A DNA stretch of 64,000 nt from Chloroflexota bacterium (GTDB lineage Bacteria; Chloroflexota; UBA11872; VXOZ01): positions 2,016,001-2,080,000 of the forward strand of contig OY760183.1 in assembly GCA_963663275.1 (NCBI GenBank), given 5' to 3'. Positions 1 to 64,000 of this stretch are shown piece by piece. A program made the translations under genes and the position numbers. How positions within the stretch are numbered: the stretch's first letter is position 1; each line of letters starts with the position of its first letter. The notes under the pieces are model-generated. The model was not told the DNA's origin, did not search any database, and saw only the letters and a program-made list of their open reading frames with translations.

Positions 1-36
1 TTCCGCGGCGGCGCCGTTGGCGGTGGTTTCTTGCAT
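1..36 (-). CDS. Possible N-terminus of a CDS running off the left edge (MQETTANGAAAE...)
   Basis: ATG at 36-34, open to the edge; TATACT -10-like hexamer upstream on the minus strand. Confidence 0.35.
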   Translation of the reverse strand, partial: MQETTANGAAAE

Positions 37-57
37 GACCGTGCCTATTGGCAATCC

Positions 58-198
58 AGCCCCCACCGGAGAGTATACCGCGCCGCCGCCATAGTTGTGT
101 TTCTGGCGCGCAGGACGAGCGGTAGGAGCGGTTCGCGAATCGACCCTACCAATGGAAATCTAGCCCCCATCGGAGAGTATACCGCGCCGCCGCCATAG
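58..198. repeat. 37-bp direct repeat (58-94, 162-198) flanking a REP-like palindrome (121-150)
   Basis: agccccca(c/t)cggagagtataccgcgccgccgccatag twice with 1 mismatch; ggtaggagcggttcgcgaatcgaccctacc in between. Confidence 0.85.
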
Positions 199-276
199 AT
201 ATGTGGCCGGCGCGAGGGACGAACCGCCCCAACGGGAACGGCGGCTTTGCGGCAAGGAGTTTAAAGGCGGCGCCGT

Positions 277-1431
277 CTATTCGTACACCGTTTCGCCGGT
301 CTTATTGGCATTGATGAAGTCCCAATCGAGTTCCACGCCCAGGCCGGGGCCCTCCGGCACCGCCACGCAGCCCTCGGCGTCCACCGAGTAGAGTTCGTCG
401 CGCCACTTCGGATCGGCGTAGACCGGCGCTTTGGTGTGCTTCACGTTGGGGTGCACCAGGCCGAGTTCGTAGTAATTGGTATTGCGGATTGCGGCCATGC
501 AGTGCCGGTGCGCCAGGCCGCCGCCGTGCAGTTCCACGTCCAGCCCGTAGGCTTCCGCCAGCACCGCCAGTTTCATCACGCCGGTGATGCCGCCGTCCCG
601 CCCGCTGCCCGCGCGCAGGTAGTCAACCGCGCCGGCATGGATGGCGTCGGCTTTGGTCTCCAAACCGCGAATGTGCTCGCCCATCAGCAACGGCGTCTTG
701 ATGAACTGCCGCATCTTGGCGTGCACGAACTGGGAAACGCCGCCACCGCGAAAGGCGTCCTCGTACCAGAAGTATTGTGCCTCATCGCAGGCGCGCCCGA
801 CTTTCAACACGTCGTCGAAGGTGCCGAACGCCCCAGCGGGATCGAGCATGATGTCCATGTCGTCGCCCACGGCGTCGCGGATCGCCAGCACCGCCGCCAC
901 CTCGCGTGCAATCGGCGCGCCGATCCAGCCGTGGATCTTGAACGCCGGATAGCCGTATTCTTCTTTGCACCGCAGGGCAAACTCGCCGTAGTCTTCCGGC
1001 GTGCTCAGGCCGCCGTTTTCGTCGCCGTGATACGTGCTGGCGTAACAGGGCAGGCGGGTGCGCCAGCCGCCGAGCAGCGCCGATATGGGCACACCGGCCA
1101 GCTTGCCGGCAATGTCCCACAGGGCCACGTCGTGGTCGCCGGGCGGCGTGGAGGTGCTGCCGCGAAAGAGCCGCTTGAGGTCTTGCCAGATTATCTCGCG
1201 TTCCAGCGGGTTGCGCCCCAGCAGATAGTTGGCGGTGCGGGCGTCGATGCCACCGGGCGCCTCACTGCGCACGCCCGCGTCGGTCTCGATCTGCAAGATG
1301 CTCCCGCCGCCGCCCAAGCGCGCGCCCCCCTGGTAGACCATGTCGAAACCGTAGGCGTCCTCCAGCGTAAGGTTCTCGATCTCGTGCGCGTAGTGTGTGA
1401 CCACAATGCGCGTAATCTTCGGCGCTGCCAT
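277..1431 (-). CDS. Mandelate racemase/muconate lactonizing enzyme (enolase superfamily)
   Basis: DVALWDIAGK, FKIHG, metal ligands MLD..WYED..GE, GGITG; AGGAG-like RBS. Confidence 0.9.
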   Translation of the reverse strand: MAAPKITRIVVTHYAHEIENLTLEDAYGFDMVYQGGARLGGGGSILQIETDAGVRSEAPGGIDARTANYLLGRNPLEREIIWQDLKRLFRGSTSTPPGDHDVALWDIAGKLAGVPISALLGGWRTRLPCYASTYHGDENGGLSTPEDYGEFALRCKEEYGYPAFKIHGWIGAPIAREVAAVLAIRDAVGDDMDIMLDPAGAFGTFDDVLKVGRACDEAQYFWYEDAFRGGGVSQFVHAKMRQFIKTPLLMGEHIRGLETKADAIHAGAVDYLRAGSGRDGGITGVMKLAVLAEAYGLDVELHGGGLAHRHCMAAIRNTNYYELGLVHPNVKHTKAPVYADPKWRDELYSVDAEGCVAVPEGPGLGVELDWDFINANKTGETVYE

Positions 1432-1525
1432 GCTCTTTTGCTCCTTGATGCTCCACGTGATTGCCGCGTTCGCTAGTTAGAGTACCATCTTGCGCGGCGG
1501 TCTTTGTACTGTGAGATGCAATCTC

Positions 1526-1560
1526 CCCCTCACCCCGGCCCTCTCCCCAGGGAGAGGGAG
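1526..1560. repeat. REP-like element (ccctcaccc...ctctccc..gggagaggga family); second copy ~21533-21570
   Basis: Similar palindromic unit seen at two intergenic or gene-end sites. Confidence 0.7.
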
Positions 1561-1813
1561 CTTTTCCAGATAGACGGTATCTCCCCGGGGAGAGGCGGTC
1601 TATCCAGAGAGAGGGATTCTTCCGGCTGGCTGACTAAGACTTCGATACAGTCTCGCCGGGAGGCCGGAGCGAGCATCTTCTCCGGTAGCGCAGGTTACAA
1701 GACTGCGCCCGCGCGCCGCGCGGCAGTGACCGGTTTCTGTGCTACAATGAGCCTAATTGACCGGTAGATTCACGCAATACGAACACATCTGACATGCGGA
1801 GGCGTGGGAGAAC

Positions 1814-4411
1814 ATGAGCCAAGCGGAGGAGCCGACGACGAGTGCGGTAGAAACCCCGGCGGACGCTCCGGCGGAAGGAGCACCAGCGGAATCCCCGGCG
1901 GCAGCCGCCCCAGTTGATGCCCCGGCGGACGAAACCCAGGCGGAAGCAAGAGCCGTGTCGGAAGAGTACAAGCCGCAGGAATTCGAGCAGGACTGGCAGG
2001 CGCGCTGGCGCGATACGAACCTCTACAAGACCGCAGAAACCGAGGACAGCCGCAAGACGTTCTACTGCCTCGACTTCTTTCCCTATCCTTCGGGTGACGG
2101 CATTTCCGTCGGCCACTGCCATAACTATATCCCCACGGACGTTATTTCCCGTCACATGCGCATGAAGGGGTTCAACGTGCTGCACCCCATGGGCTGGGAC
2201 GCGTTCGGCCTGCCGGCGGAGAACCGCGCCCGCGACACGGGCATCGCGCCCCGGCTGACCGTGGACCAGAACACCGCCAATTACAAGCGCCAACTCGACC
2301 TCATCGGTTGCTCGTTCGACTGGGACCGCGAGATCGACTCCAGCGCGCCGGAATACTACAAGTTCACGCAGTGGCTCTTCCTGTTGATCCACCGCCGGGG
2401 CTTGGCGTATAAGGCCAAGGGCCAACAGTGGTGGTGCCCCTCGTGCCAGACTATCCTGGCGAATGAGCAGGTCCACGACGGCCGCTGCTGGCGCTGCGAT
2501 TCCCTGGTGGAGAAGAAGAGCCTGGAGCAGTGGTATTTCAAGATCACGGACTACGCCGACCGCTTGCTCAATGACTTGGAGAAAATCGACTGGCCGGAAT
2601 CCACCAAGGAGATGCAGCGCAACTGGATTGGGCGCAGCGAGGGCACGGAGGCGGTCTTTCTGACGGAATTCGGCGATGAACTGCGCGTCTTCACTACCCG
2701 CGCGGATACGCTCTTTGGCGCGACCTTCATGGTGCTGGCGCCGGAGCACGAACTGGTGGACAAGCTCACGAAGCCGGAGCAAAAAGAGGCCGTGGACCGC
2801 TACGTGGCCGCCGCCGCGCGCACCGCGGAGACCGAACGCCAGTCTACCGAGCGCGAGAAGACCGGCGTCTTCACCGGCTCCTACGCCGTCAATCCGGTAA
2901 ACGATGAGCACATTCCCATCTGGATCGCCGACTACGTGCTGGTGACCTACGGCACCGGCGCGATCATGGCCGTGCCGGCGCACGATCAGCGCGACTTCGA
3001 GTTTGCGCAGAAGTTCGGCCTGGACGTGCGCGTGGTGGTGCAACCGCCGGACAGCGTGGACTGGGCCGTTGCCGACGCTTATGAAGGCGAGGGCGCGCTG
3101 GTCAATTCCGGACAATTCGACGGTGAAACATCTCCCATAGGTGGGACAAAAATAACGGAGTGGCTGAACGAGCGTGAGTTGGGCGGCGCGAAGGTGCAGT
3201 ACCGCATGAGGGACTGGCTGATTTCGCGCCAGCGCTACTGGGGCGCGCCGATTCCGATGGTGAAGTGCCCCAAGTGCGGCTGGGTGGAGATGCCGACGCC
3301 GCAACTGCCGGTGCTGCTGCCCGAAATCGATGATTTCGAGCCGACCGGCGACGGACGCTCGCCGCTGGCCAAGGTGGGCTCGTTCATGGCCACCACGTGC
3401 CCGGACTGCGGCGGCCCCGCCGAACGCGAGACGGACACCATGGACACCTTCGCGTGCTCCTCGTGGTACTTCCTGCGCTTTGCCGACCCCCACAACGACG
3501 AGTTGCCGTTCGGCCTCGATAAGGCGCGCCACTGGCTGCCGGTTGACCTCTACGTCGGCGGCGCGGAACACGCCACCATGCACCTGATATATGCGCGTTT
3601 CTGGACCAAGGTCATCAAGGACGCCATGCTCATCGACTTCAACGAGCCGTTTACGAAACTGCGGCATCAGGGCGTCGTCCTGGCCCCGGACGGGGTCAGA
3701 ATGTCAAAGAGTCGCGGCAACGTCATCGGCCCGGATGAGATGGTGGATTTGTACGGCGTTGACGCGCTGCGTGTGTATGAACTCTTCATGGGCCCATTCG
3801 ACCAAGACATCAGCTGGAGCACCGAGGGTATTCCCGGCGCGCGCCGCTGGCTGGTGCGCGTTTGGAACATGCTGCTGGGCCGTATCGAGCAAGGCAGCGA
3901 GCCGCTGCCCGTGGAGAAGGCCGAGCCGGAACTGGCGCGCTGGATAAACCGCGTGGTCAAACGCGCCGGCGAGGACATCGACGCGCACAAGTTCAACACC
4001 ATGATCGCCTACTTCATGGAGTTCACCAACTGGCTCTACAAGGTCTACACGCTGGAGTTGGCGGCTACGGATTCCTGGAAGCGGTCCATGGAGCGGTTCC
4101 TCCTGGTTCTCGCGCCGGTTGCCCCTCACCTGGCCGAAGAGATCTGGGAACGCTGGGGGCACGAGTACTCGGTGCACCAGCAGGAGTGGCCGGAATACGA
4201 CGAGGCGCTCATCGAGGAAGAGACCTTCACGCTGGTCGTGCAGGTGAACGGCCGGGTGCGCGACACCATCGAGGCCAGTGTCTCGCTGGATGAAGACGGC
4301 GCCCGCGCGCTGGCGCTGGAGAGCGAGCGCGTGCGGCAGTTCCTGGACGGACAGGAAGTCAAGCTGGTGAAGTATGTGCCCGGACGCCTGATCAACATAG
4401 TGGTTGGCTGA
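1814..4411 (+). CDS. leuS: Leucine--tRNA ligase
   Basis: FPYPSG, HIGH-equivalent SVGH, GWDAFGLPAEN, FTTR..T editing domain, DWLISRQRYWG, RMSKS, C-terminal VPGRLINIV. Confidence 0.97.
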   Translation: MSQAEEPTTSAVETPADAPAEGAPAESPAAAAPVDAPADETQAEARAVSEEYKPQEFEQDWQARWRDTNLYKTAETEDSRKTFYCLDFFPYPSGDGISVGHCHNYIPTDVISRHMRMKGFNVLHPMGWDAFGLPAENRARDTGIAPRLTVDQNTANYKRQLDLIGCSFDWDREIDSSAPEYYKFTQWLFLLIHRRGLAYKAKGQQWWCPSCQTILANEQVHDGRCWRCDSLVEKKSLEQWYFKITDYADRLLNDLEKIDWPESTKEMQRNWIGRSEGTEAVFLTEFGDELRVFTTRADTLFGATFMVLAPEHELVDKLTKPEQKEAVDRYVAAAARTAETERQSTEREKTGVFTGSYAVNPVNDEHIPIWIADYVLVTYGTGAIMAVPAHDQRDFEFAQKFGLDVRVVVQPPDSVDWAVADAYEGEGALVNSGQFDGETSPIGGTKITEWLNERELGGAKVQYRMRDWLISRQRYWGAPIPMVKCPKCGWVEMPTPQLPVLLPEIDDFEPTGDGRSPLAKVGSFMATTCPDCGGPAERETDTMDTFACSSWYFLRFADPHNDELPFGLDKARHWLPVDLYVGGAEHATMHLIYARFWTKVIKDAMLIDFNEPFTKLRHQGVVLAPDGVRMSKSRGNVIGPDEMVDLYGVDALRVYELFMGPFDQDISWSTEGIPGARRWLVRVWNMLLGRIEQGSEPLPVEKAEPELARWINRVVKRAGEDIDAHKFNTMIAYFMEFTNWLYKVYTLELAATDSWKRSMERFLLVLAPVAPHLAEEIWERWGHEYSVHQQEWPEYDEALIEEETFTLVVQVNGRVRDTIEASVSLDEDGARALALESERVRQFLDGQEVKLVKYVPGRLINIVVG

Positions 4412-4491
4412 CGCGCTGGCGCGATGGGCAAGGTGGTTGGCGCGGCGCGTACGAAATCTCAGGCGGATTCGAGTCCAAAGGGAGCGTAGCG

Positions 4492-5064
4492 ATGCGAAGA
4501 CGACGATTGCTCTACGGCATGGCTGCCGGCGCCGCGGCGGTTGGCCTCAGCGCGTGTGACCTTTCGTGGCTCACGGAACGGAGCACCGGCGATGAGGCTC
4601 TCGCCATTACAAGCCTTCCCGTGCTCGGCAAAGCGCCAGAGATTTCTTCAATGACCTGGATCAACTCGAAACCGCTGACGCTGGCGGGCTTTCAGGGGAA
4701 GTCCGCCGTTGGGATTGCCTTCTGGACTTACGGCTGAATTAATTGCCGCAACGACATCCCCAGTTTGGTGGATATCCATGAGAGATACGCGGACAGGCGC
4801 TTTACGCTGCTCAGCATCCACACGCCCGAATTCGTCCACGAAAAGCAAGTGGAGAACGTGCGCAACGCCGTGGAGCGGCTGGGTGTGCCCTATCCGGTCG
4901 CCATAGACAACGACTTCAAGGTGTGGCGGGCGTTTGGCAACCGCGCCTGGCCGACGCTCTACCTGGTGGACCGCCGCGGCGACGTGCGCCTGGCAAAGGT
5001 CGGCGAAGGCCGTTTCGACGTGGTGCGCCAGGCCATCCAGTACCTGAAGCGGGATGACGCCTAG
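4492..5064 (+). CDS. Tat-exported lipoprotein redoxin (TlpA/DipZ-like thioredoxin fold), probable selenoprotein (UGA=Sec at 4735-4737), 190 aa
   Basis: ORFs 4492-4737 and 4765-5064 share a frame; read-through gives FWTYG-U-INC, IHTPEF, YPVAIDND, NRAWPTLYLVD; N-terminal RRRRLL and lipobox LSAC. Confidence 0.85.
4753..4776 (+). promoter_or_regulatory. Candidate bacterial SECIS hairpin
   Basis: GACAUCCCCA-GUU-UGG(U)GGAUAUC; stem starts 16 nt after the UGA, G-first apical loop, bulged U. Confidence 0.55.
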
Positions 5065-5094
5065 CCGGGCGCGCTCGCGGCGCGGCTGCCTGGA

Positions 5095-6489
5095 CTAGCG
5101 CGCGCCGGGGATGGCCCCTTCTTGCTTCAGCAGGTCGATGGTGCGGTCGAAAGCGGCCGCGGCTGCGCGCACGTCATCCTCAGTGTGCGCGGTGGAGAGC
5201 ATGCCGCCGTCGCCCATGAGGTCTACGCCGTTGACTTGCAAGCCCCGTTTCATCTTGCCGTAGAGCGCCGCGTCGGCGTCCCGCATGGCGAGGAAGGGCT
5301 TTGCGCCGGCGCCGCCGTAATCCGCAAGGTTCATCTTCTCGTGTGGATTGTGCGGGTTGAAGAGCAGGATGTGGAACATAGAGTACGTGCCGTAGACGCA
5401 GCCGGTTAGGCCGTGGGCGTCCATGACCTGGTTGAATTCGTCGCGCAGCATGGCCGCCAGGTCGTTCACGTGGCGGGCGGGCCAGCCCTCGGCGACGATG
5501 CTCAAGGCGGTTGTGCCGGCGGAGGCCGAGAGCGGGTTGGCGTTGAAAGTGCCCTGGTGGCGAATCTTCTTGCGGGCGTTCCACTCCGGCTCGTCGCGGT
5601 ATTCCAGGTGGGCCAGAATGTCGGCGCGCCCGGCCACCGCGCCGCCAGGCAGGCCGCCGGCCAGGACTTTTGCCAGGCTGGTTAGGTCGGGGATGACGCC
5701 GGTGGCCGCTTGCGCCCCGCCCGGCGCGCAGCGAAAGCCGGTGATAACCTCGTCCATGATGAGCAGTACGCCGTAGTCCAGCGTGATCTTGCGCACGGCC
5801 GCCAGGAAGTCTGGATCGAGGGGGTACGAGGAGTATCCCGCGCCGGTGGGTTCCAAGATGACGGCGGCAATGTCCGGATCATTCCGCAAGACGGCTTCCA
5901 GCCGCTCGACGTCATGCACCGGCAGCACGCGCATCGAGTCGGCGGTACCGGCCGGGACCCCGGCGGGCGGCGGCGCGGGCGGCTCGTCCACCACCACGTA
6001 GTCGTGCCAGCCGTGGAAGTGGTGCTCGAACTTGACGGTCGTGCTCTTGCCGGTAAACGCGCGCGCCAGCCGCAAGCACATCATGGTAGCCTCGGTGCCG
6101 GAGGCGGTAAAGCGCACGCGCTCGGCTGCCGGCACCAGCCGCTGCACCCAGCGACCCCACTCGACTTCGCGTTCGTGCGCCGCGCCGTAGTGGGTGCCGT
6201 GCCGCATCTGCTCACTGACGGCCGCGACGACGGCGGGATGGCCGTGCCCCAGCAGCAACGCGCCGTGTCCCACGAGAAAGTCGATGAAGCGGTTGCCGTC
6301 GAAGTCCCACTTGTGCGCGCCCTGCGCCCGCTCGATGTAAAGCGGGAAGGGCTTCTGGGCGCGGCTGTCGTGGGTCGCGCCATTGGGAAAGATGCCGACG
6401 GCTTCCTGGAAGCGCGCGGCGGAACCGGCGAATTGCCGCGTGAATTGTTCATCGAGCGTCAGCTTGGTAGACTCGACCGTCGTGCTCAT
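5095..6489 (-). CDS. Class-III PLP aminotransferase (glutamate-1-semialdehyde aminomutase-like)
   Basis: SGTEA, FHGWHD, MDEVITGFR, AKVLAGGLPGG, GTFNANP. Confidence 0.9.
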   Translation of the reverse strand: MSTTVESTKLTLDEQFTRQFAGSAARFQEAVGIFPNGATHDSRAQKPFPLYIERAQGAHKWDFDGNRFIDFLVGHGALLLGHGHPAVVAAVSEQMRHGTHYGAAHEREVEWGRWVQRLVPAAERVRFTASGTEATMMCLRLARAFTGKSTTVKFEHHFHGWHDYVVVDEPPAPPPAGVPAGTADSMRVLPVHDVERLEAVLRNDPDIAAVILEPTGAGYSSYPLDPDFLAAVRKITLDYGVLLIMDEVITGFRCAPGGAQAATGVIPDLTSLAKVLAGGLPGGAVAGRADILAHLEYRDEPEWNARKKIRHQGTFNANPLSASAGTTALSIVAEGWPARHVNDLAAMLRDEFNQVMDAHGLTGCVYGTYSMFHILLFNPHNPHEKMNLADYGGAGAKPFLAMRDADAALYGKMKRGLQVNGVDLMGDGGMLSTAHTEDDVRAAAAAFDRTIDLLKQEGAIPGAR

Positions 6490-6608
6490 CGCGCCCTCCC
6501 TGGGATACAGAAGCTACACGTTCTATTGTAGCGAAAGTGCGCCGTGTGCGTGCGTACGTCCACGAGGTGATGCCAAAGAACGTCGTGTGACGTGGCGTTT
6601 CCATCCCT

Positions 6609-6707
6609 TGCCAAGAGGCGGGGGACAAGCCCCCGCGCTACGTCAATGTGCCAAGAGACGGGGGACAAGCCCCCGCGCTACGTAGACGTGGCAAGAAGCG
6701 GGGGACG
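6609..6707. repeat. Tandem ~40-bp units carrying REP ggcgggggacaagcccccgcgctacg; family also at ~23470, 29893, 29972, 47757, 49965, 59235 (reverse)
   Basis: Two full copies and one partial copy; the same core recurs across the window. Confidence 0.85.
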
Positions 6708-6781
6708 TGCCACAATGCCGTTGCACTATATTCTGGCTTAGGCAGTCACGGCGAAGCGGCGCTGTTAATGCGCTTGACCTG

Positions 6782-6835
6782 TTGTCAATCCGGTGTAGGG
6801 GCACGACATGTCGTGCCCCTACACCGGATTGACAA
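6782..6835. repeat. Perfect 54-bp palindrome built on REP gtaggggcacgacatgtcgtgcccctac (core also at 14718-14745 and 47843-47870)
   Basis: The 27-nt arms are exact reverse complements; GTAG end typical of REP sequences. Confidence 0.9.
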
Positions 6836-6898
6836 GCCGTGTAGAGGTCAATACTCTTGACTCTCCACTCTTCAGCACTGGGGTGAGGGGAAATCCCT

Positions 6899-7726
6899 CT
6901 AATTGGGCGCGATTCCCTGCTCCGCCAGGATAGCTTGCAGTCCGGCAAAGGACTCGCGGCTCCCTTGCTCAGCCGAGCCGTTCTCCGGTTTATAGTGAGT
7001 CTCCAGCGAGACCACACCCGCATACTCGTCATCCGCCAGCGCCTTCATTTGTCCGGCGTAGTCCACCTTGCCCGCGCCGATTGGTTTCCACACCGACTCG
7101 CCCGCGGGACTGAGCACCGCGTCTTTGACGTGCACGTGCACGATCCAGGGCTTCACTGCTTCGTAGCCGTCCGGATAGGGGCGCGTCTCGCCGGAGACGT
7201 AGGCGTTTCCCGGATCCCATATCACGCGCAGATTCGGCGAGTCGATGGTCTCCATCAGGCGGGCGGTTTCCTCGCCCGTGCCGATGTTGCACGAGCGCAC
7301 GTTCTCGAACGCCAGCGTCACCCCGGCGGACTCCGCCATGCGCACCGGCAACTCCAGGCGTTCGAGAATGGTATCCCAGTGGGCTTCCAGGTCGTCCTCC
7401 CGCCAGAACGAGAAGCAGCGCACGAGTTCGCAATCGAAGAGCGGCGCAATCTGAATTGAACGCTCCAGTATCTTGACGTGTTCGTTGTAGGCGTCCAAGT
7501 CGTCGATGGGACACCGCAGGAAGAGCGAGGCAATGTCGCACACGGCAAACCCCCGCCGCCGCACCATGTGCAAAGCCTGGGTCAATTCGTGGCTGTCCAG
7601 GTCGCAGATGTTCTTGTCCCACACGTTGTGCAGTTCGACGGTGCGCACGCCAAACTCCTCGATCACGTCCAGCGCGTGCGCAAGGTCCTGAGAGATCTCG
7701 TCGGTCATAACGCCAAGTGTGAACAT
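6899..7726 (-). CDS. Sugar phosphate isomerase/epimerase (xylose-isomerase-like TIM barrel)
   Basis: FEN, WDPGN, HVHVKD, G.GKVDY, SLETH metal-binding pattern. Confidence 0.88.
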   Translation of the reverse strand: MFTLGVMTDEISQDLAHALDVIEEFGVRTVELHNVWDKNICDLDSHELTQALHMVRRRGFAVCDIASLFLRCPIDDLDAYNEHVKILERSIQIAPLFDCELVRCFSFWREDDLEAHWDTILERLELPVRMAESAGVTLAFENVRSCNIGTGEETARLMETIDSPNLRVIWDPGNAYVSGETRPYPDGYEAVKPWIVHVHVKDAVLSPAGESVWKPIGAGKVDYAGQMKALADDEYAGVVSLETHYKPENGSAEQGSRESFAGLQAILAEQGIAPN

Positions 7727-7775
7727 AGCCTACCTCGTGCTACTGCCGTCTTCGCGTATCTCATTGCGGTAGATT

Positions 7776-9056
7776 CTATCCCGAATAGAGCAAATCCAGA
7801 AGCGCAACGCTCGTGTCCACCAGGCGTCCGGCGCTGGTGGGGGCGACGGCGGCGGGGAGGTTGTAGTGGAAGTGGGCGCTATCGACCTCGTAGCCGCCTT
7901 CGGCGTAGGCGGCGGCGGTGGGGATGTAGCCCACGTCGCCGTTGGTGTAGCCCAGGTACATGGTGTGGCCGAAGGGCGAGCGTTCCTGCACCGCTTGGGC
8001 GAGTTCGATGAAGACCTCGCCGGCGCCGCCGACCAGGGCCACGTCGCCGACGCGGAGCGCCTGTACCTCGAACTCAACCCGGCCGTCGTTTGTCACCGGC
8101 GGCGTCCAGTAGCGCAGGGCCGGGGTGCGTCCGCTCAGGGAGTCAGGCGGTTCGTTCGGGGTGTGCAGGTCGAGGGCGAGCGTCTCGTTTGCCGCGCCGA
8201 GCGTAGGGGCGAGTGGTTCCACCGCGCCGAATGCCGCGTGCAGTCCATTGAGCGAATACACTTCCAATGCCGCCGCGCCCAGCGCGCTGCCCACGCCCCA
8301 CAGGCGCTCCCGCATGTCGATCTCGGCGCGTTGGCCGATGGGGTTGATGTTGCCGCACGCGCCCTGGAGAAAGAGCATGGTCGCGCCGCTGGCAGCCTCG
8401 AAGAGGCCGCGCGCCACGCCCACGAAGTCGGACGAAACGGCCAGGCTGGGCGGTTGAATCACCACCGGATGGCAGGCGTAGTGGACCAGGGCGGCCAGCG
8501 GTTCGCCCGCGGCGGTATCCACGCGCAGCGCCTGCACGGTCCTATCGATCGCGCCGGCCGCGTTTTCGCCCATGCCCGCCCAGCCGGCCTGGCTGAGGAG
8601 GCGACGATTGACGTTGACGGCCGCGCTGCCCGCGCCGTGGGTGATTTGGCAGGCTTCCAGGTCTTGCTGCGCCATCTCGACCGTACCGGCAATCGTGTGA
8701 ATGAGCGTCGTGCTGTAGGCCCGTTCGTGAGCGTGCATGTCGTCGTGGATGCTCGTGAACGGTCCGGAATGCGTGTGGGAGGTGTTGATGAGGACGTGCG
8801 CGCCGGGGATGCCGGTACGTTCCGTGATCAAGGCGCGCAGTGCGGCCACTTGCTGCGTTGGCAGACCGCAGACGTCGCAGGTGACGATCGCGACGGCGGT
8901 CTCATCGTTGGCGAGCACGAGCGTGGTGGCGTAGAGGTCGTCGAGCACCGCGTCGCAGCCGCGCTCACGCCCGGCAAAGCCGCACAGCCACGTGCCCAGC
9001 GGCGGGGTAATCGTCGCGCGCCCAACTCCGGCCCGCAGCACGTCAGCCATCAGCAC
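7776..9056 (-). CDS. Neutral/alkaline ceramidase-like amidohydrolase family protein (start may be ATG 9050)
   Basis: ITPPLG, SHTHSGP, NRR, YACHP, QGACGN, GEVF, GYIPT...GGYE. Confidence 0.8.
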   Translation of the reverse strand: MLMADVLRAGVGRATITPPLGTWLCGFAGRERGCDAVLDDLYATTLVLANDETAVAIVTCDVCGLPTQQVAALRALITERTGIPGAHVLINTSHTHSGPFTSIHDDMHAHERAYSTTLIHTIAGTVEMAQQDLEACQITHGAGSAAVNVNRRLLSQAGWAGMGENAAGAIDRTVQALRVDTAAGEPLAALVHYACHPVVIQPPSLAVSSDFVGVARGLFEAASGATMLFLQGACGNINPIGQRAEIDMRERLWGVGSALGAAALEVYSLNGLHAAFGAVEPLAPTLGAANETLALDLHTPNEPPDSLSGRTPALRYWTPPVTNDGRVEFEVQALRVGDVALVGGAGEVFIELAQAVQERSPFGHTMYLGYTNGDVGYIPTAAAYAEGGYEVDSAHFHYNLPAAVAPTSAGRLVDTSVALLDLLYSG

Positions 9057-9245
9057 ACCCCTTTCTCCGCCAACGCGGCCGTTTCAAACACACCAATGGT
9101 TCAGACGGTTCTTGTCCCGTGCAGGTAGACCAGCCCCAAGAGCCTCACCGCGTGGGTTACGGCACATTATAGCGAAAGCGACCGGTGTGCGTTCCTTGCG
9201 GTTGCGCGTCCTGGCGTATCCGCATTCGCACGTCCCAAACGAAAC

Positions 9246-9275
9246 GCGGCAGGCGCGCCCACGCCTGCCGCATTG
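9246..9275 (-). terminator. Probable intrinsic terminator downstream of the Cache gene
   Basis: gcggcaggcg-N6-cgcctgccgc 10-bp stem; short U-run on the minus strand. Confidence 0.5.
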
Positions 9276-9328
9276 CTCTTTTCAATTCTCCGCCTACGGC
9301 GCCGCTTGATTGCGCGCCAACGTGAGGG

Positions 9329-11017
9329 CTATTCCTCCTTGACCTCCTCGTACCAGCCGGAGCCGAAGTACAGGCCGTTGTGCTTGCGGAGCCAGGTGTG
9401 CTTCAGCATCTCCTTCTCCGTTTCCGGATTCAGGAAGACGTAGTCGATCCACGTGCCTTCCGCGGTGGCCTTCAGGAAGTCGGCGCCGTAGTCGTAGCCC
9501 CGCGCGTCGATGCGCATCTCGCGGGTGCGTCCAATGTGCTCCGGATTGTAGTGCCCGATGGTGACCTGGTTCTCGTCCAGGACGAAGACGTACCACTGGC
9601 CTTCCACGCTCTCGGGCGAGTTGAAGTACTCGAGCGTGGCCTCCAGGCCCTGGGCATCGTACCGCTGGATGGCGCGGTGCACCACGAACTGGGTATAGGT
9701 GGCGTCGTCCACGTCCACGTCGCGTTCGTACCAGCCGGAGGCGAAGATGTAGCCGTCGTGCTTGATAGCCCAGGTGTGCTTCTGGTCCTCGTAGCCGGTC
9801 TGTGGGTTCGTGAAGAAGTAGCTTACCCACTTGCCTTCTTCATCGGCGGTGACGAGGTCGTAGCCGTAGGCGTAGCCGGTGATGTCGAGGCGCGTCTTGG
9901 ACGAGGTGCCCCTGATTTCAGGCCGGGTGGGATGGATGATGGTGTTCTCGTTCTCGTCGATGATGAAGATGTACCAGTCGTCGTCCACGCTCTCGGGGGT
10001 GTTGTAGTAAGCGAACGCGGCGTCCCGGCCAACGGCGTCGTAGAGCCGGATGGCCTGCTGCACGAACTCCTGGGTATACGCGGCCGGGTCGGACTTGGAC
10101 GGCCCTTCCTCATACCAGCCGGAGCCAAATAATCTACCTTCGTAGCGCAGCACCCACGTGTGCTTCGATTGGAATGCGTCCGCCGCCGAATTGTAATACG
10201 TGTACGAGGTCCAGGCGCCCTCCTCCGTGGCCGCCGCGGCTACCTGCGCCCCGGCCGGATAGCCGCCCGGGCCGAGGATGTCCGCGAACCGCATTCCCAC
10301 GTTTTCCGGCACGGAGGCGTGGGCGAGCATGACGTCGTTCTCGTCACCGATGAAGACGTACCACGGGCCGTCCATGCTCTCAGGCGTGTTGTAGTAAGCG
10401 ACGGTCGCCTCGAGTCCTTCGGCCCGATAGTATTCCAATGCTTGCACCACGAACGCCTGGGTATAGGCGGCGGGGTCGGACTTATCAGGAAGCCCGGGAT
10501 CTCCTTCGGCAATGACTTCGTACCAACCGGAGCCAAATATCCACCCGTCGTGCTTGACGACCCAGGTGTGCTTCGATTGGAATTCACGTCTATCCGGATT
10601 GCGGTGAAGGTAGTCTACCCAGATTCCTGCCTCGGTCGCCGCGGCCAAGGCCTCGCCGTATTTGAAGCCGACGATGTCCACCCGCTCGCGGACATTCGTG
10701 CCCACGATGGCCGGTATGGTGGGGTGGGCGACGAAGGTGTCGTTCTCGTCGATGATGAAGACGTACCATTGGCCGTCCACGCTCTCCGCGGAGTTGTAAT
10801 ACTCGACGGCCGCGTCGCGCCCGTTGGCCTTATAGTAGTCAATTGCCCGGTCAACCAGGTGCTGCGAATACGCTGCCGGCTCGGTGTTGGGATCGGGAAA
10901 GGGCTGTATGACTTGCACACTGCACGAGACGGCAAGCATAAGCGCCGCCAACGCTACAATTGCCCCGATACTTCTGTGTATTCGGGTCTCCACGAAGACT
11001 CTCCTCTCTGAGGTCAC
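9329..11017 (-). CDS. Lipoprotein with four tandem single-Cache (sCache_2-like) domains
   Basis: Lipobox LAVSC; four repeats of A..yY...G.eA...yyN..ES.DG.WYvFI...H...G.Wv.Y...NP....KHTW....G..FgSGWYE. Confidence 0.8.
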   Translation of the reverse strand: MTSERRVFVETRIHRSIGAIVALAALMLAVSCSVQVIQPFPDPNTEPAAYSQHLVDRAIDYYKANGRDAAVEYYNSAESVDGQWYVFIIDENDTFVAHPTIPAIVGTNVRERVDIVGFKYGEALAAATEAGIWVDYLHRNPDRREFQSKHTWVVKHDGWIFGSGWYEVIAEGDPGLPDKSDPAAYTQAFVVQALEYYRAEGLEATVAYYNTPESMDGPWYVFIGDENDVMLAHASVPENVGMRFADILGPGGYPAGAQVAAAATEEGAWTSYTYYNSAADAFQSKHTWVLRYEGRLFGSGWYEEGPSKSDPAAYTQEFVQQAIRLYDAVGRDAAFAYYNTPESVDDDWYIFIIDENENTIIHPTRPEIRGTSSKTRLDITGYAYGYDLVTADEEGKWVSYFFTNPQTGYEDQKHTWAIKHDGYIFASGWYERDVDVDDATYTQFVVHRAIQRYDAQGLEATLEYFNSPESVEGQWYVFVLDENQVTIGHYNPEHIGRTREMRIDARGYDYGADFLKATAEGTWIDYVFLNPETEKEMLKHTWLRKHNGLYFGSGWYEEVKEE

Positions 11018-11213
11018 TGGCTGTAACGACGGTGAACCAAACTGTCACTCTTACATTAAGAGTATACCATTTGGCGCACTCTGGTTCCGGCGCTGCCGCC
11101 TCTCCGCCGCAGTTTGCCAATGCGCCGCGCCAGCGCCATTCCACCAGCGTTTCGGACTATCGACACGGAGCGAGTCCCCGCGCGGCAAGTGAACGCCAAC
11201 TGCGGCGCGGCGC

Positions 11214-12941
11214 TTACTCGGTACCCTCGTACCAGCCCGCGCCGATGACGTAGTTGTCCCGCCGCACGACCCAGGTATGCTTGGGCGTGGGCTCTCTGGT
11301 CTGGGGGTGGGTACCGAGGTAGCTTACCCACTCTCCCCCTCCGGTCTCGGTGACGGCCGCAAAGGCTTCGCCGTAGTTGAAATCGTTGGCGTCGATGCGC
11401 TCGCGGGTCGTGCCCACTAAATCGGGGTGGTTGGCGTTCGCGACCGTATAGAGGTCGCCGTCACGGTCTTCGAGGATCCAGACGTACCACGTGCCGTCGA
11501 GGCTCGCCGGGTCGTTGTAGTGGGCGAGCGTGGCCTCAGGTCCCGTGTCGTCGTAGCGCGTCAGGGCGCGCCCAACCAACAGCCGCGCGTACTCGGCCGG
11601 GTCGTCTTTCGTCGGCGCCGCCGTATACCAGCCGCTGACGAAGATGAGATCGTCGGCGCGCACGGCGTAGTAATGCTTCACTTCCTCGCTGGTGTGGAAG
11701 GGGTTCTGCTCATCGACCGTCGGCACGCCGATGACGTCGCGGACGAAGAGTCCTTCTTCAGTCGCCTCAACCAGGTCGCGGGCGTAGAAGTAGCCCGCGT
11801 CGTCGTAGGCTTCCGAGCCGGTCAGCAGGCTATGGCCCACGTAGACCGGGGCCGGATGCGCCAGCATAACGCCGTTTGCCACGTCCATGATGAAGACGTA
11901 CCAGCGGCCGTCTACGCTCGCCATGGAGTTGTGGTAGTCAATTGCCGCATCGCGGCCTTCGGCGCGGTAGCGGGCCACCGCGCGCTCCACCGTTGCTACC
12001 GTATAGTCGATGGGATGGCACTTCGTGGGCAGCAGCGGGTGCGCCGCGGCGTTCTCATACCAGCCGGAACCGATGATCACGTCCCCGCGGCGGACGGCCC
12101 AGGCATGCTTGAGTTCGCAGGCGCCGCTGTTGGGATTGCGGGAGTAGTATGAAATCCAACGGCCCGCCGGGGTGACTTCCAGGAACTGCGGGCCATGCCG
12201 CGTGCCCGCCAAATCGAAGCCGATGGGGCCGAGCAGGCTCTGCCCCACGATTTCCGGCGCAGTCGGGTGAGCGATGATTGTGGCTTCCAGGTCGAGCACG
12301 TAGATGTACCAATCGCCGTCCACGCTCGCGGGGTCGCTGTACTTCTTGATCAGGGCGTCCACGCCGCCCACGTCGTAGGTGTTGACGGCTTCATAGACGA
12401 ACCATTTCGTGAAGCCGGCCGGATCGTCCTCTTTGGTGGGCAGGGGAACCAGGTTTTCGTACCAGCCGGAGGCGAAGATCAACCCGTCGTGGCGCACGTG
12501 CCAGGCGTGCTTCTGGCCCTCGGCCACGGGCCGCTCACCCTCGTAGGTGCGGTAATAGTAGCTGACCCATTGGCCTTCCTCGGTTGTGCTAAGCAAAATC
12601 GGGCCGTAGAGGAAGCCGCGCGGGTCGCGTCGCTGCGCCGACTTCGCGCCAAGGAGCGCCGGGTTCGGGTGGACGACGAGCGCGTCGGCCTCGGCGTCGA
12701 CGATGAAGAGGTACCACTGGCCCACGGCGCTCTCAGGGCTACTGTAGTGCGCGAACGTCGCCTCGCGCCCTTGCTCATCGTACATGGCGATGGCTTCGGC
12801 CACGAATGCCTGGGTGTAGGCGGCGGGATCGCCATCGGGATCGGGGGGAGGTGACTCTACCTGAAGACTGCAAGCGGCAGCGAGCAAGAGCACCGCCGCC
12901 GCGAACATGACTGCAAGACTGCCGCGAATCCGTCCGGACAT
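11214..12941 (-). CDS. Second lipoprotein with four tandem Cache domains
   Basis: Lipobox LAAAC; four repeats with S.dG.WY.FI, HP, KH.W/Y and sGWY motifs. Confidence 0.8.
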   Translation of the reverse strand: MSGRIRGSLAVMFAAAVLLLAAACSLQVESPPPDPDGDPAAYTQAFVAEAIAMYDEQGREATFAHYSSPESAVGQWYLFIVDAEADALVVHPNPALLGAKSAQRRDPRGFLYGPILLSTTEEGQWVSYYYRTYEGERPVAEGQKHAWHVRHDGLIFASGWYENLVPLPTKEDDPAGFTKWFVYEAVNTYDVGGVDALIKKYSDPASVDGDWYIYVLDLEATIIAHPTAPEIVGQSLLGPIGFDLAGTRHGPQFLEVTPAGRWISYYSRNPNSGACELKHAWAVRRGDVIIGSGWYENAAAHPLLPTKCHPIDYTVATVERAVARYRAEGRDAAIDYHNSMASVDGRWYVFIMDVANGVMLAHPAPVYVGHSLLTGSEAYDDAGYFYARDLVEATEEGLFVRDVIGVPTVDEQNPFHTSEEVKHYYAVRADDLIFVSGWYTAAPTKDDPAEYARLLVGRALTRYDDTGPEATLAHYNDPASLDGTWYVWILEDRDGDLYTVANANHPDLVGTTRERIDANDFNYGEAFAAVTETGGGEWVSYLGTHPQTREPTPKHTWVVRRDNYVIGAGWYEGTE

Positions 12942-13171
12942 GATCTACCCCTCCTCATTGAGGTCGCTGTCGCAGGTGTCGGGCCATGCGAGATACTTCG
13001 CTCTCTTCCAATTCTACTATAGTCGGCAAGGATATTTGCGAGTTCTCGCTCGCGTCAACGTAGAGTAGTTTTGGATGGGCGCACGGGTGCGGGAGCGCGG
13101 TAGCGCGATGCGGGTTCGGCAAGGCGTGTCCGCGCAGCGCCCGGCCTAGAGGATGCCTCCCCCGCGCGGAG

Positions 13172-13316
13172 CTGACAGGGGTAGGCTTCTACATCCGACT
13201 TCTCGTGTCATTCCGAGCGGAGCGCAGCGGAGAGAGGAATCTAAGGCTTTCGCTGCAAAAACGTCGGTTCTAGATTCCTCGCTCCGCTCGGAATGACACT
13301 TGCCTACCCCTGTCAG
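13172..13316. mobile_element. 145-bp MITE with 15-bp perfect TIRs and an 11-bp target-site duplication
   Basis: TIR ctgacaggggtaggc / gcctacccctgtcag; cccgcgcggag at 13161-13171 and 13317-13327; internal REP-like hairpin 13205-13299. Confidence 0.85.
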
Positions 13317-13393
13317 CCCGCGCGGAGTGAGGCGGCTGCGGGCATTTCACCTGGGACTAAGGGGGGACTCCCGGCAGGCTTGGCGTTGCGCCG

Positions 13394-14602
13394 CTACCAG
13401 CCGGCGATGAAGGACTCGCAATCGATGCCCGCCGGCAGTTCGTTGAAGTAGTAGCGCATGGGGACGGCCTGGAAGGCGGGCTCGAACACGTCCTCGTCGC
13501 TCTGGAGCGCGGCGTCGATGCCCGCGAACCGGCGCCAGAGGGTTGCCGCTTCCGCGGCGGCGAAGCGTGAGGCGAAGTCCGGCCCCCAGTTGAGGGTAAT
13601 GGGATGCGACGACTCGACCCACTTGTGCAAAGCGTCCGGCGGGCCGCGATTGGGATCTTTCAGGATTTGAATCTGCATTGCCGCCTTGGACAGATAGATC
13701 GTGAGCACGGTGCGTCCGTGCGGCCCCGCGCCCGGTTGCAGGGTCTCCAGCGCGTCGCGGTAGCCGGCTTCGTCCTTGGCGATGACGGCGCGGAGCGCGG
13801 CCTCGGTGGCGTCCTGCATACGTTCGCCGCGCGCGGCGAAAGAATGGAATCGCTCACGGGCCCACGGCGCGACGTGCTCCAGAAAGCCGAGTTCCGGGTA
13901 GGTTCCGTAGACGGCGTGGCCGCCGTGGAGCGTGCGCCGCCGCTTGGTGGTGTAGTTGCTGCCGGTGTGGTTGAGAAAGTTGATGTAGACGACGCCGTCG
14001 CCGGCCTTCAATTCCACGGGGATGCCGCCGGTGACCGGCGCGGCGCGGTCTTGGAGCAACTCGGCGTTCTCCTGCGCGGTGTTGCGCCGGCGATGGCTGC
14101 CGGGAATCACCCACAGCACGCTGTCGTCATAGAGCGGCACGTTCCACTGGGTGTATCGCGGGCCGTTTTCCATCAGGTCCGCGGTCAGCGCGTCCAGCGG
14201 AGCCATGTCAACCGGATGGATGTCCCGGTGCCAGCCGGTGCCGCCCGGCCAGTCGCGCACCGGATTGCACATCATCATCATTTCGCTGATGCAGGGCGTG
14301 GGATTGCAGAGGAGTTGGCTAACGATTTCCAGGGTCTCGTCAGCGATCCAGAAGTCCTCCACGACGTTGGCGGTCTCCGCGTCGATGAGGCCCGGGCGCA
14401 TCATCATGACGCGGGGCTGGCGGACTTTCTCGTATTCGCCGCCGGGCGGGTCGTCCGGCCCGCGCTCCCGCGCCCAGTTCGCCTTTTGCCGCTCCAATAT
14501 CGTCTCGCAACCGGCGCGCATGGACTCCAGCTTTTCCGGAGGAATGAGGCCGCGGATGATCAGATACCCTTGATCCATGAATTGATCGCGGTCAACGTTC
14601 AC
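13394..14602 (-). CDS. Phytanoyl-CoA dioxygenase (PhyH)-family Fe(II)/2OG oxygenase with C-terminal extension
   Basis: F.DQGYL, WHRD, VIPGSHRR, LKAGD, distal H in NHTGSN, RRTLH. Confidence 0.85.
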   Translation of the reverse strand: MNVDRDQFMDQGYLIIRGLIPPEKLESMRAGCETILERQKANWARERGPDDPPGGEYEKVRQPRVMMMRPGLIDAETANVVEDFWIADETLEIVSQLLCNPTPCISEMMMMCNPVRDWPGGTGWHRDIHPVDMAPLDALTADLMENGPRYTQWNVPLYDDSVLWVIPGSHRRRNTAQENAELLQDRAAPVTGGIPVELKAGDGVVYINFLNHTGSNYTTKRRRTLHGGHAVYGTYPELGFLEHVAPWARERFHSFAARGERMQDATEAALRAVIAKDEAGYRDALETLQPGAGPHGRTVLTIYLSKAAMQIQILKDPNRGPPDALHKWVESSHPITLNWGPDFASRFAAAEAATLWRRFAGIDAALQSDEDVFEPAFQAVPMRYYFNELPAGIDCESFIAGW

Positions 14603-14799
14603 GATGTGCTCCTCGCGCTGCGGCGCGCCTTTGGGAGACGCGCCCGGTTGGATACGGCAAATCGAGGCAAATCTAACCCAAAGTCAACGGTCTGTCAAAC
14701 GCCTGAAATCATGCGGTGTAGGGGCACGACATGTCGTGCCCCTACACCTGTGTTGCGGGAGGGCGGGCGCGGTATGCGATTGTGCGCGGGAACGTCAAC

Positions 14800-15618
14800 C
14801 TAACCGCGGTCGTAGCGGAATAGGTGCATCTTCCAATCCATGAACGGCATGATGCCGGTGGCATTGAACAGCGCGAGCGCGCGGCGCGCGTTGATCGGCT
14901 CGCCCGCGTGGACGGCGTTGCACTGGAAGAGGTACGTGAGACCGCCGCGTTCCTCTTCCGCCGCGTACTGCTTCAGGTAGCGCAGGTAGTCGGGACGGGA
15001 GAGATCGAACGGGACCCAGCCCGTGCTGGAGAGCACCCCGCCGTAGCTGAACTCGGGCACTTCGTCGCACAGCCGTTCGGCCCGCTTGCCGTAGCGCGAC
15101 GACCCCCCGACGAATACCACGCCGCCCGGCGCCATGAACCGCCGGGCTCCCTTGAGCACTTCGCGGCGGAAGCCGAAGCCGTCGTCGTCTTCCGTGGCGG
15201 GCGGATTGGCAAGCACGAAGTCCACCCGCCTCTCCAGCGAGTCCAGTCGCTGGCGATCATGCCAGTCCACGGGCGTGTATGAGTCGGAGACGAAGAACGA
15301 CGTCTTGTCGGTGACGGCGTTGTTCAAAGCATTCTCGCGGGCGATTGCCACGCTGGTTTCAGAGATCTCGAGGCCGGAAATGTGATGCACGGTGGGGATT
15401 CTGGCCGCTACAATTGCCAGACACCCGGAACCGGTACCCCAGTCCAGCCCAACGCCCTTGAGCCGGCTCTGGTTGCCCACAATCGCGTGAACTGAAATCA
15501 GGCTGGCCGGCGACAAGGCGAACGTTCCCGGGGGATGCAGTATGCGAATATCCCCCAGACCGGACATCATGTGCCCGGGCAAAGACGATTCATTGGCGGT
15601 CCGAAGGGCGGCGTTCAT
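14800..15618 (-). CDS. Class I SAM-dependent methyltransferase (HemK/PrmC-like NPP motif)
   Basis: LDWGTGSGCLA, GLEIS, VLANPP; GGAGG RBS. Confidence 0.8.
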   Translation of the reverse strand: MNAALRTANESSLPGHMMSGLGDIRILHPPGTFALSPASLISVHAIVGNQSRLKGVGLDWGTGSGCLAIVAARIPTVHHISGLEISETSVAIARENALNNAVTDKTSFFVSDSYTPVDWHDRQRLDSLERRVDFVLANPPATEDDDGFGFRREVLKGARRFMAPGGVVFVGGSSRYGKRAERLCDEVPEFSYGGVLSSTGWVPFDLSRPDYLRYLKQYAAEEERGGLTYLFQCNAVHAGEPINARRALALFNATGIMPFMDWKMHLFRYDRG

Positions 15619-16116
15619 TGGCCTCCTCCCAGTGCTGCGTGGACACTCTTACGGCGCGGCTTTCCCCTCGCGTCCCCCCTCCCGAAATGTTGGAGTCATG
15701 GTACATCACTTTTGGTAGAAAATCCAGAGTTTTCGGCAAGAAAATCCTCAGAAAATGAGAGCGATGAATCGTTGCCAGCATAGGCGTGCCGCCGTACTTG
15801 GCGCAGGTGGATTGAGGGAGCTATGGCGGTTGGTAGTATGTGCAATGTCCATACCGATTGACAAACCGCCGTTTTCAACGGCTCCGGGTTGGCGGGCAAC
15901 GACGGACTGGCGATGCGCTTCCGATGGGTTCTTGACGGCGTTCGCGCGGCCGGGAGCGCCTGTCTGTACCGATGCCGTCGGAGACCCTAACCTACTTCCG
16001 TCATTCCGGCGAGAGCCGGAATCCGGAACGCCACTACAATACAATATAGTGTAGTGGCAATCCTTGTAAATCCCGTGCCCAACTCTTTCCCTTGCGAAGT
16101 TGCCAGAGGTTTGCAA

Positions 16117-16212
16117 GTGTCATTCCGAGCGGAGCGCAGCGGAGAGAGGAATCTACGGCATGGCCCTGCGGGACCACCGCTTCTAGATTCCTCGCTCCGC
16201 TCGGAATGACAC
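16117..16212. repeat. REP-like long hairpin (gtgtcattccgagcggagcg...gaggaatct / agattcctcgctccgctcggaatgacac), same family as 13205-13299
   Basis: Near-identical arms at both sites with a variable loop. Confidence 0.85.
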
Positions 16213-16291
16213 GTTAAGTCGGAGGTAGAATGGGTACCCTGAAAGCCCTAATGGAAAAAGGAGTTTGGCAATGTCTCCGGCGATGATGCTG

Positions 16292-17806
16292 CTAGTCGAG
16301 CGCGGCGACGATCCGCTCGGCTGCCATCAGCGTCGGCAGGTTGGTGTTGGCCCGGGGCACGGTGGGCATGATGGAGGCGTCGATGACGTGGAGGGCCTCT
16401 GCTCCGTGAACCTTGCCTTGCGCATCGACGACGGCTTCCGGGTCGGCAGCCGGGCCCATTCTGCACGTGCCGACCGGATGGAAGTAGTGCAGGCTCTTGC
16501 GGCGCAGATCTTCGGCGGTTACTATGCTGGCCATTTCGTCAAGTTCCTCGCCGATGAGCGCGGCAAGGCGTTGTTGGCGGGCAATTTCCCGGGTCAGCGC
16601 GACGCCGTCAAGCAGCGCCGCCAAGTCGCGGTCGCCGGGATCGGTGAAGTAGCCGGTGTCGATTATGGGGTTGCTGGCGGGGTCCCGGTCGCGCAGCGCA
16701 AGCCGGCCGCGGGACTGCGGCGCCATGTTGGCGACGTACATCTCGCACACCCAGCGTCCCGCCGCGTTTGGCGCCGCCGCGGTGATGGGAGCGACGTGCA
16801 GGTCGAACGCCTCGCCGCAACCGCCGCTGCGGGCCTTTGCCAGGCTCTGCTCGGTGTAGACGGTCTTGCCCACGGCGATGAAGTCTTCCATGAGGGAGTC
16901 GAAGCGGGGCGTGCCTTGGTGCAGCATGGTGACGCCCGGATGGTCGTGGAGGTTGCGGCCGACGCCGGGCAGATCGAGATTTACGGCAATTTCCAGCGCG
17001 GCGAGTTCCGCTGCCGGACCGATGCCGGAGCGGAGCAGGATTGAGGGAGAGCCGTACGCACCAGCGCAGAGGATGATCCGCTCCGCCGCGACCGTCTCCC
17101 GTTTCCCCGCGATGATGACGTTCACCGAGACCGCGCGCGCGCGCCGCAGGTTCACCTTATCCGCCAGACCACCGCCGACCACGGTCAGATTGCCCCGTTC
17201 CCGCGCCGGGTCGAGATAGGCGAACGCCGCGCTCCAGCGGATGCCGTCCCGGTTGTTCACCGGCGCGAGCGCCGCCCCGGCGTTCTCGTCCAGGTCGTTC
17301 AGGTTGGCCGAGCGGGGGATGCCGGCGCTAATCATCGCTTCCAGGCACGCGCTGTGAAAGGGGGTGGCCTCCTCCGGCGTGAAGTCGCGCACGCGCAGGC
17401 GCGCCGCCGCCTGACGAAAGTAGGGCAGCACGTCCGCCGTGGACCAGCCCTCGTTGCCCGCGGCCGCCCAGCCGTCGTAGTCGGCGGCGCTGCCCCAGAT
17501 GGCAATGCAGCCGTTGTGCGCCGAGCAGCCGCCGATTACTCTGGCGCGCTGCAGGGCGTGGCGCGGCTGGCCGTGAGCCGCGGCGCTGGTGAAGCCCCAA
17601 TCGTGTGTGCCGGCCAGCGCGCGGCCGTCCAGTAGTTCGCCCGGCCAGCGGCCTGAATGGCGGGAGCCGTAGTCCGGGCCGGCCTCGAGCAGCAGCACCG
17701 AGCGGTCGCCGCGCGCGGCGAGCAGGCCGGCGACGGCGGCCCCGGCCGTGCCGCCGCCGATGACGACCGTGTCCGCGTAGCGTGGCAGCTGTGTTGGAGT
17801 AGACAT
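16292..17806 (-). CDS. GMC family FAD oxidoreductase (choline dehydrogenase-like)
   Basis: GGGTAG, LEAG, IGGCSAHN, GRNLHDHP, HPVGTCRMG, ANTN; start moved to ATG 17806. Confidence 0.9.
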   Translation of the reverse strand: MSTPTQLPRYADTVVIGGGTAGAAVAGLLAARGDRSVLLLEAGPDYGSRHSGRWPGELLDGRALAGTHDWGFTSAAAHGQPRHALQRARVIGGCSAHNGCIAIWGSAADYDGWAAAGNEGWSTADVLPYFRQAAARLRVRDFTPEEATPFHSACLEAMISAGIPRSANLNDLDENAGAALAPVNNRDGIRWSAAFAYLDPARERGNLTVVGGGLADKVNLRRARAVSVNVIIAGKRETVAAERIILCAGAYGSPSILLRSGIGPAAELAALEIAVNLDLPGVGRNLHDHPGVTMLHQGTPRFDSLMEDFIAVGKTVYTEQSLAKARSGGCGEAFDLHVAPITAAAPNAAGRWVCEMYVANMAPQSRGRLALRDRDPASNPIIDTGYFTDPGDRDLAALLDGVALTREIARQQRLAALIGEELDEMASIVTAEDLRRKSLHYFHPVGTCRMGPAADPEAVVDAQGKVHGAEALHVIDASIMPTVPRANTNLPTLMAAERIVAALD

Positions 17807-18028
17807 AATCAAAAAGCAATTCCGGTGCTGCGGCCAGGATCGATTTGCCGGTTCAAGCCATCGATGGCGGCGCCGTCGGGACGGCAGCATCATAATCCCA
17901 CTTTGGCGAGCCGGTCAACCCAAGCGCCTGTGTCGATAGTACAGCACAACAAGAACAGCCGGTGTCATTGCACACGCTTCGTTCGGTATACTATCGCCAA
18001 GAGACCTTGCACACATGAGGAGGAGGCC

Positions 18029-19396
18029 ATGGCGCAGCGGCACAGCCAAGGGGGAGTTGCAATCGCCCCGGACGGAGAATCTTCTCTTTCAACCACCGAG
18101 ACGGCCAAGCTATTCGAAGAATCCTCTCAATACATGCCGGGCGGCACGTCGCGGCTGCACTACTACTATCAGCCGCATCCGATCTACGCCCAGGCGGGCA
18201 GCGGTTGCTACCTGACCGACGTGGAAGGCGTGGAGCGCATCGACTATCTCAACAATATGACCGCTCTCATCCACGGCCACGCCAATCCGGCCATAAACGC
18301 GGCGATCATCGATCAACTGCAGCGGGGCACGGCCTTCTCCGAACCGGCGGAACCGGAATTGCGGCTGGCCCGCCTGCTGGTGGAGCGCGTGCCGTCTTTG
18401 GACAAGATCCGCTTTGCGAATTCGGGCACGGAGGCGGTGATGCTGGCGGTCAAGCTGGCGCGCGCCTACACCGGGCGCAGCCGCATCGCCAAGTTCGAGG
18501 GCTTCTACCACGGCTACTACGACTACGCGCAGGTGAGTTACGCTTCCCAGCCGGATAGATGGGGTCCGGCGGATGCGCCGCACAGCGTGGCCAGCAGCGG
18601 CGGCCTGGCCGATTCGGTGGAGTCCGACGTGCTCACGCTGCCGTACAACGATAAGGATGCCGTGGCCCGCCTGCTGGACCAGCACGGCAGGGACCTGGCC
18701 GCCGTGCTCTACGACCCGCTCTGCAACCGCGCCGGCTTTCCGCTGCCGCAGGATGATTTCCTCTCGTTCCTGCGCGAGATTACGCGGGATTACGGCATCG
18801 TGTTGATTTCTGATGAGGTGATCAGCTTTCGGGTGAGCTACGCGGGCGGGGCGGCGCGCTTTGGCGGCGAGCCGGATCTGACGGTCTTTGGCAAGATTAT
18901 CGGCGGCGGGCTGCCGATTGGGGCCGTGGGCGGCCGCGCCGAGGTCATGGCGCTGCTCGATCCCACGGCAGGGCCGCCCGCGCTCGCCTCCGGCGGCACG
19001 TACAGCGGCAATCCGCTCTCGGCCGCGGCCGGCTATGCGGCGCTGATGCAACTAACGCCCGACGTGTACGCGCGCCTGGAGACACTTGGCGACGACTTGC
19101 GCGCCCGCGCCAACGCGGTCTTTGGCGACGCGGGAGTGCCGGGGCAGGTCAGCGGCGCCGGTTCGCTCATCCTCGTCGCGCCGACGGACGCGCCGATCGT
19201 CAATTACCGCAGCCTGCCCAAGGGGCCGGCGGCGGAGGCGCTCATGCGCGGCCTGCATCGCGGCCTGATGGACGCCGGCGTCATTGTTTCCAAAGAGGGC
19301 CTGGGCGCGCTCTCCACGCCGATGGGGCAGTTGGAGATCGACCGCTTCATTGCGGCCCTGGAACAGGCGGCGGCGCGTGTTGCCGGCGCGCATTGA
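18029..19396 (+). CDS. Class-III PLP aminotransferase (GSA-aminomutase-like)
   Basis: GGAGG RBS before ATG 18029; NSGTEA, YHG..D, DEVISFR, GKIIGGGLPIGA, GTYSGNP. Confidence 0.9.
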   Translation: MAQRHSQGGVAIAPDGESSLSTTETAKLFEESSQYMPGGTSRLHYYYQPHPIYAQAGSGCYLTDVEGVERIDYLNNMTALIHGHANPAINAAIIDQLQRGTAFSEPAEPELRLARLLVERVPSLDKIRFANSGTEAVMLAVKLARAYTGRSRIAKFEGFYHGYYDYAQVSYASQPDRWGPADAPHSVASSGGLADSVESDVLTLPYNDKDAVARLLDQHGRDLAAVLYDPLCNRAGFPLPQDDFLSFLREITRDYGIVLISDEVISFRVSYAGGAARFGGEPDLTVFGKIIGGGLPIGAVGGRAEVMALLDPTAGPPALASGGTYSGNPLSAAAGYAALMQLTPDVYARLETLGDDLRARANAVFGDAGVPGQVSGAGSLILVAPTDAPIVNYRSLPKGPAAEALMRGLHRGLMDAGVIVSKEGLGALSTPMGQLEIDRFIAALEQAAARVAGAH

Positions 19397-19417
19397 GTCT
19401 CCCAGCGAGCGCGCGTG

Positions 19418-20176
19418 ATGTCCTCTACTCACCGTTACACCGCCGTTCTCAGCGACATTGACGGCACCCTCGCGCCCTATGGCGTGCCGCCCCCGCCGGC
19501 GGTGGTTGAAGGGCTGTCCGCCGTAGCGCGGCGGTGTAACGTGGGGCTCATTTCCAGCCGGGACCTTCACTACGTGGCCGCCATGGCCGCGCGCTTCGGC
19601 CTGGCGGGGCCGCAGGTGTCCGACGGCGGCGCGCGCATCTTCCGCGCCGAGACGATGGAAACCCTGGATTGCGTCTATCTGGAACCGGCGGACGCGCAAA
19701 CTCTGCTGGACGCCGTGACGCGGAGCCCGTATTCCTTCTCCGCCGTGGACGACACCGCAGTAGTAGAAAGTGTTGCGGACGTGCTCCATTGGCGCATCAC
19801 GCGCATCACGGTGCTGCCTGTGCCCACTGCCGACCTGCCGCGCTTCGAGCGCCTCTTTCCGCCGGAACGGCCGGTACACGTGACGCGCTTTCCCTACGAG
19901 CCCGGCAAAACTTGGGGCGTGGACGTGACCCACGAGCGCGGCACGAAAGCCACCGCCGTCCACCGCTACGCGCGCCTGCTCGGCGCCGAACCCGCGAACA
20001 TTATCGGCATTGGCGACGGGCCGAACGACGTGGAATTTCTCCAGGAGTGCGGCCTGCGCATCGCCATGGGCAACGCCCACCCCGACCTGAAAGCCATCGC
20101 CCACTGGATCGCGCCGGACGTCACGGAAAGCGGCATCGTGGCGGCGCTGGAACGCTACAGCGACAATCTGGCGTAA
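19418..20176 (+). CDS. Cof-type HAD family hydrolase
   Basis: DIDGTL, motif II SSR, K, GDGPND, AMGNA. Confidence 0.88.
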   Translation: MSSTHRYTAVLSDIDGTLAPYGVPPPPAVVEGLSAVARRCNVGLISSRDLHYVAAMAARFGLAGPQVSDGGARIFRAETMETLDCVYLEPADAQTLLDAVTRSPYSFSAVDDTAVVESVADVLHWRITRITVLPVPTADLPRFERLFPPERPVHVTRFPYEPGKTWGVDVTHERGTKATAVHRYARLLGAEPANIIGIGDGPNDVEFLQECGLRIAMGNAHPDLKAIAHWIAPDVTESGIVAALERYSDNLA

Positions 20177-20293
20177 GGATTCGCTCCGGGGGTGACATGC
20201 ACATAGGGCCGGGCATCCGTCAGGCGAGGGCTGAAGAGAATTGGCTTGCCGAGAGCAGTTTGGCTGGTGGACCGAACGTCCATACACGTGCTG

Positions 20294-21466
20294 TCACTGC
20301 GCAGACTGCTCCGCCCGCCTCAGCAATGCCGTTATCTCGGCCGCGCCGCTCTTGCGCATGCGCTTTGCCGCCATAGCCGGCGTGTTTCCTTTGGCGTTCC
20401 TGGTCGTTGGGTCCGCGCCCCGTTCCAGCAACAGCGCAACGGCCTCTACCCGGCCCGCGCGCACGGCGTCGCAGAGCGGCGTCTCGCCTTTTTCGTCGGC
20501 CGCCTCGATGTCCGCGCCGTGCGCCAGCAGGACCTCCATGCTGGCCAGGAAGCCGGCGGTGGCGGCGTGGTGGAGCGCGGTCTTGCCCTTGTAATCGCGG
20601 ACGTTCACGTCCGCCCCCAACTCCAGCAGCGCCTGGATCTTTTCGGGATGCTCGCCTTTGTCGCCGCGGCTCGCGACCACCAGCGGCGGCCAGCCGGGGC
20701 GGCCGGTATTGACGTCGTAGCCGTGTGAGACTGCCAGTTCCGCCAGTTCGCGGTTCTGGGAGGGGTCCGCCAACGGGAGTTGGCCGGCGTCAGCGCCGCC
20801 CTCCAAGAGCGTTTGCGCCATGTCGAGGCGGCTGCGGCCTGCGGCGATGCCCAGCAGACGCGCGCTATGCGGGCGCACCGCCGCCCCCCGCGCCAGCAGC
20901 AAAGACACCGTTGCGGCGCAGCCGCCGCTGACGGCGTAGACGAGCGGCGTGGCCCAGTCGTTGGGCATGAGGTCGAAGGCCAGCCGCGCGCCTTCTTTGC
21001 GCATCGAGTCGTGCTGCGGCTGTGTCCGTTCCAGCAGCGACGGGTCGGCATCCAGGAATGCGCGCACCGCCGCCGTGTCGCCCAAATAGGCGGCGGTGTA
21101 AATGTCGATGCGCGCCCCTTGCGCCAGCAGATAGTCGGCCAGCGCGTGCCGTTCCTTGACCCGCGCCGCGCAGAAGCAGCTTATTTCGACGTAGTTTTCG
21201 CTGTAGTGGCACGCTGTGGCGTTCACATCGGCGCCCCGCTCGACCAGAAACTCGGCCACGGCGAGTTTGCCCCGATACGCCGCTTCCCAAAGCATGGTGC
21301 GCCCGTGGGAGCCGACAGTGTGCAGCCACCGGGGGTATTGTTCCACGAATTCCCGCACCGCTGCCAGGTCGCCGCGTCCGGCGGCCGCCACTATGATCTT
21401 CAGAAAGTCGCTCTGCTTGCCGGTGAGCCGTTTCGTGACCATGGCCGACCTTTCGCGTGCTTTCAC
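20294..21466 (-). CDS. Ankyrin repeat protein
   Basis: Repeated G.T.L..A...G....v..LL..GADvN units (GKTALHHAA, GETPLCDAV). Confidence 0.9.
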   Translation of the reverse strand: MKARERSAMVTKRLTGKQSDFLKIIVAAAGRGDLAAVREFVEQYPRWLHTVGSHGRTMLWEAAYRGKLAVAEFLVERGADVNATACHYSENYVEISCFCAARVKERHALADYLLAQGARIDIYTAAYLGDTAAVRAFLDADPSLLERTQPQHDSMRKEGARLAFDLMPNDWATPLVYAVSGGCAATVSLLLARGAAVRPHSARLLGIAAGRSRLDMAQTLLEGGADAGQLPLADPSQNRELAELAVSHGYDVNTGRPGWPPLVVASRGDKGEHPEKIQALLELGADVNVRDYKGKTALHHAATAGFLASMEVLLAHGADIEAADEKGETPLCDAVRAGRVEAVALLLERGADPTTRNAKGNTPAMAAKRMRKSGAAEITALLRRAEQSAQ

Positions 21467-21542
21467 GGGCTAGCCGCCGCAGCCAACGACGTGAAGTTTC
21501 CTAATGGCTCAACATTACCGACTTTGGGACTCCCCCCTCACC

Positions 21543-23162
21543 CTAGCCCTCTCCCCGCTGGGAGAGGGAACCGGAAGAAGAGCCGGAAGGCTTAGCGGCC
21601 CGCCGCGCCCACAGGGAGCGCGCAAGCATACCGGCCAGGTAGAGAGCGCAGAGCGCCGGGAACCAGTCGCCCGCGCGTGTGTAGGGCGTCCCCGAGGAAT
21701 CCGGCAGGGGCACGGCGGCGCGGAGCACTGTGCGCGCCGGTTCCAGGGCCGACGTGCCGGCAATGATCTCGCCGCTGGGCGCAATCACCGCGCTGCCGTA
21801 GCGCCAATCGGCCTTTACGATGGTCACGTTGTTCTCAGCGGCGCGCTGCGCGCTGGCCGCCACCTGGAACGGGCTCATTTCCTGCCAATCGTGGCTGGTG
21901 ACGGCAATCAGTTGCGCGCCGTTGGCGGTGAGCGTGCGGGCCACGTCGGGAAAGTCGGAATCGTACGCCATCATCGTAGCAAAGGTCCCGAGAGAAGTGG
22001 CAAACACCGGATGCTCGCCGCCGGTCACGCTCTGCTCCCCCACGTAGATAATGGGGTAGTTCTTGGCGTACATTCCGAGAAACTCGCCTTGGGGTGAGAT
22101 GAGCACCGCTTCATTGCGGAAGCCGCGCGGGTCCGTGTCCACGAAATAGGGCACGAAGAGATAGGCGTTCATCTCGCGGGCGAAGGCGGCCAGCCGCGCG
22201 CGGGCCTCGTCGTCGGCCTGTACGTCGCGCCAGACCGTCGCCTCCGGCCAGACGATGAGGTCCGCGCCCTGCGCCTGTTCGCGCGTGAGCGTCTCCACGT
22301 CGAGCCAGGCCAGGCCGTAGTAGTCGCGCACGCCCCGCGACAAGGCCTGGTCGAAGTAGTCGGACATGTCGATGCCGGTCTGCACCAGCGCCACTTCTAT
22401 GGTCGAGGGACCGTTCTGTTCCCGCTGCCCGGCGCTCGCCACTTCCTCCGGCGCAGGCAATTGCGCAGCCGCGAACAGCAGCGTACTGCCCAGGACAAGC
22501 GGGATTGCCAATGCTGCCGCTCCTGCCGCGCGGCCGGTACGGCGAACCAGCAAACGGGTGACGGCGACGGCTAGCAAGAGGTTCACAAGCACGATGCAGA
22601 ACGTGAGCAGCCAGGGGCCTCCAAGCTGGGTTATCGCCATGACCCCCGGTACGGTGTGCTGCGTCGTGAAGAGATTTCCCCAAATGTGGCCAAGCTGCAA
22701 GCGGTACCGCACGTACTCGGTGAGCGTCCACACGGCCGGCGGCAGCAGCCAGAAGTAGGGTCTCGCCTGCGCCAACGCAACCGGCGGACCGATCGGCACC
22801 CGCACAAAGTAGAAGAGCACAAAGAGCGCCGGCAGCAGCACTAGGCTGACGAACAACGCCGGAGAATCCAGGAATAGAATGGGAGGAAAGTCGCTGCCCC
22901 GCCACGCCCGGGAGGTAAGCCCGGGCGGGAACGCCTGCCACAGGAGCACGCCCATGTAAAGCACGAACGTCAAGGCGGCCGCGGCACGGGCGGCCCGCGG
23001 CCGCGGCGTGGGCAGCGCCATGACAACAAACATCGGCGCCAGCGCCACCCACGCCAGAAACCACAAATTGAAAGGTGGAAACGCCAACACCAGCAGGATG
23101 GCAGGACCGATGGAGTGTACGAGAGTGCCAATCAGACCGATGACTATGGCGTTTTTGCGCAT
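21543..23162 (-). CDS. Apolipoprotein N-acyltransferase-like protein (TM domain + nitrilase fold); catalytic Cys replaced by Ala
   Basis: LAFPP..W.LAWVAL.P, W...EY.R, VWPE, N.A.LI...G, YAK, MAYD at the ICY(E/D) position, RAAEN, G.SAVI. Confidence 0.78.
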   Translation of the reverse strand: MRKNAIVIGLIGTLVHSIGPAILLVLAFPPFNLWFLAWVALAPMFVVMALPTPRPRAARAAAALTFVLYMGVLLWQAFPPGLTSRAWRGSDFPPILFLDSPALFVSLVLLPALFVLFYFVRVPIGPPVALAQARPYFWLLPPAVWTLTEYVRYRLQLGHIWGNLFTTQHTVPGVMAITQLGGPWLLTFCIVLVNLLLAVAVTRLLVRRTGRAAGAAALAIPLVLGSTLLFAAAQLPAPEEVASAGQREQNGPSTIEVALVQTGIDMSDYFDQALSRGVRDYYGLAWLDVETLTREQAQGADLIVWPEATVWRDVQADDEARARLAAFAREMNAYLFVPYFVDTDPRGFRNEAVLISPQGEFLGMYAKNYPIIYVGEQSVTGGEHPVFATSLGTFATMMAYDSDFPDVARTLTANGAQLIAVTSHDWQEMSPFQVAASAQRAAENNVTIVKADWRYGSAVIAPSGEIIAGTSALEPARTVLRAAVPLPDSSGTPYTRAGDWFPALCALYLAGMLARSLWARRAAKPSGSSSGSLSQRGEG

Positions 23163-23348
23163 GGTTCCTCTCGCCGGTGACGCGCGCGGCCCACAAGCGC
23201 CGCGCGCCGGACTGCCGCTGCGTTCGTTCCCTCTATTCTAGCCCGCCGCCGCTTCTCGGTGCAGGCTGCTGCAACGCTCGCCCAAAAAAGTGTTTACTCT
23301 TCGCGCCAAGCATGCTCGGTGCCCCGACACCAGGAGGCGGGGGACAAG

Positions 23349-23496
23349 CCCCAATGTTGTCGCATTAAACGCAATGAGAATGAAAGCTACGCTCGTTTCT
23401 CCGGTAGCGCAGGATTGTAACCTGCGTCTTCCGTAGCGTCAATCCATTCCGTTCTCATTTTTCTTGTTCCGGCGGGGGACAAGCCCCCGCGCTACG
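23349..23496. mobile_element. ~150-bp dispersed composite repeat (other copies ~29770-29937, ~59347-59487)
   Basis: Shared c(c/t)aatgtt.tcgc..gagaatga..ctccggtagcgca....aacctgcgtctt.cgtag.gtca core ending in a REP. Confidence 0.75.
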
Positions 23497-23917
23497 GGTT
23501 GTCAACACATATCGGCCTTACTTTGGTAAGAAACCGTTAACCGCGCCGGGGGCTTGCGATTAGGAAGACTCTATAGAAACTAACCACATGAGCGGACGGC
23601 GCGTCAAAGCCGTTCGCGTCAGTTGGCACGCGGGGAGCCGCGCTCCATCCTGCCATAGCCGTGTTAGGCCGGGCCAGGCGTGTGTGTGAAAACCGCTTGT
23701 GCGTGACGTGCGGTGAAGTGTCCGCGTACTCTTACAGAAAGACGCCTGCCGTGAAAGCGTAGTATCCTAGAGTATAGGGCAAGCGACAGTTTGGCCGGGG
23801 CGCACATGGGGCATTTGACCGTGTGAAGGGCCGGCGCCAGTGGGCGATGGTGTCGTGTAATGATGCAATGCATGTCGTTGTTTCACCAATTCTTGAGAAA
23901 GGGATGGGCGCGCACAG

Positions 23918-24011
23918 CCGTTCGCCTTGAGCCTGTCGAAAGGTGAACGGTGGGTTGGTTGCGGCGCACTGTGCTACCCGTTCATACTTCGACAGGCTCA
24001 GCACGAACGGG
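23918..24011. repeat. REP-like pair (ccgttcg..ctgagcctgtcgaag / cttcgacaggctcag..cgaacgg); also 52016-52112, ~52971-52996, ~54630-54682, 62279-62367
   Basis: Recurrent inverted pairs in intergenic DNA. Confidence 0.8.
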
Positions 24012-24178
24012 TAGCACAGTGCTCATTGGTCGCATGCGACAACAATGGCGTCGGTGGGTGGCAGGCGCGATTCTTCGCTGCCGGAGCCTGCGTTTTTGCT
24101 GTCGCCAACAGACAGACCATTGAGCCAATTCTCTTTGGTTTGCTCCAATTGAGAAAATCGAGAAAGAGGTAAGACTGC

Positions 24179-24937
24179 ATGGGCGCACAGGGTTCGGCAA
24201 GTCGCGACCGTTTCGATGAACTCTATCTGGCGACGTACGCCGATCTGACCGGGGACCGTTATACGGTGCCGGAGGTAGAGGCCATCGAGCGATTGCTCGA
24301 ATTGCGCCCGGGCTCGACCTTGCTCGACCTGGCTTGCGGCCAGGGACGCCACCTGATTCAACTGGCGATTCACGGCTACTCGGTGATTGGGTTGGACCGC
24401 TCCAGTGTGCTCATGCGCCAGGCGTACAAGGACGGGCAGGTGCGCGGCTTGGACGTCAACCTGGTGCAGGGCGACATGCGCGCGCTGCCGTTCGAGCGGG
24501 CGTTCGACGGCGTGGTCAACTGGTTCACGGCGTTGGGCTACCTGGAGAGCGATGAGGAAGACCAGAAAGTGCTGCACGACGTAGCGGCGGCGCTGCGTCC
24601 GGGCGGCCGCTTCGTGATGGAGATGGCGAACCCGATCCAGACCTATCAGAAGCACGAGTGGGAGGATTCGGAGATGGCGTCCACCGGCTACGCCATGGTG
24701 AACCGGAACCGCATGGACTACGAAACGGGACGCCAGCATACCAGCCGCGTCATAATTACCCCTGACGGCGAGCGCATCGAGCGCGAACTCAACGTGCGCG
24801 TCTACCTGCCGCACGAACTGGAGCGGATGTTGAACCTCGCCGGCATGGAGCGGCTCGACTTCTTTGGCGGTCTGGCCGGTGAGCCGCTGGCGCCGGAAAG
24901 CGAGCGCCTCATTCTGACCGCCAGGCGCATTAGCTGA
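24179..24937 (+). CDS. Class I SAM-dependent methyltransferase
   Basis: LLDLACGQGRH, GLDRS, GDMR.LPF, FD.V, LRPGGRF. Confidence 0.9.
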   Translation: MGAQGSASRDRFDELYLATYADLTGDRYTVPEVEAIERLLELRPGSTLLDLACGQGRHLIQLAIHGYSVIGLDRSSVLMRQAYKDGQVRGLDVNLVQGDMRALPFERAFDGVVNWFTALGYLESDEEDQKVLHDVAAALRPGGRFVMEMANPIQTYQKHEWEDSEMASTGYAMVNRNRMDYETGRQHTSRVIITPDGERIERELNVRVYLPHELERMLNLAGMERLDFFGGLAGEPLAPESERLILTARRIS

Positions 24938-24975
24938 CATCGGTTGAACCCAATCTGACGGCATTTACCTCTTGA

Positions 24976-25488
24976 GTGACGAGACGAACGATGACGCAGA
25001 GAATAAGCGTATGGAAGACTCTCGCCAGCGGCGGCGGCATGGGGCTGGCGGTTCTGGTTGCCGTGGGGATCCCCAGCGGTGTCATACCTAACCCGTACTT
25101 CATTCGCCCGCTCGAAGCGCGGCCCAGCGATTATCTCTTTCTTGGGGTCATCACGATTCTGGCAATTGCTTTGGGCGCAACCTACGGCGCTCCGGCCGTT
25201 TGTTCGTCGCGCGACGCGTGGTCGTCGCAGGACTCTAAGGCGCTCGGCGGCGGACTGCTGCTCTTCATCGGCATCGGCTGCCCGGTGTGCAACAAGGTGG
25301 CGCTTGCGCTGGTGGGCGCGAGCGGCGCGCTGACGTATTTCGAGCCGATCCAGCCGCTCTTTTCACTGGCGTCGATAGTCGTGATGTGTGTTGCGCTTAC
25401 GCTGCGCCTGCGCGACGTCAGGCGCGCGCTTGGTGGAGGAAGTGGCTTTGGCGCAGCGGCCCCGGTTCGCCGGCCGCAAACGCGGTAG
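24976..25488 (+). CDS. Hypothetical membrane protein with CPVC motif
   Basis: About 4 hydrophobic segments; IPNPYF.R and GCPVCNK..L..G.SGAL.YF.P.QP. Confidence 0.7.
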   Translation: MTRRTMTQRISVWKTLASGGGMGLAVLVAVGIPSGVIPNPYFIRPLEARPSDYLFLGVITILAIALGATYGAPAVCSSRDAWSSQDSKALGGGLLLFIGIGCPVCNKVALALVGASGALTYFEPIQPLFSLASIVVMCVALTLRLRDVRRALGGGSGFGAAAPVRRPQTR

Positions 25489-25582
25489 GCCCGCTCCGCC
25501 CACGCGGCCGCGGCGTCGTTGGCCTGTGGCCGCAGTAGCCTAAGGCAAGTGTGAGACTTTGGCATCCTGGGAAGGAGACCTA

Positions 25583-27445
25583 GTGAAGCCCGATCGCTTC
25601 GCGCCCGCGCCTGCGCAGGCGCTCGTGTTGGCGCTTGTGCTGGCGCTGACGGCGTGCGCAACAGCGGCGCCTCCGCCACCGCCGGACGCGCCTGCGGAAC
25701 CGACCGCCGCGCCCGCCGCTACGGTAGCGCCGGTGTCTACGCCTCAGGCGTTTCGTCTCACCATCCTGCACAACAACGACGCCGAGTCGCGCCTGCTCAA
25801 TGCGGGCAGAGGGCGCGAAGACTTCGGCGGGGTGGCGCGTTTCGGCGCGCTGGTGGCGCAACTGCGGCAGGAAGCGATCGACGGCGGCAGCGGCGTGCTG
25901 GTGCTCTCGGCCGGCGATAATTTCCTGGCGGGCCCCGAGTTCAGCGCCAGCCTGGCGCGGGGCACGATGCCCTTCTACGACACAATCGCGCTCGACCTGA
26001 TTGGCTACGACGCGCTGGCGCTGGGCAATCACGAGTTCGACTTTGGCCCGGACGTCCTGGCGGCCGCCATCAGAGGCTCCACGTCGCAAGCGCCGTTCCT
26101 CAGCGTGAATCTCGATTTCACCGATGAACCGCGCTTGGCCAGACTTGCGGCGGCCGGCCGCATTGCCCGCAGCGTTACCCTCACCGTCGCCGGCGAGCGC
26201 ATTGGCGTGATTGGCGCCACGACGCCGGGCCTTCCTTTCATCTCCAGCCCGCGCGACGTGCGGGTAGACGGCGACGTCGCGGCGCGGGTGCAGCAGGAAA
26301 TCGACGCGCTCCAAGCGGCGGGCGTGAACAAGATCATCGTCATCAGCCACTTGCAGGGCGTTGCCGGAGACCTGGCGCTTGTGCCTCTGCTGCGGGGCGT
26401 CGACGTCGTGATTGCCGGGGGCGGGGACGAGTTGCTGGCAAACGAGGGCGACGTGCTCCTGCCGGGGGATGAGGCCGAGATTTTCGGGCCGTACCCGCTC
26501 ATCGCCCAGGACGCCGACGGCAACGACGTGCCGGTGGCGGTCGTGCCCGGCGGCTATGCCTACGTGGGTCGCCTGAGCGTCGCGTTTGCCGCCGATGGAA
26601 CCATAGCGGCAATCGACCCCGCCAGTGGGCCGGTGCGCGTGGCCGGCGGTGCATATCCGGACGCCGTGGAACCGCATCCGGCGATTCAGTCACAGGTGGT
26701 GGCGCCGGTAGCGGACTATGTTACATCGCTGGCGGGCGACGTCGTCGGCGTCACGGAAGTTCCCCTGGACGGGCGGCGGCACGCGGTGCGCTCGCAGGAA
26801 ACCAACTTGGGCAATCTCATGGCCGACGCGCTGCTCTGGCAGGCGAACGCACTGGCCGAGCGCTTCGACGCGCCGGCCGCCACGGTCGCAATCCTGAACG
26901 GCGGCGGCATCCGCAACGACTCGGCGCTCCCGGCGGGACCGGTGTACGCGCTGGACGTGTACAGCATGGCGCCGTTCGTCAACTTCATCACCGTTGTCCC
27001 GGACATTCCCGCGGAGCAGTTCAAGGAGATTCTGGAGAACGCCGTTTCACGCGTCGAGCAAAGGGCCGGCCGCTTTCCGCAGATTGCCGGTTTCACGATG
27101 ACGTGGGACCCCACTGCTACCGCGCTGGTTCTGGATGAAACCGGAAAGGCGGTCACGCCCGGCGCGCGGGTGCGGGAGGTGCGGCTTGCCGACGGCACAC
27201 TGATCGTGCGGGACGGCGCGGTGGTTGAAGGCGCCGGGCCGGTGCACGTCGCGACGCTCGACTTCATCGCGCGCGGCGGCGATCAGTACCCCTATCGCGG
27301 CGCGCCGTTCGTCTCCCTGGGCGTCACCTACCGCCAAGCCGTTGCCGATTACATTGCGCAAGCACTCGGCGGCGTGGTGACCGCTGAACGCTATCCTGAG
27401 GTCGGCGAGGGCCGCATCGTTGCCGACGAATCCTCCGGCCAATAG
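25583..27445 (+). CDS. Lipoprotein 5'-nucleotidase / metallophosphatase
   Basis: Lipobox LTAC, LHNND, AGDNF, GNHEFDFG, SHL, VRSQETNLGNL.AD, NGGGIR, GGDQY; GTG start after GGAG. Confidence 0.9.
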   Translation: MKPDRFAPAPAQALVLALVLALTACATAAPPPPPDAPAEPTAAPAATVAPVSTPQAFRLTILHNNDAESRLLNAGRGREDFGGVARFGALVAQLRQEAIDGGSGVLVLSAGDNFLAGPEFSASLARGTMPFYDTIALDLIGYDALALGNHEFDFGPDVLAAAIRGSTSQAPFLSVNLDFTDEPRLARLAAAGRIARSVTLTVAGERIGVIGATTPGLPFISSPRDVRVDGDVAARVQQEIDALQAAGVNKIIVISHLQGVAGDLALVPLLRGVDVVIAGGGDELLANEGDVLLPGDEAEIFGPYPLIAQDADGNDVPVAVVPGGYAYVGRLSVAFAADGTIAAIDPASGPVRVAGGAYPDAVEPHPAIQSQVVAPVADYVTSLAGDVVGVTEVPLDGRRHAVRSQETNLGNLMADALLWQANALAERFDAPAATVAILNGGGIRNDSALPAGPVYALDVYSMAPFVNFITVVPDIPAEQFKEILENAVSRVEQRAGRFPQIAGFTMTWDPTATALVLDETGKAVTPGARVREVRLADGTLIVRDGAVVEGAGPVHVATLDFIARGGDQYPYRGAPFVSLGVTYRQAVADYIAQALGGVVTAERYPEVGEGRIVADESSGQ

Positions 27446-27626
27446 TAAGAGCGGCGTTGGCGGCGCGTTGCGCGCTTGCTCGACACGCTCGGCAGCAGCG
27501 ACGGACGCCAAGAAAGTGCGCAGGCCTCCCTAAGGGGAGACCTGCGCACTTTAGTGGTTCGCGATGGTTCGGTTGGCCGCTCGCTCCGCCAGGGGGCGGC
27601 CGCCACGGCCTAAGCGACTGCTGAGA

Positions 27627-27866
27627 CTACTCGATGGTAATCCGCTCGGGCTTCTCCGGCGGATCCTTGGGGCCGGTCTCGATGCGAATGTCCACGCCGC
27701 GGCGGATGAAGTCGAGGATGGCGTTCGCCTTCCGGCTCAGCTTCTCTTGCAGGTCTTCGAACGCCCCGCCGGGCGAACTGCGCAACTCGATGGTGACACG
27801 AAAGAATGGCTGCTCCGGCGAACGCCGCTGGGCGTCCCCGTTACCGGCATTCTGGGTATTCTCCAT
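27627..27866 (-). CDS. Small hypothetical protein (79 aa) ending KPERITIE
   Basis: AAAGGAG RBS, GC-type codon usage, promoter-like sequence upstream. Confidence 0.6.
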   Translation of the reverse strand: MENTQNAGNGDAQRRSPEQPFFRVTIELRSSPGGAFEDLQEKLSRKANAILDFIRRGVDIRIETGPKDPPEKPERITIE

Positions 27867-27998
27867 GATGCTGTGCTCCTTTCTTGCAATCGCTTTGCGT
27901 GACACGCGCGCCGCGCAACGGCAGCGTACCGGCGAGACCCCCAAGGCGCTGCCCGCTTAGCCGCGCAGTAGTCACTAGTTATCCAATCTCTGAGTTCA

Positions 27999-28028
27999 AT
28001 TATAACTCTATCGCATCAGATAGCGCAA
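27999..28028 (-). promoter_or_regulatory. Sigma70-type promoter TTGCGC-N18-TATAAT with an inverted repeat (ctatc-N6-gatag) in the spacer
   Basis: Perfect -10 in an AT-rich patch upstream of the 79-aa gene. Confidence 0.55.
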
Positions 28029-28091
28029 GAGAATTGAAAGATATTCTTTAAAGAAAGTTATCCGTTGTCCTGTGGGCCGGCTGCAGAGCGC

Positions 28092-28802
28092 CTAATCCGG
28101 CGCCGGAGCGCCGCGTATTGCCGCGACTTTGGCGAGGACTGCCGCCGCTTCTTCCTCCAGGGTGAGCCGTCCGCTATCGAGCACGATGGCGTCGGGGGGT
28201 TGCGTAAGCGGGGCTGCGGCGCGGTCGCTGTCGATGCGGTCGCGCTCCGCCAGATTCTGTGCGACGGCTGCTTGTGAAACTTCCATCCCCCTGGCCGCGA
28301 GTTCCCGTTGGCGGCGTTGCGCGCGGGTTTCCAGTTCGGCGACCAGAAATACCTTGACCTCGGCTTTCGGACAGACCACCGTGCCGATGTCGCGTCCCAC
28401 CATCACCACGCCCTTCCGCCGCGCCAGGCGTTGCTGAAGGGGAAGCAAGGCGGCGCGCGCTTCAGGCTGGGCCGCTACCGGCGAGACGCCGGCGTCAACC
28501 GCCTGGCCGCGAATCTCCCAGGTGACGTCTTGCCCCTCGAGCAGGAGCGTGGACTGGCGACCGTCGGCTACGGTCGGCGGCTCCAGGCGAATGTCCAGCG
28601 TCCGCGCCAGCGCCGCCAGCGCCGGGCCGTCGCGAACCGAAACCCGGGCGCGCAGGGCGGCTAAGGTCAAGGCGCGGTAGAAGATACCGGTGTCAACGAA
28701 GAGGTAGCCGAGTCGCGCGGCGAGGAGGCTGCCCAGCGCGCTCTTGCCTGAGCCCGCGCCGCCGTCGATGGCGATTGTGAGGCGCGGCTCAGTTGCGGGC
28801 AC
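28092..28802 (-). CDS. cmk: Cytidylate kinase
   Basis: IAIDGGAGSGKS, DTG.FYRA, VMVGRDIGTVV.P.A..K.FL.A, RD..DS.R..APL; GTG start overlaps the upstream gene's stop. Confidence 0.93.
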   Translation of the reverse strand: MPATEPRLTIAIDGGAGSGKSALGSLLAARLGYLFVDTGIFYRALTLAALRARVSVRDGPALAALARTLDIRLEPPTVADGRQSTLLLEGQDVTWEIRGQAVDAGVSPVAAQPEARAALLPLQQRLARRKGVVMVGRDIGTVVCPKAEVKVFLVAELETRAQRRQRELAARGMEVSQAAVAQNLAERDRIDSDRAAAPLTQPPDAIVLDSGRLTLEEEAAAVLAKVAAIRGAPAPD

Positions 28803-29664
28803 GGCGGTGCGTCCTGTGTGTGCTGCCCGCGAGGGGGCGCTTGCCTGCCGCGGTCGTTTCCACCGTGGGGCCGCGCTGTGGCAAACGGCTGCGTGCGTGC
28901 TCGGCTGACTGCGTCGAATCCGCGCGAATTGAGGGCGGGTCTGGTTGCGTTTCGCTCCAGTGGGCGATTTCGGCTGCCGTGAGGGGCCGCACTCTGCCCG
29001 GCGCAAGATTGTCCAGGCGCACGGGCCCGATGCGGACGCGGATCAAGCGCGTCGCGCGTTTGCCGATCGCCGCCAGCATGTGACGAATCTGGCGCTTGCG
29101 CCCCTCGGTCAGGGTCATCGAGAGCCAGGTGTCCCCGTTCTCTTCGCATTCCGTCGCCTCTACCCTGACAGGATTGAGCCGGTATCCGTCTATGGTCATA
29201 GGCGCGCGCAAAGTCTTGAACTGGTGGGTGGTGAGCCTGCCGTCCACCAGGATCGCGTATTCTTTCTCGCCGCCGTAGCGGGGATGCGCCACGCGGTTCG
29301 CCCACGCGCCGTCGTCGGTGAGGAAGAGCAGCCCCTCGCTCATGAAGTCCAAACGCCCCACCGGTACCAGATGCGCGCATTCTTCAGGCGCTAGGTCGTA
29401 GATGGTTGGCCGCCCATAGGGGTCGCCGCGGGTGGTGAGGTAGCCGGCCGGTTTGTGCAAGGCGAGATAGGTGAGCGCGGCCGGCGGCGCGAGCGCCTTC
29501 CCATCCAGCGCAACCGTGTCGCGCGCGGGATTCACCTTCGCGCCCAGCGTTGTGACGGCTGCGCCGTTTACGGTAACGCGGCCTTGGCTGATGAAGACCT
29601 CCGCGCGGCGGCGGGAGGCCGCGCCGCAGCGGGCGATGTACTTTTGCAAGCGTTCTTCCATCAT
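28789..29664 (-). CDS. rluB: rRNA pseudouridine synthase (RluB/RsuA family, S4 domain)
   Basis: ERLQKYIA..G.ASRR.AE, HKP.G, VGRLD, HPRY, EGRKRQIR; adjacent to cmk. Confidence 0.85.
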   Translation of the reverse strand: MMEERLQKYIARCGAASRRRAEVFISQGRVTVNGAAVTTLGAKVNPARDTVALDGKALAPPAALTYLALHKPAGYLTTRGDPYGRPTIYDLAPEECAHLVPVGRLDFMSEGLLFLTDDGAWANRVAHPRYGGEKEYAILVDGRLTTHQFKTLRAPMTIDGYRLNPVRVEATECEENGDTWLSMTLTEGRKRQIRHMLAAIGKRATRLIRVRIGPVRLDNLAPGRVRPLTAAEIAHWSETQPDPPSIRADSTQSAEHARSRLPQRGPTVETTAAGKRPLAGSTHRTHRRARN

Positions 29665-30252
29665 GGGCTCTAGTATACAGAGTCTCCATGCGGCTTCGGA
29701 GCCAGGCAGGGACCGGCGGAGCGCCTTGCCAGACGTCGTTTCCGCTTAGCGATGAGGAGCGGGGGACTTGCCCTAATGTTATCGCGTTGAAAGCAATGAG
29801 AATGAGAACTGCGTTCGTGACTCCGGTAGCGCAAGTTCTTAACCTGCGTCTTTCGTAGGGTCAGTCCATTCCGTTCTCAGTTCTCTTCCTCGGGCGGGGG
29901 ACAAGCCCCCGCGCTACGTTAAGGCGAATGCATTGGGGACAAGGCCTCGCGCTGCGTTGACGCGACAGCCTTGGGGACAAGCCCTCGCGCTACGGCTTGC
30001 GACAAGGCTCGACAATACCCGGGTAAGAGCCCTTTGCCCGATTTTAGGCGCTTTTGGCGACTTCCGGTATTGTGCCGTCCGACCTGCGCGCGATTGGGAA
30101 GAGCCGTATTGAACTCTAGCTCCTGAGACCTGTCGGCCTTCCGCGTTGACAGCGTGCGCAGCCGCGTGCTACGTTCAGCCAGTCAGCTTTGCGACAATTC
30201 TGCACTGAGCGTAAGCGCGCGCGTGCGTGCACCAGCGAGAAAGAGGACTCTG

Positions 30253-31053
30253 GTGAAAGTTAGACTTGGATGCTTCAGCCGGCCGTGGACCAAGTATGCG
30301 TTGGAGGTTTCCATGGAGGGCACGGCGCAGGCGGGCTTTCAGTACTTTGGCTTCATGACGGCGGGGGACGGCCTGCCTTTGCCGCCCAATGCCTCCGCGG
30401 ATCAGGTGAACAACCTCGCCGGCTTGCTTGAGAAGTACAACCTCAAGAACCTGGAAAACTACACCAGCATCCCCTGGGGCGATGAGAACGAGGCGCGCTC
30501 GGCGCTGCACAGCTACGTGGACAACAGCCACACGCTCGGCGCGACCTTCATGCACAATAGCGGCACCAACGACGAGGCGCTCTACGACCAGTTCCTGGAA
30601 CTGATGGAAGAAGCCGCCGAGTACGCCAAGAGCAAGGGCATCGTGGTGATGATGAAGCCTCACGGCGGCGTGACGGCCACGGCGCGGGGCCTGGTGGCGC
30701 TGATGAAGCGGATCAGCTCCGATAACCTGAAGGTCTTCTACGACCCCGGTAACGTGCTCTTCTACACCGGCGAGCGGCCTGAGGACGACTTCGAGGAACT
30801 CGCGCCGTACGTGGCGGGCATGTCCATCAAGGACGAGACCGGCGGCGTCAACGGCTCGGTGGACGTGACGCCGGGCGACGGGGACGTAGACTTCAAGGCG
30901 CTCTTCACGATCCTGCGCGACCACGACTTCGACGGTCCGTGCATGATCGAGCAACTCGGCGAAGGCACGATCGAGGAGGTGCACCACGAGGCCACCCGCG
31001 CCCGTGCATACTTGCTCGGGTTGCTGGACGGACTCGGCGCGGACGTGGAGTAG
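30253..31053 (+). CDS. Sugar phosphate isomerase/epimerase family TIM barrel
   Basis: KPHGG, YDPGN, IKD, PGDGDVDF, IE; GAGGA RBS. Confidence 0.85.
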   Translation: MKVRLGCFSRPWTKYALEVSMEGTAQAGFQYFGFMTAGDGLPLPPNASADQVNNLAGLLEKYNLKNLENYTSIPWGDENEARSALHSYVDNSHTLGATFMHNSGTNDEALYDQFLELMEEAAEYAKSKGIVVMMKPHGGVTATARGLVALMKRISSDNLKVFYDPGNVLFYTGERPEDDFEELAPYVAGMSIKDETGGVNGSVDVTPGDGDVDFKALFTILRDHDFDGPCMIEQLGEGTIEEVHHEATRARAYLLGLLDGLGADVE

Positions 31054-31131
31054 CGGCGGCTATACTGATCCAAGAAATTGGCATTGAGATTGGCGCGGCA
31101 AGTACGCGCCGCGAAGGGAGTATGGGAACGC

Positions 31132-31860
31132 GTGGGAAAACTGGATAATATGGTAGCCGTCATCGGCGGCGCGAGCACCGGCATGGGCGCGGCGACTGCG
31201 CGGCTCTTTGCCCAAGAGGGAGCCAAGGTCGTCGTGGCGGCGCGCAGCAGTGAGAAACTGGCGGCGTTGGTGGATGAGATTGCCGCGAGCGGCGGTACCG
31301 CCATGGCAGTGTCCGTGGATGCTACCGACCGCGCCGCCGTGGACGCTATGGCCGCACAAGCGCGGGCGCAGTTTGGCACAATCGACGTCTTGGTCAACAG
31401 CGTGGGCACCAACATCAAGAACCGCGCTTTCACCGAGATGCGGCCTGAAGACTGGGACATGATGATCGCGCACAACCTTACCGTGGCCTACAACCTGGTG
31501 GACGCGGTCTTGCCGACCATGCGTGAGCAGGGCGCGGGCACGATCATCCACTATTCGTCGGACGCCGTGCAGAAGCCCAACGTGGTTTCCGGTGTTGCCT
31601 ACCAGGCGACGAAACACGGCGTGCGCGGCCTGGCCCACGGCACGATGATGGAGGAGCGGGAGCGCGGCATTCGCGTCTCGGTGGTCTTTCCCGGCCCGTG
31701 CGAGACGCCGCTGCTGGAAAAGCGGCCCGAGCCGCCGCCGCCCGACGTCTTTCCCAAGTTGCTGCAACCGGAAGACGTGGCGGACGCCGCTCTCTTCATT
31801 GCTTCCTTGCCGCCGCGCGCCTACGTGCCGGAACTCGTGCTCGCCGCGAGCCTGATGTAA
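31132..31860 (+). CDS. SDR family oxidoreductase
   Basis: GGASTGMG, DVLVNS.G, YQATKHG, PG...T. Confidence 0.9.
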   Translation: MGKLDNMVAVIGGASTGMGAATARLFAQEGAKVVVAARSSEKLAALVDEIAASGGTAMAVSVDATDRAAVDAMAAQARAQFGTIDVLVNSVGTNIKNRAFTEMRPEDWDMMIAHNLTVAYNLVDAVLPTMREQGAGTIIHYSSDAVQKPNVVSGVAYQATKHGVRGLAHGTMMEERERGIRVSVVFPGPCETPLLEKRPEPPPPDVFPKLLQPEDVADAALFIASLPPRAYVPELVLAASLM

Positions 31861-31937
31861 TGCGGGGGACTGCCTTTCGTCCGTAACGAGACTATCGCAG
31901 CGGGTAGGAACGCCAAGCGGAATTGTGAGCCAACTTC

Positions 31938-32948
31938 ATGTCAGAGGCCGCGGCTCCAGCCTCCCTTGTCGCGCTCGTGGGCGCGACGGCTCTGGGCAAG
32001 ACCGCGCTGGCTGCGGCGCTGGCGGCGGAGTTCAATGCGGAGATCGTCAGCGCCGATTCCCGCCAGGTTTACCGTGGTCTGGACATCGGCACGGCCAAGC
32101 CTACGGCTGAAGAACGCGCCCACGCCCGGCACCACGTGATCGACGTGGTTTCACCGGACAGCACCGCATTCTCCGTGGCAGTGTGGCGCGGCCATGCTGA
32201 AAGAGCGTTTGCAAGCCTCAGCGCGCGCCGCAAGCGGCCGTGGCTCGTGGGCGGGACCGGGCTGTACGTGCAGTCGATTGTCGAAGGGCTTGAACTGCCG
32301 GACGTGCCGCCTCAGCCTGCATTGCGCGCCCAACTGGAACAAACGATGCGGCATGGGGGCGTGGACGCTCTGTATGCGCGGCTGCAGCACGTAGACCCTG
32401 AAGCCGCGGCGCGCATCGACCGGCGCAATCCCCGGCGGCTCATCCGCGCCCTGGAAGTCTGCCTCGTTTCCGGCAAGCCGTTCTCCGCGCAGCGCGTCCG
32501 GCGTCCGCCGCCGTATCCGGTATTGCAGATCGGTCTGCGCGCGGACCGGGAGACGCTTTACCGGCGCATCGACGAGCGCGTCGATCGCATGATTGCGGCC
32601 GGTTTGCTGCAAGAGGTCGCGGGTCTGCTCGACCAAGGATTGACGACGGATCTGCCGAGCATGCAGAGCGCCGGCTACCGGCAACTTGCCGCGCACCTGC
32701 AAGGAGCGTGCACGCTGGCCGAGGCTGTCCAGCAGACGAAATACGCGACCCACCAACTGGCCAAACGCCAGGAGACTTGGTTCCGCAAGCAAAAGGGCAT
32801 ACAATGGATAGACATAGACGCCGCTGAAACTGATACAGTGGCAACTGCAAGGCATTGGGTAGAAGGCTTCTACGAAGAGTGCGAGCGGACGCGGGGCCTG
32901 TCCGCCGCAAAAGGAGCGGCAAGCGGTGGCGGTGAGAGACACGCATAA
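31938..32948 (+). CDS. miaA: tRNA dimethylallyltransferase
   Basis: GATALGKT, SADSRQVYRGLDIGTAKP, VGGTGLY, RR.IRALEV, KRQ.TWFR. Confidence 0.95.
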   Translation: MSEAAAPASLVALVGATALGKTALAAALAAEFNAEIVSADSRQVYRGLDIGTAKPTAEERAHARHHVIDVVSPDSTAFSVAVWRGHAERAFASLSARRKRPWLVGGTGLYVQSIVEGLELPDVPPQPALRAQLEQTMRHGGVDALYARLQHVDPEAAARIDRRNPRRLIRALEVCLVSGKPFSAQRVRRPPPYPVLQIGLRADRETLYRRIDERVDRMIAAGLLQEVAGLLDQGLTTDLPSMQSAGYRQLAAHLQGACTLAEAVQQTKYATHQLAKRQETWFRKQKGIQWIDIDAAETDTVATARHWVEGFYEECERTRGLSAAKGAASGGGERHA

Positions 32949-33186
32949 GGCGTTCCAGCGTCTTACCGGCGCGGGGTACAGCAAGGAGATGACGGAAGCC
33001 TTGCTGGAAATCCTCGGTGAGTCCGGGGATGACTTGGTGACCAAAGACTACTTGGACATGCGCATGCGTGAATTGGAGTCTCGCTTGGAACTGCGCCTTA
33101 CGCAGCGTTTCGGGGTAATGCTGGCGGCTGCAGTCAGCGTGATGATTGCGGTTCTGCTGGTGCCGGAACTGCTGGGGGCGCGTTAG
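32926..33186 (+). CDS. Small coiled-coil protein with C-terminal TM (DUF1640/CCDC90-like), copy 1
   Basis: DTHKAFQRL..AG.S, LVTKDYL..RELE.RL, hydrophobic tail; AAGGAG RBS. Confidence 0.7.
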   Translation: MAVRDTHKAFQRLTGAGYSKEMTEALLEILGESGDDLVTKDYLDMRMRELESRLELRLTQRFGVMLAAAVSVMIAVLLVPELLGAR

Positions 33187-33308
33187 GTTCAATTGGAAGG
33201 CGGTTTCCTAGGCGCTTTAAGATCCTGCCTGAGTAATGAAAGAAGCGGGCTGAACGAAAGAAGGCGAGTGTCGGGATAACCTCGCCGATGCAAAAGGAGT
33301 AAGAGACG

Positions 33309-33584
33309 GTGGCAGTGAAAGATACGCATAAGGCCTTCCAGCGTCTTACCGGCGCGGGCTGTAGCAAGGAAATGTCCGAAGCCTTGCTGGAAATCCTGGG
33401 TGAGTCGTGGGACTCAGTAGCCACCAAGTCAGACATAGCCGGTATGGCCACCAAAGCCGACTTGCGCGAACTGGAGTCCCGCTTGGAACTGCGGCTTACG
33501 CAGCGCTTCGGGGTAATGCTGGCGGCCGCAGTCAGCGTGATGATTGCGGTGCTGCTGGTGTTGGAATTGCTGGGGGCGCGTTAG
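33309..33584 (+). CDS. DUF1640/CCDC90-like protein, copy 2
   Basis: Near-identical to copy 1; ATKSDI...ATKADL repeat. Confidence 0.7.
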   Translation: MAVKDTHKAFQRLTGAGCSKEMSEALLEILGESWDSVATKSDIAGMATKADLRELESRLELRLTQRFGVMLAAAVSVMIAVLLVLELLGAR

Positions 33585-33643
33585 GATTACGGACGGGCAA
33601 GCAGCGCGTGACCGCGCATAGCGCAAGGAGTTGGGAGCACGCG

Positions 33644-34492
33644 ATGGCACAAGACTTAGAGTTCATCAAGATGCACGGAACGGGCAACGACTTCGTGGTG
33701 GTGGATGCCCGGGCGAATGGTGAGCGGGCGTGGGCCGGCCTGGCGCCCAAGCTCTGCGACCGCAACTTCGGGATTGGCAGCGACGGCCTGCTGCTCATCG
33801 ACACGGACGCGGACCGGGGCTACCGGTTCCGCATGTTCAATCCCGACGGCAGCGAGGCCGAAATGTGCGGCAACGGCATCCGCTGCTTTGCCAAGTATCT
33901 CTACGACACCGGCGAAATCGGCGAAGGCTGGCTGGGCGTGGACACGCTGGCGGGGGCGCTCCAGGTGAACGTGCATCCGGGCGACAACGAGCGCTTTGCC
34001 GTCTCCGTGGACATGGGCCCGCCGTATCTGGCTCCGGCGGAAATCCCGGTGCTGGCCGATACCACGCCGGTCAAGGACATGCCGCTCAGCGTAAATGGCA
34101 CAGAGCTTGCGATAACGGCCGTTTCGATGGGCAATCCCCACGCGGTGACGTTTCTCGACGACATCGCGGCCTTTCCGCTTACTACCATCGGCCCGGAAGT
34201 AGAACATCATCCGGCGTTTCCGCAGCGCACCAACTTCGAGATTGCCCAGGTGGTGGCGCGCGACCGGATCGAGGTCAAGGTGTGGGAACGGGGTGCGGGG
34301 CCCACGCTGGCCTGCGGCACCGGCGCGTGCGCCACGGCGGTGGCCGCCCGCCTGCACGGCCTGACGGACGAGACCGTCACCATCGGTCTGCCCGGCGGCG
34401 ATTTGACCATCTCGTGGGACGGCGAGGGACACGTGTTCATGCGCGGCGCGGCGCAGACGGTCTTTGCCGGTACCTGGTTGCAGGGAGACTAG
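33644..34492 (+). CDS. dapF: Diaminopimelate epimerase
   Basis: KMHGTGNDF, GIGSDG, EMCGNGIRC, MGNPH, ERG.G.TLACGTG. Confidence 0.96.
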   Translation: MAQDLEFIKMHGTGNDFVVVDARANGERAWAGLAPKLCDRNFGIGSDGLLLIDTDADRGYRFRMFNPDGSEAEMCGNGIRCFAKYLYDTGEIGEGWLGVDTLAGALQVNVHPGDNERFAVSVDMGPPYLAPAEIPVLADTTPVKDMPLSVNGTELAITAVSMGNPHAVTFLDDIAAFPLTTIGPEVEHHPAFPQRTNFEIAQVVARDRIEVKVWERGAGPTLACGTGACATAVAARLHGLTDETVTIGLPGGDLTISWDGEGHVFMRGAAQTVFAGTWLQGD

Positions 34493-34495
34493 TCC

Positions 34496-34831
34496 ATGTC
34501 CGACAGTACCAAGCGTCTCCTTGTCATAATTCTCGCTCTGCTGCTTGGCATCGTCTCCATCGCCCCGTTTGGCAGGATCAACCGCAGCGAACGCGCCGGT
34601 GTGCTTGCCGCGGTGGCTACCGCTCTTGTGGGCTTGATCGCTTTCATGCGGCGCGAAACGGAAGGCGAGCTCTTGGGCATTCCCTATAGCTTCAGCCCGC
34701 CGACGCTCGAGCGGCTGAAAGGGCGGCTGTGGAACGCCGACGACCCGCGCGTCTTCACCCCGCATATCTTCGGCTGGGGTTGGAGCGTGAACTTCTACCA
34801 GATTGGGAAGCGCCTCGGCCTGATTTCCTAA
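34496..34831 (+). CDS. Small membrane protein (DUF5808-like)
   Basis: Two TM segments, then WNADDPRVFTPHIFGWGWSVNF. Confidence 0.7.
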   Translation: MSDSTKRLLVIILALLLGIVSIAPFGRINRSERAGVLAAVATALVGLIAFMRRETEGELLGIPYSFSPPTLERLKGRLWNADDPRVFTPHIFGWGWSVNFYQIGKRLGLIS

Positions 34832-34875
34832 CGTTCTACTTTGCAATGCGGTAAGCATCTTCGACTTAAAGGTCA

Positions 34876-36948
34876 ATGCGCATGGGGACGCTGGTCGGCG
34901 TAGACATCGGCGGCACGTTCACGGACATGGTCGTGCTCGACGAGACGCGCCGCGAACTGCGGATTGACAAAGTTGCCACCACTCCCGACGATCAGTCGAT
35001 CGGCTTCATCGCCGCCTTGGACGGCATGGGGGTCTCGTACGCCGACATCGATCTGGTCACCCACGGCACTACCGTCGCCACCAACGCCGTGCTGGAGCGC
35101 GACGGCGGACGCTGCGGCCTGATCGCCACGCGGGGCTTCCGGGACATTCTGGAGTTGCGCCGCCGGGACCGCCCCCACATGTACGGCCTCACCGGTTCGT
35201 TCGAGCCGCTCATTCCCCGTGACCGCCGCCTGGAGGTGACCGAACGCATTGCCGCCGAGGGCGCGGTGGTCACACCTCTGGATGAGGAGGAGGTCTTAGA
35301 GGCGGGAAGATCATTGGTAGCGCAGTGGGTGGAGGCGATCGTCGTCAGCTTCATGAACGCCTACGCCAACCCCGAACACGAACTGCGCGCCAAGGAGATC
35401 CTGCAAGCCGAATGGCCCCATCTCTACGTGGTGACGTCCAGCGAGACGCTGCCGGTCTACCGCGAATTCGAGCGCACAAGCACGGCGGTGGTGAACGCTT
35501 ACGTGCAGCCGAACGTAGGCGATTACCTGGAACAACTGGAGGAACGCCTCCAGGCGCGGGGCTACGCCAGCGACCTCTTCATCATGCAGTCGAACGGCGG
35601 CATGATGTCCGCGGCCAGCGTGCGCGACTTACCCCTCAATACGGTGCTGTCCGGTCCGGCGGCCGGCGTGATTGCCGCTACGCGGATTGCCGCCGAGGAC
35701 GGCTTCACCAATCTGATTACCTACGACATGGGCGGCACCAGCCTCGACGTATCGCTGGTGCAAGAGGGCAAGCCGCTGCCGTCGAGCGGCATGGACCTGG
35801 AATTCGGCATTCCCCTCATGGTCTCGATGATCGACATCCATACGATCGGCGCGGGCGGCGGCAGCATCGCGCGCATCGATCAGGGAGGCTTGCTGCAAGT
35901 GGGGCCGCAGAGCGCGGGCGCGGATCCGGGCCCGGTCTGCTACGGCAGGAACGGCACGGCGCCAACGCTGACCGACGCCAACCTCATTCTCGGCAGGATC
36001 AACCCGGACTACCCGATTGCCGGCGTGGCGGGCGCGTCTTTCGACGTAGCGAGCGCCCGGTCGGTAGTCGGAGAAGCGATCGGCAAGCCGCTGGGGCTTA
36101 CCGCCGAGCAGGCGGCGCAGGCAATCGTGACGGTGGCGAACAACCGCATCGCCGGCAGCCTGCGGCGCGTCTCGATCGACAAGGGCCACGATCCACGGGA
36201 GTTTTCTCTCTTCTCCTTTGGCGGCAGCGGGCCGTTGCACGCGGGCTTTCTGCTGCGCGAACTGAGCATCGGCCGGGGCATCGTGCCCTACTATCCGGGC
36301 ATCGCCTCCGCCTGGGGCTGCGTCATCGCCGACCGGCAGCATGACTTCGTGACGATGCAGAATGCCCTTCTCAGCGAACTGGACATTGCGGACGCGGAGC
36401 GGGTCTTTGCCGAGCACCTAGCGGCGGGAGAAGAGATGCTGGCGGGTGAAAACGTGCCGCTGGAGCGCGTCAGCTTGCTGCGTGAAGCCGACATTTCCTA
36501 TGAAGGGCAGACCCACGTCATTCGCACCGCCCTGCCGGCGGGCGAACTCAGCCATGAGAACATCGCGGCCAGCTTTCGCGGCGCCTACTTGCAGCACTAC
36601 GGCCGGGTGGAAGAGGGGTTTGGCGGTTTGGAGGAATTGCTGGCGCGGATTCCCATGCGCGTGCTCAACCTGCGCACGGCCGTCATCGGCGTCCGCGCCG
36701 ACGTGCGCTTGAAAGACTACGTGACTGCGCCGGAAACGACGCTGGCGGAGGCGCGCAAAGAGGAAAGGCCGGTGTACGTGGACGATGGATTCGTAACCTG
36801 TCCAGTCTACGACCGCGCCAAGCTGCCGTGGGACGCCGTGCTTACCGGTCCTGCCCTGCTCGAGCAGCCGGACACGACGGTCTGGCTGGCCCCCTGGTGC
36901 CGGGCCACCGTTGCCCCCGGCGGCAGTTTGCTGATAGAGGTGGTGTGA
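34876..36948 (+). CDS. Hydantoinase A / 5-oxoprolinase family subunit
   Basis: DIGGTFTD, HGTTVATNA, SGPAAG, DMGGTS, IGAGGGS, SAGADPGP.CY. Confidence 0.93.
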   Translation: MRMGTLVGVDIGGTFTDMVVLDETRRELRIDKVATTPDDQSIGFIAALDGMGVSYADIDLVTHGTTVATNAVLERDGGRCGLIATRGFRDILELRRRDRPHMYGLTGSFEPLIPRDRRLEVTERIAAEGAVVTPLDEEEVLEAGRSLVAQWVEAIVVSFMNAYANPEHELRAKEILQAEWPHLYVVTSSETLPVYREFERTSTAVVNAYVQPNVGDYLEQLEERLQARGYASDLFIMQSNGGMMSAASVRDLPLNTVLSGPAAGVIAATRIAAEDGFTNLITYDMGGTSLDVSLVQEGKPLPSSGMDLEFGIPLMVSMIDIHTIGAGGGSIARIDQGGLLQVGPQSAGADPGPVCYGRNGTAPTLTDANLILGRINPDYPIAGVAGASFDVASARSVVGEAIGKPLGLTAEQAAQAIVTVANNRIAGSLRRVSIDKGHDPREFSLFSFGGSGPLHAGFLLRELSIGRGIVPYYPGIASAWGCVIADRQHDFVTMQNALLSELDIADAERVFAEHLAAGEEMLAGENVPLERVSLLREADISYEGQTHVIRTALPAGELSHENIAASFRGAYLQHYGRVEEGFGGLEELLARIPMRVLNLRTAVIGVRADVRLKDYVTAPETTLAEARKEERPVYVDDGFVTCPVYDRAKLPWDAVLTGPALLEQPDTTVWLAPWCRATVAPGGSLLIEVV

Positions 36949-36949
36949 A

Positions 36950-38686
36950 TTGAACATCGATCCGATTACCCTCGCGGTCATTCGCGGCGGCCTGGAGCAA
37001 ATCGCCGATGAGATGGATGCCACCCTGGAGCGCATGGCATTCTCGCCGGTGATTTCGGACGGGTTCGATCGCGCCAGCGGCATCTACCACGTGCGCGACG
37101 GCGAGGTGATCATGCAGGGGCCGCGCGGCCTGCCGAACTTCATCTGCGTGATGGAGTTCACCGTGCGCTCGGTGATCGAGCGTGTCGAGAACCCTGCGGA
37201 CGGCGACGTCTACATCGTCAACGACCCCTATCTGGGCGGCACCCACTTGATGGACGTCAAGATGGTCAGTCCGTTCTTCTACAAGGGCAAGCTGAGGGCG
37301 TTCCTGGCGAACAGCGGCCATTGGCCGGACATCGGCGGGCGGGTGCCGGGCGGTTTTTCGACGCGAGCCACGGAAATTTACCAGGAGGGCTTGCGCCTGC
37401 CGCCGGTACGCATCATGGATAGGGGCAAGTTAAACCAGGACGTACTCGACATAATCCTGCATAACGTGCGCGTTTCCGCCGAGCGCCAGGGCGACATCAT
37501 CGCCAAGATCACGGCGCTCAACCTGGGCGCGGAACGCCTGACGAAGTTGCTCGACCGCTACGGGGAAGAGACGGTCTTTGCGGCGGTGGACGAGATGAAG
37601 GCGCGCTCCGAGCGGCTCATGCGCAGCCACATCGAGACCATTCCCGACGGCACGTACGAATTCACCGATCACATCGACAGCGACGGCGTGGAGTGGGAGC
37701 CGCTGGCGCTGCGCCTGAAGCTGACGATAGACGGCAGCGACGTGCACGTGGACTTTTCCGAGAGCAGCCCGCCCTGCCGGGGGCCGCTGAACAGCGTCTT
37801 CAGCACCACGTTGGCCGGGGTGTTCATCGCGTTCAAGCACATCTTTCCCGACGTGCCCATCAATGCCGGCTGCTTTGCGCCAATCACGGTCAATATCCCG
37901 CCAACGACGTTCCTACACGCCCAACCGCCGCGTCCGGTGGCCGGCTGCGCCGCCGAAGTGTGCCAGCGCGTAATCGACGTGATGCTGGGCGCGCTGAGCC
38001 AGGCGATACCGGATAACGCCTACGCCGCGCCCATGGGGACGGTGACGAATCTCTCGGTCGGCGGCGAGAATCCGGACCGGGGCTACTACGTCTTCTACTC
38101 GTTCATCGGCGGCGGCTACGGCGGCAATTTCGCTACCGACGGGCTGATAAACGGCAATCCCACCATCGCGGTGGCGCGCACGCAGGCGCTGGAAATCTTC
38201 GAGTTCCGCTATCCGGTGCTCTTCACGCGCTACGCCATTCGCGAGGGCTCCGGCGGCGCGGGCGAGCGGCGCGGCGGCTACGGCGTCATTTTCGAGTTCG
38301 AGATACGGCACGGCGACGCCAGCGCCTCGCTATTGGGTGAACGAGGGCGGTTCGCGCCGTTTGGAATCCTGGGCGGTCAAGCGGCGCAACCGGCGGAACA
38401 CGTGTTTACGCTGCGCGGCGAAGAGTACAGGCCGGAACACATTACCAAAGATGAGGGCGTGCACATGGTGCCCGGCGACGTGCTCAGCTTGAGAACGCCG
38501 GGCGGCGGGGGCTACGGCGATCCGTACGAGCGGCCGGCGGCGCTTGTGCTCCAGGACGTGCGGCGCGGCTACTACGACCGCGCCGCGGCTCTGCGAGACT
38601 ACGGCGTGCGCATCCAGCCGGACGCGTGGGTAGTGGACAAGGACTCGACGCGGATGCTCCGCCGGGGCAGGCGCGCGCGAGAGTAG
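36950..38686 (+). CDS. Hydantoinase B / 5-oxoprolinase family subunit
   Basis: NDPYLGGTHL.D, H..DIGG..PG, QEG, SGGAG..RGG.G, TPGGGGYGDP. Confidence 0.93.
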   Translation: MNIDPITLAVIRGGLEQIADEMDATLERMAFSPVISDGFDRASGIYHVRDGEVIMQGPRGLPNFICVMEFTVRSVIERVENPADGDVYIVNDPYLGGTHLMDVKMVSPFFYKGKLRAFLANSGHWPDIGGRVPGGFSTRATEIYQEGLRLPPVRIMDRGKLNQDVLDIILHNVRVSAERQGDIIAKITALNLGAERLTKLLDRYGEETVFAAVDEMKARSERLMRSHIETIPDGTYEFTDHIDSDGVEWEPLALRLKLTIDGSDVHVDFSESSPPCRGPLNSVFSTTLAGVFIAFKHIFPDVPINAGCFAPITVNIPPTTFLHAQPPRPVAGCAAEVCQRVIDVMLGALSQAIPDNAYAAPMGTVTNLSVGGENPDRGYYVFYSFIGGGYGGNFATDGLINGNPTIAVARTQALEIFEFRYPVLFTRYAIREGSGGAGERRGGYGVIFEFEIRHGDASASLLGERGRFAPFGILGGQAAQPAEHVFTLRGEEYRPEHITKDEGVHMVPGDVLSLRTPGGGGYGDPYERPAALVLQDVRRGYYDRAAALRDYGVRIQPDAWVVDKDSTRMLRRGRRARE

Positions 38687-38926
38687 GGCGAATGACGCTC
38701 TGCCCGTTGCCAGTTCGGAGAGTCGCAAGAGTCTGCATCTTTTTGTCTACGATCTTCATTGGGCGCGCGGCCGCGTGTGGGCAATTGGGCAGTGTCTTAC
38801 GCAAGCCTTGCCCGTCTGCGGGATTATTCGGCTATGGCGGCGCTTGCCACGATTCGCTAGAGTAGAGGCAGGCGCAATGGGGTAGAGCCAAGTTTGCGAC
38901 TATTGCTAGTGGAGAGGAGCGCGCGC

Positions 38927-39385
38927 GTGAGCGTGTGGGGTAGAGTTCTCTTTATTTGCTTACTGGTGGCTGTAATGGCTGGCTGCGGCGAATCTGCGGC
39001 GGTTGAGGTTGACGTCGGGCCCGAGACCGCGACAGAGACCCAGTCCGCGCCCACTGCCGAGAGTGTTGCGGAAGCGGCGCCAACGGCAACCCCGTCACCA
39101 GCGCCTGACCCCGCGCCCACGCCCGCGGTTGAAGCCGACGCCGACTCAGACGCCGCGCCTGAGGAGCCCGCGCCGACGCGGACGCAGAGCATCATCCTCT
39201 ACGACCTTACGGAAATTGAGAAGACCTGCCCGGGGTACCAGGAGTTCACTGGATTCCGGCAGACCGTTTCCCAGGTGAAGATAACGTGCACCAGTCCCGG
39301 CGTGGAGACGGTGTATTTCGTGGACTTGGACAACCTGGTGGTTACGGGCATACGCGTGCCGCTGCTCGAGCCGGAGATGCCGTAG
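38927..39385 (+). CDS. Lipoprotein of unknown function, paralogue 1
   Basis: GAGGAG RBS, lipobox MAGC, Pro/Ala/Thr linker, conserved C-terminal 2-Cys domain. Confidence 0.75.
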   Translation: MSVWGRVLFICLLVAVMAGCGESAAVEVDVGPETATETQSAPTAESVAEAAPTATPSPAPDPAPTPAVEADADSDAAPEEPAPTRTQSIILYDLTEIEKTCPGYQEFTGFRQTVSQVKITCTSPGVETVYFVDLDNLVVTGIRVPLLEPEMP

Positions 39386-39440
39386 CGGCCCGGGCGGCCC
39401 GGCCTGGGAGAAAGCGCGCAATGGCTAAGCGGGGCGTGAC

Positions 39441-39848
39441 GTGAAGCAGCCGTGCCGTTTCCTGCTGGTGGTTCTCAGCGTGGCGCTGGGCGGCTGCGGC
39501 GGCGTCATTGCGGAAGTCAGCCGACCGGCGGCGGAAAGTACGCCGCTGCCGACCCCCACCGCGGCCCCGCGTCCCACCCCGTCGCCGGCGCCTGCGCTCG
39601 GCCTGCGCACGCACGGGATCATATTCCACGACCTCACGCAGAGCGAGCGGATTTGCCCCGGCTTTGCGGAAATCCTGTCCCCGTTCGAGATGTCTCCGGA
39701 CCAGTCGTCCGACTCAGCCACGGAGGTCGTGCGGCAGGTGCGGCTGGTCTGCACCAACGACGCTACGGGAACGGTCTACGTGGTGGACCTGGAAAACCAG
39801 ACCATCACCGCCACGCGCAAGCCGCCGCCGGTCCCAGGGATGCCATAA
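39441..39848 (+). CDS. Lipoprotein of unknown function, paralogue 2
   Basis: Lipobox LGGC, PTP linker, same C-terminal domain with a ~12-aa insertion. Confidence 0.75.
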   Translation: MKQPCRFLLVVLSVALGGCGGVIAEVSRPAAESTPLPTPTAAPRPTPSPAPALGLRTHGIIFHDLTQSERICPGFAEILSPFEMSPDQSSDSATEVVRQVRLVCTNDATGTVYVVDLENQTITATRKPPPVPGMP

Positions 39849-39852
39849 GCCA

Positions 39853-40209
39853 ATGAATGCGCTCTTTCGCTTGGGAATCCTGCTCTTGAGCCTGGCGCTG
39901 GCCTTGGCTGGGTGCCGGAGCGCGCCGCCGGCGCCAACTCCGCAGCCCGCGGCGGCCGCGTCAGAGCCGGCGCAGCCGACTCCAACACCCCGGCCTTGGG
40001 CGGAGGGCGTGCTCTTCTTCGAGATCGAGGAACCGGAGCAGACCTGCCTCGGCTACCAGGAGTATCTCTCCCTGCGCGAGACGATCACGCAAATCAAGAT
40101 CGTCTGCACGGTAGAAGGCATCGAGACCGTCTACTTCATCGACACGGAGAAGCAGACGGTGACCGTGGTGCGCATTCCGATACCGCTGACCGTAAAGCCG
40201 CAAGAGTAG
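39853..40209 (+). CDS. Lipoprotein of unknown function, paralogue 3
   Basis: ATG 39853, lipobox LAGC, PTP linker, same C-terminal domain. Confidence 0.75.
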   Translation: MNALFRLGILLLSLALALAGCRSAPPAPTPQPAAAASEPAQPTPTPRPWAEGVLFFEIEEPEQTCLGYQEYLSLRETITQIKIVCTVEGIETVYFIDTEKQTVTVVRIPIPLTVKPQE

Positions 40210-40217
40210 GGTCTGCA

Positions 40218-40859
40218 ATGACGTGCTCGATGGCGCGGAATGGATTAGCGCTTTACAGAGAATACTACGTGGCTACCGGGGATGAACGGCTGGGGCTGTT
40301 CACGCTTGTGGCTGAGCGCTTCGGCTGCCGGAGCGCGCTCTATCCGGGCAGTTTTGCTCACCTGACGCCGGCGTTTGTCTTTCCTCTCACCTGCTTTGCG
40401 GACATGGATAGGCGCGCGGCGGGCTTCTTTGCTGAACCGGGTGTTGGCGACCTAGTGGCGCGGCGGAAAGTCTACGCGCAAGAGCCGCGCATCCGGTTTC
40501 ATCAGGCCGACTATGAGAAGGGCTTGGCGGAAGCCGAAGAGAGTTTTGATCTCTTGATTTCGCTGCACGCGGGGTTTGTCTCACAGCACTGCGAGCGGTA
40601 CCTGAAGCCAGGCGGCATGCTGTTGGTCAACAACAGCCACGGCGACGCCAGCATGGCCCGGCTGGACGCGGACTACACGCTGGCAGGGGCGATCAGCCGC
40701 CGGGGCGAGCGCTTTCGGCTGGTGGAGCAAGACCTAGACTCGTTTTTCGTGCCGAAGCGGCAGCGAATAATCACCCGGGAGTACCTGGAGCGGACGAGGC
40801 GCGGCGTTGCCTTGAACCGGCGCGCCTATGCCTACGTGTTCCGGAGGGTGCGCTCGTAG
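40218..40859 (+). CDS. Hypothetical protein, degenerate class I methyltransferase-like fold
   Basis: ALYPGS, FAD, FDLLIS, YLKPGG.LL. Confidence 0.6.
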   Translation: MTCSMARNGLALYREYYVATGDERLGLFTLVAERFGCRSALYPGSFAHLTPAFVFPLTCFADMDRRAAGFFAEPGVGDLVARRKVYAQEPRIRFHQADYEKGLAEAEESFDLLISLHAGFVSQHCERYLKPGGMLLVNNSHGDASMARLDADYTLAGAISRRGERFRLVEQDLDSFFVPKRQRIITREYLERTRRGVALNRRAYAYVFRRVRS

Positions 40860-40862
40860 CAG

Positions 40863-41243
40863 CTACTCTTCAGTGATGTGCGCCGCCAGCTTGTCCACGA
40901 GTTGATTCACTCGTAGGATGCCGGTTTGCACGAACGTGTCCGGTTGCCAGCCCTCGTAGAAGTTTTGGCGCAGGGAATTCGCTATATGGAAGTGAACATG
41001 GAATCCGGTGTCACCAGTCTCGCTCGAAATTCTGCTGACGCCTTCGAAGAGGCGCGCATAAGTACCGTGCTCCCAGCCTTTGTGCTCGGCTGTGGCTTTC
41101 ACGGCTTGCGCTGCCGCGCCCCAGGCCTTTGCCGATGCTTGCCGTATGTCGCCGGCCGCGAAATCGGCGTGCGCCTGTTCGATGAAGCGGCGGCTGGTTT
41201 GCAGATATCGTTCCACGGCCGCTTCTCGCCCATTGACCACCAC
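40863..41243 (-). CDS. PaREP1 family (HEPN-like) protein
   Basis: GD..QASAKAWGAAAQAVKA, A.SL..NFYE; GGAGGT RBS before GTG 41243. Confidence 0.8.
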   Translation of the reverse strand: MVVNGREAAVERYLQTSRRFIEQAHADFAAGDIRQASAKAWGAAAQAVKATAEHKGWEHGTYARLFEGVSRISSETGDTGFHVHFHIANSLRQNFYEGWQPDTFVQTGILRVNQLVDKLAAHITEE

Positions 41244-41402
41244 TATGACCTCCCAGAAGATTTGCCAGCCCACAATTCTAGCATGGATCGCAACAACGCG
41301 ACACTGCTGGAACGGCATTCAAGATAGGGCGAAATCCTGACATGGCACTTCTCCGCCCAATTCGGCTACCGTATCGAGACCAGGCTGCGGACGCGGCGCG
41401 CT

Positions 41403-42626
41403 CTACAGGAACAAGCCAGGCGTCGGCTCGGTATCCGCGCTGGCCCAGACTTTGCGGACGCGGTGGTTGAAGGTGTCGGCAATGTAGAGATTGCCGGCGA
41501 TGTCCACCGCTACGCCGAGGGGATAGTGTAGGGCGGCTTGTCCCGCCGGCCAGCCGTCGCCGCTAAAGCCGAAGCGCTCGCTGCCGGCCACCGTCGTAAT
41601 GCCGCCCGCGGGCGTGACCTTGCGGATGCGGTGGTTGAACGTATCGGCAATGTAGAGGTTGCCCCGGCTATCGAGAGCGACACCGTAGGGGGCGCGCAGC
41701 GTGGCCTGGGTGGCGTCGCCGCGATCGCCGTTGAAGCCGGAACTGCCGGTGCCGGCGACCGTCCTGATGAGGCCGTCCGCGTCCACCAGGCGTATGCGCC
41801 TGTTCTCCCGGTCGACGACGTAGAGCTTTCCGTCAGCGGAGACGGCCACGCCGCGGGGGCTATTGAGGCGGGCGAGCGCCGCCGGGCCGCCGTCGCCGTT
41901 GAACCCGGCCGCGCCCGTGCCCGCTACGGTGGTGATTGTGCCGTCCGCCGCCAGTCTGCGCACGCGATGGTTGCCGGTGTCGGCGATGTAGAGCGCGCCG
42001 TCGGCGGCTACCGCGATGCCGGTGGGGTAAGCGAGCATTGCCGCCGCGCCGGGGCCGCCGTCACCGGCGAAACCGGGGTCGCCCGTGCCCGCCACCGTGG
42101 TAATGACGCCGGCGGCGGTCACCTTGCGGATGCGGTGATTGTAGGTGTCGGCCACGTAGAGCGCGCCCGCGGCATCCACGGCGACGCCGAGCGGCCTGCG
42201 CAGGCGGGCGTCGCGGGCCTGGCCGCCGTCCCCGTCAGCGCCGGCCTCGCCCGTGCCGGCGACCGTGGTGATGACGCCGTCCGGCGCGACGCGGCGAACG
42301 CGGTGGTTGAAGGCGTCCGCGACGTACACGTTGCCCGCGGTGTCGATGGCAAGGCTGGCCGGCGTGTTGAGCGTGGCCTCTAAAGCCGGCACGCCTTCGC
42401 CGCTGCCGCCGGCGATGCCGTTGCCGGCGATCGTGGTGATGATGCTGGAGCGGGTGACTTCCGATTCGTGTTGTGCCTGCGCCACCGGCTGTGCCTGCAC
42501 GGCAGCGACGGATTGCGGCCCGGGGAGAGCCAGAACGAGCAATGCCACCGCCGCGTAGAGCGGAGCAGTGAGCGCCCGCAAGAGCAGCGCGGCACGTTTC
42601 AATGGTCTTCGGGTTTGACGAAACAT
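41403..42626 (-). CDS. Secreted NHL-repeat beta-propeller protein
   Basis: Signal peptide; six P.GvAvD..G.lYiAD..NHRvR.v...G.ItTvAG.G repeats. Confidence 0.9.
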   Translation of the reverse strand: MFRQTRRPLKRAALLLRALTAPLYAAVALLVLALPGPQSVAAVQAQPVAQAQHESEVTRSSIITTIAGNGIAGGSGEGVPALEATLNTPASLAIDTAGNVYVADAFNHRVRRVAPDGVITTVAGTGEAGADGDGGQARDARLRRPLGVAVDAAGALYVADTYNHRIRKVTAAGVITTVAGTGDPGFAGDGGPGAAAMLAYPTGIAVAADGALYIADTGNHRVRRLAADGTITTVAGTGAAGFNGDGGPAALARLNSPRGVAVSADGKLYVVDRENRRIRLVDADGLIRTVAGTGSSGFNGDRGDATQATLRAPYGVALDSRGNLYIADTFNHRIRKVTPAGGITTVAGSERFGFSGDGWPAGQAALHYPLGVAVDIAGNLYIADTFNHRVRKVWASADTEPTPGLFL

Positions 42627-42741
42627 GAGCGTTCGGCAAATACTGTGTTCAGAGCATTCAACTTCCAGCGCTCGCGTTTACCCATTATACGCCATGCTCG
42701 CGTATGAACGGGGACGCGAGGCGTATGCGGGATGGTGACCG

Positions 42742-45210
42742 TTGATAAGAGTGCGTTATGCCGCCGCCGTGGCGCTTGGCTGCCTGTGCTTGCTGCTGAC
42801 GGCGTGTGGAGAGGACGAGCCGGCCATCGACGCCGCCGTTGAAGCAACGGCCACCGTTCCCTCGCCGCGCGTCACCCAAACGGCTGCGCCCGCGGACGCG
42901 CCGCCCACGGCCGCGCCGCTCGCGCCCACGCCAACCGAGAAACCGGCGGGGTCGGCGGCCACACCCGACGTTGCCCCCACCGCCGCGCCCACGCCGGATC
43001 CGCTGCCTACGCAGGCGCCGTCACCAACGGCCCTGCCGCTGTCCACGCCGGCGCCGGCGGCTTCACCGGAGGCTGCTCCCGCGCCCGCGGCGACCCCGGT
43101 TCTCGCCAACGTGTCGGCGCTTCGTTTCACCGGAGTGCGCGTGCTGCTCAACGAGCCGAGCCAGGTGCAGGCGGTCTTCTCGCTCCGCGACCAAGAGGGC
43201 AACCCCGTGATTCTGCCGGCGGCGGAGTTGCAAGGCGCAACGCGCATCTACGAGCGCGGCGGCGACGCGGCGGCGTGGGAGGAAATCGACTACACGGAGA
43301 CCAACTTCTTCGTGCACTCCGCGGAGCGCTTCGCGTTGGAGGTCGTGTTCGTCCTGGACTTCACGCGCAGCATGACCACCTGGCGGCTGCCCGACGGGAC
43401 GGCCGGCAGCGCGCTCATGCGCCAGGCGTTGGCGCGCGCGCTGGAGCGCCTGCCGGAGGCCCATCGCGTTGGGGTCGCGGCCTTTCACGATCGCAGCGCG
43501 GAGCCGGTGATACTGGCTTTTCCCACCACGGACCGGGACCTGATACGCACTGCCGTGGCGCAGTTTGCCGAATCGGGTTTCGACTCCGGTTCCAGCCGCC
43601 TCTGGGACGCCGTGGCGCGTGGACTTGCAATGTTCCAAGCGGAGGAAGACGCCTCACTTGACATAAGCCGCGCCTTGGTCTTTCTCTCGGACGGGCGGGA
43701 CACCAGCAGCCTGCGCACCCGCGACGACGTGATCCAACTGGCGCAGGCTGGCGGCGTGCAACTCTACCCGCTCGGCCTGGGGGACGTTTACCAGGAGCCG
43801 GAATTGCGGTCTTTGGCGACGGCGACGAACGGCGCGTACTACGCGGTGGACGCATTGGCGCGGCTGGAAGCGCAGTTCAATGCGTTGGTGAACGACCTTG
43901 CCGGCCAGTATAAGCTCAGCTACACCACCCTCCGCCGCGGCGGAGAGTACGCGGTGCGCATCGAGACCACGTTGCAGGGGGTGACCGGCGTCTTTACCAG
44001 CGGTGCGCTGCCCGTCGGCGACGTGTACAGCCCGGATACGCAGGGGCGCATCGCGGTGGATCCGCCGACGCTTGACGTGGAAGAGCAGACCGCCGCCACG
44101 TTTGTGCGCGCACTCCACGTGCCGCGCAACATCCAGCACTTCCGCTTTACAGTGCCTCTGGACCGTCCCGTTGAAGTCTCACTGGTGCCGGCGCGCGCGG
44201 GCGGCCTGCTGGCAGGGTGGGAACTCTCCCCGCCGGATGAAGCGGGTTATTGGAGGGCCGAGGGGCCGGCGCCGCTGTCGTTTGGCAACTTCGGCTTGCT
44301 CTTCAAGGTAGTTGTGACCGGCGTGAGCGAGACGGACTTTGCCATTCCCATCGTCTTCGACAACAGCGGCTATGGCGGCAATAAGCAATTCGTCGTCGTC
44401 TCCGGCGGCGCCGAACGCCTGGCGCGGCTCGCCTTCGCCAGCCTGCGCGACGAGAATTGGGAACTCTACGCGGTGTACGCGGACGGCAGCGGCTTGACGC
44501 GCCTGACTAACGATCCGGCCAACGACGTGGCGCCCAACTGGTCGCCGGACGGACGCCGCATCGCGTTCGCCAGCAACCGCGCTGGCAACTTCGACATTTT
44601 CGTGATGAACGCCGACGGCGAGAAAGTTACGCAATTGACGGACGCTCCCGGCGACGACTTTGCGCCCCGCTGGTCGCCCGACGGCCGCCGGCTGGCGTTC
44701 TACAGCGAACGGGAAGGCAACGTGGACATCTACGTGATGAACGCCGACGGCAGCGGGCAAACGCGGCTCACGTTCGACCGGGGGCGCGAACTCACGCCCT
44801 CTTGGTCGCCCGACGGGGTGAAGATCGCCTTTACCAGTGACCGGGAACGGAACTTCGACATCTTCACGATAAACGCCGACGGCAGCGCGTTGACCCAGGT
44901 GACCAGCGACCGGGCGGCGGATACGGCGCCGGCTTGGTCGCCGGACGGGCGCAGACTGGCCTTCACGAGCAAGCGCTCCGGCAACTGGGAGGTCTACACG
45001 ATCAACGCCGACGGCAGCGGGCTGACCCAGGTGACGACGCACCCGGCCGACGACTTCGCTCCCGCGTGGTCGGCGGACGGCAGCCGCCTGGCATTCTACA
45101 GCATCAGGAATCTCAACTACGAGATCTACGTTATGAACCTGGCCGACGGTTCCCTCACGCGCCTGACCGAGCACCCGGCGCTGGACGCCGATCCGGCGTG
45201 GTCGCCGTAG
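42742..45210 (+). CDS. Lipoprotein: Pro-rich stalk + VWA domain + TolB-like PD40 beta-propeller
   Basis: Lipobox LTAC; VFVLDFTRS and FLSDG (MIDAS-like); six P.WSpDG repeats. Confidence 0.85.
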   Translation: MIRVRYAAAVALGCLCLLLTACGEDEPAIDAAVEATATVPSPRVTQTAAPADAPPTAAPLAPTPTEKPAGSAATPDVAPTAAPTPDPLPTQAPSPTALPLSTPAPAASPEAAPAPAATPVLANVSALRFTGVRVLLNEPSQVQAVFSLRDQEGNPVILPAAELQGATRIYERGGDAAAWEEIDYTETNFFVHSAERFALEVVFVLDFTRSMTTWRLPDGTAGSALMRQALARALERLPEAHRVGVAAFHDRSAEPVILAFPTTDRDLIRTAVAQFAESGFDSGSSRLWDAVARGLAMFQAEEDASLDISRALVFLSDGRDTSSLRTRDDVIQLAQAGGVQLYPLGLGDVYQEPELRSLATATNGAYYAVDALARLEAQFNALVNDLAGQYKLSYTTLRRGGEYAVRIETTLQGVTGVFTSGALPVGDVYSPDTQGRIAVDPPTLDVEEQTAATFVRALHVPRNIQHFRFTVPLDRPVEVSLVPARAGGLLAGWELSPPDEAGYWRAEGPAPLSFGNFGLLFKVVVTGVSETDFAIPIVFDNSGYGGNKQFVVVSGGAERLARLAFASLRDENWELYAVYADGSGLTRLTNDPANDVAPNWSPDGRRIAFASNRAGNFDIFVMNADGEKVTQLTDAPGDDFAPRWSPDGRRLAFYSEREGNVDIYVMNADGSGQTRLTFDRGRELTPSWSPDGVKIAFTSDRERNFDIFTINADGSALTQVTSDRAADTAPAWSPDGRRLAFTSKRSGNWEVYTINADGSGLTQVTTHPADDFAPAWSADGSRLAFYSIRNLNYEIYVMNLADGSLTRLTEHPALDADPAWSP

Positions 45211-45341
45211 CCAGGATAGACGGAGGAGGTTCATGGCAGGCCAACGAGACCCGAGTAAGGTTACACAAAGATAAAGAGTCTTACACGTTCCTCGCCGTGT
45301 AGATTGTTTCCACTACAGAAAGAGTGACGTGAGAGTCAAAT

Positions 45342-46112
45342 CTAGCCCTGGGCAAATCCAAGATACTCGGCTAGTTCTTTGTGCTCGATGACTATGTTGG
45401 TGTCTGTTACCCGGTTCAATTCCCTGGCTCCCCCAGGAAGCAACTTCCCGCTCCGTTCCTTGAATACGACGTTAGCAACCAGTTTTCCATAATCCTTGAT
45501 AAGCTCGATTGCCGGAACATAGTCTTGATCTCCTGAAACAATCACTGCCACGTCGTAAATGTCCTTGAGGGAGGCCATGTCACAGGCTAGCTTGACGTCT
45601 ACCGACTTTTCTTCACCTAATCTGCCTTCAAACAGGTTGTACCGGACAACACCCGACCGCCGAAACTCTATCGCATCATGTTGAGCAGCAATGCCGTCTT
45701 GCACCTTAATCTGCCCGTCGAACCGGCGCTGCACATTCGCTTGCTGCTCCTTCAAGAGTTGCACCATTGCTTGCATCTTGCTGTTCAACTCTTCGCTCTC
45801 GGTGATTTGATCTAACTCTGCTCTATAGCTGGGATGCTTTGACAATACAGTCCGCAATCTGCTCGGGTCTCTCGCAAGCTTATTCAGACTGTACGGCCAG
45901 AAGGAAACGGCCCGAACCACATACCAGTACGTCCTAACGCGCAGGCCGCCGTAGCGGGGAGCACAGGCAAGTCGCTCAAAGAACTGGGTCCATGCAGCTT
46001 GCCTTGGCAAGTAGTTTATCTCTCGGAACTCACTCTTGAATAGCCTAACAATCGAGTGGCGAAAGTTCTCACCATCTACAAATACACAGACTCGGTTCAT
46101 CGCATTCACCAC
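45342..46112 (-). CDS. NYN domain (LabA/DUF88, PIN-like) putative ribonuclease (start may be ATG 46100)
   Basis: VFVDGENF, EKSVDVKLACD, IVSGDQDYVP..E.....GK; more AT-rich than neighbours. Confidence 0.88.
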   Translation of the reverse strand: MVNAMNRVCVFVDGENFRHSIVRLFKSEFREINYLPRQAAWTQFFERLACAPRYGGLRVRTYWYVVRAVSFWPYSLNKLARDPSRLRTVLSKHPSYRAELDQITESEELNSKMQAMVQLLKEQQANVQRRFDGQIKVQDGIAAQHDAIEFRRSGVVRYNLFEGRLGEEKSVDVKLACDMASLKDIYDVAVIVSGDQDYVPAIELIKDYGKLVANVVFKERSGKLLPGGARELNRVTDTNIVIEHKELAEYLGFAQG

Positions 46113-46241
46113 ATAGAAAGAAGCGGCGAACCCGCAGTTCGCCGCTTACATAGGCAGCGAACGTGTAGGTTCGCCGCGAAACACGGCGAACCCGCAGTCC
46201 GCCGCAAATGATTCAGCCTAGGAACACCTAGACGCTTCTAC
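46113..46241 (-). ncRNA. Candidate structured leader/antitoxin RNA: four hairpins, three of them repeats, the last terminator-like
   Basis: Stems at 46121-46147, 46154-46177, 46183-46205 and ~46216-46233; every apparent mismatch is G-U on the minus strand. Confidence 0.6.
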
Positions 46242-46247
46242 GTCCAC

Positions 46248-46276
46248 ATGTTACTTGAAGCCGGCTCATGAGTCAA
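46248..46276 (-). promoter_or_regulatory. Sigma70-type promoter TTGACT-N17-TAACAT for the hairpin leader and NYN gene
   Basis: -35 at 46276-46271, -10 at 46253-46248, exact 17-nt spacer. Confidence 0.7.
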
Positions 46277-46553
46277 GGACTTGCTAGTCTCTTCGCAAGA
46301 CGTGGGACACTTCCATCTTCTTGGCTGGATGTTCAACAATGAGTTTGCTTCTTCTCACGCGCTGACAACTCTTGCGAAACTCTCCAGTTCGTTGAACTAA
46401 CGAGGCCACCGAGGAGACCTGACTGGCGGACTGAACTATCTCTCAGCCTTCGTTTCGTGATACCGTATACTGCGACTGCTTTGCATTACGGGGAACCTAT
46501 TCTTCCCCTTTACGATAGTTTGAGCACACGCGCGCACGAAAGAGGATGGACTC

Positions 46554-47717
46554 ATGCGTTTTGCGAATCGGATAGCCAAGTTGCCGCCGTACTTGTTCGC
46601 CGAGGTGGACCGGCGGATTGCGGCCAAGCGGAAAGAAGGGGTGGACGTGATCTCGCTGGGGATTGGCGATCCCGACTTGCCCACGCCGCAGCACGTGATC
46701 GACGCCCTGGCGGCGGCCGCGGCCAAACCCTACACCCACCAGTACCCGGAATACGAGGGACTGCCTGAGTTCCGCGAGGCGGTGGCGGCGTGGTACGGGC
46801 AGCGGTTCGGCGTAAAGCTGGACCCGGAGACCCAGGTGGTCTCGCTCATCGGCTCCAAAGAGGGCATCGCCCACTTTCCCGTGGCGGTGGTGGACCCCGG
46901 CGACGCGGTGCTGGCCACCGACCCGGGCTACCCGGTCTACCACACCGGCACGCTCTTCTCCGACGGCGAGACCTACTACGTGCCGCTGCGGGCCGAGAAC
47001 GATTTTTTGCCCGACCTTGGGGCGATTCCCAACGACGTGATAAGACGCGCCAAAATGCTCTGGATCTGCTATCCGAACAATCCCACGGCGGCGGTGGCGC
47101 CCCGCGCGTTCTTCGAGGAGTGCGTGGCGTTCGGCAAGCAACACGACCTCATCATTGCCCACGACGCGGCCTATACCGAGGTCTGCTTCGACGGCTACAA
47201 GCCCATGAGTTTCCTGGAAGTGGACGGCGCGATGGACGTGGGCATAGAGTTTCACTCGCTCTCCAAGACCTACAACATGACCGGCTGGCGCATCGGCATG
47301 GCCGTGGGCAATACCGACATCATCGAGGCGCTGGGCCGGGTTAAGACAAACATCGACTCCGGCATCTTCCGCGCGGTGCAGGAGGCCGGCGTGGTGGCGC
47401 TGAACGAGACGCCGCAGTCTTGGATCGACGAGCGCAACGCCATCTACCAGGAACGCCGCGACCTGATCCTGAACGCCCTGGCGGGCATGGGACTGAACGC
47501 GCAGACACCCAAGGCCAGCCTCTACGTGTGGTCGCCCACACCCAAGGGCATCTCGGCCATCGACTTCTCCGTGCGGCTGCTCGACGAGGCGGGAATCGTC
47601 ATCACCCCGGGCGTGGGCTTCGGCGACGCGGGCGAGGGCTACTTCCGCATCTCCCTGGCCTGTCCGACGGACCGCCTGCAAGAGGCGATGGAACGCTTGG
47701 CGGCGGTGAATGTCTGA
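46554..47717 (+). CDS. dapL: LL-diaminopimelate aminotransferase
   Basis: LPPYLFAE, LGIGDPDLPTP, GSKEGIAH, YPNNPT, HDAAY.E, EFHSLSKTYNMTGWRIG, TPG.GFG..GEGY.RISL. Confidence 0.88.
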   Translation: MRFANRIAKLPPYLFAEVDRRIAAKRKEGVDVISLGIGDPDLPTPQHVIDALAAAAAKPYTHQYPEYEGLPEFREAVAAWYGQRFGVKLDPETQVVSLIGSKEGIAHFPVAVVDPGDAVLATDPGYPVYHTGTLFSDGETYYVPLRAENDFLPDLGAIPNDVIRRAKMLWICYPNNPTAAVAPRAFFEECVAFGKQHDLIIAHDAAYTEVCFDGYKPMSFLEVDGAMDVGIEFHSLSKTYNMTGWRIGMAVGNTDIIEALGRVKTNIDSGIFRAVQEAGVVALNETPQSWIDERNAIYQERRDLILNALAGMGLNAQTPKASLYVWSPTPKGISAIDFSVRLLDEAGIVITPGVGFGDAGEGYFRISLACPTDRLQEAMERLAAVNV

Positions 47718-47975
47718 GTGAGCCGAGCCCGGTAGCTTGCTGTGCCTTGCGCCAAGAGGCGGGGGACAAGCCCCCGCGCTACACCTTAGCGGTCTTTGCG
47801 GGGAGCGGCGCGGGGAGGAATTCAGGCGCAAATTGCCAGACCGTAGGGGCACGACATGTCGTGCCCCTACCGCGAAGAGATCTTTTCATTCCCCTACGGC
47901 GAAGAGGTCTAGGTGGCTCGTTCTGGCAATCCGCCTGGTAGCGAAAACTGTTGGCTGTAGGCGCTTCATCTGGAT

Positions 47976-48875
47976 GTGAATGTGGCTGAAATGAGGGAAC
48001 AGCACGTTTCCCGCGCCGCTCGGTTGGCGGAGACTATAGCCGACGACTTCTATAGCTCCAGGCTTGACTTGTCGGCGAGAGGCATTGAGACAATCGATCC
48101 TTGGTCGCAAATGCCGGAAGTGGCGAGCGCGAAGAGGCTGCGCGCTTCAGGAGCCTCGGATCGGCGGTTGCGGTTGTACCTCACGTTCAATACAGCGATG
48201 GATCGTGCCCGGGATTCGAACCGCCTCTGGCGGAACGCTTTCGCAATGTTCAAAGCGCGCCCAAGCCTCTATGAGCCTGATGTCGTTTCGGACGTACCGC
48301 TCGACACACTGCGAGAAGTCCTCACTCACTTTCACGTTAGCCAGCGCCACGGGCCTGATTCAGAGGCATGGAGAGACATCGCCCAGAGCCTGGCCTCCAA
48401 TGAAGGCCCAGTGTATCGGGTAATCGAGGAAGGTGTGGGCGACGCCGACGAATTGCTCCGAGATCTACGTAGCCGGAGTGGGGGGCGAAATCGCTTCCCA
48501 TCACTCAGAGGGCCAAAGATTCGCCCACTATGGGTGCGCACTATGGCGAGCCCCGGCGGGGCTGCCATCAGTGGAATTGATAGCATTCCGGTCGCGGTTG
48601 ACGTTCACACAAGGCGCGTGACTGAAAACCTTGGGGTGACGGATACGCGTGAATTCAGCATGGAGAAAGCGAAACCTATCATCCACGCGGCGTGGCATGA
48701 GGCGGTTGCGGCGGCGAATTTCGGCGGGCCGCCGGGCATAGAAGGCACGTGCGCCGCGCTGGACCCGGCGCTGTGGTTCTTTGGAAAGTACGGTTGCAGT
48801 TTCTGCGAGGAGAAGGGAGAACTGCTGCCCATCAGCCGGGCGTGTGACGGCTGTACGCTATTCGATCGCCGCTAA
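47976..48875 (+). CDS. HhH-superfamily DNA glycosylase/lyase-like protein with C-terminal Cys cluster
   Basis: FPSLRGPKI (HhH-like Lys), IPVAVDVHTRRV (catalytic Asp-like), LW.FG, CSFC...CDGC. Confidence 0.6.
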   Translation: MNVAEMREQHVSRAARLAETIADDFYSSRLDLSARGIETIDPWSQMPEVASAKRLRASGASDRRLRLYLTFNTAMDRARDSNRLWRNAFAMFKARPSLYEPDVVSDVPLDTLREVLTHFHVSQRHGPDSEAWRDIAQSLASNEGPVYRVIEEGVGDADELLRDLRSRSGGRNRFPSLRGPKIRPLWVRTMASPGGAAISGIDSIPVAVDVHTRRVTENLGVTDTREFSMEKAKPIIHAAWHEAVAAANFGGPPGIEGTCAALDPALWFFGKYGCSFCEEKGELLPISRACDGCTLFDRR

Positions 48876-48896
48876 TTGAAGCGTCTACGTCTGTAG

Positions 48897-49787
48897 CTAC
48901 TCTTCCAGCAGCCGCGCTTCGGTGAGAATGGCGCGCACCGCTTGATGCTGCTCCGGCGGCAGCGGCGCCAGTGGGAGGCGCGGTTCGCCGCCGTGGTAGC
49001 CGCGAAGGGTCATGGCCGCTTTGAGGCCGGCAACGCCGAAACGGGTCGTGACGGCGGCGTTGGGCGCCATGAGCCGGTACTGGAGCGCACGCGCCTCGTC
49101 CAGCGCTCCCTGATGGCAGCGTTCGAACAGCCGCACGCACTCGCGCGGCGCGAGATTCGCCAGCGCCGCCACGCCGCCGGCCGCGCCTACGCAGAGTGAA
49201 ACAAAGAGAAAACTCGCCGATCCCGCCAGCACCGCGAAGTCCGCATCCCGCGTCTGCCGGATGATTTCCGTAATCTGCACGATGTTCCCGGAGCTATCTT
49301 TCAGCCCCAGGATGCGCGGATGTTGCGCCAGGGGAACGGCCACGTCCGGGCCCAGATTGACGCCGGTATTGGCGGGCATGTTGTAGAGCAGCAGCGGCAG
49401 GTCTGCCTCATCCGCCAGTGCGGTATAGTAGGCGCGCAGCACGTCCGACGTGAGGGCTGACTTGTAGTAGGAGGGCGGCAGGACGAGCGCGGCCTGCGCG
49501 CCGCGCGCGGCGGCCTGCGCGATGAAGGCCAGCGCCTGCTTAGTCGATTCGTAACCCACGCCCACGATCACCTGCGCGCCGCCGAAGGCGTTGGCAACCA
49601 CCGTCTCCAGCGCCTGCAACTTCTCCGCTTCGGTCAGCGCGGGCAGTTCGCCGTTGGAGCCGAGCGCCACAAATCCGGTTAGGCCCGTGGGAGCGAGTTT
49701 GCGTACGTTTGCCGCGAGCAGGTCGAGCGCGAGTTCTTGGTTGACAAAGGGCGTTGCCAAAGGCGGATAGATGCCGGTCAGTTGCAT
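48897..49787 (-). CDS. DapA/DHDPS-family aldolase (4-hydroxy-2-oxoglutarate aldolase-like)
   Basis: TPF, GSNGE, PP.YY, LYNMP..TG, GLKDSSG. Confidence 0.85.
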   Translation of the reverse strand: MQLTGIYPPLATPFVNQELALDLLAANVRKLAPTGLTGFVALGSNGELPALTEAEKLQALETVVANAFGGAQVIVGVGYESTKQALAFIAQAAARGAQAALVLPPSYYKSALTSDVLRAYYTALADEADLPLLLYNMPANTGVNLGPDVAVPLAQHPRILGLKDSSGNIVQITEIIRQTRDADFAVLAGSASFLFVSLCVGAAGGVAALANLAPRECVRLFERCHQGALDEARALQYRLMAPNAAVTTRFGVAGLKAAMTLRGYHGGEPRLPLAPLPPEQHQAVRAILTEARLLEE

Positions 49788-50153
49788 GGGAGTTCTCCTC
49801 AGCCTGAGTTCGTTCACGGGCCAGTATAGTCCGCAGCCGCCCGGTAGACAATGACTACGGTGAAGCCATTTTTACCTGGCGTAAAGTGTGCGCCGCATGC
49901 CCGGTAACGTAGGTTTCTAACCTGCGCATTGCCGCCGTGGCGCGGGCGCAGGTGGAAGAGCGGAGGCGGGGGACAAGCCCCCGCGCTACGGGTGTGCGGT
50001 AGGGTAGGTTTTCAACCTGCGCGTGACCGCGTGGGCGCAACTTTGTCTTTCATCTCCCAGCACGTACAATAGGCAGTGAATTCGCCGGCGCGTGCGGCGC
50101 CGGCGCATCTACCGTGTTTAGCCTTGCGCAATTCAAGAAGGGAGCGAGTTGCC

Positions 50154-51191
50154 GTGTCTGTGAGAATTGGGATTATTGGGGTTGGCGGACGGTCAATCCG
50201 CGAGATGCGGGACCTGGTGAAGATACCGGAAGCGGAAATCGCCGCGTTGTGCGACATCGACGAGCCGCGCTGCGCGGCGGCCGTGGAGACCATAAACGGC
50301 TCCCTGCCGGAAGGCGCGAGTCCCATACAGCCGGGTCTCTTCTCCGATCACCGGGCGATGTTGGACGCGGTGGAGTTGGACGCGGTCTACATCTCGCTGC
50401 CGACGTTCGCGCACGGCCAGCTTGACCACGACGTGATCGCGGCCGGCAAGGCGGTTCTCATTGAAAAACCGATTGCCATCGAGCTTTCGCTGGCGAAAGA
50501 GATCGCGGCGCATATTGCCGAAAAGGGGATTGTGAACTCCGTCGGCTACCAAATGCGGTACGCGCCTTCCGTGGGGCAGACGCGCGCACTGTTGGATGGC
50601 GTGCCCATCGGCATGGTGATCGCCGTGCGCTGGGGCGGCCTGCCGGGCACGCCATGGTGGAAGGTCCAGGAGCAGTCCGGCGGTATGCTCATCGAGCAAC
50701 ATACGCATGGCATCGACCTGGTGCGGTACTTCGTGGGCGAGCCGGACACCATCTACGCCGCGGGCGACACGGTGCTGCTGACGGACGAGCCGGGCCTGAC
50801 TATCTTCGACGTGAATGCGGCGACGGTGCGCTTCAAGAACCGCGCGGTGGGCATGATTGGCAACTCGCCCGCGGCCCACGCGGGCGTTCCGCCGAACGTC
50901 ACCAACGTGCTGCACATTCTCGCCAAAGACCTGACCGTGACGGCGGGGTTCGACAGCACGACGGTCTGGCGGCCCGGCCAGGAAACGGAAACCATTACGT
51001 CCGATCAGGATTCTAACTTGCTGCTGAACCAGGCGTTCGTCAACGCCGTCGCCAACAACACGCAGGAAGGTATTTTGTCTCCGTATTCCGATTCACTGCG
51101 GTCGTTCGCCTTCACGTACGCTGCCCAGAAATCTGCCGAACTGCGGCGTGAGGTGCAAATCACCGATGATCTTGAGGTGGTGCCCCAATGA
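50154..51191 (+). CDS. Gfo/Idh/MocA family oxidoreductase
   Basis: IGIIGVG, EKP, GYQ.RY, SGG...EQ..H.ID. Confidence 0.9.
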   Translation: MSVRIGIIGVGGRSIREMRDLVKIPEAEIAALCDIDEPRCAAAVETINGSLPEGASPIQPGLFSDHRAMLDAVELDAVYISLPTFAHGQLDHDVIAAGKAVLIEKPIAIELSLAKEIAAHIAEKGIVNSVGYQMRYAPSVGQTRALLDGVPIGMVIAVRWGGLPGTPWWKVQEQSGGMLIEQHTHGIDLVRYFVGEPDTIYAAGDTVLLTDEPGLTIFDVNAATVRFKNRAVGMIGNSPAAHAGVPPNVTNVLHILAKDLTVTAGFDSTTVWRPGQETETITSDQDSNLLLNQAFVNAVANNTQEGILSPYSDSLRSFAFTYAAQKSAELRREVQITDDLEVVPQ

Positions 51192-51973
51192 GAATCGGCA
51201 CACGCACGGGTTCAATCGGCGCTGAAGGAGAGCGGGCTCTGCCGGTGGCGGCAACGCTGGGCTTTGCGGGTGTGGAATTTTCTATCAGCGCCCGCGACCC
51301 GGCAGGAAACATCCTCGCGGAGCAAGACGGTTGGGACACACTGAAGCGCCAAGCGGCGGAGACTGGCGTGGTGGTTTGCTCGTTGTGCGTCGGTAATCTG
51401 GGCGTGATGCTGACGGGGGACAGCGCGGCTCGCCAGCAGGGCATCCGCGTGGCGACGAATGCGATTGCGGCTGCCGCTTACCTTGACGCGCGCCTGATCC
51501 TCTGCGCCATGGACGCCCCGCCGGAACAGCCCTACGAGGAGTCTTTCGACCGCTGGGTGGACGGCTTCAGCGAGATCATGCCGGCTGCGGAACGCGAGGG
51601 CGTGATCATGGCGCCGGAGAGCGTGGGACGCACGCATCCGCAGTCGGTGGAGCGTTTCCGCCGCCTGGTCGCCGCCATCGATTCGCCGCAGATTGGGGTC
51701 TACTTCGACGTTGGCAACGCCCACACGCAGGGGTTCGACCCCGCAGCCGATTTGCGAGATCTTGGCGGTCTCGTCAGCCAAATCCACACCAAGGAGCCGG
51801 ACCAGATACCGCTCATGGGTTCCGGCCCGCTGGACTGGGACGCAATCTTCGCGGCCATCGACGCCATCGGCTACGACGGCTGGCTGGTGCTGGAGACTTC
51901 CACCGGCGATGATGCCCGCGCCTCGGCGGTGTATAACCGGGAGTTCTTGGAGCGGCGCCTGGGTATGGCGTGA
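51188..51973 (+). CDS. Sugar phosphate isomerase/epimerase family TIM barrel
   Basis: ATGA overlap with the upstream gene; E, YFDVGN, QIHTKE, G.LDW, GYDGWLVLET. Confidence 0.88.
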   Translation: MRIGTRTGSIGAEGERALPVAATLGFAGVEFSISARDPAGNILAEQDGWDTLKRQAAETGVVVCSLCVGNLGVMLTGDSAARQQGIRVATNAIAAAAYLDARLILCAMDAPPEQPYEESFDRWVDGFSEIMPAAEREGVIMAPESVGRTHPQSVERFRRLVAAIDSPQIGVYFDVGNAHTQGFDPAADLRDLGGLVSQIHTKEPDQIPLMGSGPLDWDAIFAAIDAIGYDGWLVLETSTGDDARASAVYNREFLERRLGMA

Positions 51974-52123
51974 CGGCATCGACGTGGCGCGAGTCTCTTG
52001 GAGGGTGCGTTCAGGCCGTTCGTGCTGAGCTTGTCGAAGCATGAACGGCCTGAACGCGGCGGGGTTTCGCTTGGCGTCATGCATTGCCCTTCGACAGGCT
52101 CAGGGCGAACGGTAAGGATTCAA

Positions 52124-52206
52124 GAGCGCACGGCTGCCGCTGCAAAGCGCACGGCTGCCGCTGCAAAGCGCACGGCTGCCGCTGCAAAGCGCACGGCTGC
52201 CACTGC
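52124..52206. repeat. 21-bp tandem repeat (aaagcgcacggctgccgctgc) x4; degenerate x4 copy at ~53008-53086
   Basis: Contiguous units, no spacers. Confidence 0.9.
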
Positions 52207-52214
52207 TGGGTTGA

Positions 52215-52838
52215 CTAGCGCGGCTCGTCCGGTTTGAAGACCGCGCCCAGCACGGGGCTTGGGCCCCACTCGGTCGCCAGGCACTCCATGTAGATCACGT
52301 CCCAATACTTGCCGCCCATGAAATGGCTTTCGCGGCGGCGGCCGAACTCTTTGAAGCCGGCTTTCGTATAGGCGCGGACGCCGGTGGGGTTGTACTCGTG
52401 GACGAGCAGCATCACGTTGTGGAGGCCTTGCACCGTGAAGGCGTAGTCGAGCATCAGTTGCGTGGCTTCCGTGCCGTAGCCCTTACCGCGGGCGTCTGGC
52501 TCGCCGATCGTGATGCCGAATAAGGCCGTGCGGTTGCGATGGTCGATGTCGTGGAGACCGGTAGTGCCAATCGGACGTCCGGTGTTCTTCTCATAGATCG
52601 TAAACTGTACGACCGCGTCGCCGCGCGTGTTGGCGCGTTCGTACCATTGCTCTTCTTGTTCCAGGGTGAGCGGCCGGGGCATGGGTCCCAACATCCGCGT
52701 AGTAGTAAAGTCATTGAACCAGCGCGTGTACAGCGGGACCAGGTCTTTGCGCAGCGGGCCCAGCGCGACCTTTTCGCCAACGATATTGACGAGCGGCAGT
52801 TCATTTGTCGATGATTCTGATTGTCGTTTCGCGTCCAT
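52215..52838 (-). CDS. RimJ/RimL-type GNAT N-acetyltransferase, copy 1
   Basis: GEKVALGPL, RGKGYGTEA, N...R.Y.KAGF. Confidence 0.9.
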   Translation of the reverse strand: MDAKRQSESSTNELPLVNIVGEKVALGPLRKDLVPLYTRWFNDFTTTRMLGPMPRPLTLEQEEQWYERANTRGDAVVQFTIYEKNTGRPIGTTGLHDIDHRNRTALFGITIGEPDARGKGYGTEATQLMLDYAFTVQGLHNVMLLVHEYNPTGVRAYTKAGFKEFGRRRESHFMGGKYWDVIYMECLATEWGPSPVLGAVFKPDEPR

Positions 52839-53086
52839 TTGCGACCTACCTATGTACTCAGCGTAGTCGGATTATACGCACACTGACGATCCACCGTTCG
52901 AACTCTTTGGGCTTCGCGGAGGCCTTGTCGATGTATTCGCCGCCGTGAGCCTCAATGTCTCCATGATTTGCCCTTCGACACGCTCAGGGCGAACGGTAAG
53001 GGTTCAAAAGCGCTCGGCTGCCACTGCAAAGCATTTGGCTGCCACTGCAATGCACTTGGCTGCCTCTGCAAAGCGCACGGCTGCTG

Positions 53087-53716
53087 CTAGGTTGACTGTC
53101 GCGGCGTGTCCGGCTTGAAGACCTCCGCCAGCACGGGACTTGGCCCCCACTCGGTCGCCAGGCATTCCATGTGGATCACGTCCCAGTATTTGCCGCCCAT
53201 GAATTGGCTTTCGCGGCGTCGGCCAAACTCTTTGAAGCCGGCGTTCGTGTACGCGCGGATGCCGGCGGGATTGTATTCAAAGACCCGCAGCATGACGTTA
53301 TGCAGGCCGAGCGCCGTGAAGGCGTAGCCGAGAATAAGCCGCGTGGCCTCCGTGCCGCAGCCCTTGCCGCGGGCGTCCGGCTCGCCAATCATTATGCCGA
53401 ATTCGGCCGTGCGGTTGCGATAGTCGATGCCATGGAGACCGCAGTTGCCAATGGGGCGTGCGGCGCCCCGCTCGTAGATCGTAAACGAGACATTGTCCGC
53501 GCTTTCCGCGGACTCGCGCTCGTACCACTGCTCCTCTTGTTCCGCGGTAAGCGGCCGGGGCAGAACGCCCATGGTGCGCAGCGTGTGAAAGTTGTTCATC
53601 CAGCGGGTATACGTAGGCACTAGATCTTTGCGCAGCGGGCCCAGTGCGGTCTTTTCGCCGACGATATTGAACAGCGGTGTTGCACCCGGTGAATCTGCTT
53701 GTGGTTTCGCTTTCAT
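53087..53716 (-). CDS. RimJ/RimL-type GNAT N-acetyltransferase, copy 2
   Basis: Close paralogue of copy 1; RGKGCGTEA. Confidence 0.9.
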   Translation of the reverse strand: MKAKPQADSPGATPLFNIVGEKTALGPLRKDLVPTYTRWMNNFHTLRTMGVLPRPLTAEQEEQWYERESAESADNVSFTIYERGAARPIGNCGLHGIDYRNRTAEFGIMIGEPDARGKGCGTEATRLILGYAFTALGLHNVMLRVFEYNPAGIRAYTNAGFKEFGRRRESQFMGGKYWDVIHMECLATEWGPSPVLAEVFKPDTPRQST

Positions 53717-53914
53717 TTGTGACTTGCCTGCGTGAACTTTTCGACCGAATTCGTTGTGTGCCCCGAATCTTTCTGTGATGCCTTGATCACTCGGTAAGAC
53801 CTAAACTTGCTTAACCTGAGCTTGCATAGTATCCAGGCGTGAACGGTTGTGAGCGCAGGGCGAAATTTCATTCCTGGTTTCACCCTCTGACCGGCTCAGG
53901 GCAAGCATAGACCA

Positions 53915-54550
53915 TTACTGGGAGGACGGGCGCGGCTCGTCAGACTTGAAGGCCTCGGCCAGTATCGGGCTTGGGCCCCGCTCTGATGACAGGCACTCCA
54001 TGTGAATCTCGTCCCAGCGCTTGCCACCCATGAGAATCTTCTCTCTGCGACGCCCATACTGCTTGAAGCCGGCTCTCGTGTAGGCACGGATACCGGCCAG
54101 GTTGTATGCGTGGACGGTTAGCTTTACGTTGTGTATGCCGAGTGCCGTGAACGCATAGCCGAGCATCAGTTGCGTCGTCTCCGTGCCATAGCCCTTCCCG
54201 CGCGCTTCGGGCTCGCCAATTGTAATGCCGAACTCGGCAGTGCGGTTGCGATAGTCAATGTCGTTGAGACCGGTGTTGCCGATGGGTCGCATGGTGTCCC
54301 GCTGGTACACGGTAAAGGCTATTTCGGTCTCGCCACGCTGAATCACGCGCTCATACCACTTCTCTTCCAATTCCACTTCAAGTGGGACCGGCATTGCTCC
54401 CAGCGTACGAAGCGTATTGAAGTCGTTGTACCAGCGCGTATAGGTTGGAATCAGACTTTTGCGCAATGGGCCGAGCGCGACTTTCTCGCCTACGATGTTG
54501 ACGAGCGGCAGCGTGGCTGCACATGTTTCTGATTGTGGTTTCGTGTCCAC
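53915..54550 (-). CDS. RimJ/RimL-type GNAT N-acetyltransferase, copy 3
   Basis: GTG 54550 aligns with the starts of the other copies; RGKGYGTET. Confidence 0.88.
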   Translation of the reverse strand: MDTKPQSETCAATLPLVNIVGEKVALGPLRKSLIPTYTRWYNDFNTLRTLGAMPVPLEVELEEKWYERVIQRGETEIAFTVYQRDTMRPIGNTGLNDIDYRNRTAEFGITIGEPEARGKGYGTETTQLMLGYAFTALGIHNVKLTVHAYNLAGIRAYTRAGFKQYGRRREKILMGGKRWDEIHMECLSSERGPSPILAEAFKSDEPRPSSQ

Positions 54551-54967
54551 TTGAGACCTACTTGCTAACTCTCTTTGAGCGGGACCAACGCGCAGGCCCG
54601 TCGCTGCAAATCTGGATTGTGCGCCTTTAGTTCGTACTGAGCTTGCCTTGCTGAGCCTGTCGAAGCATCTAAGTGTGAACGGTCGCTTTCGCATGGACTT
54701 TCAGAGGCGCCACTTGCTCTTCGCCCCCTGGCTGTTTACTGATTCGATGCCATTTGGCCATAGCAACTATCGGCTAGAGGGTCTTAGGGTACGTGCTAGA
54801 ATAGCATAGGTGTGTCCGCTTGAGCGCAATTGAGCGGCGAAATATCAACAAGGCCTCCTGCCCATTCGTGCACCGTTCAATTGGGGTAGACTGGAGCCGG
54901 TGTGGTCACCGTTGCCGGCAGGAGAGCGTTCAACCCACAAAAACCGCATGGAACCACGTATGCCGCC

Positions 54968-55969
54968 ATGAGTGCGATTTCCGTACAAAACCTCTCCAAA
55001 TACTACGCAGTCCACCAGAAAGAACCGGGACTGGTCGGCTCGCTCAAGTCGTTCGTGCGGCGCAAGACCTACGACGTGAAGGCCGTGGACGACATCTCGT
55101 TCTCCATCGAGCCCGGCGAGTTGGTCGGTTTCCTGGGCCCGAACGGCGCGGGCAAGACCACCACGCTCAAAGTGCTCTCCGGGCTGCTCTATCCCACCGG
55201 CGGCGAGGTATCCGTGCTGGGCTACACGCCGTGGCAGCGCCAGGCGGCCTTTCAGCGGCGCTTTGCCCTGGTGATGGGACAGAAGAACCAGGTCTGGTGG
55301 GACTTGCCGCCCATGGAGACCTTTCTCATCAACAAGGAAATCTACGAGGTGCCGGACGCGCATTTCCACGAGACGCTGGACGAACTGGTGCAGATCCTCG
55401 AACTGGAGCAGGTTATCAACGTGCAGGCGCGCAAACTCTCGTTGGGCGAGCGCATGAAGTGCGAGTTGCTGGCCGCGCTGCTGCACCGGCCCCAGGTGCT
55501 CTTCCTGGACGAGCCGACCATCGGCCTGGACGTGGTGATGCAGCAGAACATCCGCAACTTCGTGCGCGAGTACAACGCCCGCTATGGCGCGACGGTCATC
55601 CTGACGAGCCACTACATGCGCGACGTGGAGGCGCTCTGCGACCGGGTGCTCATAATCGACCACGGCCATCTCGTCTTCGACGGCGACCTGGATACGGTCG
55701 TGCGCCGCTACGCCGACTACAAGTTCATCACCGTAACGTTCGCCACGCCGGTGGCGGAAGCCGCATTGGCCGAGTTCGGCGCGGTGACCGCCTACCGCCC
55801 CCGCACCACCACCCTGCGCATTGCCCGCGACGCCGTGCCGCAGGTCTCCGCTCGATTGCTACAGGACTTCCCAGTGCTGGACCTGAACATCGTCGAACCC
55901 GAGGTTGACGAGGTGGTGCGGCAGTTCTTCTCCGGTGAACGGCCCGCGTATGCAGAAACTGTTTCGTAA
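54968..55969 (+). CDS. ABC transporter ATP-binding protein (ABC-2 type exporter)
   Basis: GPNGAGKTT, LSLGER, LFLDEPT, SH. Confidence 0.93.
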   Translation: MSAISVQNLSKYYAVHQKEPGLVGSLKSFVRRKTYDVKAVDDISFSIEPGELVGFLGPNGAGKTTTLKVLSGLLYPTGGEVSVLGYTPWQRQAAFQRRFALVMGQKNQVWWDLPPMETFLINKEIYEVPDAHFHETLDELVQILELEQVINVQARKLSLGERMKCELLAALLHRPQVLFLDEPTIGLDVVMQQNIRNFVREYNARYGATVILTSHYMRDVEALCDRVLIIDHGHLVFDGDLDTVVRRYADYKFITVTFATPVAEAALAEFGAVTAYRPRTTTLRIARDAVPQVSARLLQDFPVLDLNIVEPEVDEVVRQFFSGERPAYAETVS

Positions 55970-56762
55970 ACTACGCGCGGCCTTTCTCTTTTCATGGCAA
56001 GATGCCCTCATATATCGCACCGAGGGTTTTATTTGGTTCATCAACGACGCCGTTATACCGCTCGTGATGATTGCGCTCTGGCTGGCGGCGTACCGCACCG
56101 TTGATCGGGTTGGAGCGTACGCGGTCGAAGACATGGTCCACTACTACGTCATGTTCTTGGCCCTGAGCACGATTCTGACGCCCTATCCGGAGGGGTACTC
56201 AAGCTACCTCATTCGCAATGGCGCAATCTCTCTGCACCTCGTGCGGCCGTTCCCGTTCCAACTGTGGCTGCTCGCAGGTGAAGTCGCTGGAAGAGTCGTC
56301 CGGCTCTTCTTTCTCATTCCGCTCATACTCTTGATTGTCCTCACTCTTGGGTGGGGCCTGCTGGATGCGTTCGCGCTGACGTGGGAGACTACGCCCATCC
56401 TGCTGGCGAGCATGGTGCTTTCCTTTTTGCTAAGCTACTGCCTCAAGCTGTCCATCGGCCTGCTGGCGTTCTGGATAGGTCGCATTGATGGAATTGCCCA
56501 AGTGTTTATTATTGTCAAGATTTTTCTGGCCGGGAACATCATGCCTTTGGACTTGATGCCGCCGGCAGTGGAGCGAATGACGTTCTTTCTGCCGTTTCGC
56601 TACCTCTATTTCTTCCCGGTGCAGTTGCTCCAGGGCCGGCTCGACTTTCTGTCTGCGCTGGGCGGGCTCGCTATACAGGGCATGTGGTTGGTACTGGCGT
56701 ACCTGCTTATGCAATGGGTGTTTGCCGCCGGGGTGCGCCGCTACGGCGCGTATGGAGGCTGA
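55950..56762 (+). CDS. ABC-2 family permease (DUF990-like), type A copy 1
   Basis: About 6 TM; I..G.is..LvRP, G...PL...P, LPF.Y....P. Confidence 0.85.
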   Translation: MQKLFRKLRAAFLFSWQDALIYRTEGFIWFINDAVIPLVMIALWLAAYRTVDRVGAYAVEDMVHYYVMFLALSTILTPYPEGYSSYLIRNGAISLHLVRPFPFQLWLLAGEVAGRVVRLFFLIPLILLIVLTLGWGLLDAFALTWETTPILLASMVLSFLLSYCLKLSIGLLAFWIGRIDGIAQVFIIVKIFLAGNIMPLDLMPPAVERMTFFLPFRYLYFFPVQLLQGRLDFLSALGGLAIQGMWLVLAYLLMQWVFAAGVRRYGAYGG

Positions 56763-56765
56763 ATT

Positions 56766-57554
56766 ATGCGACGGTACGTGCGGCTCTATCGCGCCTTTGC
56801 CAAGAATTCCATCCTGGACTCGCTGGAATATCGGCTGAGTTTCACGATCTGGAGCATTGCCACGGTCCTCCTCGCTGTGGTCTACGTGCTATCGCTCCAA
56901 TTCATCTTCGGCCACGTGCGGACGATCGCCGGCTGGCGCATGGAGCAGATGCTGGTGCTGGCGGCCACCGTGATGATCGTGGATGGCATCGTGGAGTCGA
57001 TCTTTGGCGAGAATATGAACGGGCTCTCCGGGCTCATTAATCGCGGGGAGCTCGATTTCGTGTTGAGCAAGCCGGTAAGCTCACGCTTCTACGTTTCAAC
57101 GCGGCGGTTTGATTGGGACCCGTTAGTACAGGTGGTTACTGGATGCGCCGTACTATGGTACGCAATTGGTATGCTCGCGCAGCCGATTGCCTGGCATGGC
57201 GCGCTGCTCTACGTGGGGTTGGTATTGTGCGCGAGCTTGATGGCCTATTCCCTCTGGTTTATGGTCGTGTCGGTCACGTTCTGGGCCGGTAGACTCAATA
57301 ACGTAGCGAATCTCTACTACAACTTCATTGAGATTGCCCGCGTACCCACCGACGTCTTTCGCGGCTCGCTCCGCATCGGCCTGACGTTTGTGCTGCCGGT
57401 GGCTTTCATCGCCACGGTCCCCAGCCAAGCCCTCATGGGCCTCCTCAGCCCCGCATTCGCCCTCACCGCCTGCGCCATGACCGCCGCGCTCCTCATCCTC
57501 TCCCACCTCTTCTGGCGCTTGGCGCTGACGAAGTACTCCAGCGCGAGTAGTTAG
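56766..57554 (+). CDS. ABC-2 family permease, type B copy 1
   Basis: EYR, IAGW, G.LD..L.KPV, PVAF....P, Y.SASS. Confidence 0.87.
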   Translation: MRRYVRLYRAFAKNSILDSLEYRLSFTIWSIATVLLAVVYVLSLQFIFGHVRTIAGWRMEQMLVLAATVMIVDGIVESIFGENMNGLSGLINRGELDFVLSKPVSSRFYVSTRRFDWDPLVQVVTGCAVLWYAIGMLAQPIAWHGALLYVGLVLCASLMAYSLWFMVVSVTFWAGRLNNVANLYYNFIEIARVPTDVFRGSLRIGLTFVLPVAFIATVPSQALMGLLSPAFALTACAMTAALLILSHLFWRLALTKYSSASS

Positions 57555-57565
57555 GCGAGTTTTGT

Positions 57566-58378
57566 ATGCAGAAACTGTATTCGAAAGCACGCGCGGTGTT
57601 CCTTGCCTCCTGGCAAGAGTCCTTGATGTATCGCGCCGAGAGTCTCGTCTATTTCATCGGAGACGCGGTGCTGCCGCTCGTGATGATAGCCCTCTGGACG
57701 GCCGCCTTCCGCACCGTTGATCGGATTGGCGCATACGCCGTGCAGGACATGGTGAACTACTATCTCATGTTCCTGGTGTTCAGCACGCTCTTGACGCCTC
57801 ATCCGGAGTGGAACACGAGCGCGCTGATACGCAGCGGCAACCTCTCCAAGTACCTCGTGCGCCCGTTTCCCTTTATGCTGGAACAGCTTACGGGAGACGT
57901 TGCCTGGAGGGGCGTGCGCGTCTTCTTCCTGGCGCCGATGCTGCTGGTCTTCTTCTTGATTTTCGGACAGAGCGCGCTGGACAGCTTTGGGATCAGGTGG
58001 GAAATCGTGCCTATTCTACTCGTAAGCGCGGCGCTTTCATTCTTGCTGAGCTACTGCCTGAAAGTGACCCTGGGCTTTCTGGCTTTCTGGATCGGTCAAG
58101 TGGACGGTATCATCGAGGTATATCTCATCGTCACGATGTTCCTGGCCGGCAGCATCATCCCCCTGGACCTCATGCCTGGCGCGGTGGAGCGCCTCACGCA
58201 CTTCCTACCGTTTCGTTACCTCTACTTCTTTCAAGTGCAGTTGATTCAGGGGCGGCTCGATCTTGCGGCGGCTTTGGGTGGACTGGCGGTGCAAGCGGCG
58301 TGGCTGGCGGCAGCTTATTTGCTGATGCGGCGCGTGTTTGCGGCCGGATTGCGCCGTTTTGGCGCGTACGGGGGCTGA
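57566..58378 (+). CDS. ABC-2 family permease, type A copy 2
   Basis: Paralogue of 55950-56762; ends GAYGG. Confidence 0.87.
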   Translation: MQKLYSKARAVFLASWQESLMYRAESLVYFIGDAVLPLVMIALWTAAFRTVDRIGAYAVQDMVNYYLMFLVFSTLLTPHPEWNTSALIRSGNLSKYLVRPFPFMLEQLTGDVAWRGVRVFFLAPMLLVFFLIFGQSALDSFGIRWEIVPILLVSAALSFLLSYCLKVTLGFLAFWIGQVDGIIEVYLIVTMFLAGSIIPLDLMPGAVERLTHFLPFRYLYFFQVQLIQGRLDLAAALGGLAVQAAWLAAAYLLMRRVFAAGLRRFGAYGG

Positions 58379-58381
58379 AAG

Positions 58382-59170
58382 ATGGTGCGATACCTGCGGC
58401 TCTACGCGGCTTTTGCCAAGAACTCCATCCTGAACGCGCTGGAATACCGGCTGAGCACCGCGGTGTGGAGCGTCTCCACCATCTTCTATGCCGCCGTGTA
58501 CGTCGCCTCCATCCACTTCATCTTTGGCCACGTGCAGACCATCGCGGGCTGGCGCATGGAACACATGCTGGTCCTGGCGGCGACGGTGATGATCGTGGAC
58601 GGCATCGTGGAGACGATCTTCGGCGAAAACATGAACGCGCTCTCCGACCTGATCAACCGGGGTGACTTGGACTTCGTGTTGAGCAAGCCGGTCAGCGCCC
58701 GCTTCTACGTCTCCACCCGCAAGTTCGATTGGGATCCGCTGGTGCAGGTTGCGCTCGGCGGGGGCGTGTTGTGGTACGCGGTCGGCTTGCTCGCGGAGCC
58801 GCTCACGTGGGGTGGCGCGCTGCTCTATCTGGCGCTGATCCTGTGCGCGTGCTTGATCACCTACTCGCTCTGGTTCATGGCGGTCTCGGTAGTATTCTGG
58901 ACCGGCCGGCTCCGCAATGTCGCCTACCTCTACTACAACATGATTGAGATTGCCCGCATCCCCACCGACGTCTTTCGCGGCGCGCTGCGGATGGGCCTGA
59001 CGTTCGTGCTGCCGGTGGCTTTTGTCGCAACCGTTCCCAGCCAGGCCCTCATGGGCCTGCTCAGCCCCGCCTTCACCCTCGCCGCCTTCGGCATGACCGC
59101 CGGACTGCTGATTCTTTCCCACCTCTTCTGGAAACTGGCGCTGACGAAGTACTCCAGCGCAAGCAGCTAG
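58382..59170 (+). CDS. ABC-2 family permease, type B copy 2
   Basis: Paralogue of 56766-57554; ends KYSSASS. Confidence 0.87.
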   Translation: MVRYLRLYAAFAKNSILNALEYRLSTAVWSVSTIFYAAVYVASIHFIFGHVQTIAGWRMEHMLVLAATVMIVDGIVETIFGENMNALSDLINRGDLDFVLSKPVSARFYVSTRKFDWDPLVQVALGGGVLWYAVGLLAEPLTWGGALLYLALILCACLITYSLWFMAVSVVFWTGRLRNVAYLYYNMIEIARIPTDVFRGALRMGLTFVLPVAFVATVPSQALMGLLSPAFTLAAFGMTAGLLILSHLFWKLALTKYSSASS

Positions 59171-59767
59171 TGACATACCTAGTGTCCCGCCGGCGTAGTG
59201 CCGGGCCGAGCGCAAGCGAGGAATCTCAGGCAAACGTAGCGCGGGGGCTTGTCCCCCGCCTCCGGTCTTCCATCGGAGCCGACGCCACGGCAAGATGCGC
59301 AGGTTAAAAACCTACGCTACCGGACAGGCGAAGTGCGGGGGCTGGCCCCTAATGTTGTCGCATCAAACGCAGTGAGAATGAAATCTACGCTTGTTTCTCC
59401 GGTAGCGCAGGTTTGTAACCTGCGTCTTCCGTAGGGTCAATCGATTTCGTTCACACTCTTCTTTACCGGCGGGGGCTTGTCCCCCGCAATGTGAAGTGGC
59501 TACGGGTCGATAGCGGTTTGCAACCCCCGCTTCTCGTCGATTCTGGTTTTGTGGGATTGCACGTGCTACCCTTAGTAGCGGCAATTGTTGTTCTGGAATC
59601 CATTGTTGCGCAGGACCGACGGCGGACGCCCGCATAGATGAACAAAACCGCGGGCAGAGTGCGAGATGTCAAGGGCCGCTCCCATCGAGTCTCTCCAGGG
59701 ACCGGGAGAGTGGCATGCAGCGGGCGGCCGCCGGTGGCCGGAGCTATTTCACACAGGGAGAAGTGGT

Positions 59768-62230
59768 ATGGAAAATGTGCTCGATGTGCTGAGCAGGCTG
59801 ATTACGGCGCGGCCATACGTTACGATCCTGGTCGTCATCTTGCTCACCGTGCTGATGGGCGCGGGGGCGACGCGGCGGGAGATGCCGGCGGAGTCCGAGG
59901 CGTTCCTGCCGCCGGAGAGCGACGTCTCCCGCGTGATGGCCGAGATCGACGAGTTCTTCGGGGATTCCGGCGAGGTTATCGTTGCCACGCTCGTGTTTCG
60001 CGGGGAGGCGCTGAATCCCAATGGGCTTGCCCAAATGGACGCTTTGCTCGCCAAGATCGCCGATGATCCGGGCGTCACGGACCTGCTGGCGCCGGCTAAT
60101 GCGGTCATCGCGCCCGCGCTGCTGATCAAGCAGGCGCTTCAAGCGGACAGCCTGGCGTCGATCGCGCAGGAGCAGATCGAGTCCGCCCGCAGCCTCCCGC
60201 AGATCCAGGAGGCGCTGGAGGCGATGACGGGAACCGACACGGACGGTACCTCGGTCGCGATCGCCAACGTCCACCTGCGCGACACGGGCGACGAGCAGGT
60301 AGAGGAAGCGCAACGTCGTATCCACCAACTGGCGATCGAGGATGAAGGCCCGCTGCAAGTGAGCACCATCTCCCCAATCGTTGTCGAGGATGAGTACAAG
60401 CAAGCCACAGAGGAGGGGATGCTGCCGCTGGTAGGGGTGGCGCTGCTGCTCATCATGGCGTTGCTCCTGGTCTTCATGCGCACGTTCTCCGATCTGCTGC
60501 TCACGTTCTTGGGGCTCATCCTTTCGCTGATTTGGGTCATAGGGCTGGAGGGTTGGTTCGGCCCGAGCGCTCTGGGTCTGATTGGGCCGCCTAGTTCCCT
60601 GACCATGATGATCCCGGTAATTGTAATCAGCCTCACGGTGGACTATGCGATCCAGTCAGTCGCGCATTACCGCGAGCAACGCGCCGCCGGCGGGCCGGTG
60701 CTCGAAGCGGTGCGCAGGGGCTTGCGCACCGTCACCGTTCCGCTGGTGCTCGCCGCCGTTACCACCATCGTGAGCCTGTTGGCGGGCCTGATTTCCCCAA
60801 TCGGCGTGATTGGCGACTTTGGCGTCGTCGCGGGGCTGGGCGTGGGAAGCAGCCTCATCGTGATGCTGACGTTACTGCCGGCCGGCTGGCTTATCATCGA
60901 CCGCCGGCGCGAGGCGCGCGGCACGTTGAAGCCGCCCCGGCTTGTCATGAACGCGCTGCCCGGCATTGGGCGGGTAGCGGCGCTGATGGGAGCGTCGGTC
61001 ACGCGCAGGCCGGTACCCTACTTCGTCGTGGTAATTGCATTGACGGTCTGGCTTGGGTACAACGCCACCAGGCTCGAGTCGGAGTTCACGATCCGCGAGA
61101 TCCTGCCGCGGGACGGGAGCGTGATGGCGGATATGGAGACGCTCGACTCAGCCGTGGGCGGGTCAACCGAAGTAGCCAGCGTGCTGGTGAAGGGCGAGGC
61201 TACGGAGACGCGCACCTTCCTGAACGTGCGCGATCTCACCAACGCTTTCGAAGATAAAGAGCGCCGCCCGCAGGCGGCGGCAGGGCCAATCCAGTCTTCC
61301 TATGAGATGATCGTTCGGGACTGGATCCATGACAGCGGGGAACCCGGCGACAAGTACGACCCGGAGTTGGCCGCACTCTACCGGGAAGCCACCGCGGGCG
61401 CTGAATTCGACGCAGAGCTGATGCAGGAGTTGCTCGACCGCATCCAAGCCCAAGATCCCGCTCTGGCGCGCAACTTGGTGAACAATCCGGACGGGATAGA
61501 CGCCATGCTGCTCCAGTTCCCCATGCACATTGGAGACCCCGAGGGAGCGAAGGCCGTTCAAGAGGAAGTCGAGGCTCTCTGGCTCGGCGACGACAACGCG
61601 ATTACGGCAACCTCGCTCGACATAGTCCTGGTGAATATCACGGACGAAATCACGGCGCGCCAGACTGAGGCGATTGGCGCTACGGTTACGGTGGCCTTGA
61701 CGGTGCTGGCAATCTTCTTCTGGGTGACGGCGCGCCAGCCGGCGCTGTCGATCATCGCGGTGGGCCCCATTGTCATCGCCGTCATCTGGGTGCTGGGCAC
61801 GATGGCGCTGTTGGGCATCCCGTATACGAACGTCACGTCCTTGATCACGGCGCTGGCGATCGGCATCGGCGTGGACTACACCATTCACATGATTCACCGG
61901 TACCGGGAAGAATACTCCCGGAGCCGCAATCCGGAGCAAGCGGCGACGGAGACGCTCGCCACCACCGGCTCGGCGCTGCTCGGCTCCGCGTTGACAACGG
62001 CGTTGGGGCTCGGGGTGCTGGTGGCCGCGCCGCTGGCCGCGTCCCAGCAATTCGGCATTACGGCGGCGATTACGATCGCCTACTCACTGCTCGTCTCCAT
62101 CCTGGTGGTGCCGCCCGCGATGACAATCTGGGGCGCATTCCAGAACATGCGCCTGCGTTCGATGATCAAGCGTGAGTGGGATGAGCTTGACGTGGCAATC
62201 GAGAACATACATCAGCGCCAAAGCGCTTAG
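59768..62230 (+). CDS. MMPL/RND family transporter
   Basis: Two halves with TVDYAIQ...YRE and GVDYTIH...YRE, about 12 TM, extracytoplasmic loops; ATG 59768. Confidence 0.9.
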   Translation: MENVLDVLSRLITARPYVTILVVILLTVLMGAGATRREMPAESEAFLPPESDVSRVMAEIDEFFGDSGEVIVATLVFRGEALNPNGLAQMDALLAKIADDPGVTDLLAPANAVIAPALLIKQALQADSLASIAQEQIESARSLPQIQEALEAMTGTDTDGTSVAIANVHLRDTGDEQVEEAQRRIHQLAIEDEGPLQVSTISPIVVEDEYKQATEEGMLPLVGVALLLIMALLLVFMRTFSDLLLTFLGLILSLIWVIGLEGWFGPSALGLIGPPSSLTMMIPVIVISLTVDYAIQSVAHYREQRAAGGPVLEAVRRGLRTVTVPLVLAAVTTIVSLLAGLISPIGVIGDFGVVAGLGVGSSLIVMLTLLPAGWLIIDRRREARGTLKPPRLVMNALPGIGRVAALMGASVTRRPVPYFVVVIALTVWLGYNATRLESEFTIREILPRDGSVMADMETLDSAVGGSTEVASVLVKGEATETRTFLNVRDLTNAFEDKERRPQAAAGPIQSSYEMIVRDWIHDSGEPGDKYDPELAALYREATAGAEFDAELMQELLDRIQAQDPALARNLVNNPDGIDAMLLQFPMHIGDPEGAKAVQEEVEALWLGDDNAITATSLDIVLVNITDEITARQTEAIGATVTVALTVLAIFFWVTARQPALSIIAVGPIVIAVIWVLGTMALLGIPYTNVTSLITALAIGIGVDYTIHMIHRYREEYSRSRNPEQAATETLATTGSALLGSALTTALGLGVLVAAPLAASQQFGITAAITIAYSLLVSILVVPPAMTIWGAFQNMRLRSMIKREWDELDVAIENIHQRQSA

Positions 62231-62402
62231 AACCTGTTTACTATCTGCTTATGAGGGAGTTTGCAAAGTCGATAGAGACCGTTCGTGCTGAGCCTGTCGA
62301 AGCATGAACGGCTATATGCAACCTTGCGGTGGTTCCGTTCACCCTTCGACGCGGCTCAGGGCGAACGTTCCTCGTGCAGACAGAAAGATCGTAAACAGGC
62401 TC
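62230..62402. mobile_element. 173-bp MITE (IS5-like ends) with TTA target duplication at the MMPL stop codon
   Basis: TIR gaacctgtttactatct / agatcgtaaacaggctc (15/17); TTA at 62227-62229 and 62403-62405; internal REP pair. Confidence 0.75.
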
Positions 62403-62430
62403 TTAGTGGAGTCTACCGCAGAAGGCGCAG

Positions 62431-62476
62431 GAGATTGACGGCGGCAGACCGCACGCGGCCTACCGCCGTCAATCTC
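62431..62476 (-). terminator. Long hairpin between the convergent MMPL and P450 genes
   Basis: gagattgacggcgg / ccgccgtcaatctc 14-bp stem; inner mismatches are G-U on the minus strand. Confidence 0.55.
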
Positions 62477-62510
62477 GTTAACGAAGGGCCGTTTGGAAAG
62501 CGCCGCCGCG

Positions 62511-64000
62511 TCAGGCGTAGAGCTCGCGCCGCTGCTCGGCGACGACGAACTTCAGCTTCTTGCTCGTGCTCAACGTCGGAAACGGGTCGATCTTGAGCTT
62601 GTAGTTCTTGGGAGCAATCTCGAACGTGTAGTAGTGCACCAGCATGAGCAGGTTTACGGCCAGTTGCAGTTCTACCCACCGGAAGCCGAGACAGGTGTGC
62701 GTGCCCAGCCCGTACGGGGCATAACCGGGACTGCGATGCTCATTGCGCGGCGGCAGGTAGCGGTCGATGTCGAGCGTGTGCGGCTCGGGGAAAACTTTCT
62801 CCATGTAGTGGGATGCCGTCTGGGCAATGTAGATGCGCGACCCTTCATCGATTTCGTAGCCCTCTATCGTGAAAGAGTTCATCACGTGCCTGACGGATAT
62901 GGGAATGGTTGGGTAGAGGCGCATGATCTCCATCAGGAAACGGTGGGTGACGTCGATTGCGTCACCCCTGATGTCTTTGGGATCCGGGTCGCCGTCCGCA
63001 AACAGCGCCTCGGCCTCGGCCCGGATTCTGTCGTTGAGTTCAGGGCGGGAAATCAGGGAGTAGAGCGCGAAACTAAGGGCGTCGCTCACGTACATGCTGG
63101 TGATCAGCGGCGCCACCAGATGAAAGCGCAGGTTCGCCTCTGGGAAGAACTGCGGGTCGCTTTCGTACAAACTCAGGAAGTCGTCCGGCAGGTCGCGCGG
63201 ACAACCGGCGCGTTGTGCGGGCGTATGGACGCTGTTAATTCGCTCCAAGAGCTCGCCAACTTTCTTGGAGCAGCGTTTCATGCGCGGTGTATGCATCATG
63301 AATGGAGGCAAGACCTTAAGCACACCCGTGCTAAGCGCCCGCTGCTTGTAGGCGATCAGGTCGTCGATGAGGTCTTGCGATTCAACGCTGATGAGGATCG
63401 GCGAGATCTGCGCGTTTATCAGCTTCAGGCACGCGTTGCTGGCGGGAAGGACGTCGCCGACCTTCCACGTGGCCATATGAGACCGGGCAAGGTCGTACAG
63501 ACGGCCCATCTGGCCTTCCAATCTCTCGCGGGAGAGGCTCGGCTGGGAGGCCTTGCGCAGCCGGAAGTGATCGGCGCCGTCCAGCGCGGGCAACATGCCG
63601 GACGTGCCGAACACTTTTTCAAACCCTACCAGATAGTCCTTAGACCGCAAGTGCATGCGTCCGTTGCGGCGGAACCACTGATTTGTGCGTGCTCCCGCCA
63701 GGAATGTCAGCGGTTTCGCGAACGGCGGGCGCAGTTGATAGACCGGGCCGTACTCTTCCGTGAGATCCGCAAAGAGCGCGGGCAGGTTGCCGTTGCGAAG
63801 GTGTCCGTTCAATAGCATCCGGTGGAGCGGGACCGTGGGAATTGTCCTTGAAAAAGCGGACCGCCGGAGCAGGTGCGCGGCGAGGTTTTCGCTGACCGCG
63901 CTGGCAACGGCACGGCCGATATCCGACATCTTGCAGATTGTCTGAATGCGCTGCTCCGACTCTTCTTCGAGCGGATAGATGAAGCGCACGACGTCGCATG
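62511..64000 (-). CDS. Cytochrome P450, 5'-partial, with N-terminal extension or fusion
   Basis: YGPVY, EIMR (ExxR), YAPYGLGTHTCLG heme motif; frame stays open to the window edge. Confidence 0.9.
   Translation of the reverse strand, partial: CDVVRFIYPLEEESEQRIQTICKMSDIGRAVASAVSENLAAHLLRRSAFSRTIPTVPLHRMLLNGHLRNGNLPALFADLTEEYGPVYQLRPPFAKPLTFLAGARTNQWFRRNGRMHLRSKDYLVGFEKVFGTSGMLPALDGADHFRLRKASQPSLSRERLEGQMGRLYDLARSHMATWKVGDVLPASNACLKLINAQISPILISVESQDLIDDLIAYKQRALSTGVLKVLPPFMMHTPRMKRCSKKVGELLERINSVHTPAQRAGCPRDLPDDFLSLYESDPQFFPEANLRFHLVAPLITSMYVSDALSFALYSLISRPELNDRIRAEAEALFADGDPDPKDIRGDAIDVTHRFLMEIMRLYPTIPISVRHVMNSFTIEGYEIDEGSRIYIAQTASHYMEKVFPEPHTLDIDRYLPPRNEHRSPGYAPYGLGTHTCLGFRWVELQLAVNLLMLVHYYTFEIAPKNYKLKIDPFPTLSTSKKLKFVVAEQRRELYA

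Follow-up and report, generated by a model that had tools for sequence, protein, structure and literature searches.

Several ribonuclease genes carry autoregulatory hairpins in their 5′ leaders, including rnc, rne and pnp of E. coli, and Regnase-1 (ZC3H12A) similarly targets its own stem-loop. Two hairpins with ACGR loops, found upstream of guanidine-related genes, make up the guanidine-II (mini-ykkC) riboswitch. Among nucleases, the LabA-like NYN proteins form a very large group, and we know of no established substrate for it. In the PIN-like classification these proteins are listed under ‘function unknown’ (PMC5499597). Type III TA (toxin–antitoxin) loci, as outlined in PMC5086642, consist of one promoter, a structured non-coding RNA, a Rho-independent terminator and, last, a gene for an endoribonuclease; loci differ in their number of RNA units, and the RNA co-evolves with the protein. 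Analysis of a locus in the window (the whole 64000-nt stretch of Chloroflexota DNA studied) suggests, at the level of sequence comparison, that a conserved leader RNA may control or neutralize its own nuclease, an NYN protein.

The NYN (LabA-like) gene occupies positions 45342..46100 on the minus strand and encodes a predicted nuclease of 252 amino acids, its start being the ATG at 46100 and not the GTG at 46112, as judged from homologues and the database copy. Its identity, originally proposed together with intact acidic motifs (DGEN, EKSVD and SGDQD, all present), was upheld by Pfam, in which PF01936 (NYN) scored 48 bits over residues 95–218 (E 2.4e-12), the curated cut-off being 24.2, and by an alignment of 31 family members, in which D9 is nearly invariant and E164, D168, D191 and D193 are invariant, all of them present in the window protein. 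At E values up to 0.1 the Pfam scan returned nothing else apart from a weak spectrin match, and a sequence search for relatives of solved structure gave no sensible match at E up to 1. The predicted structure of the protein (pLDDT 92.1, pTM 0.87) had 2qip as its best Foldseek match (E 1.9e-5), and VIA-align gave Z values of 16.6 for 2qip (rmsd 3.2, 156 aligned) and 15.1 for 5yaa, the NYN domain of MARF1, the next being 8.2. The model thus predicts a PIN-like NYN fold with conserved acidic metal-binding residues. Fold and acidic active-site residues are alike in LabA-like NYN proteins (PF01936, COG1432; 2qip) and the MARF1 NYN domain, whereas the present family has an insert of ~90 residues, roughly at 60–150, with a 39-residue helix, and strongly conserved aromatic and arginine positions of its own. 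No RNA partner is described for LabA-like proteins in those parts of the literature on them that we consulted. PADLOC gave partial matches only, to HEC-09 (E 2.1e-8, 45 residues) and to NYN, which do not amount to membership of either system.

Upstream of this gene, the promoter and four hairpins of the original prediction could all be traced on the minus strand. The sigma-70-like promoter (46248..46276, minus strand) comprises TTGACT at 46276–46271, a 17-nt spacer and TAACAT at 46253–46248, and a promoter scan independently chose the same TTGACT-N17-TAACAT element (9/12 matches). Hairpin 1 (46216..46233, minus strand; gucuagg-uguu-ccuaggc) has 7 bp, including one G-U, and the loop UGUU; it aligns to positions 13–31 of R1, our covariance model of the family leader, and is thus the homologue of family hairpin 1. 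It is followed by hairpin 2a (46183..46205, minus strand; gcggcggac-ugcgg-guucgccgu), with 9 bp, two G-U pairs and the loop UGCGG, which aligns to hairpin 2 of R1 (24.4 bits), and by hairpin 2b (46154..46177, minus strand; gcggcgaac-cuacac-guucgcugc), with 9 bp, one G-U pair and the loop CUACAC, which duplicates the stem of hairpin 2, is a palindrome with one mismatch, and is taken in by a second R1 match at 46110–46174 (21.6 bits). Hairpin 2c and its CUUUCU tail (46115..46147, minus strand) contain the perfect stem-loop aagcggcgaac-ugcgg-guucgccgcuu at 46147–46121, with 11–12 bp and again the loop UGCGG, this stem-loop being a 22-nt direct repeat of 2a (95% identity, 60-nt spacing); a terminator scan classed it as terminator-like, although its U-run, CUUUCU, is poor. 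All four stem imperfections are indeed G-U on the sense strand, and the CUAUGU linker said to follow two stems was seen after 2b and 2c. A Shine–Dalgarno-like GGUGA (46106..46110, minus strand), read from the sequence, lies 5 nt before the ATG, where homologues have a GGAGG-like sequence. With the ATG at 46100 as the start, the distance from the end of hairpin 2c to the start codon is 20 nt, a figure that replaces the 8 nt given previously. The sense RNA of the window leader folds at −79.9 kcal/mol, shuffled sequences averaging −54 (z −6.05; 0/200 shuffles as good). As a whole the window copy matches R1 weakly (24.4 bits, E 2.8e-5). It has lost the CG of loop 1 and retains two UGCGG loops (2a and 2c), and its hairpins are an expanded, divergent local copy of the family's two-hairpin leader RNA. 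In this single case, the triplicated stems permit alternative pairings.

The structure of the family leader was examined in a MAFFT alignment of 43 leaders that was not fitted to any structure. These data show a conserved fold, with 16 predicted pairs, compensatory changes on both sides in 13 of them, and 98.5% paired cells against 87.9% (sd 0.7) in shuffles, none of 500 shuffles reaching as high and slid-alignment controls giving 38–51%. Among the 687 cells there are 78 G-U or U-G and only one A-C, which places the structure in the RNA of the sense strand; the selection on RNA structure, on the sense strand of the gene, that had been proposed from the window alone is therefore substantiated by covariation and G-U asymmetry. 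In the RNA, a short AUA-rich linker joins a 5′ hairpin to a G+C-rich hairpin, after which comes a U-run; both loops are UGCG(U/G). As a norm the two hairpins lie ~31 nt apart, with different stems and the loop alone in common, and there are two hairpin units per locus as a rule, three in locus L012 and four in the window, so the ‘repeated’ hairpins of the original proposal are a local expansion in the window, and sequence repeats in tandem are not what the family normally has. UGCGU forms the loop in 43/72 rows for hairpin 1 and 42/72 for hairpin 2; loop 2 departs from it in 18/29 rows with a departing loop 1 and in 12/43 without, the rows being kin and not independent. GAUA occurs in the linker of 21/72 rows (shuffled mean 3.9). 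Hairpin 2 is followed by at least five T within 9 nt at 54/80 loci, and a promoter with at least 9/12 matches lies no more than 57 nt upstream of hairpin 1 at 43 of the 67 motif-bearing loci, compared with 2/67 after shuffling; from this consensus-like promoter, transcription is predicted to start a few nucleotides before hairpin 1. The order of promoter, structured RNA, terminator-like hairpin and nuclease gene thus holds as the family norm (54/80 loci T-rich), as anticipated. No conserved alternative (antiterminator) pairing was predicted in the 43-leader alignment, and no pseudoknot was predicted in the family alignment by RNAalifold, which does not model pseudoknots.

The expected tie between upstream hairpins and this NYN clade was confirmed on a wide scale. 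R1 found the motif beside the NYN gene at 67/80 homologue loci from more than ten phyla, 64 of the 80 having it directly 5′ on the gene strand (43 of these 64 were seeds of the model) and three more on the other strand. A two-hairpin variant from Patescibacteria was present at 11 of the 13 loci not found by R1, and among further metagenome loci 8/11 were matched by R1, the other three showing the Patescibacteria variant by eye. The Patescibacteria loci encode the same protein family and form one clade (support 99); their variant has a promoter, a short hairpin, an AAUAC linker and a long terminator-like hairpin, and its loops are AUUG or AAUA instead of UGCGU, so UGCGU is not universal. The 126 proteins flanking the 80 loci, ~13 of them of mobile or defence type, included no conserved neighbour; the leader RNA is the one partner conserved with this NYN family. 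Searches of IMG/VR contigs, PLSDB plasmids and INPHARED phages turned up no member of the family. A quick tree points to mostly vertical descent in Dehalococcoidia, Planctomycetota and Patescibacteria, and the distribution of the family in the window's genus is patchy, with two intact among 17 genomes.

Two further observations concern the RNA apart from its gene. The three loci with the motif on the opposite strand (L045, L046 and L064) belong to one Planctomycetota clade (support 100; quick tree, 76 rows), in which the motif forms a divergent unit with a U-run and with compensatory changes inside the clade; at L064 it points towards the end of dnaN, which is read in the opposite direction, and hence leads no gene. 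This stand-alone arrangement rests on one clade (n=3 loci): a metagenome scan with the three clade proteins gave 11 loci, all at most 57% identical, and no further inverted members among them, these being the loci of usual orientation (eight by R1) or of the Patescibacteria variant (three by eye) described above. Across 98 genomes of the window's class, the leader occurs at eight loci, and the NYN gene is intact only in the genomes G000 and G007; the other six loci kept promoter and leader (48–67 bits), with the NYN gene deleted or broken. G005 and G002 have a common 3′ deletion of the gene, G011 and G034 have other 3′ deletions, in G026 it is cut after residue ~198 and in G020 it has a frameshift and an internal deletion. 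No 3′-only NYN remnant was detected at E 1e-6 or better. This one-sided decay amounts to five events, with a chance probability of ~0.05 by rough estimate, and the ORF, by its size, is the likelier target of such hits. Together, the stand-alone clade and the leaders that outlived their NYN gene suggest that the RNA may act in its own right.

In our interpretation, to which we attach about even chances, a terminated small RNA would be recognized by its own NYN nuclease, serving as feedback or as neutralizer in a self-contained pair. Most transcripts would end at the second hairpin to give a stable RNA of ~75 nt, or ~125 nt for the window copy with its three copies of hairpin 2, and read-through past hairpin 2 would produce the nuclease mRNA. 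The NYN protein itself would recognize the hairpin loops, and the RNA would therefore act both in cis, throttling expression, and in trans, where it might bind, titrate or be cut by the nuclease, the result being a feedback pair that could move between hosts without a host regulator. It is the exclusive co-inheritance of RNA and protein that points to such binding or cutting. The two UGCGG loops retained in the window copy fit a need for two loops; a prediction of an NYN homodimer, which would account for two identical loops, scored 0.02, which is evidence neither way.

Other readings explain parts of these data. A type III-like RNA antitoxin, in which free NYN would be toxic and an abundant terminated hairpin RNA would neutralize it, perhaps after processing, with addiction or abortive infection as the outcome, is by analogy possible but doubtful. 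The layout of promoter, structured RNA, terminator and endonuclease, which in PMC5086642 defines type III loci, is the family norm, the number of hairpin units varies, one clade has a divergent stand-alone RNA unit, six loci have a deleted or broken NYN gene and kept the leader with no 3′-only remnant found, the family is patchy in the genus, and the window cassette is AT-shifted and sits at a variable site with other cargo in relatives. However, the fold is NYN and not that of ToxN, CptN or TenpN, no sequence repeat links the two hairpins and no pseudoknot was predicted for them, no member of the family turned up in the plasmid, phage and viral collections searched and few of its neighbours are of mobile or defence type, its inheritance looks largely vertical, and the five decay events may owe something to chance, the ORF being the larger target. 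Moreover, HEC-09, the sole NYN defence candidate that we found in print and with which the window protein has only the 45-residue stretch in common, protected against no phage tested, according to the portion of that preprint consulted (bioRxiv 10.1101/2024.01.29.577857). We are similarly hesitant about the broader proposal of a new RNA-antitoxin class, in which a terminated leader with two hairpins of identical UGCG loop would serve as antitoxin to an NYN toxin across more than ten mostly uncultured phyla, with toxin-first decay leaving orphan RNAs and one lineage having uncoupled the RNA as a divergent gene.

A purely cis role in mRNA housekeeping, with hairpin 1 as a 5′ stabilizer and hairpin 2 as a leaky terminator keeping a potentially harmful nuclease low, both read by RNA polymerase and host RNases and not by NYN, would agree with hairpin 1 lying where the transcript is predicted to begin, with the terminator-like hairpin 2 and with the lack of any conserved alternative pairing. 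We nevertheless consider it unlikely, as the loops are near-invariant and the stems variable, which neither a stabilizer nor a terminator needs, the inverted clade leads no gene yet keeps the structure with compensatory changes, and the leader is retained where the NYN gene is gone. A tandem pair of hairpins whose loop is conserved and shared, and whose stems and linker vary, recalls the guanidine-II (mini-ykkC) plan, and two kissing-loop hairpins, their loop GC and CG being self-complementary, could form a small-molecule sensor. This is highly improbable: the loops are UGCGU and not ACGR, L052 (UGUGU/UGUGU) breaks the self-complementary GC, the gene beside the motif is always the nuclease, with no transporter or metabolic gene in its place, there is no gene for the inverted clade to regulate, and Rfam gave no match in the window or at eight homologue loci, guanidine-II included; a riboswitch of the guanidine-II type was rejected on its loops, the missing Rfam match and the invariably NYN downstream gene. 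Finally, the stems are near-perfect palindromes and the + strand of the window leader folds well too (z −6.35), as would be expected of palindromes acting at the DNA level, whether REP/MITE-like repeats or operators of a DNA-binding protein, but we give this next to no credence. The complementary strand would carry mismatches where the RNA has 78 G-U cells to one A-C, the U-run is on one side only, no conserved DNA-binding gene lies nearby, and the element is single-copy per genome, R1 finding one strong copy in each of five complete genomes (5/5) and, at E below 0.1, nothing in the window genome beyond the present locus. With up to two mismatches, the window palindrome occurs at 14 sites in the 3.53-Mb genome, compared with eight for a backwards control; the three locus sites, which are clustered, have 0, 1 and 2 mismatches and the other 11 all have two. 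A REP/MITE-type repeat was thus rejected on both the palindrome count and the genome-wide R1 search, the palindrome with 0 or 1 mismatch being found at this locus only.

Returning to the leader RNA as a partner of its own nuclease, comparison with described systems shows likeness to two groups. The layout resembles that of type III TA loci such as ToxIN, CptIN and TenpIN, with which the family shares gene order, varying unit number and RNA–protein co-evolution, but the nuclease, a putative toxin at most, is a PIN-like NYN protein in place of the ToxN-type fold, plasmid and phage copies were not found (PLSDB, INPHARED and IMG/VR), and two hairpins with unlike stems and the same 5-nt loop stand in place of 34–45-nt tandem repeats that form pseudoknots, are processed by the toxin and inhibit it in a cyclic complex. 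Where type III loci have the tandem array, the window has three related stems and the family, as its norm, hairpins with the loop alone in common; a predicted terminator is present, as 2c in the window and as T-rich tracts at 54/80 loci. Of the type III-like layout originally proposed, therefore, the order of parts stands and the role of the RNA as a partner gains support from the stand-alone clade and orphan leaders, but the nuclease is not a homologue of ToxN, CptN or TenpN and we do not assign the family to type III. As with the rnc, rne and pnp leaders and Regnase-1, a stem-loop of the gene's own transcript would be recognized by its product to give feedback; unlike them, the second hairpin here is a terminator-like element before the ribosome-binding site, the element travels with the gene across more than ten phyla, and it forms a separate divergent unit in one clade and survives gene loss, which would be unexpected of a pure cis leader.

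The leader RNA is widespread and apparently undescribed. In Rfam 15 the best match over the leader in window positions 44500–47500 was Xoo2 (20.6 bits, gathering 45; E 0.64), and at eight homologue loci only sroE (24.8–25.4 bits, gathering 51) touched the leader region. No NYN-associated leader RNA was found in the parts of the literature consulted, including PMC5737381 and 2026 preprints; the motif lists of such surveys sit in supplements, so this does not prove absence from print. The dedicated covarying RNA that travels with one LabA-like NYN family is a concrete candidate ligand or substrate for it, which makes the biochemistry directly testable. If the RNA neutralizes the nuclease, both the toxin fold and the RNA architecture would be new to RNA-antitoxin systems, whose range would then include Chloroflexota, Planctomycetota, Patescibacteria and further uncultured groups. 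As a feedback element alone, it would still be a new, widespread leader or small-RNA motif missing from Rfam 15.

The window copy lies in an AT-shifted inserted cassette (45211..46445, no strand assigned) between two genes syntenic across the genus. The cassette flanks are kept in 16/16 other genus genomes, flank homology stopping at 45210 and picking up again near 46445, and the site is variable: three genus genomes have only 157–240 bp there, and relatives hold other cargo. Within the genus the 1.2-kb insert is present only in the window genome, and the AT-shift already noted for the NYN gene extends to the cassette, which has 50–53% GC compared with 62–70% in the flanks. Inverted repeats had hinted at an NYN gene fragment upstream of the promoter; tblastn found none and this candidate was dropped. 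At the other end, a hairpin at 45281..45302 (no strand assigned; listed on the + strand) lies between the convergent NYN and TolB/VWA-like genes and is followed by a T-rich tail on the minus strand, which would make it a possible two-way terminator.

A minus-strand promoter in the window (TTGACT, a 17-nt spacer and TAACAT; 46276-46248), picked independently by a consensus scan, is followed by hairpin 1 with a UGUU loop (46233-46216), hairpin 2a with a UGCGG loop (46205-46183), hairpin 2b with a CUACAC loop (46177-46154) and hairpin 2c with a UGCGG loop and a CUUUCU tail (46147-46121), the last being terminator-like in the consensus scan. A GGUGA ribosome-binding site lies between hairpin 2c and the 252-aa NYN ORF on the same strand (start ATG 46100, end 45342), the start being that of the homologues and of the database copy. 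As originally predicted, all four imperfect stem pairs of this leader are G-U on the sense strand and the acidic motifs DGEN, EKSVD and SGDQD are present in the protein. In addition, the leader RNA folds far better than its shuffles (z −6.05), and the ORF product contains an NYN domain (Pfam 48 bits against a cut-off of 24.2).

VIA-align of the predicted structure of this protein (pLDDT 92.1) gave Z values of 16.6 to LabA-like 2qip and 15.1 to the NYN domain of MARF1, with the next match at 8.2; Foldseek likewise placed 2qip first (E 1.9e-5). On this model the predicted fold is that of NYN, with an insert of about 90 residues that is specific to the family. The LabA-like NYN group is described as 'function unknown' in the PIN-like classification (PMC5499597). 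Database searching with an E limit of 0.001 returned 995 relatives, with 48-66% identity to the window protein among the 119 matches listed (own protein excluded). With one genome per species, 154 stretches encoded a relative, and the best 80 of these 154 loci, which were used for analysis, came from Chloroflexota, Planctomycetota, Patescibacteria, Nitrospirota, Thermodesulfobacteriota, Acidobacteriota, Pseudomonadota, Binatota, WOR-3, Omnitrophota and others.

Almost everywhere upstream of these 80 homologues we found a promoter, a hairpin of 7-8 bp, a ~12-nt linker, a G+C-rich hairpin of 9-12 bp and a T-run that lies about 22 nt ahead of the start codon. The linker is rich in AUA or GAUA. 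The loops are conserved, with TGCGT in both as the norm, and departures in loop 1 and loop 2 are linked. Alignment of 43 leaders (MAFFT) and RNAalifold gave two helices, with both-side changes in 13 of 16 pairs; 98.5% of cells were paired, compared with 87.9% in column shuffles (0/500 as high) and 38-51% for slid partners. Judged from aligned sequences, selection acts on a sense-strand RNA structure. A covariance model of the two-hairpin leader built from homologue leaders (R1) matched the gene's strand immediately upstream in 64 of the 80 loci (43 seeds and 21 non-seeds) and on the opposite strand in three, and these 67 loci bear out the expectation that upstream hairpins with covariation are tied to the homologues. 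Eleven of the 13 loci without a match belong to one Patescibacteria-type clade (support 99), whose variant has the same architecture (a CUCGGA-AUUG-UCCGAG hairpin, AAUAC and a long terminator-like hairpin) and compensatory change in 12 of 17 pairs; L060 and L083 showed no clear motif. The leader was also present in 11 of 11 further metagenome loci, eight by R1 and three as the variant by eye. Promoters matching at 9 or more of 12 positions were found in 43 of 67 loci, compared with 2 of 67 when shuffled, and the leader sits at the transcript's predicted 5′ end. No neighbouring gene was conserved among the 126 flanking proteins scanned, and the leader is linked exclusively to the NYN gene. Rfam 15, searched with window positions 44500-47500 and eight homologue loci, contained no family matching the leader, and literature searches, with supplements outside their reach, found no description of an NYN leader RNA. 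On a Candidatus Magnetobacterium casense contig (L070, 3617-3696) the motif, at 69.4 bits, lies about 300 nt before an NYN match starting at residue 14; the start of this gene may be interrupted or misassembled.

R1 scored 24.4 bits on hairpins 1 and 2a of the window leader and 21.6 bits on 2b and 2c. The nearest relatives belong to the same genus and show the plain form, in which there is one GCGGCGAAC-UGCGU-GUUCGCCGC hairpin; in the window, therefore, hairpin 2 has been triplicated, its loops are now UGCGG and loop 1 has been cut to UGUU. UGCGG loops are also found in other clades. The repeated hairpins of the original prediction are thus present in the window, but as an element of two hairpins that has been expanded locally rather than as a family feature. 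Elsewhere, hairpin 1 is duplicated in L012 (3880-3975), giving three hairpins, and L068 has an added hairpin 1-like stem with a UACGU loop (about 3824-3842), about 90 nt further upstream. The six stem arms of 2a-2c are near-identical (46095-46260, minus strand), so that a 3′ arm can base-pair with the 5′ arm of the hairpin after it. Cross-pairings of this kind between 2a-2c appear in the minimum-energy fold of this interval; they would be in competition with the terminator hairpin and might form an attenuator peculiar to the window's genome.

The segment from 45211 to about 46445, with a GC content of 50-53% compared with 62-70% in the flanks, is an insert. Both bordering genes, a TolB/VWA-like gene and an aminotransferase gene, are syntenic in 16 of 16 other genomes of the genus, and the spacer between them varies. 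In three genomes (G010, G011 and G008) it consists of just 157-240 bp of unrelated DNA, and elsewhere in the genus it has 1.5-1.9 kb of different cargo, including an HTH-Peptidase_M78 gene (counted as a gene pair) with a 221-aa unknown in G007 (L119), a pentapeptide-repeat protein in G001 (L120) and an IS30-like transposase in G004 (L121). The palindrome is not a REP: in the 3.53-Mb genome, this locus alone has copies with no more than one mismatch; the 11 matches elsewhere all have two mismatches, and the backwards control gave eight. R1 found no leader copy elsewhere in this genome, and in five complete genomes it gave a single strong copy apiece.

Two observations point to an RNA that acts independently of its place as a leader, the first being an inverted clade. 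The three opposite-strand matches (L045, L046 and L064) form a single Planctomycetota clade with support of 100 in a quick tree of 76 rows (without L028, L038 and L070, and with L039 and L081 dropped as too short). Here the complete motif and U-run lie 120-200 nt upstream of NYN, with compensatory changes within the clade and, in L045, a promoter-like site. In L064 the motif is directed into the end of dnaN, and therefore leads no gene. A hairpin 1-like ggcuugg-ugugu-caagugcc (about 3925-3950, plus strand) remains on the gene's strand in the NYN 5′ region of L064, a hint that inverted duplication of the leader gave rise to the inverted unit. A metagenome scan gave no additional member of this clade. 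The second observation is one of decay. Among 98 genomes of the window's class, seven carried the motif at E 1e-6 or better, besides the weaker copy of the window, and the NYN gene was intact in only two leader-bearing genomes (G000 and G007). One 3′ deletion is common to G005 and G002, whose remnant contains stop codons; different 3′ deletions in G011 and G034 leave 20-25 codons; the frame of G026 stops after residue about 198; and G020 has a frameshift and an internal deletion. Promoter and leader are retained in all six damaged cases (48-67 bits), and no 3′-only NYN remnant came up at E 1e-6 or better in a protein search across these 98 genomes. The decay represents five independent events (chance probability about 0.05, a rough estimate); its one-sidedness is suggestive, although not proof, of an RNA working in its own right.

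Most transcripts would stop at hairpin 2, yielding a small stable RNA, and the NYN protein would be the trans factor reading its loops, because the cassette crosses phyla without another conserved gene and a reader must be self-encoded or universal. We give a feedback or titration pair of leader and NYN about an even chance. A true RNA-antitoxin system is a distinctly weaker candidate: gene order and terminator fit the working definition of type III toxin-antitoxin loci in PMC5086642, and to that extent the predicted type III-like layout stood, whereas the toxin family does not match and the RNA of the NYN family is not, as a norm, a tandem sequence repeat. From its sequence layout the locus appears type III-like, but is not classifiable as a member. 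The NYN family was not found among PLSDB plasmids, INPHARED phages or IMG/VR viral contigs.

Purely cis elements, a reading to set beside the terminator-like second hairpin of 54 of the 80 loci on one side and the leaders that outlast their gene on the other, seem somewhat less probable again, and a riboswitch of two hairpins is improbable. DNA palindromes are hardly credible: among 687 cells, 78 were G-U or U-G and one was A-C, and the structure is therefore that of gene-strand RNA.

Several genomes of the class also encode a second and distant family of NYN paralogues, at 29-34% identity and in frames of 290-420 aa (G009:C68:11970-12608, G004:C1:186279-186917, G011:C3:111240-111878, G060:C13:16526-17170 and G014:C387:5400-6038); a search of four loci (L097-L100) with R1 gave no match to the leader. 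A SAM riboswitch (5887-6005, 73.7 bits) also lies in the locus of the nearest relative (L005), some 1.1 kb downstream from the NYN gene, and is unrelated to the leader described here.
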